NCBI GenBank assembly: GCA_030295235.1
Contig: AP026176.1
Location: forward strand, 310,001 to 374,000
Length of the DNA: 64,000 nt
Reading direction: 5' to 3'
Source of the DNA: Fistulifera solaris
Lineage: Eukaryota
Position 1 is the first letter of the stretch; each line of letters begins with the position of its first letter. The notes beneath the pieces are model-generated. The model was not told where the DNA came from. It worked only from the letters and a program-made list of their open reading frames with translations, and ran no database searches. Below, in pieces: positions 1-64,000 of this stretch. The position numbers and the translations under genes were made by a program.

Positions 1-1236
1 TTCAGGCGATTCGATGGTCGATTCTCGAATGATGACTCTACATTTCCTTGATCAGGACTTGCAGCATTGAGAGCGGGACGATTTCCATGCATGGGCCCGC
101 GAATCAATCCAGGTCGATCCACCGAATGCCGATCGTCAATAATATTACGTTCAGAAGGTAAAGAGCTTCCTCGATCGAGCTGTCGAAAGTTTGGTTGGGT
201 TGATGGGAGCGTAGGTGGAGCTGGAGGAAATGATGCACGCTGCTGTGGAAAGCCACTATCCTGCGGAGGCGGGCGACCTCGTGCAGAAAAAAGATTCAAA
301 ATGTTCAACAGACGATCCAGGATGCATTGATTTTTGTGAAACGGCAGGATAACTCGAGGAATTGTAGGATAGTTCTTGTTTTTGTGGCACAATTTCACCT
401 TCGCTGCCAAAGCTGGGGTTGCTACGAATTCGCTTGGGCTCTGGCGTGTTTGCAAATTGCGGCGGCTCGTTCACTAAGTCACTGTAAGTTCTTTTGGTTT
501 CGGCTTCCGGAAAAGAAGGGCGATGAGAGAAGGCTGGTTGTCCGCGCCCTTCGGTTCCACCTCTTGCCGTGGCAGGAAAGCCACGACCATCTATGGTTCT
601 TCCTCTGGATGATAGTGGCCGCCCTCGTCCTTCAAATCCTCCTCCTCTCGGAGGGAAAGTTCTTCCGCGACCTTCTACCGGAGCGCCTCTAGGCGGAAAA
701 GTACCTCTACCTCCACGGCCCGTGGATGGTGTAGGAAGTCCTGATGAATGATTCGAGCCTAGCTCTTGCAATGCATCCTGATCTGGCGCCCTCCCTCCCA
801 CCCATCGTCCCATCGATGGACCCCGTGCTGGGTAACGTCCGCCCGGTGCTACACCTCTTCCTCTAGTCATCACTGGTGCTCCCCGTTGGGGCGGCAAACC
901 GGTCGAAAATTCATTCGATATCCCATTCTCTGGTCTAGCGCGTAAAGGAGGCGGTCGATGATCTTCGCGTCCCCCGTAACGAGGGCCGAAACGGCCCGGT
1001 TCGCGGCCCCTTCCCCCACGAGGGAACGAACGACCTCTTCGATTAATATCGTCGCCGGTACTTAATGGTTGAAGATGAGAAGGAGGATCGAGCGCTAAGG
1101 ACGCGTAGGAGCCCGCCGACGCCGTTGATGAGTAGCGCTGCATAGCAGGATGGGATTCTCTTCGGGGCGGCGGTGCGTCCTGGATCTCTCCAACTTCGCC
1201 TTCTTCTTGGTTCATCCGTGAAATTGGTGGGGGCAT
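1..1236 (-). CDS. Low-complexity Arg/Gly/Pro-rich (RGG-like) protein, 3' part runs off the window
   Basis: ATG at 1236 opens 326 codons with many GRG/RGG/FPPRG repeats. Similar Pro-rich coding continues below 256 in another frame after an A-run near 290, probably a 1-bp error. Confidence 0.55.
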
Positions 1237-1641
1237 TGTTGATTTTTTCTATTCGTATATTGTGATCGTTTCAGAATCGTTTCAACATTTCCAATCCTTA
1301 CTCGTATTTAACTGATTACTATAAATGCATTTGAAATGCAATGCTTTTTTTTTTATTTGTCGCTCATCGCTCATCGCATCGTCGTCGCTATTATGCGATC
1401 ACGGCTGCAAATCTGCAATATAGAGTGGGCGGGCGGAGATCAGACCGTGGCAGTCACGTCTGTATAATTTAGTCACTAATAATAGGTCACGCTTTTGCGA
1501 AAGGAATGGATAGGTGGAATAAAATAGGAATGATCTAGCTGAGCGAGTATAGCGATGCTTTCATGAAACCGGAGAATAAATGTAAGGAAGCTTAAATGCA
1601 AGCAATCCTTTAAGTTTCATTAGCACCAAGTAAAACGCCCT

Positions 1642-2629
1642 TTAGTTTACTCCAAAGTGTTTGCTCAGCACGTCGCGGATGAATTCTTTTCCTCGTAAGA
1701 TATCGCCATGTGCCGGTACCACGATCTCCACATCCCAGACATTCAAAACATGATCGACAATGTCTCGATATTCCTTTTATTTTGAACCATGAATTGATTG
1801 TAAAGGGTGCATAAATTTTGTCCATGCCGACTTTCCACAGTTTGGATCCCAGGGGTACTTTTTTCGACGAGCGGCGCCAGTTCCCACGTATCGTCGCGCC
1901 CAAATTGTGAGTTCGGAACCGAATCAGCGGGATAGTTCCAAAAGAAATCTGTAGCAATGAGCGCTTTGCTGGGTTCGTGATAAAATATTACTTCATTGAA
2001 GAAGGGCTTGCCTGTGAAAGGGTTTACTTCACAATCAATGTGCAAAGCTTGAATGACCGACGAATCCCATCCTATGACCGCTTTGTCATCAAAGGTGGAT
2101 CCTTTCTTCCAATTAATAGGGCGGTAGCTGGTAGGGATCTCCCCTGTGAATTTTATGTTGTCCATTTTGTCGGCTAGACCGGGGCATCCCCACATTTGGG
2201 CATCGGGAAACCCTTGATACCATTGCGATGCGAATTTGAGATGTTCGTAGTTCGGCGAAACAACATATTTCACATTGCCGAGATTCTTTATCAGACTATC
2301 CATAGGACCATCCAGAGAAACAGGGGAATGGATCCACAGATCGGGTTTCTCTCCTTTACGAGCGGGCAATTCAATCACCGTCGAGCGGCAGCTGACATCG
2401 ATGTTGTTCCAATAAAAGGACGATCTGCTGTGTAAACTCCTTCTGCTATTGGTGTCAATACTGTTGCGGCTCGGTTGGACCATCCTGGAGATGCGTAGCC
2501 CGTTGGCGGATTGATACGTCGGGATGTTTCGACCAGTTGTTGTCGAAGGCCTTCCGATAGAACCGAGCGGCTGTCAAGCGCCCAGATGGTGGAACAAAGA
2601 GATAAGATTATGAGCTCGCAAAGTCGCAT
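1642..2629 (-). CDS. DUF4336-family (metallo-hydrolase-like) protein with signal peptide; split by homopolymer frameshifts
   Basis: Joined frames give MRLCELIILSLCSTIWA (signal), then LWIHSPV, VKYVVSPNYEH, NEVIFYHEPSKALIATDFFWNYP and WDVEIVVPAHGD...KHFGVN*. These motifs are typical of DUF4336. Confidence 0.7.
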
Positions 2630-3064
2630 AGTTATTAGTGTATTCGTGCTCGGCAATAAGATTATTCCTTCAGAAGGGTTTTTGACACGTTTTAGCTTGC
2701 ATCGGGTTCTCGATTGAGATCGATCATTATCGTCGCATCCGCTCTTCGCCCTTCAGCTTTTCTGTTTTTCGGCGACGCATCACTAAACGTAAAACGTGTG
2801 TGACCAGTCACGTTTCATGTTTAAGTTATATTGGAAGTAGACTGGTGCATGCGAACGTCATACTCGACCTAGCGGTACTACAAAATTCCCCCCAAAATTC
2901 ATGCGCATGTCGCATGACGATGATGGCAAAATAATAATGAGTCACTCGGCATTTTGTTGCTGTCCGTGTGTGCATGAACATCATCAGTATTTTCGAGGCA
3001 GAAACTGAAGTAATCATAGTCCTAGCCATGCTATAAAAACGGTTGAAGAGAAAGTTAATGAACA

Positions 3065-3837
3065 ATGAGAAGTTGCGTGACTGTCACAGCTCTCCTGATG
3101 TTGTCACAATCGGCATGCTCGTTTCGGGCAGTGAGCGGGGGATTGTTTACACGCTATCAAGCATCTTTGCTCTATTCCTCAGCAGCAGACACTACTAGTC
3201 GTGACCCTTCTCCAATAGTATGGAAAGCGAAAACGGATTGTTGGAGACCCGACAAACAGGATGTTGAGCGCATCAGTTGGGGAAAGCCGGCGAAACAGAA
3301 GGGTACAGGAAGCAGAGGTGTTCCTCACCGCTTGAACAGTGACGAACGGGTTCTGTTTGAACAAGCTCGTCGTAAAGGCTTTCTTGAAGTAGTCGGATCA
3401 GGTTGGCGATCGGAAAGACGAGAGGCTCCTCTTTTAAATACACACAGGTCTTGGTGTGATGCTCGAGGACAAGCTTGCCTTAGGTTGCACAAGGGCTTGT
3501 CGGGCGCCGTGGATACGTTTGTACTGGATCTGTCGCCATTGCGAACGCCAGAAGATTTTGAATCGATTGCAGAAATGATTTTGAAAGAGGTGGAAGGAGG
3601 AAAGGTGTACTTTCAAGAGGATCTGCTTGAAACACCGGATGCCTGGGAGTTGCAGCCAATTTATCGTCTACCACCGTTTCGAATTGAGTGGGAACTGTCG
3701 AGAATTGAAGCAAAGGCGTTGGGAAAGACAATGGCGGGATGGTTCGATACTGTTGAAGGGAATATTGCAACATCTAAGAAGCCGGTGGGGTGAAGCACGG
3801 CAAAGGCCGACGACACGGGGGCTATGGCATAGGATAG
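3065..3837 (+). CDS. Conserved hypothetical algal protein with organellar-type presequence
   Basis: 242-aa ORF with a hydrophobic N-terminus (SACSF). One extra G in the G-run at ~3787-3790 would extend it to VKHGKGRRHGGYGIG*. Confidence 0.6.
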
Positions 3838-5332
3838 AGCAAGGCAAAGTGAAACTGAAAGGTGATGACATCAATGATTTTTTTGTCAGTCGCTCTTACA
3901 AATACATGAAGCGTCCTGACGATCGAGGTGATACGCCCCATTGTCTTCCATTATGAAAATGCCAAGTTGTGGTAGATGCAAAAAATGCTAGATCGACCAC
4001 GCCGTATTTATCGCGAAGAGTACAACACAAATGAATGTTTCTAAACAACCATCTTACTAGAGCCGTAACAGAAAAGATTCTCCGCAAGAACAATAGCTGC
4101 TTTGCATCGCTAAACAACTCTGAGATTACCTGTAGGCTTGTGCAATTAAAGGCTCACCAAATGTAATGTCCGTAACTCTTCGACGACGCTCTATTCATCC
4201 AGTTGTAATCGCCAGGGTTCGTTTCTGTGCTTACTCGAGTCTTGACACGCTGAGTTTCAATCTCACTGTACGATACTCGAACAACCTCTGTAATCTTGTC
4301 TTCTGCGTCTTCAGGGATGATTCGAGTTTGATACGTTCGTCTGCGTGCAACATCTCCTCTGTTACATCATTCCAAGAGATTAGTCATATTTATTTCGATG
4401 TTATGCTTTATGTCTGAAACGGATAGCACTTACCCTTTCATCGTGTTGTACACGAAGAACGGCGTCGCCTGAGAGAGGCCAAAAAGAGACAGGATTATGG
4501 CGTGCCTTCGCATCGTGGTTTTGTGTAGATACTCTTTAAAAAATAAAATGACTTGAACTGAACAAAGCGGAGGCCGAGCGCGCTAATGTGACGAATCGAA
4601 TCTTTTCAAAGCGAGAACCCAATAGTCTCTAGTCTAGCTATAATGAGAAAGAGAAAAGAATGAAAAATGAAAAATGCAAAGAAGAATTTTCGAGGTTCGA
4701 GGGTATCTTCGTGTTGAAAGCGTGAGGACACTGCAACGTAAGCGTGCACCTTATATTACTATCGATTTTGTAGTAGAAGTACTCATCTACCCTAAAATCG
4801 GAAGCCTATTGGCTGGCCGTACTTTTGGCTCTACTGCCCTCCTCTAGAGTAGAGTTCCTTACGGCTGTCCAAGGTCCAAGGTCCAAGTTCCAAGTGACAG
4901 ATGACACATGACACATGACATCTTCTTGTCCAACATGCGGACACCGAACTTTGCGCTTTGCGCTTTGCGCATCGCACATCGTACCTCATCTTTTTTGCTA
5001 GGGGGGCCTCTTGAGCCCTTAGATTACTTCTTACTATCTATCATTTAATTGGACAAGGGTTCTAGTTGGCCACTATTGATGTCATTGCTCTGACAAGTAC
5101 ATGTCACTCGCAGTAATCTTTAATCTGAACCGTCACCGTCCAATACAAGCTGCAAGGCTAGTTCAGATTTAAACTTATTTACGGAGTACTTTATATCTGA
5201 AAATAAAGCCCAGAGTTCTATAAATTCTTTTCGCGCTCTTAATCGACAAGTCTGCACCTTGTTTTAAGCTTGGCACATGAGATACGACTGCTCATCGTAG
5301 TTTCTATGTTGTGTCAAAAGCTTCATTGCTTG

Positions 5333-6340
5333 CTATGCGAACGAAGTTTTCCATACTTGGGGAGCCCCAGCCGCTTTCAAAGCATCCGCAACCGCATCTT
5401 GAATTTCCGGAGTCGGGGTGAGGGCTAGCATTAAACCACCTCGACCTGTTCCACTCATCTTGGCTCCAGTTGCGCCTGCTAGTCTGGCCGCATCAACCAA
5501 ACGGTCAAGCTCTGGGCAGCTTACCGTGAGCTGTTGGCATAATTTGTGGTTCTCATTCATCAATAGCCCCACCTCGGCAATATCTCCCGCATTTAAAGCC
5601 AATTCCGCTTTTTGCACCAGCGCAACATATTTCTGGAGCAGCGCCTCAAACCAAGAAGGATCACTTTCTTTTTTCGCTCGAACGTCACCTACAACTGAAG
5701 TCGTACTGCTGGTTATTCCAGTACTTGCGTAAACGATAAGCATTGGCTTTGCAATAGCTTTTCTTTCAAAAATTGGTTCTCCTTCCGTCCTTTGAAATTT
5801 CAAGATACCTCCAAAGGTTGCTGCCGTATTGTCTATGCCAGAAGGTGTGCCATGGTATCCCTTCTCGCCCTCATACCCGGCAGCATTTATCGCATTTTCA
5901 CTCATAGGCCGTTTCAGCGTTTGCGACAGAGCTCGGGCGAGCGACACAACTTGGGCCGCCGATGCCCCAATTCCGGAAGCGCAGCACAAATCTCCTCCAA
6001 ACGTTACTTTGAAGCCTTCTTTGCTTAAGTCAAGACCGAAATGATCAAAAACCAGCCGTAATGCTGCATCCGCTTCCTCTGCTTTCGTCACTTTGTAGTC
6101 AGGAACTGCGGGTCGATTGTCGACGACCACCAATCCTGGTCCGGGCAAACGCTCGCATTCACAATCGGTGTATGCAGCCACGGCGCCTACAAGAGCTGGA
6201 ACTTTGTAGACGACAAAATGTTCTCCAAACAAAATCAATTTACCAAACGCTCGTGTTTCTGCCAGTATACGTTGCCCGATGCGCTCATGTTGCTGGCGCT
6301 TGTCTTCGACGGACAGCTGCTCAGTGTCCGTTCCTTCCAT
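5333..6340 (-). CDS. MVK: Mevalonate kinase (GHMP family)
   Basis: GKLILFGEHFVVY, ATP loop SGIGASAA, HGTPSGIDN and GAKMSGTGRGG. First ATG is at 6340. Confidence 0.93.
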   Translation of the reverse strand: MEGTDTEQLSVEDKRQQHERIGQRILAETRAFGKLILFGEHFVVYKVPALVGAVAAYTDCECERLPGPGLVVVDNRPAVPDYKVTKAEEADAALRLVFDHFGLDLSKEGFKVTFGGDLCCASGIGASAAQVVSLARALSQTLKRPMSENAINAAGYEGEKGYHGTPSGIDNTAATFGGILKFQRTEGEPIFERKAIAKPMLIVYASTGITSSTTSVVGDVRAKKESDPSWFEALLQKYVALVQKAELALNAGDIAEVGLLMNENHKLCQQLTVSCPELDRLVDAARLAGATGAKMSGTGRGGLMLALTPTPEIQDAVADALKAAGAPQVWKTSFA

Positions 6341-6804
6341 CCTTTCTTTCGGCGAAAATCGAGACAAAAATCTACGAAACAATAAGAAAGTAGCTGGCCT
6401 CTTTTATACTGAACGTGAGGACGAACTAGCAAAGTAATCGAACCGCTTAACTAAAGAAGATCGGGCGCGCGAGGATAGCCGCACATAAATGCGTCGAAAT
6501 CTGGCGGGAAAATATTGAAAGTTTGCCTCCATGGCGCGAACGGTAAGATTTCACGCTTCAACGGAAACGCTCAACAAGCCCGCGCTTCATTACTTAGGCG
6601 TTTAGGATACCGGTACGAAGAAATCGCTCGTATGAACCGCTTTTCGCCTTCTATTATTTTTCTATGCAGTTTCTTTGTGACTCATTCATCTCGAAAACGA
6701 CGATTCCTATCAGCAATCTCCAACCCTCTGCTTGATGTGATTATGTGCAGTAAAAGCGCGATGCAAACTTGATACCTCCTAGCTTTCCTATTCTATTGCT
6801 TGCC

Positions 6805-7902
6805 ATGCCGGAGCTTCCAGAAGTCGAGTGCTTTCGCCGTATGCTTCTGCCTTTAGTAAGCACGAAGGAAGTCCTTCATTTAGAACTGGTCGGAGGCAAC
6901 CCATCTCGAAAATTTGTTACACCTGAACAAGTCGAACACATCAACCAGTCTTCTTTGTGCGTGCACGACATCAAGCGACGAGGAAAGCAGATATGCTTAT
7001 ACCTTGGCAAAGCGAACGGACCTCCAAGTCAATACTTGTTTGTTCACATGGGCATGACAGGACGTATCACAACACCAAACAAAGCTCCCCAGTTCGGACA
7101 TTTCTCGAACAGGTCAGAAAGAGAGGATGGGCAAGTTTATCAGAACAGTCAATCTGAGTATCCACCGCTCTACACATACCTTACTTTCCGTGTAGGCGAT
7201 GTACATGCAGCATTTTCGGATCCACGAAAGTTTGGGAGCACCTATCTTGCAGAAAATGACGACGAGCTGCACCAGTTAGCGCCCGACGCGTTGGAAGAGA
7301 CCTTTGGCCTGACGAACCTTTGTAATAAGCCTCTGAGTGTTAAGGCGCTGCTTTTGGACCAGAAGCGCGTAGTCAGCGGAGTAGGAAATTGGGTAGCGGA
7401 TGAGATCCTCTACCAAACGGAGATTCACCCTCTTCAAACATATCTTACGACAGAACAAGCACTCAGCATTCAAAGGACTCTACCAAAGCTTTTGCGAACT
7501 GCTGTAGACTGTCTCGATCAATGTACAAATTATCCGGGACACTGGCTGTTTCATTTTCGATGGACAAAAGGTAAAGCTGCCGGAGCAAAAGATTCCTTTG
7601 GGCGACAACTACAGTTTCTGACCGCCGGTGGTCGTACCTCGGCTATTGTTCCCGCTATCCAAAAACTAAGGAAGTCTCAGGGGAAACAAGAAGTTGCTAT
7701 CGTTGCTGCAAGGAGAGAAACAAAGTCCCAACTTATCAAGCCGAATGTTTCTGCTGTCAAACAAAGAAGAAGCACAAAGACACAGAGAATATCGACTAAG
7801 ATTCGTGTAACGGAAAAGAAAAGAGAACAATTGAAAGTATCGGTGCGTGAAAGTCGAAGACGGAGTCCCCGACTAAACACGGCAGCATCGCCACTAATTT
7901 AA
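6805..7902 (+). CDS. FPG: Formamidopyrimidine-DNA glycosylase (Fpg/MutM, plant/fungal type without zinc finger) with basic tail
   Basis: Catalytic N-terminus MPELPEVE at 6805, RRGK, HMGMTG, DPRKFG, H2TH motif LLLDQKRVVSGVGNWVADEILY, and GGRTSA. Confidence 0.92.
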   Translation: MPELPEVECFRRMLLPLVSTKEVLHLELVGGNPSRKFVTPEQVEHINQSSLCVHDIKRRGKQICLYLGKANGPPSQYLFVHMGMTGRITTPNKAPQFGHFSNRSEREDGQVYQNSQSEYPPLYTYLTFRVGDVHAAFSDPRKFGSTYLAENDDELHQLAPDALEETFGLTNLCNKPLSVKALLLDQKRVVSGVGNWVADEILYQTEIHPLQTYLTTEQALSIQRTLPKLLRTAVDCLDQCTNYPGHWLFHFRWTKGKAAGAKDSFGRQLQFLTAGGRTSAIVPAIQKLRKSQGKQEVAIVAARRETKSQLIKPNVSAVKQRRSTKTQRISTKIRVTEKKREQLKVSVRESRRRSPRLNTAASPLI

Positions 7903-8346
7903 AATTGGATGTCAATTTGTATGACGGCATGTGTTGATTGTATTAATTTAAGATAATCGTTTTTTGTCATCGTATTATCATTATGGGAGCTAAATCTTGG
8001 AGTGTAGTATTACGCGTGACTCGTCAAACACGAGCTTTAAGTAACAGCCCCACAAAATAAACGATAGTAGACTCATGTCATACCGGCAGCCGGTAGACAT
8101 TGTACATTGTATACAATGTACCAGTAACTTCACCGATGACGGAGAGTGACGCGGACTGGAAGGTTCAAGATGTCAGATTTTGATGGCCTCTCTCGGAAAA
8201 AGGTGAGCGAAAACGAGAAGAAGTAAACTTCTTGCTGCTTTCCAAAAACATCGGCTATCGGTTCATTATGAGCAAAACATCGCTATCTTGCGCTCTCTAC
8301 ATCGTGAATTCTTGCATTCTTATCCCTTCCGACGGACAACAACAGT

Positions 8347-9401
8347 ATGACATCGCCACTTGACCGAAATGTTCAACGGCCCACAAATGAATACGTGCTC
8401 GTGAGTGACTTTTGGAATTGTACTCAATGACTATTCGGTTCTGCTGACAGTGCCTATTGCATGTCGTTACAGAATGTAGCTTTCTTATCGTTCTTAGCGT
8501 TTACAACGCTGCAACTCTTTTGCTGTCGTTGCGAAATCACACGCAATGATGGAAGACTGTATAGGTAAGCGAATGTGGCGAGGGCGAAGTCGTCAATCGG
8601 GCTTTCTCACCTGCTTCACCATAAACAGCCATGTATGTTGATGTCATCACATATCTCTTCAATTTTCTGGCGGAGCGCCTGAAGCACAAAGTTTCCGATG
8701 GCAATTTTAACGACTCTAGGAGCGGGCGCTTGTATCGATTGTATCTTGAACTGATTCCCCCTTTTCTAAGCGTGGTAACATTATTGATTGTGACAATACT
8801 CGGGTTGAAAACCGCTATCAGGACATTGCGCGAAGCTCCTAAAGACCAGGGATCTCAGCCGGATATCACCATTATGCTTTGGTTCTCAGGGCTGAATTTA
8901 CTATTGGATTTCTTCAATGTAACGTGCTTTGCCAGAGTTGATCAAGCGATCGGCATATCTCAACTACAGGATCAGTTTAATATTTTCCGCTCGCAGCGCG
9001 ATGAGGGCTCGGAGAAGATGGCTACTGAAACAACAGATCTTCTAGCTAAAATTCGTCGTCACAATGGATGTAAGGCTTGCGACGAAGATGAGATGAGCGT
9101 ATCGTCCGAGGACACCGAAGCAAAAGGAGGTCTCAATCTGAACATGTGCTCAGCCTGGACGCACATCTGCGCCGACACGCTTCGGAGTCTGGCTGTGCTA
9201 GTTGCAGCTAGCTTTGCAACAATATTCCCCAAATTAATTACTCCCGCAGATGCGGATTCATGGGGCTCGATCGTCGTCTCCATTGTAATTTTGGCAAGCC
9301 TCGTTCCATTGTTCGAGGGACTGTACATGACGGCATGTAAAATTAGCGATGTATGGCAGTCAAACTCAAAGCATCACGCTAAGAGGGCAACCACGCATTA
9401 A
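8347..9401 (+). CDS. Cation diffusion facilitator (CDF/ZnT-like) transporter, paralog 1; introns 8401-8472 and 8565-8628
   Basis: Spliced product NEYVLNVAFLSF...AKSHAMMEDCIAMYVDVITYLFN...NLNMCSAWTHICADTLRS, with about 6 hydrophobic helices. One T is missing in the T-run near 8519. Confidence 0.82.
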
Positions 9402-10020
9402 ACAGTTTGAATGAGGCAAAATTCGGTTTTCTTGTAGGGACATAAGCATAGTAAAAGTAGTAAATTCGTGCCACTTCAATACTAAAGCCATAAGCAGAAG
9501 ATGCAACCCCGCCATATTTATGCGATGAGCTTTATACTTTATAGACCAAAAGAACAAAATATCTTACTTAATCGCGATGGAATTGTCTGTCTAAATTACA
9601 CGAGATTTCTTTGTCAGAAGCAATGGGACCGATGTCTGATTTCTTCAACAGAGGTTAGACATTCAGATCCTTACGCCATAAAAAAAAGACTTTGCGAGTT
9701 TATAAAGTGGGTAAACTATAGATGCAATCGTGTGCCATGCTGTAGAATCATCAATCCTTTAAAAACTTATGTTTGAGATAAGCTGCCCGAAGGCAAGGCA
9801 ACATTAATTATAAGTGTTAATCAGTTCGTAAATCATGCGAAGATGAAAATTCTTTTGTGTGGCCTGTTCCCTCTAGCCCTCCTTGCAAACAGTCAATGTG
9901 CGGGTAGACCAGCGAAAGTCCTCTTTGTCTTGTTGTCGATAAAACTTCGCCGGAATTATTGCTGTAGCCCCTAGATAGAATACTTTAGCACCGTAGTTAC
10001 AAATATGGTTGGCAGTTGTC

Positions 10021-11475
10021 TTTATGGAGAAATGAATTTCATTGGTGGCGAATAATGCCTTCATAGCAAGGCTTGACCCCCGCGTATCTTCTCAATTCAT
10101 ACCATGTGCTTTATGCGAAAAAACAATTACTTACTTATTGTAAAAGCTTGTGTTCTCTTCGATCTCAATCCGCGTCTATAACATTATTATTATTATTGTT
10201 ATTCACAATGATCTGACGTGTGAGAACCGAAAGTGTTCCCTACGTTGAACCAACTCGAGGTTGATAGAGTGTGTTGTGCATCATAGATGCGTCCAAGTTT
10301 CCAACGTGGTAGTATGTCTAAAGGTCATGTTCCTCCTCATCGAACCAGTCCTGTTCGTAGGTTCCCTTGCAATCAGAATGGTGTGAACCCATGCTCTGCA
10401 ATCTGGCATGGCACTCTCGATGACCGCTTGGATTGGTTGGTGTAGCAGGTCTTTGTCTTTAGGCAGTAATGTGTCCTCCGTGAGGTCGTACTGGCGGTGT
10501 ATTTCGGTAAATAATGCTTCTACTTCAGATAATTTGCGTCCGGCATCGTCGCGTAGGTGTAAGATGGCGTTTCGGCAAAACCACATGCTTCTCGTAACTG
10601 CCGTGAGTGCAAGGCTGGCTGTGGCTGCCTAGGTCTTTGCCGTTCTTCGTGATTCATTAGCCAGATAATACAACGCGATAACGATACAGAACGAGATCGA
10701 CGTCCACAACACCCTACTGGGCCGCCTAGCGGAAGGCTGGGACTATAACAATATTTCGTTATAGACACAAGCTTGCTTGACGCCTCCATATAAGTCGAAA
10801 TCATCCAATAATACAAAACAAAACTATTACGATATTGAGGACACGCACAGTTATCGTATTTTGTTTTTAAATGTTCGGTTACTTTTAACATTGCTTTGCA
10901 GTTTGAGTGATGCCCAATCTACGATGGTTTGAATATCTATTCTTGGCTTCAATTATTCACTCGAAAGCCCACCGCTTGGGATTTTACAGGTGGTTCGATA
11001 CGATTTGCTAGCTGGGAAAAAGGAAAAGATGGCAAATGTAAAATCGAAAACTATTAATTGTTAAAAAATAGAATGTCTTTATGGAGAACTGGAATTCATT
11101 CGTGGTGAATCAAGCTCTGAAAGCAAGGCTTGACTCCACCATATATTCTCAGTTCCCACCATGTGCAATTGGCGAAAAGCATGTTCGGGGTATGCTTTGC
11201 CCGCCTATCACCCAACCATTTCCTAACTTATTGTATAAGCGTATGTTATCTTCGATCTCAATCCGCGTCTACAAAATATTTTGTTATAAACATAAGCTGG
11301 CTTAGCGTTTCCATATTAGACGAAATCATCAAATCATACGAAATAAGAACTCATCATTTTTTTGGTTTTTTAATGTTCGGGTGTTTTCGCGTCTATCAAA
11401 ATACTTCGTTATAGACAAAAGTCCAAATCATCCAAACATCTATACATTGACTCGAAAGCCCTTCGCTCGGAATGA
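10021..11475. repeat. Degenerate tandem duplication: copy A ~10021-10990 (interrupted by a retroelement), copy B ~11078-11475
   Basis: Collinear shared blocks: tttatggaga, gcaaggcttgac, accatgtgc, tcttcgatctcaatccgcgtcta, taatgttcgg-like, actcgaaagccc. Confidence 0.75.
10184..10742 (-). mobile_element. 5'-truncated non-LTR retrotransposon (Ambal/L1-like) with (TAA)n tail and 8-bp TSD CTATAACA
   Basis: CTATAACA lies at 10176-10183 and 10743-10750. The minus-strand 3' end is a (TAA)n tail. Translation YLANESRRTAKT*AA...MWFCRNAILH...AWVHTILIARE resembles the W-x-x-RN C-terminal region of non-LTR RT ORFs. The insert is absent from duplicate copy B. Confidence 0.78.
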
Positions 11476-12380
11476 AGTAATCTAAAATGAAACTTAGTTA
11501 GAGTTTTGGAGATTTAGTACAAGGAGAAGCCAAGCACGCTGGTCGGGACAAGGAGAATCCTCATCAATCAGAGAGTGGATTCTATTTAATTTTATTTCAA
11601 TCAAATATATTGAGTGGACCTAAGCACAATCTGGGATAGATCTATTCGCCATGTCTTTAGCGTGCAGGATGTATTTTTGCTATAGTAACATGGTCAAACG
11701 AGTTGGAAAGCCACCTATTTGCATCGACGCCGCGCCGTCATGAATGTCTTGCTACCTTGTCGGTTCACTCATGTAAAGATGTTTAAAACGCCAGCTTGCC
11801 TAATGCCAACAAAATAGCTTTGGCGTCAATAGAGATAAATTGATTTTTTTACAAGTTATTAGCTTGGTAGGTTAAGTAATGTTTTCCAAAAAGAATCATC
11901 CATTAAGATATTAAGCTAAGATAACTAATATGTGGCTACTTTTATGTTATTGCATTTAAACAAAGCAATTCACGACCCGAACACAAGTACACGCTTCTAG
12001 TGGGTTGGGGATCTACTTTGATAGTTAAGAGGCTAGGCGTGTTAATGTCTTCGAATCGCAGACGTCCCTGTGAGGATCGATTTTTCTGCGATGACATCGC
12101 GTGTTGAAGCCAGGTGGGCACACACATGTTTTGCCATTAATGGCAATCATTCCAAAAAATTTTAACTAGATTATTCGGATCGAAGAGAATTGTAAGTTTT
12201 GTTAGTTCACCGTCATAGAATTGTCAATTGTAAGTAAAATGTGTTGAAATCCTGATCCACGCGTAGTCTGGCAATCGTTCTTAATAGTAGGTGGTTCGGT
12301 GCTGACTATGACGGATTGTCTGTTATCCATTTTTGATTTCTATAATCGCGATTGAAAAATTGTTACTGCTATTCCGTTCA

Positions 12381-12419
12381 GTCTTTGTCTCTGACCATTG
12401 TCTTTGTCTCTGACCATTG
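12381..12419. repeat. Perfect 19-bp tandem duplication
   Basis: gtctttgtctctgaccatt occurs twice in tandem. Confidence 0.85.
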
Positions 12420-13306
12420 AGGGTTAAGTAGGCGCCATGCATGTGGAAAAAAATTACTTGTTCTTCAGGCTGACTCACGGGTTGCACCACTAGGCTTGAC
12501 GTCTCAAGCTTAAACATTGACTATCACTATAATCTTTCGGATATCCTTTCAAGTCAATAAGGTTATAGATGTTCTCGTTTTATTTTGGGTGCGGATCGCC
12601 AAACTATGGCATATTACTCCATCTTCCAACCTAAATAGCCTTTATTTTTTGAAGGATTTTTATCAAATTTTTAGGCTAAAGCCTAAGGCGCTTGGCCACT
12701 TTTGTTACACACTAGATAGAGACAAGTGTCTCGGCGTGATAGGCAGCACAGAACAGGTCTAGCTAGTAGAGCCATGATATGCTGAGCTAAAAAAAAACTA
12801 GAACGTGTTGATACAACGGGAGCCATGTACGATTTTTGCGATAGTACTTGTCGTCCGTATAAGTAACAAATGCTGCTTTCATGTTGAGTCCCATAAGGCT
12901 GTAGCATTTGAATTTTGAATCTGTTCGTTGCGCAGCCGGAAGGGCCTTGGACCACTTGACAATTATTGAGAACTGTAAATACCAGGCGTCAAAGAACGCC
13001 GTCATCAATCATCAATCATCAATCATCAATCATCACACTTCTTGACATGCAAATGCCACTGCCAGCTGCCTGTGTAACAAATTTTACAGTACGAGCACCT
13101 TTAGGCCGACACGTGAATAAAAAGGCGAGTAATGGCCTTTTTCAAGGCTCATGCTGTTGGCCTTTTACTTAAAAAGGGAAGCTGTTTGATGTCGAGGCCC
13201 TTCTGAAAACAACCTGAAAGCCTGTGGAAGCACAGCAAAAATCAGGATCGTCTCACTTTTCTCATCGTTTGTTACTTTCAAGCTAAAGCTGCAAAGAATG
13301 TTAAAC

Positions 13307-14889
13307 ATGGTATCAACTTTCTCTTTCTTCTTGTTGATGGTTTCAGCTGTCTCAGGAGTTTCCGCAGAGAGTCTGTGCACAAACGGACGACTCTTTGTTG
13401 CCGATGCAAACTCTTCATCGGTTCATTATTTTGATCTGGACGGAGAACTCGGGGCGTTGACCGCAACTGGAAAACTCCTTGACGGAATTGCTGAAATTGA
13501 AGGGCAAGCTATATACTCCGTCGGTGACAATGAGATCGCAATTGTCTACCGTGGCGTCGAGACGGCAATGTATGAAGACGGCTCCATCTACTTCTACCGA
13601 GCGGGAACAACCCTTGAATCGCACGGAGACCATGTTGATGTCCAAAAGAGCGAGCCATCTGAGTTGCAGAATGCAAAATTAATTGCGCTCGCGCGACGCA
13701 TATTGTTGAGCACGACGACAAGATCGCTGTCTTCTGTGACGGGTACTTCAACCCGGATCCAAATCAAGCTCAAGTGAACACGACTGTCTACGTCGTCGAC
13801 AAGACTCTCTTCTCGTTCACTGCTGAGCCTACCGCTATTGCGCACTCTGTTGTTCTCGCAGGAAGCCATCACGGGGTTGCTATTCCAGTCGACGATGATC
13901 ATTTGCTAGTGTCAGTTGCCCTTCCTGAACGCGTCGCGCGTGTGGAAAATAGCTCGGCATTGCCAAACGGTTTCGTGGTGCAGGACTACGATGGAAATCT
14001 CCTTCACGATTTAAATGTGGCTGATGACAAAGACCGCTCGTGTGTCGGCTTCCATGGAAGTGCTGCTGTGGAGGGCAAATTGGCGTTGGGATGTGATTCC
14101 TCACATGGAGGGATCTTGTTGGTAGACTATGAGCCAACTTCAGCCGCGTACACATCCCGATCGCTTCTCTACCCAAACGGCTTCGCCGACCACCGTGTGG
14201 GGTCCTTTCTCGAGCACCCCCGTGCGAGCCACGTTATCGGAAACTTCAATAGCGACGTGTCGTTCAACATGTTTGCCTTTGATCCATCAATCGAAAGTAT
14301 CTCGGATAACCACATGCTTTCTCTACCCGCCAAGGCATGCTCTTCGGCATATGAGCAGGCCGAAGCGAAAGTTATCTTTACTTTGCTGGCAACGGGAGTA
14401 GTCCAAATCTACAAGTTTCAGGATACTTGGGAGCTCTTGAGTCAAGTTGAAGTCATTCCAGGCATGACAGACTGCACCGCCGCGTTCATGGCAACAGGCT
14501 ATGGTCAAGCGTTTGTGTTCGAGAAAGCTGCCATGAAAATGTACGCCATTGATGCGACTGAGCTTTTGCACAGCACTCAAGACGAAGTCACAGCGACAGC
14601 CCGGGCAGATTCCACGACTGGACTTAAAGTTTCAACCACCGATTTAACGTTCATGCCCAACTCTGCTGCTGTATCTGGTGCACCGGTTGGCTATGCATGC
14701 GTTGCGGAAGAACACCATGATCACTCGGCGCCCGCTGCAGCCCCGACGGCATCTGGTGGTAATGCTCCCACGACACCTGAAAACAGTGCTCCCGTGGCCA
14801 GCGGAAGCACCAATAACGAATCGTTTGCAAACCACGTCGGTGCAGGGATGTTCGTGTCGGCGCTCTGCGTTGTAGCCATGATAATCTGA
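13307..14889 (+). CDS. Secreted, probably GPI-anchored AztD-like (zinc metallochaperone, beta-propeller) protein; 1-bp frameshift at ~13680
   Basis: Signal MVSTFSFFLLMVSAVSGVSA, then ESHGDHVD, THIVEHDDKIAVFCDG, GSHHGVAIP, CVGFHGSA, LGCD and EEHHDH. A P/A/T linker precedes the terminal hydrophobic segment. Restoring one T joins ORFs 13298 and 13774. Confidence 0.72.
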
Positions 14890-15089
14890 GTTTAAGATAT
14901 TAGTATACGTTGACAATATGAATGTGAATCGTTGGCAAGTAGCTTTCGACCGTAAACAGTCATTTTTTGACAGTGATGGATGAGTCGCACAATACTGTAA
15001 AACAATTTTGCTCCTTTGCGTTATAAGCATGCCCAAATACGCCTTGTGATCCCATCATCATTTTCTAATCGAGTGCCTTCAAACCATCA

Positions 15090-16601
15090 CTAAAGATCGT
15101 TAAAAACCCACCATTCTTTTCTGAATGTGTATTGCTGTGTAGATGTTGTCACAAGGTGTGTCGCATTTCTCTTCGTGCTCGGCCTTCCGTTGCGCTTGCT
15201 GCTTTTCTTGCTCGTGCTACTTCTTTCCCTAGTAATGGGTATTTCGTTTTGAAGACTTTCGCTCTTTTTCCCTCTCGACCGCTTTGTTTTGTTTGAATTG
15301 TCTTCTCCGCTATCAGCACTTGCACGTTTGTCTGCACTATCCTTGTTGCTGTGAGTCTTTGTACGACTTGTCTGACTGGCATGTTTTCCACTCCTTTCGT
15401 TACGCTTCTTTGCACTCGAGAATCTACGCGGCGATCGGAACGATGGTTGTATGGCAGGTTGAAGGGGAGACGCAGCGGGAGGGTCGTCCGGCGGTGTCAA
15501 AGAGGGGGCCGTATCGTGCGGCGGTGTCACAGAAGGGACTGTACCGTTCGGTGGAGTCAAAGAGGGTGCTACCGGCGCAATGGGAGCATTGGGAGGATCG
15601 TTCGGCGGAGCCAAGGGCGCAGCAATTGGTGAAATTGGAGCATTTGTTGTTGATTCGACCGGAGACAGCGGTATTGGAGAACTCGTAGCAACGGGTAGAT
15701 CAATCGGAGCGACCGAAGGAGCCAGTGATTGATTAGGAGCTGTTGTACCACAGCTGCTGGGTGGATTCGATGACAATTCACAAATTCCAGCTTCAATAAA
15801 CTCGGTATATTTTGTCACGTCGGTGTAAATCTGCGGCGCAATCGACATGCAACTTTCCGTAAAAGAGAATATTCCATACTGTATATCTTCGGTAGCATGA
15901 ATCAATGGACCGCCTTCATCGTCGAAACACGATCCTATCGCAGCTGTTACACTCCCCGCACATATTTGTGAGTTCGAATCCAATCGTTCGGAATACACAT
16001 TAATACATTCATCAAAATCCAAAACATTGATTTGCGCCTCCAGAAGCAAAGCGGAAAATTCGGTATCATTGAACAGCCCAAAACCCATCACCCGAAGTGG
16101 TTCATTGACCGCCGGTCGTGAAGTTGTCGCTATTGTCACAGTCGGTTCTGTTCGAGGTGCATCAATTTTGACCAGCATGATATCGTTTGCCCTGGATATT
16201 TCGTTGAATTCCGGGTGTTGTAGCCGTTCTGTCGCAATAAGCTGCGTTCCACTTTTCCATTGAACGCTTCCAATATAAGGGTTTGCAGTTTGAGCCGCCG
16301 GACAACTTGCGACTGTTAGTATGATATCATCGTGAATCAAAGTGCCTCCACAGGTACTGTCATCATCCCCGGGAAAATGCACAAAATATGGATACGTCAA
16401 GTTATCCGCCACCGGAGTTCCTCCAATAATATTCGGAAGAACGAAACCTGCAGCTGGCTCAACATCCGGTTGAAACCGGAAGACGGAATCGGTCTGACCC
16501 GCGCGAGGTGCCGTATTCACAGACGGCCTTCGAAATACATTCGGTCGAAGAGACGAACGAGGCCTGTTCTTTATTACTGGCGGAGTAATCAAGGGAAGCA
16601 T
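15090..16601 (-). CDS. Trypsin-like (S1) serine-protease homolog with broken catalytic triad, Pro-rich repeats and basic tail; N-terminus uncertain
   Basis: IIGG, CGGTLIHDDIILTVASC, NDIMLVK, QICAG and SCFDDEGGPL, followed by APSLTPP-like repeats. Confidence 0.8.
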   Translation of the reverse strand: MLPLITPPVIKNRPRSSLRPNVFRRPSVNTAPRAGQTDSVFRFQPDVEPAAGFVLPNIIGGTPVADNLTYPYFVHFPGDDDSTCGGTLIHDDIILTVASCPAAQTANPYIGSVQWKSGTQLIATERLQHPEFNEISRANDIMLVKIDAPRTEPTVTIATTSRPAVNEPLRVMGFGLFNDTEFSALLLEAQINVLDFDECINVYSERLDSNSQICAGSVTAAIGSCFDDEGGPLIHATEDIQYGIFSFTESCMSIAPQIYTDVTKYTEFIEAGICELSSNPPSSCGTTAPNQSLAPSVAPIDLPVATSSPIPLSPVESTTNAPISPIAAPLAPPNDPPNAPIAPVAPSLTPPNGTVPSVTPPHDTAPSLTPPDDPPAASPLQPAIQPSFRSPRRFSSAKKRNERSGKHASQTSRTKTHSNKDSADKRASADSGEDNSNKTKRSRGKKSESLQNEIPITRERSSTSKKSSKRNGRPSTKRNATHLVTTSTQQYTFRKEWWVFNDL

Positions 16602-17013
16602 TTGAAAGCTGTTGTAAAGGAAACATGATTGGTGTTGCCATTTGACGCAGGGGTCGATCAAACAAGGAGGACTTTCGTGTCTTTCATAAATGGAATGCCG
16701 ATGACTTTGTAGGAAACGCCAAAATATTGGCGTCGATGCCCACTGTGCGGGAAGCGGGCGGGCGCGGCAAAACCATTTTAAGTGTCAGTACCGATGCGGC
16801 AATAGAATCACTCGTGAATGAGTGTTATGACTGACTCTGAGGTGACGTACGACGACGGCGCACTTTTTTCCATCCATTCGTTTGCCCACGTTGTTGCACG
16901 TCTCCACGTTTGCTTTTCTGTCGCGACGAATCGGAGATTCAAACCAACAAACAAAGGACATTAAGCTATTGACCGCCTTTGTTCTATCCTAAATATATCT
17001 TTTCGTTCCAATT

Positions 17014-18594
17014 ATGTCTTCTGTTACTTACAGCAGCACGCGCGGCGGCTCAAAGAAGCTTGACTTCCGTACCGTCGTCATGCAAGGATTAGCCCACGAT
17101 CGTGGTTTGTTTGTTCCAGATGAAATACCGACGGTGTCTGCGGAAGAACTGGCGGCTTGGCGCGATCTCAGCTATCCGGATTTGTCGGTGCAGATATTTC
17201 GAAAATTTGTCAAAGAAGATCAAGTGCCTCTGTCGGTGCTTAAAGACATTATTCACCGATCCTGTGCGGCATTTCGCCATCCGGACGTTACGCCTGTCAT
17301 TCAAGTCAACGGTCATGCCGTGTTGGTGCGTCTATGTTGCGTTTTTTTCAAAACCATGTCTTTACGTTCCATTCCTCATGAAACTTTTGTCGCTCTCTTG
17401 CTTATTAGGAACTGTTTCATGGACCGACATTAGCGTTCAAAGATGTTGCTTTGCAAATGTTAGGAAACTTCTTTGAATATTTCCTAGATACAGGCTCCAA
17501 TGGTGGACAGTTGACTGTATTGGGAGCTACATCCGGTGATACAGGAAGTGCAGCAATCGCTGGTTTGCGAGGCAAGCGAGGCGTTTCTTGTATTATCCTC
17601 TATCCACACGGTCGGGTCAGTCACCGTCAGGAACTGCAAATGATCACGGTTCCCGATGAGAATGTGTTTGCGGTGGCGGTCAAAGACGCTACCTTTGATG
17701 ATTGCCAAGATTTTGTCAAGGCATCGTTCAATACACCCGCATTCCGTGACAAAGTTCATTTGGGGGCCGTAAATTCCATCAATTGGTGCCGCGTCTTGGC
17801 GCAGACGACGTACTATTACTGGAGTTACTTCCGAGTCACTTCCTCGAATGCGGAAACTGCCAGTTTCTCTGTACCGACGGGAAACTTTGGTGACATTTTA
17901 GCGGGCTTTTACTCCAAGCAAATGGGGTTGCCCGTGGATAAGCTAGTCGTTGCGACTAACGAGAATGACATTCTTCATCGTTTTTCACCACCGGCAAATA
18001 CGAAAGAGAATCGATCCAAGAGACAATCAGTCCTTCTATGGATATCTGCGTATCCAGTAACTTTGAAAGGTATCTGTTCTGGTTGACGGGTAATGACCCT
18101 GCAAAATTGAAGCAATGGATGACCGACTTTGAGAAAACGAACGCACTATCCGTCAGCCCTGCCGAACTCCGTCAGGCGCAGGGAGATTTTTGTCGTCACG
18201 GGTTAACACCGACGAAACCATCCGTGTCATTGGAGACTATCATAAATCGCACAACTATCTGTTGTGTCCACATTCCGCAGTCGGCGTGAAGGCGATTCAC
18301 AACCTGAAATTGGTGTCACCACGAACCGTGTGCCTCGCCACAGCCGACCAAGGAAAGTTTCCCGACGCCGTTCGCCGCGCCGTGCAGGATCCTCCCACAC
18401 CCGACGAGATCCAAGCTCTGGAAAAACTTCCCATTCGTCGTTTCGAGTTGGCGAAAGACCTCAAGAAAGTGCAAAACTTTGTGGAGTCTCGTGTCAGCGG
18501 CAACAAAAAGTCGTTTGTTTCGGAACATTCGCTTCTTTTGACTGCGATTGCCGTTTCGGTTCTGGCAGTGGCGTTTCAATTGCGCAAGAGATAA
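17014..18594 (+). CDS. THR4: Threonine synthase; intron 17326-17408; frameshifts in T-runs at ~17982 and ~18188
   Basis: YSSTRG, ELFHGPTLAFKD (PLP Lys), ATSGDTGSAA, NSINWCR, VPTGNFG, MDICVSSNFERYL and CPHSAVG. Confidence 0.93.
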
Positions 18595-18648
18595 ATGACG
18601 ATTTATAAAATGCTATATCATATGTTCTGGGCTTTATATCGTTTCTTA

Positions 18649-18906
18649 TTATACAGTATGTACAAGCACATTTGCGGCATCCATCATTTGTTCTAGAATG
18701 CTTTCACCCGTCAAAACTTCTTCCGCCAAAAACAATACGGAACCCACCATAGCGACTCTTCCCACCGCAATTTCGACAGTGTCAGAAACTTCCGTTCGTT
18801 CCTTGCGTGGCATATCCTTCCACGTTGTGGGCTTGGTGGGCGTCGAAAATGCTCCTATCTGGCTCAGCAAGCATGAGAGAACCACAAAAATGCTGAGCAG
18901 AGACAT
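18649..18906 (-). CDS. Plastid-targeted one-helix LHC-like (OHP/HLIP/SEP-like) protein
   Basis: Signal peptide ending IGA|FS, followed by the chlorophyll-binding-like helix EIAVGRVAMVG...EVLTGES. Confidence 0.65.
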   Translation of the reverse strand: MSLLSIFVVLSCLLSQIGAFSTPTKPTTWKDMPRKERTEVSDTVEIAVGRVAMVGSVLFLAEEVLTGESILEQMMDAANVLVHTV

Positions 18907-19313
18907 TTGTTTGCTTCCTTTGTTCTGAGACTGAATATGAATGAACTTGCGAGAAGGAAGAAGATGAGAAATGATGATGATGTGTTCCGATAAAACAGTC
19001 GATGGCGTGGTTTTTTACCTTTCTCGTTTTTTGTTCTTCTCACCTCAGGCGGCCGCTGACGTCACTTCCGGCACAACACGGACGATGTCAGGCACGAGGA
19101 ACGCTTTCTGTCATTGCTGAGACTTCGTGAGAGGGGGTTACTGGTATGGTACTGTAGTATCTGTCGTCTGTCGTTATGTCTTCAGTCCCGAACTAACATG
19201 ATTCGATCTTACCTGTTTACTAAAGGTGGCACTGCCGCGGGGCTCGACTGCCAAGAAAATCGGTTGTTGTTACACAACTTTATTATCACAACGAAATAAT
19301 AACAACAATCACC

Positions 19314-19814
19314 ATGGTAAGAGATCCTTTGTGATCCGCCTACCCGTCTACATGAGAGGGCTTACGCTCTCTCATGTCAGTGCGGGGGCCTTTCATCTTG
19401 TTGCATGCATACACCCGTCGAATCCAATCTGACTCTCCGCATTACTCTCATTTACAGGTCAAGGGAAAGAAAACCGGAGGCTCCAAATTTGTCATTGACT
19501 GCAGTGCACCTGTAGAGGACAAAGTCTTGGATGTCGCGCAATTCGAGAAATACTTGCACGACCGCATTAAGATCAACAACAAGACCGGTCAATTGGCGCA
19601 AGCCGGTGTCGTGATCACCCGTGATCGCACCAAATTGACGGTCGCTGCTCCGGCGGATCTGGCCTTTTCGAAACGTCAATTGAAGTACTTGAGCAAGCGT
19701 TATTTGAAGAAACTGCAGCTAAAGAACTTTTTGCGTGTGGTGGCAGCTTCCAAAAACTCGTACGAAATGCGATACTACAGCATCGCCGGCGGTGACGCTG
19801 AGGAAGAAGAATAA
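19314..19814 (+). CDS. RPL22: 60S ribosomal protein eL22; first coding exon is the ATG only, intron 19317-19457
   Basis: KFVIDCSAPVED, LHDRIK, FSKRQLKYLSKRYLKK, LRVVA and an acidic tail. Splice sites ATG|gtaag and tttacag|GTC. Confidence 0.95.
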
Positions 19815-20063
19815 ACTAGAAAGCAATCCTATTTTATGTCAAACTCTTGTTCTGTAAACCATACATAATTGCACTTAGTCTACTGATCACGTCAATCATA
19901 CAGCTATTCGACAACTCTAGCTATCATGCACTAAGCTAAGCCGTAGTGAGCCAGTGTCAATTTATCTATTACCATGGTTAGATTAGCAAAATTGTATAGA
20001 GCTTGAAGGGCCCCAAGGCAGTAATATACATAGTATACAGGAGCATCTTAGGTCGAATGACGC

Positions 20064-21105
20064 TCAAACCTCGATGCTGGGAAGAGGTGGGTTTTTGTGC
20101 AAAGTCTGCAACTGTCGTGCCGTGATCATTAGTCCGCGTAGGAGTGGAAGAACACTGATGAAAATGATAATCGACACGACAATGGCGGCTATTGAGTCAG
20201 CCACAGCACCATCTATGCTCGAAACTAAGGTTGCAATTATGGCAGCAACGAGAACGGCTGTGGATCGCATAGTATCAGCGCAAACGTGCTGTAGTAGTTC
20301 AAAGAGAGCGTGTGTAAGAGGATGATACTCAGTACTCATTTTACAAGCTACTTCGGCAGGAAGAACTCACCGTCCATGCACTGCACATGTTCAAATTCAC
20401 CAGCTCAATATCATCGTTCTCGTCATAGACAACTCGTTTATCGGAATGCAGCAGACTTGACGACTCGTTGACTGTTTCCTCAGGATAACCCATTTCCACC
20501 GTTCGCTTGCGCTGAGATGCTTTTATTATATCAAGTCCATAGATTGAATTCGCTTGAGCAAAACAAGTGACATTCACAATATCTAGTAGAAGATTTGCTC
20601 CTGAAAACGAAAGCATAATGGGTACCGACACGTCGTCTTCTTCGTCGGCAGTCGATGATCCGAAAAGTGTAGAGAATGCCTCGTTCAGCGTCATGACTGT
20701 AACCGCAATCAATGTCATGATACTCAAAGCAGGCGGAATCAGCTCGAGATAAAGTCTTTGTAGTTCTCTTCCGTAAGTTCTTTGTTTCGCGGGTAACTCC
20801 AATTCGCTTGCGGAAAAAGGCCGTGTTTTAATCCGCTCCGCCATCAAATTAAACAAATAAGTCAAAGCGTCCACAGACATTGCTTCCGAATCCGCGAGCA
20901 TCGCTTGGCTGTTCGCAATCAAGGCAAAGACGGCTTGGATGAGTAAAAAGCCGACGAAACTCAAAAACGCCACGTTTAGCACATATTCGTTCGACAGACT
21001 GTCCGCATCGTCCGAAGGCTTCTTCTCCGTTACAAAGCTGTTGTTTTCACTCCCTTCGTCATCGGCAATGCTGCCAAAGGATCGTTCGACTTCTCTCGGT
21101 GCCAT
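20064..21105 (-). CDS. Cation diffusion facilitator transporter, paralog 2; intron 20289-20370
   Basis: NEYVLNVAFLSF, ANSQAMLADSEAMSVDALTYLFN, RLYLELIPP and NLNMCSAWT|HVCADTMRS. Clearly homologous to 8347-9401. Confidence 0.85.
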
Positions 21106-21567
21106 TTTTCAGAAGAAGAAGGGAAAAAAAAATAGGAATGACAACGACGTTCGTGCAAATGCCCGATGCGCCAATAATTTGTGTTCTTCGTTGTTTATCA
21201 TTGCACGAGACACGAGACACATTGCGGTTTTATGGGACGGGAAACGAACCGCCACGCGCCGACAGTAGCACGCGACTTCAACTTTGTCTGACGTCGAGAG
21301 ACGTGTACAAATTCACCATAAGTGATGATCGCGGGAAAACGTCATGGGATAATTACATAAAGGTTTTAGTACCGTTTCATGGGACCGGCGCGTGCTCGGC
21401 ACACGAACTCCAATCGTACGCGGATGGATTGTTGCACTCGTGACTGAAGATTCACCGAAACTAGAGTGAAACGAGATACTCGGTATCGTTGTGCACAATT
21501 GCTATTCATTGGAAAAGGGACGGTCTAGGGAGCTGGATGTGAGCATAGACGGTTACAAAGGGAAAAG

Positions 21568-22533
21568 TTATCTTCGATCTGCTAAGCCCGGCTGATAAAC
21601 ATTTGCTTCCCAAAAGTCTCGTTTTTGCTCGTACGTGAATTTCGCCGCCGCTGGACTCACACTGATCGCGGAAACAATTGTGATACGCGGTTCAGTTTCT
21701 CGCAAAAGAGTCCTAGGTCGAACAAATTTGCCGAACGCCCGTTGAGAAAACTCATCCTTTCCAGCCTGGAATACTCCTGAGGCTAACCAATCTTTAAAAT
21801 ATTTTTTGAAAAGAGCCGCTGTTGTGCTACCATTTGCAAGAACGATTCGTCGAATACTAGGGTGCTCGTCACAAAATTCGCGGATAGGATTCACAACTTC
21901 ATTGCGTATGTTCTGGTCTAGAGATCCCTTTCGTTCACAAGAATGTACAACGTCCCATAAACAAAAGCCATTCGCTAGCAATAAATTCATTTGCTCCTCG
22001 TAAGGCAATACATTTTCGTATCGGAGCGACTTTGCCAATGCATAGGGCTGACCCGAGCTGGGTGACATCCCTGTATCGCGTCGGAACCCCAAGCAATCGC
22101 CAGCAATCCACCAGAAAGCACTTCGAAACAAAAATGCAGTTAGGTGAGCGATTCGACTTTGCCTTATACCGTAAGACACTTAATATTTTACTCACTTGAC
22201 AGGATGAGCGTAATATTGCTGTTGTTTCAACGAAGTCGTCGATGGGTGTGTACCCAGAATAAGAGTATGTGGAACAATATTCGGCAATGAATCGACCTGT
22301 CCAGCCCACATGGCGGAAAAGGACGACGATCGAGTCACTTGTCCTTCTGACTTTGCTTCCTCTTTCAATTTCTTGTTTTTGTTCGAAAAGTATTTGGATT
22401 CACTGGCATTGTTCGTCCCAGATGCTTGTCTTTTGGCAGTGCTCCGAGAAGACGATGCGCTCAAGGCAGCCGCCTCCTGGGAAAGCGTAAGATACGCTGC
22501 TGCACATAACATGCCGCTTCTCCTTTTCGGCAT
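21568..22533 (-). CDS. Uracil-DNA glycosylase superfamily, family-6-like (hypoxanthine/deoxyinosine DNA glycosylase); intron 22121-22195
   Basis: LILGTHPSTTSLKQQQYYAHPVNAFW (the Asn codon is split by the intron), LWDVVHSCERKGSLD, ANG and SVSPA. Confidence 0.8.
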
Positions 22534-22800
22534 TTCTTATAGTGTGTAGCACCAAGTTAGTTGAAGACTTATAACGTTTGACGTTTGTTTGTTAATAAAA
22601 ATGGTCGTCTCTTTTGTGTCCAGCTCGACAAAAGAAAAATGAGGGATGCGAGCAGCGACTGACGTACAGGCGGTCGCGCCTTTTCTTCGCGATCTAACGT
22701 TGTATAGCGAGACAGAAGAGAAGCAAAAGCACGACGAACCTAAATGGAATATCTCTATTGATTCATATTGATACAAGTTATTCAGCTTTAAGTGATCGTA

Positions 22801-23613
22801 CTAGCTGTAAACAACACTGTGATGGCATAAATTAGGGTGACATCGAATAAAATGATAGATGATTTCGACGTTCGACCGGCGACATGCGTATTCAAACACC
22901 GACAATCCCTCTCCAATTTTTCGAGCCGGATCAGCACCGCAATTCAATAAAAGACCCACCAGTTCCGAGTTCCCTAATGTCACAGCCACGTAAAGAGGAA
23001 AGTTCCCTTTTTTGTCGGTTGTCTCGACGTTAATGTTTTTTTTCTCAAGTAGCGACCTATAGACTTTAGAATACCTTCTCGATCTAGAAGCAAGTAGTAA
23101 GGGAGCCTGTCCAGCTGAGTCAATGGCATTGATGTCTACGTTTGGCTGAGAGACTAATACTTGCGCTGCCATCGAGTGTTTGAGGTGCAGTGCCAGTAGT
23201 AGAAAGGATGAGCCGGTTATGATACTACGTTCATGCTGCACCGTACGCATCAAATGAACGTGGACGTGCGAGGGTGAGTACCAACACACTGGTAGATTGA
23301 TATCCGTACCGTTTTCGATCAACACCTTGATCATTTTGATATTGTTACTGATGATCGCCGCATACAAGGGTGTCTTGCCATCCAAATTTCGTTGATTGGG
23401 GAGCGCACCCTGACGCAAAAGAAGTTGCGCAGTGTCTACGTCACCACAACAAACCGCATGGAACAACGGCGCATTCCCATTGGCATCACAATGATTCGTG
23501 TTAACACCCTGTTCGAGCAGAACTTGAATCAAATCTTTTCGTTGCGAGATACAAGCGTCCAGGAGAACCTCCGATGTCATGAATTCCGGATTATTCAGCA
23601 AAGTCTCACTCAT
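22801..23613 (-). CDS. Ankyrin-repeat protein
   Basis: Repeated G-x-(T/A/F)PL...A...G...LL..GA units: GNAPLFHA, GKTPLYAA, GQAPLLLA, GNFPLYVA. Confidence 0.88.
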   Translation of the reverse strand: MSETLLNNPEFMTSEVLLDACISQRKDLIQVLLEQGVNTNHCDANGNAPLFHAVCCGDVDTAQLLLRQGALPNQRNLDGKTPLYAAIISNNIKMIKVLIENGTDINLPVCWYSPSHVHVHLMRTVQHERSIITGSSFLLLALHLKHSMAAQVLVSQPNVDINAIDSAGQAPLLLASRSRRYSKVYRSLLEKKNINVETTDKKGNFPLYVAVTLGNSELVGLLLNCGADPARKIGEGLSVFEYACRRSNVEIIYHFIRCHPNLCHHSVVYS

Positions 23614-24162
23614 GGTATCAGCATCCTACGCTTGATAAATAACAAATATGAATTGGAAAGGAATCTTTCTTGATGTTTCGAATATTTTGAACGAACGATC
23701 TATGAAAAGGAACAATTTTGATTGTTCTGCGATTTTTCGGTGGAGTTTCATGTTTCGAGTGATGTCAGTCGTGAACTCTTCGCGGTCGGAGAGTTTCGTG
23801 TTTTACGGTTTTTACTTAACGGAACAAAAGACACACAACGGAAAAGGACATCTCGTTGTACGTCTGCATTTCTTTCGAAAGAAATGTTCCTCCGCTTGAT
23901 GCCGTTTCTTTGTTATGCTTGGTTCTGATCCGTCTGCCGCAAGGAAATGGTCTGCCGGACACCTTCAACTCGCAGCTAATCATTAACCAACATCCTTGCC
24001 CTCAAAAGTTGCTTTTGTTTAATGTTTATCAACTAAGGTGTTTTTTAAGTAGTTTGGCATATCATAGAATTGAACGCCGCCGATGAATACCTTTTGAGGC
24101 AAACATCGACGGCGTTGTTCCGTTCGGCGAACTCCGAAAAGTCCACTGATGCTACAACCATC

Positions 24163-25147
24163 ATGATCGATAATACACAACACGTGTACATTCGAGTCAC
24201 GTTAAAACGAAGCCGGATCACAGCACAATGCCGCCCCGCCGTATTGTCGGCCTGCCCCGAAATTTTGCAAGATCTCGATGACGATCTCTGCGAATGTCTC
24301 CGCCTCTTACCCAAGAGCGTTCATCCGTTGATTCGACGCACGTGCATCTGGATCAACTCACAATATGCCGTGGGTCCTATCGATCAGCCGGTGGCTTTGG
24401 CACATGCGACAGCGCATCATCATCGTGCGTGGTTACTATGGGCGAAGGATTGTCCGGACAAACAGCATGGAATTGAGATTTACAACTGCTTTTCGTACCG
24501 CAAGATGCGATGGCACTGGAATGGATGTGGATTAATACTTCATGAATTGTGTCACTTGATTCATCAATTTGCTCTCGGTCTCGATAACTCGATGATTCGC
24601 GATGCTTATCAAAAGGCAAAACTCTCGGAGAAATATGAACAGGTGCTTCGACGAGACTGGGCTGGTTTGCCGATTGACTGCGATTTGGCTTACGCTGTAA
24701 GTGCACCATTGCGCTTCGTTTATTCATGAGTTTCTGAAGCTAACGCTTTCATTCTCGCAGATGGTGGACGAACGAGAATTTTTCGCGGAACTCTCTGTGA
24801 CTTATTGGAGTCATCAATACAAAACATTGGACAACGCGAGTCACACAAAAATTCTACAATCGAGTCCTCCATTTTTAGAACCGACTACTCGGGCACGCCT
24901 TGGTTTGAAGCCGCTGGAAAAGAACGAGCATGCACATCATTGCAACAAATTTTATCCCTTTACACGTGGTCAATTACGTCATTATGATGCAGAAACGTGC
25001 CAAGTTTTCGACGCATTGTGGACCGAGATAGCGGGCTGGGAAGATCCGTTTGTAGTGGAAAACGATTGTTATTGTTGGCATCCGTTTCAGTCCAGCGAGA
25101 AGATAAGCGTTCTCGTCGGCCCTATCAGCGACACGGTGGATCTCTAA
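24163..25147 (+). CDS. Zincin-like metallopeptidase-domain protein; intron 24697-24760
   Basis: LILHELCH (HExxH), followed after splicing by YAMVDEREFFAELS (third-ligand Glu) and FYPFTR. Confidence 0.75.
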
Positions 25148-25158
25148 ATGCGGTCTAT

Positions 25159-26411
25159 TCACTTGTTTCTCCAATCATCGCGAAAAAATACAACTTGCTC
25201 GTTGTCTAGGGTGTCGTCTCCGTATCGCACGATCGAATACCACTCGGGTGTTTCCTCTGACTGCAATCGATAGTCGTACATGAGTTCCTCATTTTCAAGA
25301 TCACGTCGACTAATTAGACAAAGTCCATGCATCAAAATCGGTTCCGGCAGAAAGAATTGGCTTTGCCACCCCAAGGGCCTAGCATAGCTATTGGGAATGT
25401 ACTTGACGAGCTGTTCCTGCGATTGGAAAGTACGCTCCGTGTAATTCAACATGGAGCAATGGCAATTGGGGAAACCGTCCACCGGAGGGTGATTGACCAT
25501 GTGACCCAACGCCCACGGGTTCATGGATCCTTCTCGATTGAGAACAATAACGGGTGAATTTCGACTATCAATCACATAATCATCAAACCGCAACGATATT
25601 TGACAATCTTCGTCTCCGTCGTCAAAATGATGCATAACTTCTGGATCGCTGGTCACCAAATGCTCTTTGCACCAAACTTCGCCGGGCTGAAAGGCTATCA
25701 ATGAACCGAGTGGTACTTTTCCGTCTACAAAACAACCGCGACCCGCATTTGGAATGAGCGAAGGTAAAATCCATAAGGAGTATCCCAATTCTTTTTTAAT
25801 CTTTGCGGAGCGACAGGCGTTTATGAGTTGAAAGGAGCGGATTCGTGCCAATGTATCTTCTGACACAACTTTGGCTAGATCTGTCCCAAGTGCATCGAAT
25901 CCATCAATTCGTTCTGTCGGTCTTTCTTCCGGATAAAGTAAAAGTTGCAGGGCATTCTTTTTCGTTGCAAAAACTCCTCGTGTCGTCGTTGTTTCGCCGA
26001 ATCATCATCAGTTTGATTTTGTACTCGAATCAATTCATTTTCGGTCACTCCTATTTCCTGGTTCACAATCCTTTGTAGTTCGTGAATGTTTTGAGTATCC
26101 AACGTTGCATCAACGCGATTAAATGCTTGCAAAATCGTCATCAAGTCGGGCTCCAGACGACGTTGCACTTCTTGTCGCAATTGTGCATTCGTCAGGGTAT
26201 CAAAAGAGTGAAACGAGGCAGCGGCTTCGCGGGTCGTGATTCCTTGTTGTTTCGCTTCCGTCAAGAGAAGCGTCAAATACAAGTAGTTGCGCTCCAATAT
26301 TTTTTGTGGATTCCGATGATCGTCGCCTTGCAAAATGTCTTTGAGCATGCGCCAAAAAGGACGAGGATGAGTGCCGTGATAATGCCGTTTAACAATAAAT
26401 GGACGCAGCAT
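25159..26411 (-). CDS. SET-domain protein (SETD9-like); frameshift in an A-run near 25960
   Basis: PSLIPNAGRGCFVDG, NPWALGHMVNHPP and EELMYDY. The upstream ORF joins after one A is restored. Confidence 0.78.
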
Positions 26412-26771
26412 AGGATAACAAAGGGAAGCAAAGTAATGATAGTCATTCAAAGTCGAATGTAAAGAATGATGAAGAATCATCGCAACAACAATACTTGTAA
26501 CATGCATTACTTCTTTGTTCGCCCTCCATCCATCACACCGACCGACAGCAAGACGTCATTTAAGCCGACGTGCGTGCGCGCGCGCGTTAACACGGATTAT
26601 ATAGAGAGGAACAGGACGTGCGTGAATTTATCCGTTTCAGCAACGGTTTCATTAAGCCCTCATTCACTCACTTCTTATTTCGTCGTCATCCAAGCATGTT
26701 TGTGTTCCTCTCTCTTGTGCTTTACCTATAATCGGACACAACTTATGATCACTAGTTTAACAAGCAACAAA

Positions 26772-27992
26772 ATGCGTCGAAGAAATGTATCTTACACGGC
26801 GACGGAAGAAATGAGACCACAAGAAGATCCGCAATGTCTCGTCGTCGATGTCGAGAAAAGTGTTGATTTCCCGAAAAAAGCGCGTCGGAAGCCAACATCC
26901 TGGCTCCAATGGTGTTGTAGAATATCGACTTATGTGCTTTTATTGAGTATGTTCTTATGGGCGCTGTCGTGGATCCAAATACTCGCGGACGAATATCATT
27001 ATCGTTCGATCCAACGCGTCATGGACAAACGAAGGACCGCTTGTGCACGGCCGGCTTGGCAAAAACTCCAATTCCCCACGTGCAATCTACTTCATGAAAT
27101 TGATTTACCAAATCTCGAAGAACGTCACGCATCAAACAGTTCGCTGGGATTTTTGGCGAATGGTTATTGGCGAGATGTTTGGGCGGTGGATTCGTCTTTC
27201 AACAATGAGACGGCGGTTCTCAAAATTATGCGATTGAAGCACGACATTGATGCCCACAATTTCGATCGACACCGACGCGATGGATTAGTAATGGAACGGT
27301 TGACCGCATCGCCGCACGTCATCGACCCGTACGGCTTTTGCGGCAACAGTGTCTTGACGGAATTTCTTCACAAAACACTCGATAAAGTGGCCAAAGGGCT
27401 GGATCCCAGCTTGGCAAAGTACACCAAGACACGCGTCGATCGATTGCAGTTGGCATTGGGCGCCGCACGGGGACTGGCGGCACTGCACGAGATACCTGGC
27501 GGACCCATCCTTCATGTTGATTTGGGGGCACGGCAGTTTTTGGTGGGCGAAGATGGGACGGTGAAAATCAATGATTTCAATCGCTGTCGGTTCATGGGAT
27601 ATTACAAAACCACCAAGAAGCCCTGCGACTTTCGCATCCAAATCGCTCCGGGAACGGATCGGGCTCCGGAAGAATACCGCGAATTGCCATCTCAAAACGA
27701 AAAACTGGATTTATTCTCTTTTGGGAATGTTTTGTATATCATTTTGACGGGCCGTGAACCGTGGCCGTATTATTATTGGGGTTACGCCGAACCCATCATT
27801 CAACGCTTGATTATCTGGGGCATCAAGCCGAGTCTCCCACAGCGAGTGCGACGCAGCGATCCGGAATTATCCGAACTCATGTACTTGCTGTACGCGTTGA
27901 ATCCAGAGGATCGGCCGAGTGCTTCCGATGTGGTTCGATCAATTGAACGAATATTGGATAAGGAAAATGTAACCTATGCCATAAAAACGTGA
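26772..27992 (+). CDS. Type II membrane protein kinase, PKDCC/VLK-POMK-like
   Basis: TM helix YVLLLSMFLWALSWIQIL precedes the kinase domain: ANGYWRDVW, VLK, HVDLGARQFLV, KINDFN, RAPEE and DLFSFG. Confidence 0.75.
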   Translation: MRRRNVSYTATEEMRPQEDPQCLVVDVEKSVDFPKKARRKPTSWLQWCCRISTYVLLLSMFLWALSWIQILADEYHYRSIQRVMDKRRTACARPAWQKLQFPTCNLLHEIDLPNLEERHASNSSLGFLANGYWRDVWAVDSSFNNETAVLKIMRLKHDIDAHNFDRHRRDGLVMERLTASPHVIDPYGFCGNSVLTEFLHKTLDKVAKGLDPSLAKYTKTRVDRLQLALGAARGLAALHEIPGGPILHVDLGARQFLVGEDGTVKINDFNRCRFMGYYKTTKKPCDFRIQIAPGTDRAPEEYRELPSQNEKLDLFSFGNVLYIILTGREPWPYYYWGYAEPIIQRLIIWGIKPSLPQRVRRSDPELSELMYLLYALNPEDRPSASDVVRSIERILDKENVTYAIKT

Positions 27993-28053
27993 TTTTTATG
28001 GTTTACAAACGTGGCAAAAAATTCATTAAAATTATTGCAGTATTGAGGATTTG

Positions 28054-28755
28054 CTATGCGGCCTTCGCGACTCCAGATGAATCGGATTGATTTTGGAGGG
28101 CGTCACCTGCTGCCACTCGCTCCGCAAACAATCGGGCGTTCTTGCTAAGGATGATGCTGATATTCGACAGTAGCTGGCTCTGTAGCTCGGGCTGGGTGTT
28201 TTCATCACGAAGTCTTGATTGGAGTCGCAGCAGTTGTTGTCGAAGACAGTCACGTCGGCGGTCAAAGAGTCCTGACACACGGCGTTCGAGGCCTCGACAA
28301 GAGTGCTGTGTGACGGAAAGGGCTAGATTCTGTATTTCTTCGTCGTCGACCGAGTCGCCAGATACAAACAATGTCTCGACAGCTTGGACAAATGAATTAT
28401 TGATGTTCCTGCAAGATGCGACTTCCGTTTGAGTATTCATCTGCTTTCTCCTTCTTTCATTTTGTGTGTAGAACAGCGAGCCAGTGGACGTTTCCTCCAG
28501 TGCACGAGGGTAGACGTGCTCTGTACGAAATACTTCACCGGTAGCATCTGTCTTGAAGCTAACTCTCCGCTTAACGATGGCATGCGCTTTACTGACGTGA
28601 CTTCTTCTGGATAATGCCATGCTCACCAACGACATTGGCGGGCAAGTTGCATCCGAAAGCGAAGAGACGGATTTTGTCAGTGATAGCCTACGAAGCGGCT
28701 TGAAAGGAACAGAGTCGAGATGATCCCTTACAGCGTCCATGTTGAGAGAGTCCAT
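28054..28755 (-). CDS. Hypothetical protein with RVxF-like motif
   Basis: 233-aa ATG ORF containing KRRVSF and CRGLERR. No family recognised. Confidence 0.6.
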   Translation of the reverse strand: MDSLNMDAVRDHLDSVPFKPLRRLSLTKSVSSLSDATCPPMSLVSMALSRRSHVSKAHAIVKRRVSFKTDATGEVFRTEHVYPRALEETSTGSLFYTQNERRRKQMNTQTEVASCRNINNSFVQAVETLFVSGDSVDDEEIQNLALSVTQHSCRGLERRVSGLFDRRRDCLRQQLLRLQSRLRDENTQPELQSQLLSNISIILSKNARLFAERVAAGDALQNQSDSSGVAKAA

Positions 28756-29325
28756 GTTGCGAAGTATTATTTCAATTCAGTGGTTGTTTATGCAATATTT
28801 TATGGCATTCGTTATTTCGGAAACACAAATTTGCTTTGATGTTTGCGACTAAGTCGAGTGTTCGTCGTTCGGCGAGATTGCGCCCAATTCTTCAGGTTGA
28901 AATCGTGAAGTGAAAAAGCCATTTGAGTCATTTCAAGTATCACTGAGCAGGATTGAGGAGAGAACAGTTCGCTTTCGTACAATAATAAATAATATAATAG
29001 TAATGGCCTCTATGTCATACAGTCATTATCACCTATGACCGTCCATTCCGTGGCAGGAAGAAAAGAGAAAACGAAATAAGGCCAGCTGCCGTTCCTTCCA
29101 ACTTATTTCGAATAATTTATTGCGAATGCGAACCTACTTTAACGAGAATATTGATTAACCCTCGAAAGTGCAACGTGGCAGCCGTAGGTTTTCTCTTTAT
29201 AAACTCTTGCACAAGGCACAAGGCACAAGACATGCTTTCTTATTGACTTGAGACTTGAGCCTTCAGCATTCAGCACCTGTTCCCTGTTCTCTTTCCTCTT
29301 TCCTGTCAACATTCTGCATTGGCAT

Positions 29326-29896
29326 TATAGTTCGACACATGTTTATTTGGTCAATAAACATAAACTGCATAAACGGTTTATAAACGTGTTTATACGTTTA
29401 CGATTTTTCATAAACCTGTTTATGTCTATAGCGTCTGTACGTGGTACGGGTTTGTGCGTGCATTGTGTGCGTGCGTGAGTCATTAAAGAGCAACCAAATC
29501 ATGGTTATCGAAGCCCTAAGCAATGAACCGGCCACACAACCGTGACATGAATAGCTTGAATAGTTTGAATGTTCTCAAAATCATTCGTTATGCTATGGAT
29601 AGCCGGGTTTCAGATCAATTAAAAGTTCTTTAAATATAGATACGCTGATAAAAACTTGAAAGGGCGCATAAACTACTCCGAGATTCAAACCTCATCATCA
29701 AGACAGTTGTTAACCATGCAAATGTGCAGCAATTTAAGATGCTTAGATACGTTTACAATCATTGAAAGATGGGATAACCTCTGCTGGTGAGAGCGGGACG
29801 AGGGACAGACGATAAACTGCATATTCTTGCATAAACTTGTATAAACTTGCATAAACTGCATACGATTTTTCATAAACATGTTTATGTCGAACTATA
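29326..29896. mobile_element. Non-autonomous DNA transposon (hAT-like MITE), 571 bp
   Basis: Perfect 12-bp TIRs TATAGTTCGACA/TGTCGAACTATA. 8-bp TSD ATTGGCAT at 29318-29325 and 29897-29904. Subterminal ATAAAC arrays at both ends. Confidence 0.88.
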
Positions 29897-30612
29897 ATTG
29901 GCATTCGGCGTTCTTAGCTCGTCTCTCACCGTCTTGGCTTTTTACGTTCTAGTAGCCTATCTACACTTTCTCTAGAAAAAGTCTAAAAACTAGAAACTAG
30001 AGGAAGAGCGAGAGAAAAGAGAAAAGCACTTGAGACCTCAAATTGACACTACTAGTATAGCTATAGATGAACACTAACGACTAACGACTAATGACTTATG
30101 ACTTATGACTAGGTTCTTGGTGTTCGCTCTCTACACTCTAACTTCAGCCAAGAGTCCCTAGCCGCTCCTGATTGTTTCGTACTCCCTCAAAGAGAAGTCG
30201 CAGACTGCACTAGGTACAACTTTGCGCTAACACTGTCTCGAGTCTTGAATCATCACCATGGACCATGGGTGAACAGCGAACTGGGAAAAGGCACCGATCA
30301 GCTGTTAACCACAATTCAGAACCACAAGGCAAGGCATTAAGTCGTAATCAATACCTGTTCTAGCTCGTGACAGTGCCACACTGATCACAACCACATGAAT
30401 CGGGAACGGTGCGTGTATTTTATTTCTGCCAACAGCGTCGCGCCTCACTGTTGCAACTGAAAAAATATCGACACGCAATATCGGCTAAAGCGGCGGATGT
30501 TCGAAAACTTTTTCCTGCTGTCTTGCTGATTGCCGCTGGCATTATACACGCTGGATAGAATGCGTCGACGACAGTGTCAACCAGTATTAACCTTTGACGA
30601 TAACTTCACGTG

Positions 30613-32252
30613 TCAAAAGCCATAGATCATCTTCAGATCAAAATCTTCGGGGATTGACAGCATGGGATCGTAGCCTCCAGCGCGTTTGCAATATCCCATG
30701 AAATATTCCGGATGAAAGCTGCCTTCGTAGTGCTTTTGTTTGTGACCGTGGGCCGCCAACAGCTGTTCCACTTCTTGGCGATAATTAAAATACTGACGAA
30801 ACAGCAGCCCACAAGTCGTGATATTGGTTAGCTCCTTCAAGCGATACACATGCCGCTTGTCACGTGGATTGCGTGGAGTCGGTAATAGACATTCCCAAGG
30901 CTTTTTGCAGGCCGTATAGTGAACCGTGTAGGTTTCGTCCACAGGTAATATCCGACAATCCTGACAAAGACCTTTCTCGGCTGTATTGTTTTCGGGTAAC
31001 ACTCCAGCCGGGGGAAATTGTCGGCATTGACCGTGATGTTCCATGTGATCGGGTCCTCTCCAGATGACATCTGCAACCACTTGATTCCAGCGACAGACAT
31101 CCAGCTCCACCGCATGCCCAGGATAAATTTGATCGTAAAAATACGCCAGTACACCTTGATACGCCATGGCTCCTACAATTCATCGATTTGAAAGTGAGAC
31201 CGACAAAACAATGATTTGCAAATCAGGAATTGGATTTGAATTACGTGTGCCACATACCTTGAAAGCCCCCATAACCCTTTAAAGTTTATAAAACGTAGAT
31301 GTGTGAGAACTTTTTGTTGCGTTAAGATCTAAATTTGCCTTTTTCACAACATACGCACCATGCCTCCCCAACCCGACGTGGGGCCTCTTCCTTTGGTATA
31401 ATTTGCCTCTAGAATGAACTGACGATACATTTCAAAATGCTCCATAGATGGCCGAGCAACCACAAAGCCACCTTGTACCGCTTGTACGGCTTCCCACGGC
31501 GCACTGCTGGTAATATCTCTCGTGAAAAACGCATCGATGCGATCGGGTAATGTTTGATACTGCGGTCGTTGCAGGTGTAATTTCTGGCGCGCCGTCCGAC
31601 CCCGTTCCGAATTTCGGTCGTACAACATGGCATCGTACAAATCATCCATCGGTTTCAAAACGGCAACATCCAAATCCCAATGCACTACGATGGGATATTC
31701 CGTCAATGTATATGCATACAATTTAATGAATTCTTTCGATCCACAACAATTTTCTCCTTCGACGTGCTGTCTGTACCACTCATTGTTGACTGACTGAATA
31801 TCCACCGGTGTATCGTAAACCAAAGGAATGTATCCCAAACGCCGCAAGAGTGGTAGTTGAGCATCACATCCACCTTCCGCATGCACCAGCGCGTACATTT
31901 GATAGCTGTATCGACTGTTCGCTGGAGGGTGATGGACGGAATTTTGATGAATGGAATGCCGCAATATCACCAAAGCATCCCGAAAGCCTTGCACACGATC
32001 GGCACGGTGACACGTAATTAACGAAATGACGTGTGCGATTTTTACGGGTTCGGTGAATGTTTGCGGTGGAGTCTGCACCGCCGAGTGACTGAAAGGATGG
32101 TTTTGAGTCGAAGAATGTAATATGAAGGACATGCCCCAAACTGTAAAGATCGAAAATCCCAACAAAAGCACTAAAAATCCTCGTAACAATGTAGGAACGG
32201 ATGTCTTGTTGGAAGCAGAAGGACGAGGACGCATTATTTCGCGGCGACGCAT
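30613..32252 (-). CDS. GT8-like glycosyltransferase (type II membrane); exons 32252-31359, 31276-31258, 31172-30613
   Basis: N-terminal TM, EFIKLYAYTL, DxD motif HWDLD, QGGFVVARPS, GWGGM-GYGGFQ-GAMAYQG and VHYTACKKPW. Confidence 0.8.
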
Positions 32253-32768
32253 GCTTTTGAGGCCTCGGATACTTGCGAAAGAGCCTCGTTTTCTCTTCTT
32301 TTGCGGACCGTCTCTCTCGCTTTATCTAATTTTCATTCTGTTCAACTATTTCATGTTCTAATGTTCTGGAATATAATTGTATTCTGATTTTATGCAGTCA
32401 TTCTCATCGCGGTCTCGTAGGTTTTATTTTTTGTCGTCTTGCGTCGCGATATGTCATTGTACATCGTCGCTCGTTTTGCATTGGGGATGAGGATTAGGTT
32501 TCTTTATTACTCCAGTATTTTCTTTGCCGAAATGCGTACGTCAGTCAACCGTCCGTCCGTGCGTTTCCCGACAATCTCGTCATCGGTCGAACGCCAAGAA
32601 AAAAAGTGCATCTCGCAAAAGAAGCCGTTGCCGTTGAAGAGAAAGCAACATACAACCATAACTATTCATTGATATCATAGACAAGGAACTAGGTGATTGG
32701 TGATAAACGAGTCAAAGGATCAGGAGTTGGCCGTTTTGTGTTTTTTATCTCTTAAGCTGGTGGCAATT

Positions 32769-33234
32769 ATGACCGCATCGAAACGAGCCACCACCAGCCT
32801 GCAACAAGCTCTCGTTTCGTCGTCGGCTCCGCCCTCTACTTCTCAAAAAGCAGGAGGATTCGAAAGTTGCTTTGCCCAAGGATTGGATCTTTCGGAATTT
32901 GCTGCTCCTTCTTCTTCTACTGCTACAACAGTGAGTCATTCCGCGGCACTCTTACAAATCAAACAATCGGAAGCGGCGCAACAACAAATCGAAGAACAAG
33001 AAGAAGTACGGATGCAACAATTGGTACGCGAACGTGTTCAAGCCGCTCATTCCAAAAAGGAGGATGATCATGGATTGGTGGGTGCATTGATCGGAATGCA
33101 TCGTACCGATCCCTGTGTCACGGAGCGTCGTCATCACCGAAGTAATAAAAAACGAATAATTCAAAGAGAGAAACCGAAACAACCTTCCAAAAAAAGTTCC
33201 AGTGGTCAAGAAAACACAACGGCGGAAGCATTAA
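32769..33234 (+). CDS. Small hypothetical protein with basic C-terminus; probable frameshift in the A-run at ~33190
   Basis: ATG at 32769 and a coiled-coil-like Q/E stretch. The shifted frame ends KKVPVVKKTQRRKH*. Confidence 0.5.
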
Positions 33235-33297
33235 CTTGTAATAATAGAATTCTGTCTCTACTAGCTATTGGATCTTGTATTGACTCTCGTTGGTCGA

Positions 33298-34175
33298 CTA
33301 CGACTGCTGTTTCTTGGAAAACCACTGAAACGTCGTTTGCACCGATCCTCGCACGGGAATCAGTGATTGCGGTTGACCATCGACCGGATTGAGTCTCCAA
33401 GTGGCAGTCACTAACGTGGCGGCAATCGACAACCACACCAAAGTGACCGCGAGTAGTTTTCCCGCCACTGGAACAATTTGAAAATATCGATAGGCCGCAT
33501 AAGCTTTGGAAAGCCATACACACGCGACACCCACGACGGCCGTGCCGTACCGTTGTTCGACATTGTTGATGGTATTCCACGTATCGCCAATCGACAGATG
33601 CAAGACCAAGGCAAGGATCGCCGGATGTGCGTACGAGTGTGTGGCTTGATACACTAAAGAAGAAGCAATAGCGCGAATTGGACCCACCACCAACAGCCAG
33701 ACAATGGGAAAGACGACACCGGGGGTGTCCACGATGGCATGATGCGTTTTTTCTGGTTGGTTGCTTCTAAGCTCTGGACTTGAGGACGCTGATTGGACAG
33801 TGGATTGAAGACACGTGATTTGAGTGCCATGGCATAAAACAAGATAACGTTCAAGGCCATGGGTACCGAACGACCCTGAAGTAGCCAATCGAGACCGGCA
33901 AAGGTCGCCGCAAAGAGGGAGAGTTGCGTCGTGATGGCAATGGCATATTTAATGATAGCATCCGTATCCACGACCGTGGTTGAAATGGCCCCGTTCACAG
34001 GTTCCTCCTGATTATTCGATGTTGTCGAAAACAGAACGGCGTTGAAGGCATTCCTAGAGACGGCGATCCTGGAAACATTTTGTCTTGCTGGTGCCGACGA
34101 CGATCGAGGCGACGATGGGGAAAATCCCACAACCATTGTGGGCACGGCAATCGACAAAAGCCACAACAGTCTCAT
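33298..34175 (-). CDS. TSPO: TspO/MBR-family protein with bipartite presequence; frameshift in the run at ~33722
   Basis: MRLLWLLSIAVPTMVVG|FS, PSWTPP(G)VVFPIVW, LHLSIGDTWN and WLSIAATL, with multiple TM helices. Confidence 0.8.
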
Positions 34176-34567
34176 TTCAAGAAAATAACTAATCAACGCT
34201 ATGTTTTGTCCGTAAAAATGAAGGGTTGTAGGTTATGTTATGTCCGCAATAATGAGATTGTTTTACTGCCGCATCGATTTAGTCAACATAGTCAACAAAA
34301 TAAAATGTTTCACCGGAAAAAGCAGCATATGATGTCATCAAGAAAAAAATAATTTTGCATGGGGGAATTCCAAATTCCTTACCTGTTTCCGTTGGTGAGT
34401 CTCTGTACGACACTTGGCCCGGCACTCTGGACAAACGTTCGAAACGTTCGATGCGAGCGTTTGGCGTGTGTTGCTTCGCAAAAGCAACGCGAGGGCGAGC
34501 GAAGAATCAATCAGAACAATTAACCGTCGTTCCTGTTTGATTGCAACAAAATACTCATTCCCCTAAC

Positions 34568-36462
34568 ATGACCGACGGATGGGACGATGACGACGACAAT
34601 CTCAATCTGGAAGATTCAAATGTCGATGGATGGGGCGACGATGACTTCTTTTTCCAGAAGACGAGGAAGAAGTCAACGTCGATGCGCCTCCTATTCAAGG
34701 TGACACCCAATTAACCAATAATGATGGATGGGGCGATGATTTAGATAGCTTAGATGGTTTGGAAGAAGAGAGTGTACCGTCTTCTCGTTCGTTAAGAAAC
34801 GAAATACAACAATATTGGGAACAATTAGAACATTTGCAATCGTCATTGAATGCGGTCTTAGAATCGGAATACAATACACCGGAAAAAGCACAAGAATTGT
34901 TTCATTATTATAGTCAACGACCCGCTCTACGAGAGTATACCATTCACAAGGAACTGCCGCGGATGCAGTATACTTTGATAACAGCAGACGGTGATGTGGT
35001 GGAAGATCTCGAAACAATGGCCGCGCTACTGCAACACGATCCCACGTTAGTAGCCCACTGCGCGAATCAGTCCTTGTTGGCGGATTTGTTGCAAGTCTGT
35101 ACCGGACCCGATTTACTCGTAAGACCGCAATATCTCGCGTCGGCCGTGGCCGATCACGTCCAATTTCGTTTGGATCTCGCGGCGGCGGTTGTACAAGTGT
35201 TGGCCTTCCTTACCGTATCCTTACCGACGGAACAAGGACGATGGTCGTTGGCGACCGTTCAAGTACAAGTTGTGTTTGGTTGTCATGCGCAACAACAACA
35301 ACCCTTTGTTGAATATCACATTCGATCCATTCAAAGAAATTCAACTCCCAATGAACTGCAGGCTTGTGTCCGATTCTTGTCGTCGCACCTGGAGGATCTG
35401 CAGGACACGCCACCACAACTCGACTTACCACCAACGACAAACAGCGGCAACAACTTTCGTGATTTGTTTTTGCAGCAATCGCAAGCCGTTTGGGCACAGT
35501 CCGCGACCGGATTGCGATCGGCGTGGAAGGATATGGACACGGTGACGGGATTGTCACAGAAATTGCCGCGATTTTTGCCCGACGATGTCCTGTTGGAAGC
35601 CGCGGCGGCATCGGAACACCAACAACAACAACCAGTTCAACGACCATCATCGATTTTGGAAGGTTTCGTGCGGAGCGGATTGACGAAATTGGCCCAATCG
35701 GTAGCGTTGCCGGACGAAGATCCTTCGTTGTATACGGATGTACCCGTGCGCATTCCGCCTCCCAATCCTCGATGGACACATGGACCGCCGCATCCTTCCA
35801 GTGCTGGCAATCCATTGTATCGCCTGGCGCAAGGATCGCAGCATGCTCGTCAGCCATCCAGTGATAATAACCCTTTGGATCGATTGACACATGGATCGCA
35901 GCATTCTCGCCATGCATCCAGTGGCAGTAACCCTCTGGATCGAATAACGCAAATGCCATCCAATCCGGTATCGTCCCAGGTACGGGTCAATCCGTTGGAT
36001 CGATTGACACAAGGACATTTCGACGGTCCATCCTCGGGTGCATCAATCAATCCTTTGGAACGATTTACGAAAGGCCACGCGGACCCTACATCAGCGAAAT
36101 TTAACCCGTTGGATCGACTCACGCAATTGCAAAATCAGCCACCTTTGACCCATACTGCTCTTGCCAATCCTTTGGATCGACTCACGCAAATACATTCGAA
36201 ACCGTCCATTGAATCGACTGCATCGTCCGTGATAAGAAATGGTGAAAGTGACAAAGACGAAGAAGACGACGTGGTGGAATATGGATGGGACGATGTGGAT
36301 GATTTAGATCTAGATGACAATGAAATGGACACGAATCAAGTTCCCTTGGCGGACAAGCTACCTCCAGGGTACAAGTACAATCCAGAAGATGATATCATTC
36401 CCACACGCCGACGATGGATTGATCCAGACCCAGGTATACGAATTCCGCGTCCTGTTCGTTGA
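34568..36462 (+). CDS. Hypothetical protein with acidic (D/Y)GW(D/G)DD motifs and ~20-aa NPLDRLT repeats; frameshift near 34650
   Basis: ATG at 34568 gives MTDGWDDDDD...DGWGDDD. The long ORF 34759-36462 carries the repeat array and a YGWDDVDD motif. Confidence 0.7.
35809..36190 (+). repeat. Intragenic ~60-bp tandem repeat (7 units, NPL(D/E/Y)R(L/I/F)(T/A))
   Basis: Unit starts at 35809, 35869, 35929, 35989, 36049, 36103 and 36166. Confidence 0.9.
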
Positions 36463-36565
36463 AGAACGCACAACAGAAATGACTTAAGAATCAAGCTGTA
36501 TCTGTGTCGCTGCTTGTCGACAATTTTGAATCGGGTACTTTGTTATAATAATAGCTTTAGCTCAT

Positions 36566-38437
36566 CTATGATTTCATTTCTCTCGACGCCATACGCACGT
36601 CCTCCAGTGTTATGAGAAGATCATCCGGAATCGTTCCACCCTGATTTCGCGTGCGCTTGAGTGCCAGAGATCCAGAAGAACGAACCAATCCAGCAATATC
36701 GGCACCCGACCATCCTCCAGTCCAACGTGGGGCGGAAAGATCGAAAATTTCAGACACGGACGGTACCGCAAACATTTTTATAGGTAGACGGCGAAGAAGA
36801 CGCCGTTGCCATCCTCTCATGTACATTCTGGCTTTGGTATCCCCATCAATGGCGCGACACAAAGGTTGACTCAAGCGTCCACTGCGTCGCAGAGCATCGA
36901 ATTGTAGTTTCAAAATTTCTCGCCGTCCCTGTTGATCTGGAAGAGGTATTTCAATATGGACTTCCAAACGTCCAGGTCGGAGAAGCGCGGGGTCTAAAAG
37001 TTCTTTCCGATTGGTCATTCCAATAACGAGCACATTGTTCAAGGCTTGTACTCCATCCAGTTTGGATAAGATTTGGTTCACGGCCGATGCCCGGGTCACT
37101 TCCGCGCTTCCCTCGCCAGCGGAACGCTTCCGGAACACAGCATCGATTTCGTCAATGACAATGACATGCAAAGCCGACTTGGTCGCATCACCTCCGCAAG
37201 CCTTTAACTCGTGTTCGGCATCCATAAATAATTCTCGAATCAATTTTTCACTTCCACCGACCCATCGATCGAGCAGCTCGGGGGCACTCACAATTTTGGG
37301 AGGGACGGCATCTAAGATGTTGGATATTTCCCGTGCCAGTGCTGTTTTCCCACATCCGGGTGGACCGTACAACAGCAGCCCACGGACGGGTTGTAAACCA
37401 AGATCCATCAATCCTTGCATTTCTTCTCTTCTTATTCGATTCAACGTATCCGATTCGTCAGTATTATCATCAAGTGATGCCATTCCTGCAAAAGCGGGGC
37501 GGAGTACACGGCCATCGAGGACACGTCGAATGATTTGTTCGATTTGTGGTTCCAGTCCACCAAGCGTTTTGGAAAATGTCTTGTCCCACTTATGTACATC
37601 CGTATCACTGTTTTGATTCAATAGAGAACGCTGTTGATCGGTGGCGTTCTTCGGAGAGGCACGGACCAAAAAGGTATCGGGAGAAATGGGCAAACCAACC
37701 ATATTTGTTCCCAAAGGTGTTTCGGATTCCAAACCCTTGGGCAAAAGAATCAATTCCATCAAAATACAGGGTCCCATATCCACGGCTTCATAATTTCGTT
37801 CGGGTCCACCATACTGTAACCAAGAAGGTGTATCTTCGTTACTGACTTGGCGCCGCTCTCCAGTGCGACGACCATTCAATCGACGAAATCGCGTGACACC
37901 TCCCTGCAACAGTTTTCCGTGGATCATGGTACCCGCAGGTGACTGCAGACTTTGCTGTAACATAGATCCAGATGGCAATAGAATCAAGTGACAAGCCACA
38001 CGCTGCACGAAGTCGGACGACAAGTCCTGGTGCGAAAACGAAGTATCGTACTGTGTCATTCGAGCAGTAACCCGCGTACGAAGTTCTTGCGAAAGGTCAA
38101 CAATAGCTGGTGCGGGACAATTCGAAAGCCAGCGAAAACACGTTTGTACTTGTTCGTCGGCATCGGTGGGTAGCAAGGAGAAAGAATCCAAACAGTCACG
38201 TAACGCCTTGGAGGATTTTTCATCGACCCAATTCGTCCATCCGGTCGATGCACCATCGAAGCCTTGATCACGCTTTACATCACTCTGGAATAAGCAGTGC
38301 ATCACATTGCCGGCCAAATCATTCCAAACAGTCGTTTGAAACGAAGTTCTTCTTGAGAAAGTCGGCGAAATCGGACCCACAAACGCAGCGGCGTACGAAA
38401 GCAGGAAAACGAAAAGAGACCCGCTTGGACGATTCAT
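36566..38437 (-). CDS. AAA+ ATPase with a single NSF D1-like domain and bipartite plastid-type presequence
   Basis: LGGLEPQIEQIIRR, Walker A GPPGCGKT, WVGGSEKLIRELF, Walker B LHVIVIDEIDA, SRH GMTNRKELLDPALLRPGRLEV and SGADIAGLV. N-terminus ...LLSYAAA|FVG. Confidence 0.85.
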   Translation of the reverse strand: MNRPSGSLFVFLLSYAAAFVGPISPTFSRRTSFQTTVWNDLAGNVMHCLFQSDVKRDQGFDGASTGWTNWVDEKSSKALRDCLDSFSLLPTDADEQVQTCFRWLSNCPAPAIVDLSQELRTRVTARMTQYDTSFSHQDLSSDFVQRVACHLILLPSGSMLQQSLQSPAGTMIHGKLLQGGVTRFRRLNGRRTGERRQVSNEDTPSWLQYGGPERNYEAVDMGPCILMELILLPKGLESETPLGTNMVGLPISPDTFLVRASPKNATDQQRSLLNQNSDTDVHKWDKTFSKTLGGLEPQIEQIIRRVLDGRVLRPAFAGMASLDDNTDESDTLNRIRREEMQGLMDLGLQPVRGLLLYGPPGCGKTALAREISNILDAVPPKIVSAPELLDRWVGGSEKLIRELFMDAEHELKACGGDATKSALHVIVIDEIDAVFRKRSAGEGSAEVTRASAVNQILSKLDGVQALNNVLVIGMTNRKELLDPALLRPGRLEVHIEIPLPDQQGRREILKLQFDALRRSGRLSQPLCRAIDGDTKARMYMRGWQRRLLRRLPIKMFAVPSVSEIFDLSAPRWTGGWSGADIAGLVRSSGSLALKRTRNQGGTIPDDLLITLEDVRMASREMKS

Positions 38438-38537
38438 TCGCTTCCTCTGTATTGCTGCAGACTTTAATAGCTTTGTCGATGTTCCTGTCCCCTATCGACC
38501 ATCGCTATTAGAAGAAGTACTGCCGTTCATCATCGCT

Positions 38538-38780
38538 TCATTTCATTGCGATATTTTGCTTTTTGCCATCGGCAACCCGCAGAGTACCGGTACGAACGTC
38601 GTAGCGTGTCTCGATCGGAGTCGCGGGTACAGCTGGTTGCATGATGGGCCAAATCTCATGTAGACCTACGTAGAACCCTACCGCAACGGACAAAATTTGA
38701 TTTTGAGTCGCGGTCCAAAAACTCCTCCAAAACCCTCTCATCGCGACAAATCTCGTGTTGTTTTCGACGACGCTGATCAT
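38538..38780 (-). CDS. Small hypothetical protein with one hydrophobic segment
   Basis: 80-aa ATG ORF containing ILSVAVGFYVGL. No family recognised. Confidence 0.35.
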   Translation of the reverse strand: MISVVENNTRFVAMRGFWRSFWTATQNQILSVAVGFYVGLHEIWPIMQPAVPATPIETRYDVRTGTLRVADGKKQNIAMK

Positions 38781-40131
38781 GCTATTGTATTGATCATTTC
38801 TCTTGCCAACGATCGCACCCCGAAGACCTGAGTACTTATTTTAAATAAAATTCAATTCTGCGTCGACTGATATAAAAAGGTCTTCGGGTCTCGATGGAGT
38901 TCACGAGATATATAAGCGATTCAAGACAAGTGCCTCTGTCCAAACGAGATTATGTTCGACAAAGATCAAAACAATTCGACTCAGGACAATCTTACAAGGC
39001 TACAACTTAGTATAATAGATTCAATACGTTAATAAATTATCGGACACCATTTATAGAAACGATAGATAGTAAAGCCTTGATGAATCAGAGCAAGTTTAAA
39101 GGTCTTTACAGGCCGCAAAATAATTTTCCTCGACTAAGAAATGCGCATGTAAGGAATTCTTAAAAGCTTCATGCAAATTCCACTCGAGACTACAAGTAAA
39201 TGATATAAGGATGCATACAGTTACTAGGAAGGGGGCGAGCAGTGTGGTGAAGGGGGTGCTGAAACTGTCGGCGAGAACGATCAAGCTGCTTGTTTTCTTA
39301 TCTATTGTTCGCAAAAGAAGATGAAACACAACAGATAATTACAATTCAGTCCCAGTACTGCTAATTAAGCATTTACTTTTATCAGATATCATTTACCGAT
39401 CGAGCTAGTTGTTAAAAGCGGTCGCTTTATCAAGTAATTGCAAAAAAGTGAGCATAGTGGAAATGCGTGCGTAAAATAAGCGTGTGGAGACACGTGACTG
39501 ACTCGTGACCGATGATTTTGAAGGAGATTATGATCAATTAAATGTAGTTCTACTCTGACTTGAAACGTTTTACTTTACAAAACGATTATTTGAAATAATC
39601 GAAATCATAATCGATAATCAAAAACGGCCAAACAGTTGTTTTCAAAACTAGAAGCTTGATTTATTGAATTATTGTTAACTTCTACGGACCAAAGTGCACG
39701 TAGAATTTGTACTGCGTAATACAAAATTTACGAGGGGGTACATGCATTGAAGTCCGACTGCAACCAGCTGTAGGTGTCATCAAGTTAGTTTGAAAAGAAG
39801 ATGGAATGAGTCTACGCAAACCTGCGGGCACGAGTTTTTTGCTGCTGTTCGAATGAAACCTACGCAATCGGAAAGGTCAGTCAGACTGCTCCAACTAGCT
39901 CTTAAGATCTACAGCTATTGCGCCTGACGAAAGAACTTCAAAGAGCAGAGATACATGGATTAATGATACTTATGAAAGAAAGACCATCCATTCATGAAAG
40001 AAAGCAGGAAGTATACAACCACTAGTGCCATACGCGGGTTTGACAACGGTAGAAGTAGATCATGTGTCGAGATAATCACATTTGGAAAAGTACAATTGGT
40101 TAATTGAATCACACAAAAGAAATCGTCATTC

Positions 40132-40690
40132 CTAATGATAAGTTCGGCGATACGCTCGGCGGCGAGTTCCGCTGTCATCGGTCGTCGAATAGCTTTTCTT
40201 ACTCGCTTTCCCACTCGTGCTAGATGTGCTGTCATCCGTGGTCTCTCCACTGTATTTACTCTTTTGCTGGCTTTACCCGATGATCCGCCCTTGGCACTGC
40301 CCTTACCACTTCCCTTACCACTGGATTTTGAATATTCCTCACCGCTCGATTTACTGTAGCTGCCTTTGCCTTTTCCCTTGCCGCTGGACGACTTTTTTCC
40401 TTTTCCGGAACTCATGTCATCGTCCGACCAGTCATCATCGGTGGATCCGGCGTCGTACATGGGAAACACTCGCATATCACTCACGACGACACTGTTATCC
40501 GACACGAGACCGCGTAGTCGCTGTGAAGGAAGAACGGAAACTAAGTTAGTTCTTGTTTCGAACAGTGAAATCTAATCGATACCAGGATCGAAGTCTCAAA
40601 TCAGCTTACATTTGATTCTTCTGTATTTCGCTGTGCCTGGACCACCAAAATCATGAAGCAGAGTAAGGTCGGCTTGTATAATAGTATCAT
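40132..40690 (-). CDS. Secreted Lys/Ser/Gly-rich silaffin/cingulin-like protein; intron 40521-40609; frameshift ~40262
   Basis: Signal MILLYKPTLLCFMILVVQA, RLRGL (RxL), an acidic STDDDWSDDD stretch and SGKGK/KSSGK/KASK clusters. The shifted frame ends ...TTDDSGTRRRAYRRTYH*. Confidence 0.65.
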
Positions 40691-41379
40691 GGTTCTATTA
40701 TTTCGTTTATTTTGCTGGAGTTACGTGGAATGAATGTTTGCGAACACACGTTTTCTGTCAAAACAAGGTGCAAAACTATCATCGCAATCATCGCATCAAT
40801 GAAGTACTGTTGGACCACCCAAGTAACCAAAAGTAACCAAGTGCCATTTTCCGGGAAAGTACTTTTATGATCACTGTGAAACACAATGAGTTCGTAAGTC
40901 CATAGATTTTTTGTCCCTAATTCGGCCATCCATAATGAAACGACGCGCAACTTCTCCCACCAACGTGTACCTCCTTTAGTGCAACACGTGTTACTTATTA
41001 AGTAAAAGGAGTCGCACAAAATTACTTACGGAGAGAGGCACTTAAATAACAAAAATTATTACAGAGGTATCTTCCAAGATAGTCTGTAGGGAACGATCCG
41101 GGGTACTCATTGCAGTTATTGGTTGTCGTGGTTTTGATTTTGAAATTTGAAAAGGGAAGGTAAGCATGAAAATGGTATGCTTCACAATTAGACTTACATT
41201 CTATGGATTTGTTAGAAGATAGAACGTGTGGAAAAGATAGCAAGGAGTGTCATCCATAGCTAAACTCCGCGTGCGCATGGTCGCTTGCACGGTCGGCCAT
41301 CCTTGCTTTTACAAACGTCAATCGTGCCTCGTGTAGTCTTTAAAATTAGTTGACGGCTGTAGGTTTCTAAGGGTCAAGT

Positions 41380-41499
41380 CATCTCCCTTAGGAACAGCTA
41401 CTGCCATTGATCCCGTTCCAGTATATACTCCGGGTAGATTAGTTAGCTTGCCATCTCCCTTAGGAACAGCTACCGCCATTGGTCCCGCTCCAGTATATA
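41380..41499. repeat. 48-bp duplication (72-bp spacing) of the ALG12 stop region
   Basis: 41380-41427 versus 41452-41499, 3 mismatches. Confidence 0.9.
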
Positions 41500-43046
41500 A
41501 ATTGTCGGCTCTGTCGCGATTTGCCGATTCCTCCAGTCCAAGCGAGGATTGCCAGGAGCTACGGCAATCGAGTGAAATCCGTCCCGTTCCTTGAATTCAC
41601 CAACTAAATGCGTAAACCTCAGTTCTTCTTCGTTTTTAGCTTGTTGATTCTCCAATTCGTATCCATCCTTGTAAAATGTAGCCGACGGCCAAACATTCTG
41701 AACTGCTCTTTGTTCAAATAAAGAAACTCCCGTCATGGCGGCCGATACATCAATATGAACACGGAGTTCCTTGTCGGTGGGTCGCACTGACTCTAATTCT
41801 TGTTCCAGCAATCGCATTGCTTGACCTCCCGGATAATTCCATCGCGACACTGCCACAAAGAGAGAACTCGCAACAAACGAAACAATACAAGCTAGAATCC
41901 CCAGTCCAAACAAGAATTTTCCGACGCGCGTCGTTGTCGACGACTTGTCTTTTCTCCGAGGGTCGCGCCAGACGCTCCAATCGTTGCAATCCCGCGGCAG
42001 CGCACAAATTGAAGAGAGGCAATACGGGAAACAGAAATCGCATTTCCTTGTGCCCTAACAGCGAATACAAAGCCACGAATCCCAGTGCTGGTAATAAGAA
42101 TGGCAAGTAGGTCGGATCAATCCACGGCGGCCGCATGGGTGGCCGTTGATTTTCCAGTACCACCATTTCGATAGCAACCAATTGTTCCGGAAGACGCACG
42201 ACACTCCACGGCACCAAAAAATCCCGTCAGCAACAATGCTTTCGGCAAAGCCGCCGTCCAATACCAGTGCCACGCACTGACACCCCAATCCGAAGATTTG
42301 TTGAGAACCGTATTATAATAGAAGACTCTCATTTCCGGCCATACCCATTTTTGCCACATGAGCGAATCGAAAGGAACCGTTAGGATGGCCGCCGCTATCA
42401 ATGTGAGAATACCGATACGCAAGGCTTTTGTGACAGTCAGTTGTCGAGTGATCAACCACGACAAGCCCACCGTAAACAGCAACAAGATCAAATCACACCG
42501 CAGCACGGCCGCCGCCAACACCAAACAAACCGCCGCATACGAAACACGCCGTTGCATCCAAAAGGCGTAACAATGCAAGGTCAAAATTGTCGCGGTACTA
42601 TTGGGCAACATCCGACTGGCATAAAAGGGCAAATGAAATTGACAGGCCGTGACAATCAACAAGTACGCCGAGACCGCCGTCGCATCCGCAAAACGAAACC
42701 AGGCGTGCAATGTCACAATCAATTGCGACAGACGTGCCAGGGTTTGTATCAATCGCGGATGTTCGGCCAAATCGTACGCGGGGAATATCAGCAGACGAAG
42801 GAATTGACAGATCCGACTCCACAGCAAGGGCCCCAGAAAGGATCGCGGCACGACACCCGGATATTGTAAATGATCATAATTCAACGTCGTGTTACTGTCA
42901 AAGAAGGACGGAATTCCTTCATAAAACAGATCGTGTGTCGCTTGGATTCCAAAGGACTCTTCGACCTTGGAGAAGGGACAGGCGAATAAACTATACAACA
43001 TCGTGGCGGTGAGAAAGCATTTGGAGAATTGGTGAAGTGAAAGCAT
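41470..43046 (-). CDS. ALG12: Dol-P-Man alpha-1,6-mannosyltransferase ALG12; frameshifts ~42217 and ~41917
   Basis: PFSKVEESFGIQATHD, YDHLQYPGVVPRSFLGP, FHLPFYASRMLPN, FYYNTVLNKSSDWG, HKEMRF, NYPGG and VHIDVSAAMTGVSLF. Confidence 0.92.
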
Positions 43047-43449
43047 CACTTCTTTCTTGCTATAGTCTTTTTGTGTTGAAGAAAAAAGCGGCGTAGCGTA
43101 CTGCTTGTGTGGCTGTTTCCTTAGTTTGGAATCATTCTCTTCTTAAATGAAGGTATGAAACAAAAAGCAATAAAGAATGCTTTGCAAGTCGTTGCGGGTT
43201 GCGGATCATCGCGTTCTCATCGAATGCCGTTCGGTTGCATTTATGGATAAGCAGCAGACAGGTTTAAGAACTTCGAGTAGTTTTTTCAGCCTGTGGCTTT
43301 TGGAATGAAAGACGGACACAACCATTAGTTTCGACGTCCGAGTTACCGACACCGACGAACCGTCGTACAGAAACCGTGACCCGATTAAGGTTCTGGCTGC
43401 TCAAGTGCGTGAAAAGCGTAGCTCGTTTCTCACTCATGCGCATTTGATT

Positions 43450-46250
43450 AATGGATAATAAAATCCTAAATATTTATTCCTAATTTTCCTGAAATGCGGA
43501 TGCTTTTTCGACATTTGACTGAATTTTCCACTGGTTTTTCTCTTTTGGCACAAATATTGTTTTTTCTTTCTTTCAGAAACTCCGATTTCTGAATCACTGT
43601 ACCACAGTTAGTAGTAAAGCGACAAACCTGCGCCGGTTTCCCAGTGCGGAGGATTAATCGTTACAACATACAAGTACTTGTGGTCACACCCGTTTCATAC
43701 CTCATACTCAATGCTGATGACTGATGACTCAAAACTCAAACATGTACTCGTCACTCATCACTCACCACTCGTAACTCGTAAAGTACCAGTAGGGTTAGTT
43801 TTAGTTACACCCGTTTCATACTTCATACTTCATAACCAATGCCGATGACGCGAAAGTCAAACACTCAGGGCCATTTCTAACCGGAATGTTCGCAATTCGT
43901 AATTTCGTATTCGCGCGGTCGCGCACGTTTCCATTTTGCCCAAACGAGAGGGAAATAAGAAAATACGAAAGTTCTCGTCTGTCATTTTCTCCGGATACGA
44001 ACGCGAAATGCGAAAATACGAATACGAAACTTCCGGTTAGAAATGGCCCTCAAACATGTACTCGTCTATTCCGATTAGCGGTCTTTGACCCTACGTCATC
44101 ACAGTGTCACTCCGACATCAATACGGTTCTCAAAATAAACTCCACGTGTAACCTTTTCCGAATCATTTTTTTCAAAGGATGTCGACCTGGCCGGCTCGTT
44201 TTGACCGTTTCTTTTTTGGATTTCGAAAGAGCCGGCCGGTTCTTTGACAACGAACCTTCGCATTCGTGCACCAAGAGACGCTCACAAAAAAAAAACATCA
44301 CGTCAATCATTATGGTCTATGGTCCGCAGCTCTCTTGTTGTTTCTTTGCGTAAGTCTTTGCTTCTTTTGAAAGTAAATAAGTTTTTAAATGTCACTCATT
44401 ATGGTTATCTTTGGTCCACTCTCTTGCAGATATTTTCACGTGATCGAAGCGTAGATCCTTTCGCGTGTGTGTCCACTCGGTCGCAATTGTTTTCGGAGTA
44501 ACTGTCGTCCGTATGTTCACGTTCTGGTGATCCAATGTTGGCTGCTGTGGACAGGTTTTCATTTGGGCCCTCTTGTTGGTGATTCATGGAGTTTTTGTAA
44601 AAGGGTTGCTTCATTTTTTGCTTGACCGATCGACTCATCATCGAGGCGACGTTCGTTCTCTCGCTTCTTTGATCTCTCGTTCTTCTTTTTGATTCAAACT
44701 TTGCTCAGTTTGATTATGGCTATGTTGGGCGTTGGCTTAGAGTCCAGGGCACCTCAGATGGCGTTCGAAATTGCCGTTCCCCTGCTCTTGCACGTGCGAG
44801 ACTTTTAAAGAAGTTTTTGCAATATAACAAACACTCAAAAACCTTTCTTCATACCGTAATCTCTATAGGTGAAACCAGTATAATATTGTTATTTAACAGG
44901 CGTCTTTTGTTCATGTTATTTACGTTCTTGTGTCGACTCATGCAAAAGAGACGGTAGATGGTTTCTAAAATTCATGTGCACATCAGCGATTGTATCGAAA
45001 GACTTGATAGTAAATTCTCCGAAACATAAGGATGAAGCGTGAACTATCCGCTGTTATTATTATTATATCTATCTCAGAAAGTGCTCAAAATAGGAAGCTA
45101 GTTGTGTTCAAAACGTAGTCTATACGTACAAATACATAATCTTACATTGAAATCATATGTGAGCAAACAAATAATCAAAACACCAAGTAAGCAATTTGCT
45201 CCTAGGACCCGAAGCTGGGAAACTCAGTGATTCCATTCACCAGCGCATGCGTCGATGTACTGGTCTTATTGTTGGAACGTTTCACCGGTGAAAAGACTGA
45301 CAACAGGCTATCATTAACTCGAACGAGTGTGAATTGCAAGCAAAGGGAAGAAATCAATATCGAAGCTATCAAAATATTGAAGCAGCGAACAACGAAGCAA
45401 TCGGTTGAATGTCAAGCGAGTGAACAGATGAACGAATAAGAGACGACCGACCGACCAACCGACCGGCTAAGAAGCATTCAACAAATCGAAAAAGCCGGCT
45501 CGCAAGGAAACCCATTCGCTTGGTCACGATTCATTACGAGCAAATGGAATTAATCGTGACCAAGAGCACTGCAACGAGCAAGAATGATGAACACCGAGAC
45601 GCCGAGAGAGATGATCGGTGCATCAATCGACGTGAACTATCTGCGAGAATGGCGTCTCAAAGTTGTAAGTGGCACAGGAAGCAAGAAATAAGTCGAACAC
45701 AAACACTTACGCAAATGAATGGTCAATAGTGATTATAAGCAGTGCATGGGGGCATTGTGAGAGGAGTGTTGTGGGTTGTGGGTCGTGGGTTGTGGCAATC
45801 GGTTGTGGTTGTGTGAGAGGTGAGAGAGCCACTATGGACGTGAAAGATTTGAATTTTGGCTGTTTGTCACGGTTTCTCAAGTATTTTCTTTGAAGGAATA
45901 TTTACTTAGACGTCAACGGAAGACTGTTGAATTCGATTAGAAGCCGGCTCGCTCGAAAAGGAGTCAGCGCGAACGGTCGACGTAAGGTCGCAACCCGATG
46001 GGAGGGCGGACCAACCGGTAATGGATGATGACGTAGGGTCAACGACCGCTAATCGGAATAGGTTCAGAGTTCAGAGTAAGCAACGAACTCCAATGTCAAA
46101 AAAATTCGGATGACCGAAGACTGTCACAATTCACAATCCACAATTCGAAAACCAAAAATAGCCTAAAAATTCAGTCGAATGTCAAAATTACATTCTGACT
46201 TTACCAGGTAGGAAATTAGTAAATAAGTAATAATCGTGGTTGTCCAATGA
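43450..46250. mobile_element. Decayed long inverted-repeat (foldback/MULE-like) relic; ends approximate
   Basis: Nested inverted matches: 44066-44101 with 46026-46061 (35/36 identical), 43505-43527 with 46166-46187, and weaker pairs near 43470/46210 and 44222/45940. No credible ORF inside. Confidence 0.55.
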
Positions 46251-46660
46251 AAATAGCCTAAAAAACGTTTTGTGGAAACGAAAGAATGAAAGAATCTCCG
46301 CGGGGCTATTCACAGATGCCGATGGATAAATTTTCAAGAAGTTCATTCTTGAACTCACCAGGAAGGAATGTGTGCGCTTAAGCGTAAGGCTGTTCTCTAG
46401 AGGAAGTTGAGATTACATATCATCAACCTCACCTATGGAAAAGTGTTCGCAAGGGCGATAGGAAAGACAAATTTCTTGTTCGTTTTCCGGAAATCAACGA
46501 TCGAAACATTTTATATCATCTTGAATGCAACATGCAGCACGCAGCACTCTGCGGAAATGTTGCATAAATATCAGGTTCGCGAGAACGAAAGGAACAGTTT
46601 GCTTAAAAAAACAGTTTGGCTTCTACTTTCCCTTGCATGAAAATTTGTTGAAAGATCACC

Positions 46661-47101
46661 ATGACAGCAGCACTAGAAGGAGCACAAAATATATTTATGG
46701 AACGACTATCCCTTCGTCCAAACGGGGCCCATGTACCAAAACGCCATCACCTTTCGCGTCAAAGCCCACGTCAAACGAAAAAGACCGTGGATTGCGCACG
46801 TTTGCTTCTTGGCTCATCATCATCCCACAAACGACATTCCAGTCTCGTTGGGTCATGGATTCACGTAATACCTCACTCGGAAGAAAACGATTCCGACCTT
46901 TCCGACTCGGAAAGTGAAAACGAAGAGTGCGACGAAGTCTTGCTCCGAGAAACCCGATGGTCCTCTACTCCACAGCTAACAATTGCTCTTAAGCTGAAGC
47001 GATCCACCAAGTCTTTGACAAGTACTCTCTCTGGTGATACAGCGATGACTCTACCCAAACGGAAAACCAGCTTTGGTGATTTACACAACACGAAACACTG
47101 A
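46661..47101 (+). CDS. Hypothetical Ser-rich protein
   Basis: 146-aa ATG ORF after cacc, with an acidic patch, ETRWSS and LPKRKTS. Confidence 0.5.
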   Translation: MTAALEGAQNIFMERLSLRPNGAHVPKRHHLSRQSPRQTKKTVDCARLLLGSSSSHKRHSSLVGSWIHVIPHSEENDSDLSDSESENEECDEVLLRETRWSSTPQLTIALKLKRSTKSLTSTLSGDTAMTLPKRKTSFGDLHNTKH

Positions 47102-47734
47102 AGAAGAATGGATTGCCTTGCTCTAGCTATTTGTTGTTATCAATCAGTTAAGAATTGGATCACATCTTACCTTATCGTCTACGTTTCGTACTATCGGGTC
47201 CAAATACGGTAGGAGTAAAAATTTCGTTTCGCCATCACAAGGTGGTAATCCCTTTCTTGGTTGAACTCCGTCAAAAAACAACTCTGTTTCTATGTTTCAT
47301 CCGTCTCCCTCATGAACTGCGTCGTAACAAACTTGGTTGGAACGCCTGCACACACGAATAATGGTAGCAAAGCTCATTGTTATTCTTCCAAAACTGGAGG
47401 GGAAACCCTGGAGTCACCCTGCGTCACGAGTCGTCCTTGAATGCCCATTATGACGTCATCTTGACAGTCTCTTTTCGCGACGGTCGTTTATTTCGTTCAG
47501 CGCTACGAACGATGAGCGATGAGCCGTTGAAAAAAAGACCCAACATAATCGAAGCATAAAACGTGCAGTACCGTACTTGTACCTGGTAAGGGAAATCTTA
47601 CAGTCTATTGAAAGCAAATCTACACACAAAGTCCGCATATTCATCAGTCGCTGCTATTACGGCTTTAAAGTGTGCCGGTCTTGATTGTTGTTTCCTTCCT
47701 TACATCGTTTTGAAACCGTTCGATCGCCCAAAGC

Positions 47735-49711
47735 ATGACGGCTGAAGCGCTCATCGTTGCGGCGAACACCCCAATGACAAGTTCTCGCATCACTCTTTCT
47801 GAAGATTCTCCAGAAAATGAATTACGACAAGTTCGAATCGTTCCTACAACAACTGCAACATCGACACAGGGCATTCCCTCGTTAGCACGTGCCCCCACGA
47901 CACCCCGTCTCGTTCTTCTTTTATTACCCCTCTTGTCGTTGGGGGCCCATTTTCTCTTCTATTACGGTCAAACGGCACCCATGTGGCGATTGCATGTATC
48001 ACATAATATTTCCGTCTGGGTCAATGCCACCGATTTGACCTCACGGACGGCTCTCGATACACTGGGATTGCCGCACGCGAATCATATTGTGTTGGAAGAA
48101 GAAACGACGGTCCGCACATTTACGTACGGATACGGATTGCGGGAATTGTGGACAGCCCACGGAATGCCGGGGAAAGTCTTGCCGCGGTTTACCGCTCTTT
48201 TATTGATTTTTGCGTCGGGCATTTGGCCGCATTTGAAGTTGTTGTTGTTGCAAATTTCGTTTTGGTTCCCTTTGCGGAGTCATAAACGACGACAGCGGTT
48301 CTTGCACATTCTGTCAACGTTCGGAAAATGGTCCTTGGCCGATGTCATTACCGTATGTGTCATGGTCGCTGTCATGAACCTCGAATGGATCGTCGATCCG
48401 GTCGCCATTCAATCCGGTGTCCTGCGAGAAATGCCGACGCTGCTCCAATTTGCCCGCGCCTTGTGGTCGGCCAATACCGTGTGTTCCCAACTCTTACATT
48501 ACGATTGTACGGATGCCAAAAATGCCAAACATTGGACGAAATGCAATTCGTGCAAACAGTTAGTCCATACGGCGTACACGCATCCGTCCTGGACGCAAAC
48601 GACCGGAAAAGCTATTGTGAAAGGCATGCGGACCAGTGGAGGGGGGACCAGTCGCATGTCGGTCATTGGGATGCGCGGCATTTATGCCTTTTGTTGGGCC
48701 GTCTTATTGTCGATTGCGTTGTCGCTCGTGGTGGAATATTTGGACGCTCGCGTACGTCGAAGACGTCCGGCACCGAGATTAGGACAGCCGTTCACGTTAT
48801 TGTATCCGGAGGATGCGCCGAATCATGGTGACACTGCAGAAATAGGCCGTTCATTGCTATCCGATCCTGATGAAAACGACAGTCAAGGATCCAATTCTTC
48901 GGTGGATCAACCGGCAGCGGCCGTATATTCCTTGAGGTTATTTCAGCAGGATGTAACGTGGTCGTGGATGTACCGACTGGTTCCGGCCGTGACTGTTTTT
49001 ACGGTGGGTTGTGGAATCGCGCTTTCCACTATGCAACGGCAGGCGCTGGGAGCGATACCTATCCTGCTGCAAGATGTGCTTGGTTTCTCTTTGAATCGAT
49101 CGTATTCCTTGGTTTCCTTGACGCGGGTTACTGGAGAAGCGGGCGGATGGGATCTGTTGCTCATGGGTACATTCGGTATCTTCATAGTTGTGGGTCCAGC
49201 ACTACGGGCTCTTTTGTGTGCACTCGCATTGGCGCGCGTCACACCCGATCGAGCTCGACCTGGTTTGGCGTCGGCAATTGACTTTATCGGTGCGTTTTGC
49301 GCATGGGAAGTGTTGTTGGTCGCCATCGCCATGGTAGGAATGCTCATGCCCACGATCACCAACACGATCTTGCATAAATCGGAATGTGCGACTGTTTCGC
49401 CGGAAAATGGGTCTTGTTTTGAAATGAAATATGTCTTGGGGAACACATTTGGTTTCGTGGTAGTCGGAGGTATATTGTTGCTCGTTACGTCGTCCATGGC
49501 GGTGCGCGTAGGGCGGAAGTATGAGATCATGCGCGATGATGACGATAATGATGAGGATACGACAGCGTCGACACTGGGAATGACGGATTATGGTGTTGTT
49601 TATCAACGAGTCATGGATGATGACGATGTTGAAGAGGAACCATCAAATGCTACTGAAACAAATAACAATGCGAGAAGAAACAGCGATCAAGTTGAAACGG
49701 CTAGTGTATAG
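47735..49711 (+). CDS. Multi-pass membrane protein with PqiA-like domains
   Basis: FASGIWPHLKL and FGKWSLADV (PqiA-like GKWS.xD). A second degenerate copy reads FIVVGPALR/GAFCAWEV. Cys-rich lumenal loops. Confidence 0.7.
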   Translation: MTAEALIVAANTPMTSSRITLSEDSPENELRQVRIVPTTTATSTQGIPSLARAPTTPRLVLLLLPLLSLGAHFLFYYGQTAPMWRLHVSHNISVWVNATDLTSRTALDTLGLPHANHIVLEEETTVRTFTYGYGLRELWTAHGMPGKVLPRFTALLLIFASGIWPHLKLLLLQISFWFPLRSHKRRQRFLHILSTFGKWSLADVITVCVMVAVMNLEWIVDPVAIQSGVLREMPTLLQFARALWSANTVCSQLLHYDCTDAKNAKHWTKCNSCKQLVHTAYTHPSWTQTTGKAIVKGMRTSGGGTSRMSVIGMRGIYAFCWAVLLSIALSLVVEYLDARVRRRRPAPRLGQPFTLLYPEDAPNHGDTAEIGRSLLSDPDENDSQGSNSSVDQPAAAVYSLRLFQQDVTWSWMYRLVPAVTVFTVGCGIALSTMQRQALGAIPILLQDVLGFSLNRSYSLVSLTRVTGEAGGWDLLLMGTFGIFIVVGPALRALLCALALARVTPDRARPGLASAIDFIGAFCAWEVLLVAIAMVGMLMPTITNTILHKSECATVSPENGSCFEMKYVLGNTFGFVVVGGILLLVTSSMAVRVGRKYEIMRDDDDNDEDTTASTLGMTDYGVVYQRVMDDDDVEEEPSNATETNNNARRNSDQVETASV

Positions 49712-49891
49712 CCAGATTTTTGCAAAAGCTACTGTTGCTTACACTAGTTTTGGAAAATATTCGACACAGAAGATAAGTCTAGGTATAGCTCATTGTGGAT
49801 GATGACCATAAAACGAAAGCGAGTTTCTGCAATGGACTTTCCAAGATCCCATGGTCAAGTTCGTCTTGATTTCGCCGTTTCGGAATCGGGG

Positions 49892-51308
49892 CTAGTCTTC
49901 GTTTTCTTCAATTCTAATACGCTTCAATGGACGGAGGAAAGTACGAATGTCAGTTTGTCGATACCAACGCTCAGCAATAAAAGGGTGATGAAGCGCTTCA
50001 TGCGGTGTAATTCTGGCACTCGGCTCGATGGCTAACATCTTGTGAACAAGATCCACAAACTGCACGTAGTACTCGACCGAATTGTAGGGGCAAACTTGTT
50101 GTTTGTAAGCGCCTAGTTGCACTATCTTGGTAAGCGCGGCAATTGGGTCAGCACTGGCCTTTTGCCGTACCAGTTTCGGCGCTGAATTCTTCGTCAGTAT
50201 CACGAGTGATTTCTTCAACTTCCAAACAGATTTCCCGGAAGACGACTGCGTCTTTTCAAAGAATTGCTCTTTGCGGTGATCTTTGGCTCGCTCCAGCATC
50301 TTGGAAGGAATCATGCCGAGAGTGCCCACGATCTTTTGCATGAGATCAAACTCATGGAAACAAGGAAACAAAGCTCGACCAGTGTGCAACTCAACCAGAA
50401 TGCAGCCAAGACTCCACATATCGATGGCGACGCTATAAGGCAAGCCAAGCATGACTTCGGGTGCCCGATAAGATCTCGATTGAATGTATGAGTACATGTC
50501 TATGTTCGACATTCGAGAAGCTCCGAAATCGATTACTTTCACATCATTCTTGTTGGGATCTTTCAAAACAATGTTTTCCGGCTTCAAATCACAATGAAGT
50601 ACGTCGACATCTTTCCGAGCCAAGAAAGAAAGGGCTTGAAGCACTTGTTTCGCGATTTTTCGAGTACGGCCTAGGGAGAGACCGCAAAATTGGGTGCTTT
50701 TGAGCAATTCGAACAAATTCGACGACAGGCTTTCGAAAACAAGACACTGATGATTACGGTGCATAAAATGATTCAAGAAACGCACTATTCGATAGAAGTC
50801 AGAAACAGTTCATGCTTTTGTCGCAAACAGAAGTTCGATATTGTTAAAACTTACCGATGTTGTGCTCATCGTGCGGATCTTTTTTCGAAAGATGCTTGAG
50901 AAGTCTTATTTCCCGTTCGGCTTGCCATAGAGAGTTCTCCTTCGATTGAATGATCTTGATTACAACCTCGTGCTTCGTCCACGTATTTTCGGCAAGAAAC
51001 ACTTGTCCGAAGGCACCCTGCGATATGCTTTGCTTTAGCTTGTATCTCCCGTCCAACATCTCTCCCGGCTTTACAATGTAATAAGGATGATCATCAAGCC
51101 AACCATTTTTGTACGTTTCTTGCGAATTTCCTTCCTTCGTTTTCGAGCGCTTGACACGAATAGCGTCTTTCTTTGGGTAAAGTGTGGGATTGGATTGTTT
51201 ATACGTATCATAGAGTGACACCGAAAGCTTCACCAGCGGTCGTTCTACTGGCGGCCGCAACATTTCCGGTGCCTTCTGCGGCAACATTGCTATCGAAAAG
51301 CTCTCCAT
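49892..51308 (-). CDS. DYRK-family dual-specificity kinase; intron 50785-50854
   Basis: LSVSLYDTYK, DH-box-like DDHPYYIVKPGE, HCDLKPENI, DFG, activation loop MYSYIQSR and DMWSLGC. Confidence 0.9.
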
Positions 51309-52425
51309 GATTCCGTCTCCTTTTCGCTCCGTCTTCTCTTCTTTCTTCTATCTATTTCTACTATTTTTGTTTCTTATATTATATTGTATTTTGTTTGAAT
51401 TAATTATTCGGTGCTGCAACGATTGATTCTTTCACATGGTCCCGGTGCCCAAGATCTCTTTTTTGCCGCGTCGCTGCGCGTTATTGCGTATCGCGTGAAA
51501 GGCAAAAGTCGAAGGACGTTCTCGTGATAACTGTTTGACTACCGCTAAGATCACGACTCAATTTACTGTAACGTAGTACCGTTGTGATCCGTAAAACGTT
51601 TTATACTTTATAACTCACAGTGAGAGCAAGCGTCGCTGAAACGCGTTGAAAAGCCCTTTGCGCATAGGAGTAAGTAGAACCCTGGGATGGAGATATGTCT
51701 GTTTTCAACCGTTGATAGTTTCACCGTTTCACCGCTTAAACCAACGTTTGTCCGTCGTCAGACCCTTTTGCGCTGCTGCTGCGAAATTTTCACCGCGTAA
51801 CAGCACGACAAAAGGCTGACCTTAGTGGGCCTACCTTAATACGAAAGTATGGTCCGACCCTTGGCCGTGATACTAAATTGTTTTAAAATATTAAGAAAGA
51901 AAGATTTGCAATGACGGCCATGCAAAGATCGATCATTTTGCCGTGATAATTACACGGTGCAGCATTTTCAAAGATCGATATTCGACCCATTTTGACCGAT
52001 GTCGCACTATGTACAGTGACAGATAAGCTCATAATACGGCGTATCGCGTAAAAAACGGTCGAGAACAGACATATCTCCATCCCAGGGTTTCTACTTACTC
52101 CTATGCTTTGCGTATCGATCATGAGAATCTCGTTGCAGTTGACTTTCTTTTCATTGTTAGTATTGTTAATCATCTTGCTTTTCTTTATTCAAATCAATCA
52201 TTTCATTCGAAGATGACGATAGCGGCTTATCGAACGGCTGGCTATACGCCACAAAGTACGGGAGACCAGTTTTCATTTCATTTGTAAACCGGTCTCCAGG
52301 AGACCAGTTTTCTTTTCGAAAAATGAAAACTGGTCTCTTCATCATGACACGCAACCACACATTTCCTCTCATAAAATTACTTTTGACGAAAAAGTTATCC
52401 AAGTACATCAACGATTACAACAACA

Positions 52426-55174
52426 ATGACTACAACGATGGAACCTGATATCGAACAGCCTGGCACGATGATGAAGACGACTCCCGAAGTTGAGACCAAG
52501 CCCACCAAAGAAGAAGAGGAAGACGCGGCCCGCAAGACCCTTGTTCGCAACCGTGCCCGAGTTTCCGTATTGCGATACATGCTGGGATTCCCCAAAACGT
52601 CCTTGACCTTCTTTCTCTTCATCATGTGCTTCGTGCTTCCCATCTCCCGTCCCTACGAGTCCGTGCAACAACCGATGCAAGACTTGGGTCTTTTGGTGCA
52701 ACACGAAGCCGCCCGCGCCAACGAATCCTACTTTGAGCAGTATGCCGCGCAAATCATCAACATGACCCAGACGGCCGTGAAAGCGAAACAGCAACTGCAA
52801 GCCGACCGCACGTACAATCAAGATTTGGTCGAGAAAGCCAAAGTCCTCGAACAAGCGACTTGGGAGCAATTGAAATCCAGTCGTCGATTGTTGCAACAAG
52901 TGTGGCTCCTCGAGAATACTACGACCGCTTTTGTTCGCAACGATACTTGCTCCGCCGCCGACGTGAGAGACTTGATGCGACGTGTGTATGGCAACCAAGA
53001 AGATGCTTTCAATGTGAGAGAAGCCGTGTTGAAGGCCTTGGAGCAATTCGTTCAGACAAGTAAGGCAACGATTCGGCATGTCACGGATTACACAAAGGAC
53101 CGCACGCAGTACGATTACGATTACTTTATCGGCCTCAAGATGGTGCCCGCCCTTAATCTGATTCAGTCGATCAACGCACCCGATCTGGACTTTTCCGTCC
53201 ACCAAATGGACTTATTACTCAAACTGGAGGTTTTGATTCAAGACTTACTGGGTCCCTTCAACGAGTTTTACATTCGCTTGGACATGTACAAGGCGCACAT
53301 CAATGGTTTGTCCGTCTCGGTGACCAACTTTCATCTTTATGCACTCGATTTGTATGCTCGACTGCAGATGAGCGCGGACTGGGTCAAGGACTTTCTTCCC
53401 AACGGCGCACCTTTGCCAAAGTTTCTGGATTTGAAAGGGTTGGCTTTGCCCGATTCCTTTTGCCGGAAATGGATTTGCCATCCTTCTCGACTCCACTGCC
53501 TAACATGACCGCGGTCAAGCTGGACTTTAGCAACCGCGTGCTGATCATTATCGCCCACTTCTTGGAGGAACTGGCACGCAAGGCCTCGGAAGAGACACAA
53601 GAAGCGATTCGAATTGCTTTGGAAGCTTTGAAAGAACTATTGACACTGGAAGATTATCACCCTCCGCAATATGAAAGTCTGCAAGGCGGAAGTCTCGATG
53701 ATGTGAATGCCCAATTGGAAAAGGACGGACGAAATGTGCTCGAAGAATCACGAAAGGCTTTATTGGGTATCTTTGCGTCACTAGAATACGAACGAGATAA
53801 AGTGCCGCGCCCCGACTTGTCCCTTGAAGATGATTTTGAAGACGAAAACTTTAGTGACGATGATGAGTCACTGTTTGATTGGATGGCTGTGGAACTGCCC
53901 ACCATTTCGCTCCCATTCCTGGCTTGGTTGGTCGCGTTTCTTATCAGCTGGCAACTGCTCGTGGATGCTATCATTCAGTTCATCCGGTTTTGGCGTTTGC
54001 AAAGAAGTGGGAAGACTGGGCAGTACCCAAGCTTCCGGACGTAAACCTTGCCAGTACTCCCAGCCCTGGCCCGGAAGAAGAGAAGAAGCCGTCGGCCATG
54101 TCTCAGAATGGACGCGCTTTGATGGAGAACTGCACGTTTGGTACCTGGATATTCCTTGTACTTGGACTATTGTTCTTGGTGGCCCTGGCTATTTACGTTC
54201 CTACCGTGAAATCCCAGTGCATTGACTCTCAGGAAGGAACATTCATGGCTCGCAGGTTCTTAGGTCCCAACTACGTCAACGAAGCCAACCGAAAGGGATC
54301 GGCCCGTGCCGGTGTATTGCGCGCCAACATTCGCAAGGAGAAGAGAAACCTGTGTGAATATATCTATGACAATGGAAAGCGATACGAAAAGATGCTGTAC
54401 GAAGCTCATCAAGCCGCTGTCAAAGCACACATTAATCTCCTTTTGGACGCACAGTACGAACGCCAACTGGTGCAGCGTTGTGTCGACGTGCCGAAATTGG
54501 ATGAGCACATGACATCTGCGTGCTGTGGATTGAAGGGACACTACGACTTTGACTACAAGACAGAGCAAAGCAACCAGGTCTGCTCCGTTGACCAACAGAA
54601 AGGTGATTGCCCCATGGATGCGCAAAGCGACCCGATGTCTCCCTTCCGAACTCTGAGCGAATACCTTGGACACCCCGTGTTTGATCAATTTGACGCAAGT
54701 CAGTGGACTTTGATGGAGACAGATATTGACTACTGTGACGTTCTTGACGGCCTAGGGAAACTGGAACTTAACGCAATCGATGAAGAGCTTATCCTGGACC
54801 TTTCTATCGAAGCCTTCTGCAAAACTGAAGTGTGGTTCATTCAAGTACTGGTGGGAGGTGCGGTGCTGATTGTGTTTGCCCTAATCATGCACTTGAAGTG
54901 CGACTTGTTCTTTGATGGCACCAAGCGAGTCTATTGGCGACAGCTGTCCGCCGAAAGCACCGTCAAATGCTACGCCGATGTACGAGAAGATGGTAGCTTT
55001 TCGGTCAAGGTGAACATGTACGAACGAGCGGAACGCATCCGCGCGGCATTGAAGTCTTATGAATTTATTGGAAAATGCAAATTGCGACTGGCGGCCTTCC
55101 TGCTCGTGTTCGAAATCGTATTGGCGTGCCTGCTAAAACATTTCCTAAGGAAGTGGTTTGGTGAATACGTCTAG
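52426..55174 (+). CDS. Large multi-pass membrane protein with long helical and Cys-rich extracytoplasmic loops; frameshifts ~53459 and ~54002
   Basis: Three consecutive overlapping ORFs join after single-base restoration. About 5 hydrophobic segments. No family recognised. Confidence 0.7.
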
Positions 55175-55577
55175 ATGAGTGGTTTCGCTGGCCTATGATA
55201 AAGAAATGAAAAGAAAGAAAAGAATAAAAGAGAAACATAAAATAAACAGAAAAACTGTAAAAAAACTTAGTGCCTTTGTAGGCTTTGATTATAATGCGTG
55301 CTCTCCGTATATTACTAGAATTCTTTAGCTGTAAGCTAACTCGCCTTAGCGTTGCCGCAGTGTTTCAAGTCGCGTTACGAGGGTAAGACCTTCTGGACAA
55401 TGAAGAAGACGTTTCCTCAATCCGACCGGTACTAATGATTGCATCCGCGAAAATGAAGAGGATGCAACGCGACGAAGTCACACCCGTTTTTAACGCTGAA
55501 AGGCAACGTTAAAGCTTAAAGCGGTTGTTGCTTCCCTCTCCCTGCAGTATTTATTGAATTCAGTAGAATAAGAAGAA

Positions 55578-56152
55578 ATGGGGCAATCCAGTTCTACGGC
55601 GAACTCTGTCAATCAAGAGAACCTGGTTTCGGGAGTGTCGTTAGACCCCGAATTAGAAGGTGCGACTCGAAACTTGTTTTGCGCCAGACGTAGTTACGTC
55701 TATCATACAAACTCACTTTTACGATAGAAGCAATTGTTCGTGACTTTTCCAATCAATCATTACAGGAAGAATGGGATAAATTCCGTCGTGAAGTCATCAT
55801 TCGTCGGAACGAACGACTGGAGATGCGGAATGCCGCTTTGCTGGAAGCCCAGCAACGTCAACAAGCAAATCATGCGGCGTTGCAAGAACGATTGACGGCC
55901 CTCCACGAACGACGCGATCAATTGCTGGCGACCTTTGCCGATGAGTCCGTGTCCATTCGTTACGATATTCAACGATTAGAGGAAAAGTATTTGGGAGTGG
56001 CGGAACAAACACCTCCGGTGGATTATTGTTTGGGAGAACGGGCCCATTGGATCGATTGCTCGAAAAAGTACGGAACCGATATGCGTCCCTGTTCAGATTA
56101 TTTAGCAGCGTTAGAGAGGTGTGTGAATCGAACGATTACGGAATCAGTTTAG
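55578..56152 (+). CDS. Mic19/CHCHD3-like MICOS subunit; intron 55660-55727
   Basis: N-myristoylation-type start MGQSSS, a central coiled coil and C-terminal twin CX9C (CLGERAHWIDC / CSDYLAALERC). Confidence 0.7.
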
Positions 56153-56274
56153 ACGCAATTCTACTGAAATAATAGAGGAAGCGCACGAAACTGCAATACA
56201 GAGGACCACTGTTAGTTCTTTAGCAGTTATTAAAGTCTTTCTAAACTTTAGCTATTATCATAAATTGAATCATA

Positions 56275-59200
56275 TCACCTACGTTCTTTACCGCGAGACC
56301 TGACATTGCCTCGTCTTCGTCCGCCATCGTCGTTTCCGCGTTGCGGTGCTTCCTCTCCCGGCTCCAATTGAGACCGAGCTCGTTTGTTGGAACTATCTGG
56401 CTCGGACGGGGATGGAGGTCGACTGCGTTTGGCGCCACTGACGTTGTTTCGACTCGAGTCGCCACCCGTACGCGGACGGCGGTTATCGTCCTCGCGCCTG
56501 GGTGCTCGTCCCATGGAGGAGTAATTTCCGGCCCCCGCATAGCGCCCGTCACTACGTCCGGTCGAAGGCGCATTGGGTGGTGGAGCACCACGACCTCTCC
56601 ATTCCTCCCCACGTCGATTCTCGTTGCTCTCGTAAGACCTCGGAGTCACCCGACGATCACCAGGACGACCACGCCATTCGCCAATCTCCTCACTAATCTT
56701 TTCGGATTCGCGTTTCATCTCTTCCATCTGCTCCTCGGCTTTCTTTTGTCGGGCTGCCGCATCGGCCTGTTCCTTCTCTTGGCGAGCCTGGACGGTAGCC
56801 GCATCTTCTTCTTTCCATACACCATCATCCCGTGCTTTCACAAGTTGCATGCTGTAGGCTTGTGCGGCCGCGCGAATGTCGGCCAATGTGTTGTTTTCAC
56901 TTTGCAAAGGCTCCAGCGCGGTCAACAATTTGTTGCCCGTTTTCGGTCGAGTCGGGTACACGTCAATCATGCGCGACAAAACTATCAGGCAGCACCGTTT
57001 GTGCATGTACTCTTTCGATTGCAAAGCGCCGATACTGGTTGCGCCGATGGAAGCATGCCATTTGTTGTAAAATCGCTCGTAAACATCTGAAGTAACCTCT
57101 CTGCTCAATGAGCGATGATCTTCTTCACCATCTTCCTGACCACCGGCTTCTTGTTCTCCTTTCGAAGAGAATATAGGATCGTTTGCCGCAACAAAGGAGC
57201 CCGGCTTGCCACCTACTTCATTCACAAAAGCATTGTCATCGTAGCGCCAATGGCTGAGTAATTCCCAAGTATCCCGCAAAAGATAGACACATTCGCCGCT
57301 TCGCCTTCTGTCAAACCGTACAAAGAGCGCGAAAAAGCAATAATCGCACAGTCATAAAAGGCTAATGTGTTGAATCCAGGAGTGTCCATCTCGTGTAACA
57401 GCTGAATGAATCGGGCACAATACATGGCATCGTCAGGACCTTGCATGCATCGCGGATAAATACACCTTGTGAAAAAGGTCGCCATCGACTCTTTGGATGA
57501 AGTTGTCGACGGAAAAAATGAATCTTTTCTCTGTTCAATTATCTTTCGGATAGAATCAACGTGACTGGCTTGGGCCACCATATCTTCCGAAAGATCGGCG
57601 CTGGTATTCTTTACACGTTCTAACTCAGTCGCGTCGCTGCTTGCCGTGTTCTTCGCATTCGAAAGGCGTTCGACTTCTTTGTCCAGTCGAGAAATTTCAG
57701 AGTTATAGACGTCTTCAGGGCAAAATAGATCGTACAACGAGTGCGAGTAAAATGTTTCAAAAAGCATCGAAGATATGTCAGACCACGTTTCCGGCGGTAA
57801 CATTCCTTCGAGCGACTTGCGATTCTCATCGGTAGATATAAAAGGCGAGAGAGTATCCTTGATGGAAATATGTTTTCTACCAAGTTCCATGCGCTCAGCA
57901 GCCTGCAACAAGGGCCGACATAGCAGCCAAGCCGACGCAATGTCCATCATGTAAGTGTTGTGGAGCTCTGCCAGTGAGGGGAGAGACCGTGCATAGTGCG
58001 AAATAGCTGCGTCTTTGTCGTCCGTCGGATTTGTCAGAAAATCAAGCAGAATTGCTATTGTCACCTGGCATGTATCGTACAAGTTTCCAATCAATTTGAC
58101 GGGCTTGGGTCTATCACTGTTTTCATAAACGATCTGGTTTCGCACTTGCGACAAGAGAATGAGAAGAATAACACCCATATCCTGTTCCTGCAGAATGTTC
58201 CGGATTTGCTGTGATGATCGTAAGTTAAACGACCCACTAACGTGAACACCAAAGGACATGGTCTCACGCTTCAGCAACGTTGAACCAGCCCTGCCTTCCA
58301 CTTGCGTCGCTGAGAGACTTGCGGCCGGAGCATAATCGGCAAACGACCATCCACCTGACGTCTTCAAAAGAGTCCTTAGCACCCCTAGTTCCATTACGTG
58401 CCCCTCTTTCAATCTATGCATCAGATAACCGAAAATTCCTCGGCATTCAATAGCTGGAAAGCGTTTATAAAACTCTCCCGTAAAGGACTCGAGGGACTGT
58501 AACCACTGAGATACATTCACGCCATCCTCTTTCAGACGACTCCTATTCACATCCAACCCTCCACCTGAGCTCCCCGAAAGCCTGCTTAAGATACAGAAAC
58601 CCAAAACATCCAGTGAAAGTGGAGCAACATACATCAACGCATCCACCATTACACCGACCAGATTGTCGTAGGATTCAATCTGATTTAATATGGTAGTGAA
58701 GACCACCAAAGGTTGGCTGAAACAAACTTGCGCAATGGATCGACTAATATCACGGTACGTGTCCTTCGAGAGCCGCTTGAGAGAATATCGAGCGGATTTT
58801 CCGGCCTCCAACTCACCACGAATCAGCCAAAGAGGCTTCGTCTTGTGTTCTCTCAATGCCGCTTTCTCCAATCCCTTACCTCTCCAGGCTGCGTATATTT
58901 GATACCTACGACGATAGGGTATTTCTTGCAACACGCCCCATACATCATGCGAAATGGCCGGGTTGGAGGGAAACAAACTCAAACTGGGCAACAAGAATTT
59001 TTGCAGAAAGCGATCCAACATTTCCGTGTCATACTCCTTCTTGTTTTCGCGAAGGCACAATGCCAGAACTCGACACAGCTGGCTGTACAAAGTCGGGTCA
59101 TACTGAATACAACCCGATTCGGCAATGCGAAAAAGCGGCTTCATGACATGACCGAGCACATAGTCAATTTCATATCCAGCGGTGTCAACATGCTCTAGAT

Positions 59201-60287
59201 TCCACGGAGGCAAAATTCGTTGAGACGCTTGAATCCACCAATCTTGCTTTCGCAATGAGGCACATGCCGCCACACCCAGATCTTTGGGAAAGAGAGTAAA
59301 CAACTGCGACCACTGCTGATCTTCCAACAGCGACCAACTTTCTTCGTAATCCATGATGTAGGGTAGCCATTGCACCGCTAGTTCCTGCGCCAATGTCGAA
59401 AGATCGACAGTATTCTTATTTTGCTTGTTTTCGGCCGTCCCGGACAAACTCACTTTACTCAACGCTTTGAGTTCCTCCAGATCCTGCTGATATTTCCTTT
59501 GATACAATTCCTCCAAAGTCTGATCTTGTTCGGGACCCCACAAATACGACCACATTTGTTCCATCGGTAACAGCCTTGCTGCAGGAATCAATTGCTGCGT
59601 CAACCACGCCATACATTTCAATAATGCCGGTCGTTGGGGACTTTGTTGGAGTTGAAAGTGTAACAAGGGCGCTAACTTGTTGGTCGGAGCCGCATCTTGT
59701 AACAGAGGCAACAATTCGTCGCGGCGTTCTTCACTTTCAGAAAGAACATGCAAACACAAATCCAAACACCGATTGGGATCCAAATGAAAGGTGGCCATGA
59801 TCGTCCGACTGGCCTCGACATTCGGATGAGACGAAGTAAGTAGCGCGAGATATTTGGCGTATCCTTCCGATTCTTCCGCCAACAAATTGTATTTCTGTTG
59901 CTTGTAAAAGGTGGAAGTATTGTACAGACGTATCTTTTTGAAAAAGGCTTCCGTGTTGATATTCGGCGGTAAAAGACCGGCTTGTTCCAGTAACGACGGA
60001 TCCAATGTGGTGAATAGATAGGAGGATTCCGTGGATAACAATTGCAGACACGCGGTCCACAGCGACGACGAAGGAGAGTCCGATTGTAAGGAAGACAGCA
60101 ACCATATCACATCCGCGGTTGACATCATCAACTGTTGTTTCGTCTGCTCATTTCCTGCCAATAAGGCCTCTTTCAACAGATTCAAAATCTCCTGTTCCGA
60201 GGCGGTGCTCTGCAAACACGCCAAGAGGGTGCCATTTAATTGATCGCGATCTTGTTCGAGTAATTCGGAAACGGTAGGAAGTGTCAT
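56275..60287 (-). CDS. THOC2: THO complex subunit 2; frameshift ~57279
   Basis: FYKQQKYNLLAEESEGYAK, FHLDPNRCLD, LNQIESYDNL, WLQSL, CIYPRC, TEGEAAN, SKEYMH and an Arg-rich disordered tail. Confidence 0.92.
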
Positions 60288-60978
60288 TGTGTAATAGAAG
60301 GTAGAATATCTTGCGATGTTGGCAGATGGTATCCTTTTTAGTTACACAATAATGGCATCGGAAGACATGCATTGCAATAATGCGTTGCAACAATCAAATG
60401 CATCGGATCGCCTGCGGATGGACAGACAGTCGAGTTTATAGATCATAGATCATTAAGGACAGAAATAACCGTTTGCACGTAGTCGGACAAAGGTCGAAAC
60501 GGTCCTGTCCCGAGTACTGTCACGCTGATACTAAAAAGCGTTCGCAGTTTTGTCCGAACTACGTAATTCGGAAGTCGTTCGCATTCCACAGTTCTCTATG
60601 GCAATTTCGTGAAAACACGATCCACGAAGATTCTTTACGAGCTGGTTGGTTGAAGTTCACCTCATAGCCAATAGTACCGGCATTCGAACAAAAGAACATT
60701 GAAGTTTGCCAAATGTTCGCCGCGGCTCTTGGATCGTGTTGTTTTTTACTCTTTTTTTGATACAGAAAAAGGGGATCGTATTCCCGTCCACTGGACACGT
60801 GAACACACATCATCCTTCGAAGAATGAAACATTCGATCTTCCTTGACCTACAACCCATCACGACAAACAAAAAGGGAACTCGTTTCGTTGGTCAACCATA
60901 CATACAAAATACACCTCATCAACCAAGCGAGCTGCATTTCAACAATAGTATCAAAGTAGCAACAAGAGAAAAAGCAAA

Positions 60979-61789
60979 ATGGCAGACATCATGATGAAGC
61001 GATCGAAACAAGATTCGAATAATGGTACGTCGCTTGGATTCGAACCATTGGAAGGAAACGTTTTGCCCCGTCTCACAATGTCGTGCTGCAGTCAACCAAC
61101 ACGGCGTCGCCGAATTAGATGGCAAGATCAGTACTACGAGTCGCGCGAAAAGCAACGAAACCTTTCCCGAGAAATTGGCCGAAACGATGCGATCTCCGCA
61201 CGTCCAAGACGTTCTTTGGTGGAATAGGGAAGGCACGGTCTTTTGCCTTTTGCCACGACAGTTTACCAAGCTACAAAATATCTTTCAAGGAACCAAATTG
61301 GAGTCGTTTCAACGCAAAATGAAACGATGGGGTTTTGAACGGTGTTTTGATACATCCTTTCCGCGAGGGGCCTTGGTGTATCATCATCCGTTCTTTCAAC
61401 GCGATCGACCGGAATTGATGAAACAAATGTCGGCGGGAATGAAGAAATTGACGGCTGTTGTGAAAAACGAGCCATCACAAACTACTGTGGTTGCACCTTC
61501 TACGACGATGGAAAGCCATTTTTACGCGCAGCCAGTACCGCAACAACTGTTAGCAACAGAACGACTACGATCTTCGATACAGCCTACTGTTCGTGATTTA
61601 TGTCGTCTCCCGACGGTTCCAAATACTACTCCTTTGGATCCGTTGTTGTTGCATTACTTGGCGAACCGATCGAATCCTGCCTTGCCTCCTCCATTGCTGA
61701 TCAACCCATCCCCCTCCGTAGATCTCAGTAACATTTCGACGCTACGATTGTTGCAATTGCGAGAATTATTGTCGAGAAACTCTAGCTAG
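60979..61789 (+). CDS. HSF-type DNA-binding transcription factor; likely intron 61025-61091
   Basis: TFPEKL, WWNREG, FQGTKLESFQRKMKRWGF and YHHPFFQRDRPEL. Confidence 0.88.
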
Positions 61790-62145
61790 TTATTTCATAA
61801 AAGTAATTATTCATTTGATAGGTTTTGAAACGCTGAATAGTACGAATGAAATACAGTACGACTTATTGTTTGGCCTAGTTTAGATAACGTTCATAAACGG
61901 TCGTGGTACATAAAAGATTATAATCAATTGCTCAAAACATGTTTCCCCTATAAGTGTTTAAAATCGTACCGGGTTTACGCACCGACAACATAAACAACAA
62001 CCGCATTCGCACGGATGCGTGGACACACTGTTGACGACGATGTGATTGTTGTCTTTATGATTCGTCATGCAACAAAAGCTCATTACAGTCGCGTCTCCTT
62101 TCGTACAACAGCAACAACAACAAACACGCAGAAAAATATTAGCAG

Positions 62146-63117
62146 ATGGTCTCGTCCTTCAACAGGTTGAAACATAACAATATACGGAAGAATCCTTCGA
62201 TCTGGCTCATGATTGTTGTTTGGGCGTCATTTTGTCCTTCCTTTTCTCGCGCATTTTCCCGAGGTAATTTGACGACTTCATCAATAATACACAAAATGTT
62301 CAACAATCGCAGCATCACTTCCGATCCTTTGCTCGAACATTTCGTCTCTCCGCATTTGCAATTCATCTATAAAACTGAGCCCGTCACGTCCACGCACGAT
62401 GAAATGCGGACCCTTCTGCTCAACCGCGAGGAGCACACGTGTGTCGCGTTGGTGGCCACGACGCAAACGACCGGACGCGGCACGCAAGGACGCGTGTGGA
62501 AAGCGGCGTCGGGGAATTTGTATCTCACCGTAGCTCTGCCGCACGTGCCCGTACCCCTAACGTTGTTGCCCCTGCAAGTCGGTATGGTCGTAGCCGAACG
62601 CGTCCAAGCCCTATTAAAGGCTTGTTCGTCGACAGCCAAAGTCACGGTCAAATGGCCGAACGATGTTTTGATTGAAGATGCCAAAGTCTCGGGATGTTTG
62701 ATTGAACACTTTACGAATGAACGGAATCTCAGTTGGTTCTTGGTGGGAATCGGTGTCAATGTCGCCGAAACGCCACCCTTACAGGATCTGCCGGGATTCC
62801 ACAAACGGGCTCCCACCAGTTTACACGAATGGTGTCCAGAAGCATCGTCGGACATGGCCTCCGTGTTGGGATTGGAGATCGCCAATGCCTTGGCGGATTG
62901 GATAATGGAGGAGAAAAATGACGGACAGCCCATTGTAGAGGAATGGAGAAAGTGGGCGGAATTTGGGAAATCCTACGAATTACGAGGGAGTGTGGTGGAT
63001 GAAGAAGGCCATGAAGGAGAAGTCGTCGTCACTGTTGATATTGAAGCCGATGGACAGTTACGAGTTCGTGATCGACAGGGCCGAGAGCGCTTACTTGTAG
63101 CCGACTACTTGGTATGA
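62146..63117 (+). CDS. Biotin--protein ligase (BirA/BPL type), start uncertain, possible plastid presequence
   Basis: TSTHD, QTTGRGTQGRVW, GNLYLT, VKWPNDV, KVSGCLIE, GIGVNV and IEADGQLRV. Confidence 0.9.
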   Translation: MVSSFNRLKHNNIRKNPSIWLMIVVWASFCPSFSRAFSRGNLTTSSIIHKMFNNRSITSDPLLEHFVSPHLQFIYKTEPVTSTHDEMRTLLLNREEHTCVALVATTQTTGRGTQGRVWKAASGNLYLTVALPHVPVPLTLLPLQVGMVVAERVQALLKACSSTAKVTVKWPNDVLIEDAKVSGCLIEHFTNERNLSWFLVGIGVNVAETPPLQDLPGFHKRAPTSLHEWCPEASSDMASVLGLEIANALADWIMEEKNDGQPIVEEWRKWAEFGKSYELRGSVVDEEGHEGEVVVTVDIEADGQLRVRDRQGRERLLVADYLV

Positions 63118-63237
63118 GATTTCTATCAGGAACACAATCTGGTATGAAATATCTATCAAGGCATGTATCAAATGTAAAATTTAGACGGTTGTTTATGTTT
63201 TGGGTATCTTGGGAAAATCGATAAAAAAATGTGGCTT

Positions 63238-64000
63238 TTAAGAGCCTCGACGACGCTGGAGTCGTCGGAGATAAAGTTCGAGCAGGGCGGCTTCTTCATC
63301 GAGCGGCCCTGGCAAAGACACCAGTGGGGGCATCAAACCCAAGGCCAAATGATTTTGCTGTGCTAGTTGAAGACGAGACTCGTCTTGACGGAGCTGCTGT
63401 GCGCGGAGGAGTACTTGTAACTCTTCGTCACTCAAACTTCCCGTCAAGCCCATTACAGGTGGCCGTTCGAAGGCAGCGGCCAGTGCTGCCCTTTGAAGTG
63501 TACTTTCGTCCGCAAAACGTTGTCCTTGGAGTGACATGGCCAATAGACTCTGTGAACTTGTTGGCAATGGTTGGTTGGCGAGCAGTCGCAGTACCGATTG
63601 GTGGTCCAATTCGTTGGAAAGGACGCTGGCAAACTGAGATGTGCCAGTCGTACTGAACGTTGGTCCCACGAAAGACCGTCTCGCTTGCTCAAGGGACACG
63701 GAACTCAATGGCGCAGTGTCGGGAAGCATTCTACCGTGTGGATGCAACAAACGTCCAGCCACGGCAGGATGGGGTTCGACGCCACGTTCGCTGTGACCAA
63801 GATGAGTTGCCACCGAACGGCTGAGCAAGGCATCAGGGGTTTCGGAACTAGGTTTGTGGGAAGCCGTCCGGTCGACGGCCGTCACTGATTTCGAATCGGG
63901 TGTATTGCTTAACGATGATTCTTTGGTCTCAGATAGCCTCTTCAACTTCAACTCCTTTTTCGCTTTCTTTTCACTGCAACTTCCTTCTTTTTGTTTGCTA
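63238..64000 (-). CDS. C-terminal part of a hypothetical low-complexity protein (5' end outside window)
   Basis: The frame stays open from the window edge to the stop at 63238. Rich in L/Q/A/S. Confidence 0.55.
   Translation of the reverse strand, partial: SKQKEGSCSEKKAKKELKLKRLSETKESSLSNTPDSKSVTAVDRTASHKPSSETPDALLSRSVATHLGHSERGVEPHPAVAGRLLHPHGRMLPDTAPLSSVSLEQARRSFVGPTFSTTGTSQFASVLSNELDHQSVLRLLANQPLPTSSQSLLAMSLQGQRFADESTLQRAALAAAFERPPVMGLTGSLSDEELQVLLRAQQLRQDESRLQLAQQNHLALGLMPPLVSLPGPLDEEAALLELYLRRLQRRRGS

Follow-up and report, generated by a model that had tools for sequence, protein, structure and literature searches.

A diatom-encoded relative of the bacterial zinc chaperone AztD, probably tethered to the cell surface

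The window analysed here, a DNA stretch of 64,000 nucleotides taken as a whole, encodes a protein that is a true but distant relative of the zinc chaperone AztD and gives this bacterial family a new, eukaryotic form. Our preferred reading, which we give a probability of roughly 0.6, is that the gene specifies a secreted, tethered AztD-type propeller that binds zinc—perhaps also cobalt or cadmium—and feeds a metal importer, probably a ZIP transporter. After entry of the protein into the ER, its C-terminal hydrophobic segment would be swapped for a GPI anchor at a small residue of the preceding stalk, and the stalk, being flexible, would then hold the propeller on the outside of the plasma membrane. 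In this position the propeller would bind Zn(II), possibly along with Co or Cd, and pass the metal from its exposed site 2 to an importer in the membrane. By analogy with the zinc hand-off from AztD to AztC, this importer would most likely be a ZIP transporter. Taken alone, the hand-off step is a tentative proposal with somewhat less than an even chance of being correct.

The whole coding sequence (13307..14889, + strand) comprises 527 codons plus a stop, is intron-less and, as it stands in the window, lacks one base. Its translation changes frame a single time, from frame A (13307..13678), which extends through ESHGDHVDVQKSEPSELQNAK, to frame B (13681..14886). The original prediction had attributed this to a missing T at ~13680; the missing base instead sits in an A-run at 13675..13678 (+ strand), as revealed by comparison with public contigs. 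When contigs from four runs and three studies were aligned to 13250-14950, five of the five that cover the site carried one base more than the window at 13674/13675. The extra base is an A in four of them (X1, one contig; X2, two; X4, one), bringing the run to five A, and a G in a second X1 contig, which belongs to a diverged second copy of the gene. Save for the extra base, a contig of 2479 nt equals the window over 596 bases. Given the agreement of all five contigs, we conclude that the gene is intact and that the window contains a homopolymer undercall, that is, an assembly error. The frame change at 13675-13680 might also be taken as the mark of a frameshifted pseudogene, but, apart from the contig evidence, both frames are free of stops and residues are conserved throughout, leaving this explanation with a very small chance indeed. 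With an X at the break, the read-through amounts to 527 residues without a stop and aligns to the intact homolog P0001 (88% identical) with zero internal gaps. The gene therefore harbors neither intron nor lesion, and its intron-free nature, as originally predicted, is upheld.

Upstream of the presumed start, an in-frame ATG at 13298 (+ strand) offers an alternative; in P0004, the homolog annotated for Fistulifera solaris (90% identical), translation begins at the position that corresponds to 13307. P0004 itself is without 131 residues near its C-terminus, a gap that looks like an artefact of the gene model. The second copy found in the public runs is ~10% diverged, with 53 differing letters over 540 bases in X2 and 83 over 633 in X1. 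Its depth in X2 about equals that of the first copy, and the two observations fit a pair of homeologous copies. Within the window, a profile scan of all six frames detected no second copy. A contig joint that skips 589 bases (13806 to 14396) was considered as an intron and rejected, as one side measures 27 bases and the ends are non-canonical. Although presumed to be RNA, the runs may be DNA, given a contig that extends to ~1.9 kb beyond the gene on its upstream side.

Neighboring open reading frames of the window encode eukaryotic domains (ribosomal L22e, THO2, HSF, ankyrin and protein kinases) and the nearest named relative of the window protein belongs to the raphid diatom F. solaris, together arguing for a diatom nuclear locus and against bacterial contamination. 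A scan of 39 window ORFs found no AztC- or ZnuA-type partner and no ABC or ZIP domain, a point against our preferred reading, although genes of a diatom nucleus would not be expected to cluster as in an operon. The locus thus differs from bacterial aztD loci in having no ABC transporter or AztC partner within the window: nearly half of the bacterial AztD members neighbor a ZnuA-type binding protein or ABC transporter, according to the text of PMC6689063.

Kinship with AztD emerged from sequence searches of different depth. Neither half of the gene had a Pfam match above threshold. The NCBIfam AztD model (NF038015) matched the 408-residue frame-B piece at E 5.7e-13, with 48.3 bits against a curated cut-off of 400. 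As this score lies far under the cut-off, the window protein represents a distant branch and is not AztD in NCBI's narrow sense. The single sequence matched that of the Citrobacter AztD crystal structure 6cmk at E 1.2e-5. A family profile built from 11 diatom relatives (A1) retrieved both AztD crystal sequences, one at E 3.8e-19 and the other at 2.2e-14, and when this profile was run against the PDB, nothing besides AztD matched at E<=0.001. By these profile matches, the motif agreement with AztD is far beyond chance.

To place the fold, an AlphaFold model was built for P0001 from the alignment of 11 relatives and stands in for the window protein. It comprises an all-beta propeller at residues 14-447 (pLDDT 78, pTM 0.79). 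In a Foldseek search with this model, ranks 1-9 were all AztD chains (E 2.7e-21 to 2.4e-17, TM 0.80-0.82), followed by the first non-AztD match at E 6.8e-10 and TM 0.5; the best structural match is AztD and no unrelated propeller. VIA-align superposed the model on AztD with Z 36.8-37.4 and an rmsd of 2.6-3.1 A over 358-364 residues at 22-24% identity, compared with Z 21.9 for the next-best fold. The best matches in the ESM Atlas were a eukaryotic cluster (0.83) and an entry named 'Metallochaperone AztD' (0.78), both of lead-level value only. By this model, the window protein is predicted to have the eight-bladed beta-propeller fold of AztD, bounded by the first and last conserved Cys (13376..14700, + strand; residues 24-465 of the read-through). 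The AztD-like beta-propeller that had been proposed from the letters of the gene is hence corroborated by the NCBIfam family, the crystal-sequence matches and the predicted fold.

The protein is not the lone oddity it had been taken for: an exhaustive profile search, bacteria included, recovered 515 representative clusters at E<=1e-3, of which 258 reached <=1e-10 and 109 <=1e-30. Few members carry a name; the named diatom members come from Fistulifera, Nitzschia, Amphora and Cylindrotheca, all of them raphid, and further named eukaryotic members are the cryptophyte Rhodomonas, an MMETSP transcript and Diplonema; Poribacteria and Dadabacteria are the named bacterial ones. We computed a FastTree phylogeny of 98 rows covering >=330 profile positions, omitting P0004 and keeping two weakly matching Dyadobacter-like rows as the root, with the rest of such rows left out. 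All algal rows formed one clade of 63 (support 98) nested among bacterial-type rows, most rows being classed as algal or bacterial by their features and position and not from a record. This clade, spread over diatoms, a cryptophyte and further marine protists, has 4 rows in a Rhodomonas group, 5 in an MMETSP group and 54 in a diatom-like group. The tree is consistent with the bacterial origin that had been suggested and, with a quick tree method, a weak root and a long-branch warning at the base, fits a single bacterial-to-alga transfer followed by much duplication. An algal ancestor may have acquired the AztD family from a bacterial source, with later diversification in diatoms. Diplonema was placed outside the algal clade, among bacterial-type rows; since they branch apart from that clade, the Diplonema propellers are probably a separate acquisition.

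Zinc coordination by the Paracoccus denitrificans protein (PdAztD) has been described for two sites. Site 1 lies in the pore and consists of His124, His167, His218 and a water molecule; site 2, on an exposed hairpin, comprises His99, His102, Asp104 and the C-terminal His408, with Gly100 conserved, and a disulfide joins Cys214 to Cys231 (text of PMC6689063). In the same account, zinc is transferred from AztD to AztC from site 2 only, and the function of site 1 is given as unknown (Neupane et al. 2019, PMC6689063). When the family profile was aligned to PdAztD, His99-Gly-x-His102-x-Asp104 fell on HGDHVD (within ESHGDHVD; 13622..13639, + strand), making this stretch the counterpart of site 2. His124 of site 1 corresponds to the His of ATH (13699..13701, + strand; in ATHIVEH..AVFCDG), and AHHG of AztD to SHHG, so that the second His of the HH in SHHGVAIP (13867..13872, + strand) takes the place of His167. 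Further downstream, Cys214...His218 align with C-V-G-F-H of CVGFHGSA (Cys 14041-14043, His 14053-14055) and Cys231 with the Cys of LGCD (14092-14094), the whole CVGFHGSA...LGCD region spanning 14041..14094 (+ strand).

The seventh ligand, His408, was located by structure. The structural alignment pairs residues 14..453 of the model with 31..405 of the 408 chain residues and ends with model 453-454 on chain 402-405. A His cluster, EEHHDH (14707..14724, + strand), lies 5-8 residues past the last aligned strand, the location of His408 in AztD, and in the profile alignment the His-rich C-terminal stretch of CkAztD aligns at EEHHDH. Because the structural alignment ends where His408 lies, we infer that EEHHDH is the likely counterpart of this residue, the fourth ligand of site 2 in AztD. 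It had been listed as an extra motif, which on this comparison it is not. In the family, all seven side-chain ligand positions of PdAztD as well as the disulfide find a match, that of His408 by way of this deduced equivalence. Judged from these alignments, both zinc sites and the disulfide of AztD are conserved in the window protein, with the C-terminal His cluster as the likely equivalent of His408. The HGDH, HHGVAVP and C-x-G-x-HG-x-A motifs, named as AztD hallmarks in the original prediction, are indeed ligand motifs of AztD by the text of PMC6689063 and by the profile alignment. Translation of both frames likewise recovered every sequence feature that had been listed, in the order given, with NCARATHIVEH...SHHGVAIP...CVGFHGSA...LGCD...CVAEEHHDH in frame B followed by the stalk and the hydrophobic end.

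Conservation across the family is not the same for the two sites. Site 1 histidines are present in 62 of the 63 algal-clade rows: the counterpart of His124 occurs in 62 (and in 32/33 bacterial-type rows), the second His of SHHG, corresponding to His167, likewise in 62 (33/33 bacterial-type rows), and the counterparts of Cys214, His218 and Cys231 in 63, 62 and 62, respectively. The two site 2 His residues are found in 50 and 36 of these 63 rows. After correction for relatedness, the idea that site 2 and the C-terminal His cluster are lost together found no support (independent pairs, median p 1). The algal clade also conserves six further cysteines: four do not occur in bacterial-type rows, and two are only partly shared with them. 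Their pattern suggests three additional disulfides, one joining the N- and C-terminal strands, and fits an extracellular protein.

How such a protein might reach and hold the surface can be read from its two ends. The N-terminus resembles a signal peptide (MVSTFSFFLLMVSAVSGVSA, then ES; 13307..13366, + strand); by inspection it has a hydrophobic core together with a cleavage motif made of small residues. Plastid signals of diatoms follow the rule of an aromatic residue at +1; as the window protein has none there, its N-terminus is unlike a plastid signal. At the other end, the His cluster gives way to a Pro/Ala/Thr/Ser stalk (14725..14835, + strand), predicted to be disordered (pLDDT <50 at the equivalent residues 458-506 of the P0001 model) and ending in ASGSTNNES and the short spacer FANH; this stretch would hold the candidate GPI attachment site. 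It is followed by a 17-residue hydrophobic C-terminal segment, VGAGMFVSALCVVAMII (14836..14886, + strand), a candidate GPI signal or, alternatively, a terminal membrane helix, with no residue behind it before the stop at 14887-14889. Small residues, a short spacer and a terminal hydrophobic stretch make up the classical layout of a GPI signal, and the window protein displays this layout as ASGSTNNES / FANH / 17 hydrophobic residues / stop. From this arrangement, the protein is probably GPI-anchored.

Tails of the relatives were classed by a crude, ad hoc hydropathy rule in which a GPI-like end has its hydrophobic segment <=6 residues from the C-terminus and <=1 charge in the last 12; by this rule, 30 of the 63 algal-clade rows, the window's group among them, have a GPI-like C-terminus. 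In another 18, a helix is followed by 8-45 residues of charged tail, and most of these rows have an extra domain of ~110 residues; the remaining 15 are borderline, truncated or Cys-rich in the tail ('other'). One member of the diatom clade (P0021) has a Hint domain in place of other tethers. The occurrence of GPI-like tails, transmembrane helices and a Hint domain argues for tethering as a recurrent theme of the family. The same propeller might, however, carry in its last 17 residues a plain C-terminal membrane helix, or be released to the medium or cell wall. A helix is predicted at residues 504-516 of the P0001 model, and the 18 close paralogs show that this family does make use of genuine transmembrane helices followed by cytosolic tails. 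Yet in the window protein nothing follows the hydrophobic stretch and no positive charges flank it, and directly upstream lie the small-residue cluster and short spacer—a cluster widespread in the family just before the tail and part of the pattern seen in the 30 GPI-like relatives. We regard a plain helix or a released form as unlikely, though with a chance well worth keeping in mind.

Set beside AztD (P. denitrificans and Citrobacter koseri; PDB 6ck1, 6cmk, 6n01), the GPI-anchored protein we favor would thus combine old and new parts. Common to both are the propeller fold (Z ~37), the 3-His pore site, the H-G-x-H-x-D hairpin, the His-rich C-terminal end, the disulfide and, for the window protein as far as its sequence tells, an extracytoplasmic location. 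In contrast to AztD, which is free or a lipoprotein, the window protein derives from a eukaryotic nuclear gene with a eukaryotic signal peptide and possesses six further conserved Cys, a stalk and a GPI-like tail.

Two surface proteins of diatoms invite comparison. ISIP1 is described with a signal peptide, a single predicted beta-propeller and a C-terminal membrane anchor (PMC3491386, PMC5955625), an outline that matches the window protein and would allow it to be a diverged ISIP1 serving iron or siderophore uptake. In these descriptions, however, ISIP1 has seven blades and a cysteine-rich center, and its transmembrane helix leads into a cytosolic tail that carries an endocytosis motif; none of these features is found in the window protein, devoid as it is of a cytosolic tail. 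Moreover, no ISIP1-named, Phaeodactylum or Thalassiosira protein appeared among the 12, 38 and 42 matches of three word-indexed searches. With ISIP1 judged by its description only, we hold this identity to be quite improbable. ZCRP-B, by the text of PMC9010474, responds to zinc and cobalt in marine diatoms, is homologous to NikA and bears a membrane helix at its N-terminus; it is the sole published candidate for a zinc surface ligand. The role proposed for it, in which an extracellular ligand of bacterial descent is tethered to the membrane and concentrates Zn in the vicinity of ZIP transporters (PMC9010474), is the one we consider for the window protein, but ZCRP-B is a NikA-type solute-binding protein anchored at its N-terminus, whereas the window protein is a propeller with a C-terminal tether. 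Pfam and PDB searches gave no sign of a sequence relation to ZCRP-B or the solute-binding fold, the PDB and Foldseek matches being to propellers and AztD. The distinction from ZCRP-B drawn in the original prediction therefore holds, as far as that protein is characterized in PMC9010474.

The partners to which AztD-like propellers are joined bear on which metal is handled, and to what end. A Pfam scan of 16 long profile matches identified bacterial fusions to ZnuA in five and to ZinT in two. A eukaryotic, extracytoplasmic example is KAJ9458053.1 of Diplonema papillatum ('Histidine-rich membrane protein KE4-like'; 2432 aa), in which at least four AztD-like propellers precede a ZIP domain (2114-2422; Pfam Zip, E 5e-52) that follows them without a spacer, all within a single annotated gene model. 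The diatom profile matches this protein four times at full length, with 38-70 bits each. It thus has its propellers in tandem and fused to ZIP, while the window protein consists of a single propeller with a tail. All fusion partners with a known transport role (ZIP, ZnuA and ZinT) are components of zinc uptake.

This bears on a reading in which the metal sites are kept for another metal or another role, such as surface buffering or sensing, detoxification of Cu or Cd, or an enzymatic activity. Three His plus water in the pore is the geometry of a catalytic zinc, and the function of site 1 is described as unknown in AztD itself (PMC6689063). The transmembrane paralogs retain site 1, and just 2 of 18 hold both site 2 His residues; site 1 alone must therefore be useful. 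In addition, two paralogous cation-efflux (CDF) genes flank the window gene (8625-9401, + strand; 20064-21108, − strand), a suggestive arrangement, although it may be due to chance. Against this stand the uptake-related fusion partners and the complete transfer site 2 of the window protein. On balance, we think a different metal or role rather unlikely, and continue to favor zinc capture on behalf of an importer.

Extending this, algae and marine protists might have rewired the bacterial AztD to ZIP importers, giving rise to a two-step 'capture and hand-off' mode of zinc uptake at the cell surface, with at least three forms of tether for the propeller (GPI-like tail, helix or Hint domain) and, in Diplonema, its outright fusion to the importer. 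We put this forward as a conjecture that we would not yet bet on, with odds moderately against it.

Literature searches on the protein, the locus tags and the Diplonema accession yielded no printed description of an AztD-like protein in diatoms or algae. Among the AztD papers listed, no title or abstract start dealt with algae or other eukaryotic phytoplankton, and the 577 sequences mentioned in the text of the AztD paper are all bacterial (Neupane et al. 2019, PMC6689063). Searches for a diatom GPI-anchored zinc beta-propeller returned nothing relevant, and those for GPI-anchored proteins in Phaeodactylum nothing usable. The one paper retrieved for AztD together with diatoms uses 'AZTD' for Arizona Test Dust. 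Within these searches, the initial impression that no such algal protein had been described was confirmed.

Surface waters contain little zinc, and phytoplankton can induce a high-affinity uptake of the metal whose molecular basis is known only in part. The window protein is a candidate for the algal capture of this scarce metal at the cell surface. It would add a second surface protein family, unrelated to ZCRP-B, with the assets of a solved bacterial prototype and a natural ZIP fusion; and since that prototype identifies the ligand residues, work on point mutants, metal binding and the kinetics of uptake could be planned without delay. The finding extends AztD, so far bacterial only, to eukaryotes and illustrates how a periplasmic chaperone may be refitted for the eukaryotic plasma membrane. 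If the rewiring to ZIP importers is true, the family would supply the high-affinity zinc ligand still missing for benthic diatoms, and with it the first known eukaryotic extracellular metallochaperone.

Public sequencing runs X1 and X2, whose contigs were aligned to window 13250-14950, contained a second, ~10% diverged copy of the AztD-like gene region, present at about equal depth in run X2, which fits an allodiploid genome carrying two homeologs. The public gene model of the homolog P0004 (Fistulifera solaris FisN_29Lh063) lacks 131 residues where the window has a continuous ORF, and the gap is probably a wrongly predicted intron. A 15-residue insertion at residues ~408-423 of the intact homolog P0001 (window ~14545-14610) was exclusive to the Fistulifera-like group; in the structural model, it is predicted with lower confidence to form two short helices located between two strands of the last blades.

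Conserved Cys-rich tails replace the hydrophobic tail in the family members P0010, P0013, P0039, and P0066, as well as in P0025, P0027, and P0175; one tail type has the C-terminal end ...GECGFFRRLLNMGGC, and another resembles a small knottin. In the diatom-clade protein P0021 (757 aa), the AztD-like propeller precedes a Hint (hedgehog-type autoprocessing) domain at residues 528-706, which could provide a third route to propeller lipidation or release. A further paralog group, represented by 13 aligned proteins of 587-707 aa (alignment A2), retained the three-His pore site (site 1) while mostly missing the exposed hairpin site (site 2), and gained a conserved ~110-residue domain, a run of acidic residues, a transmembrane helix, and a cytosolic tail containing charged residues.

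Among bacterial relatives, six (P0085, P0090, P0119, P0131, P0142, and P0158) combine the AztD-like propeller with ZnuA and/or ZinT in one chain; such fusions were not found in the sections of the AztD paper (PMC6689063) that were consulted.

Within the window, the convergent neighbor of the AztD-like gene is a trypsin-like serine protease (15090-16601, − strand; Pfam Trypsin, E 2.9e-30) with a long C-terminal extension, first Pro-rich and then Ser/Lys/Arg-rich. Farther away, an ORF at 42120-43142 (− strand) was assigned, at family level, to the Alg9-like mannosyltransferases (Glyco_transf_22), a family to which GPI mannosyltransferases also belong. Finally, two cation-efflux genes (CDF, Pfam PF01545), paralogs of each other, lie one on either side of the AztD-like gene: ~4 kb upstream (8625-9401, + strand) and ~5 kb downstream (20064-21108, − strand; with a single short intron near 20341-20366). 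Together with the AztD-like gene, this pair may constitute a small metal-homeostasis neighborhood or, alternatively, a chance arrangement.
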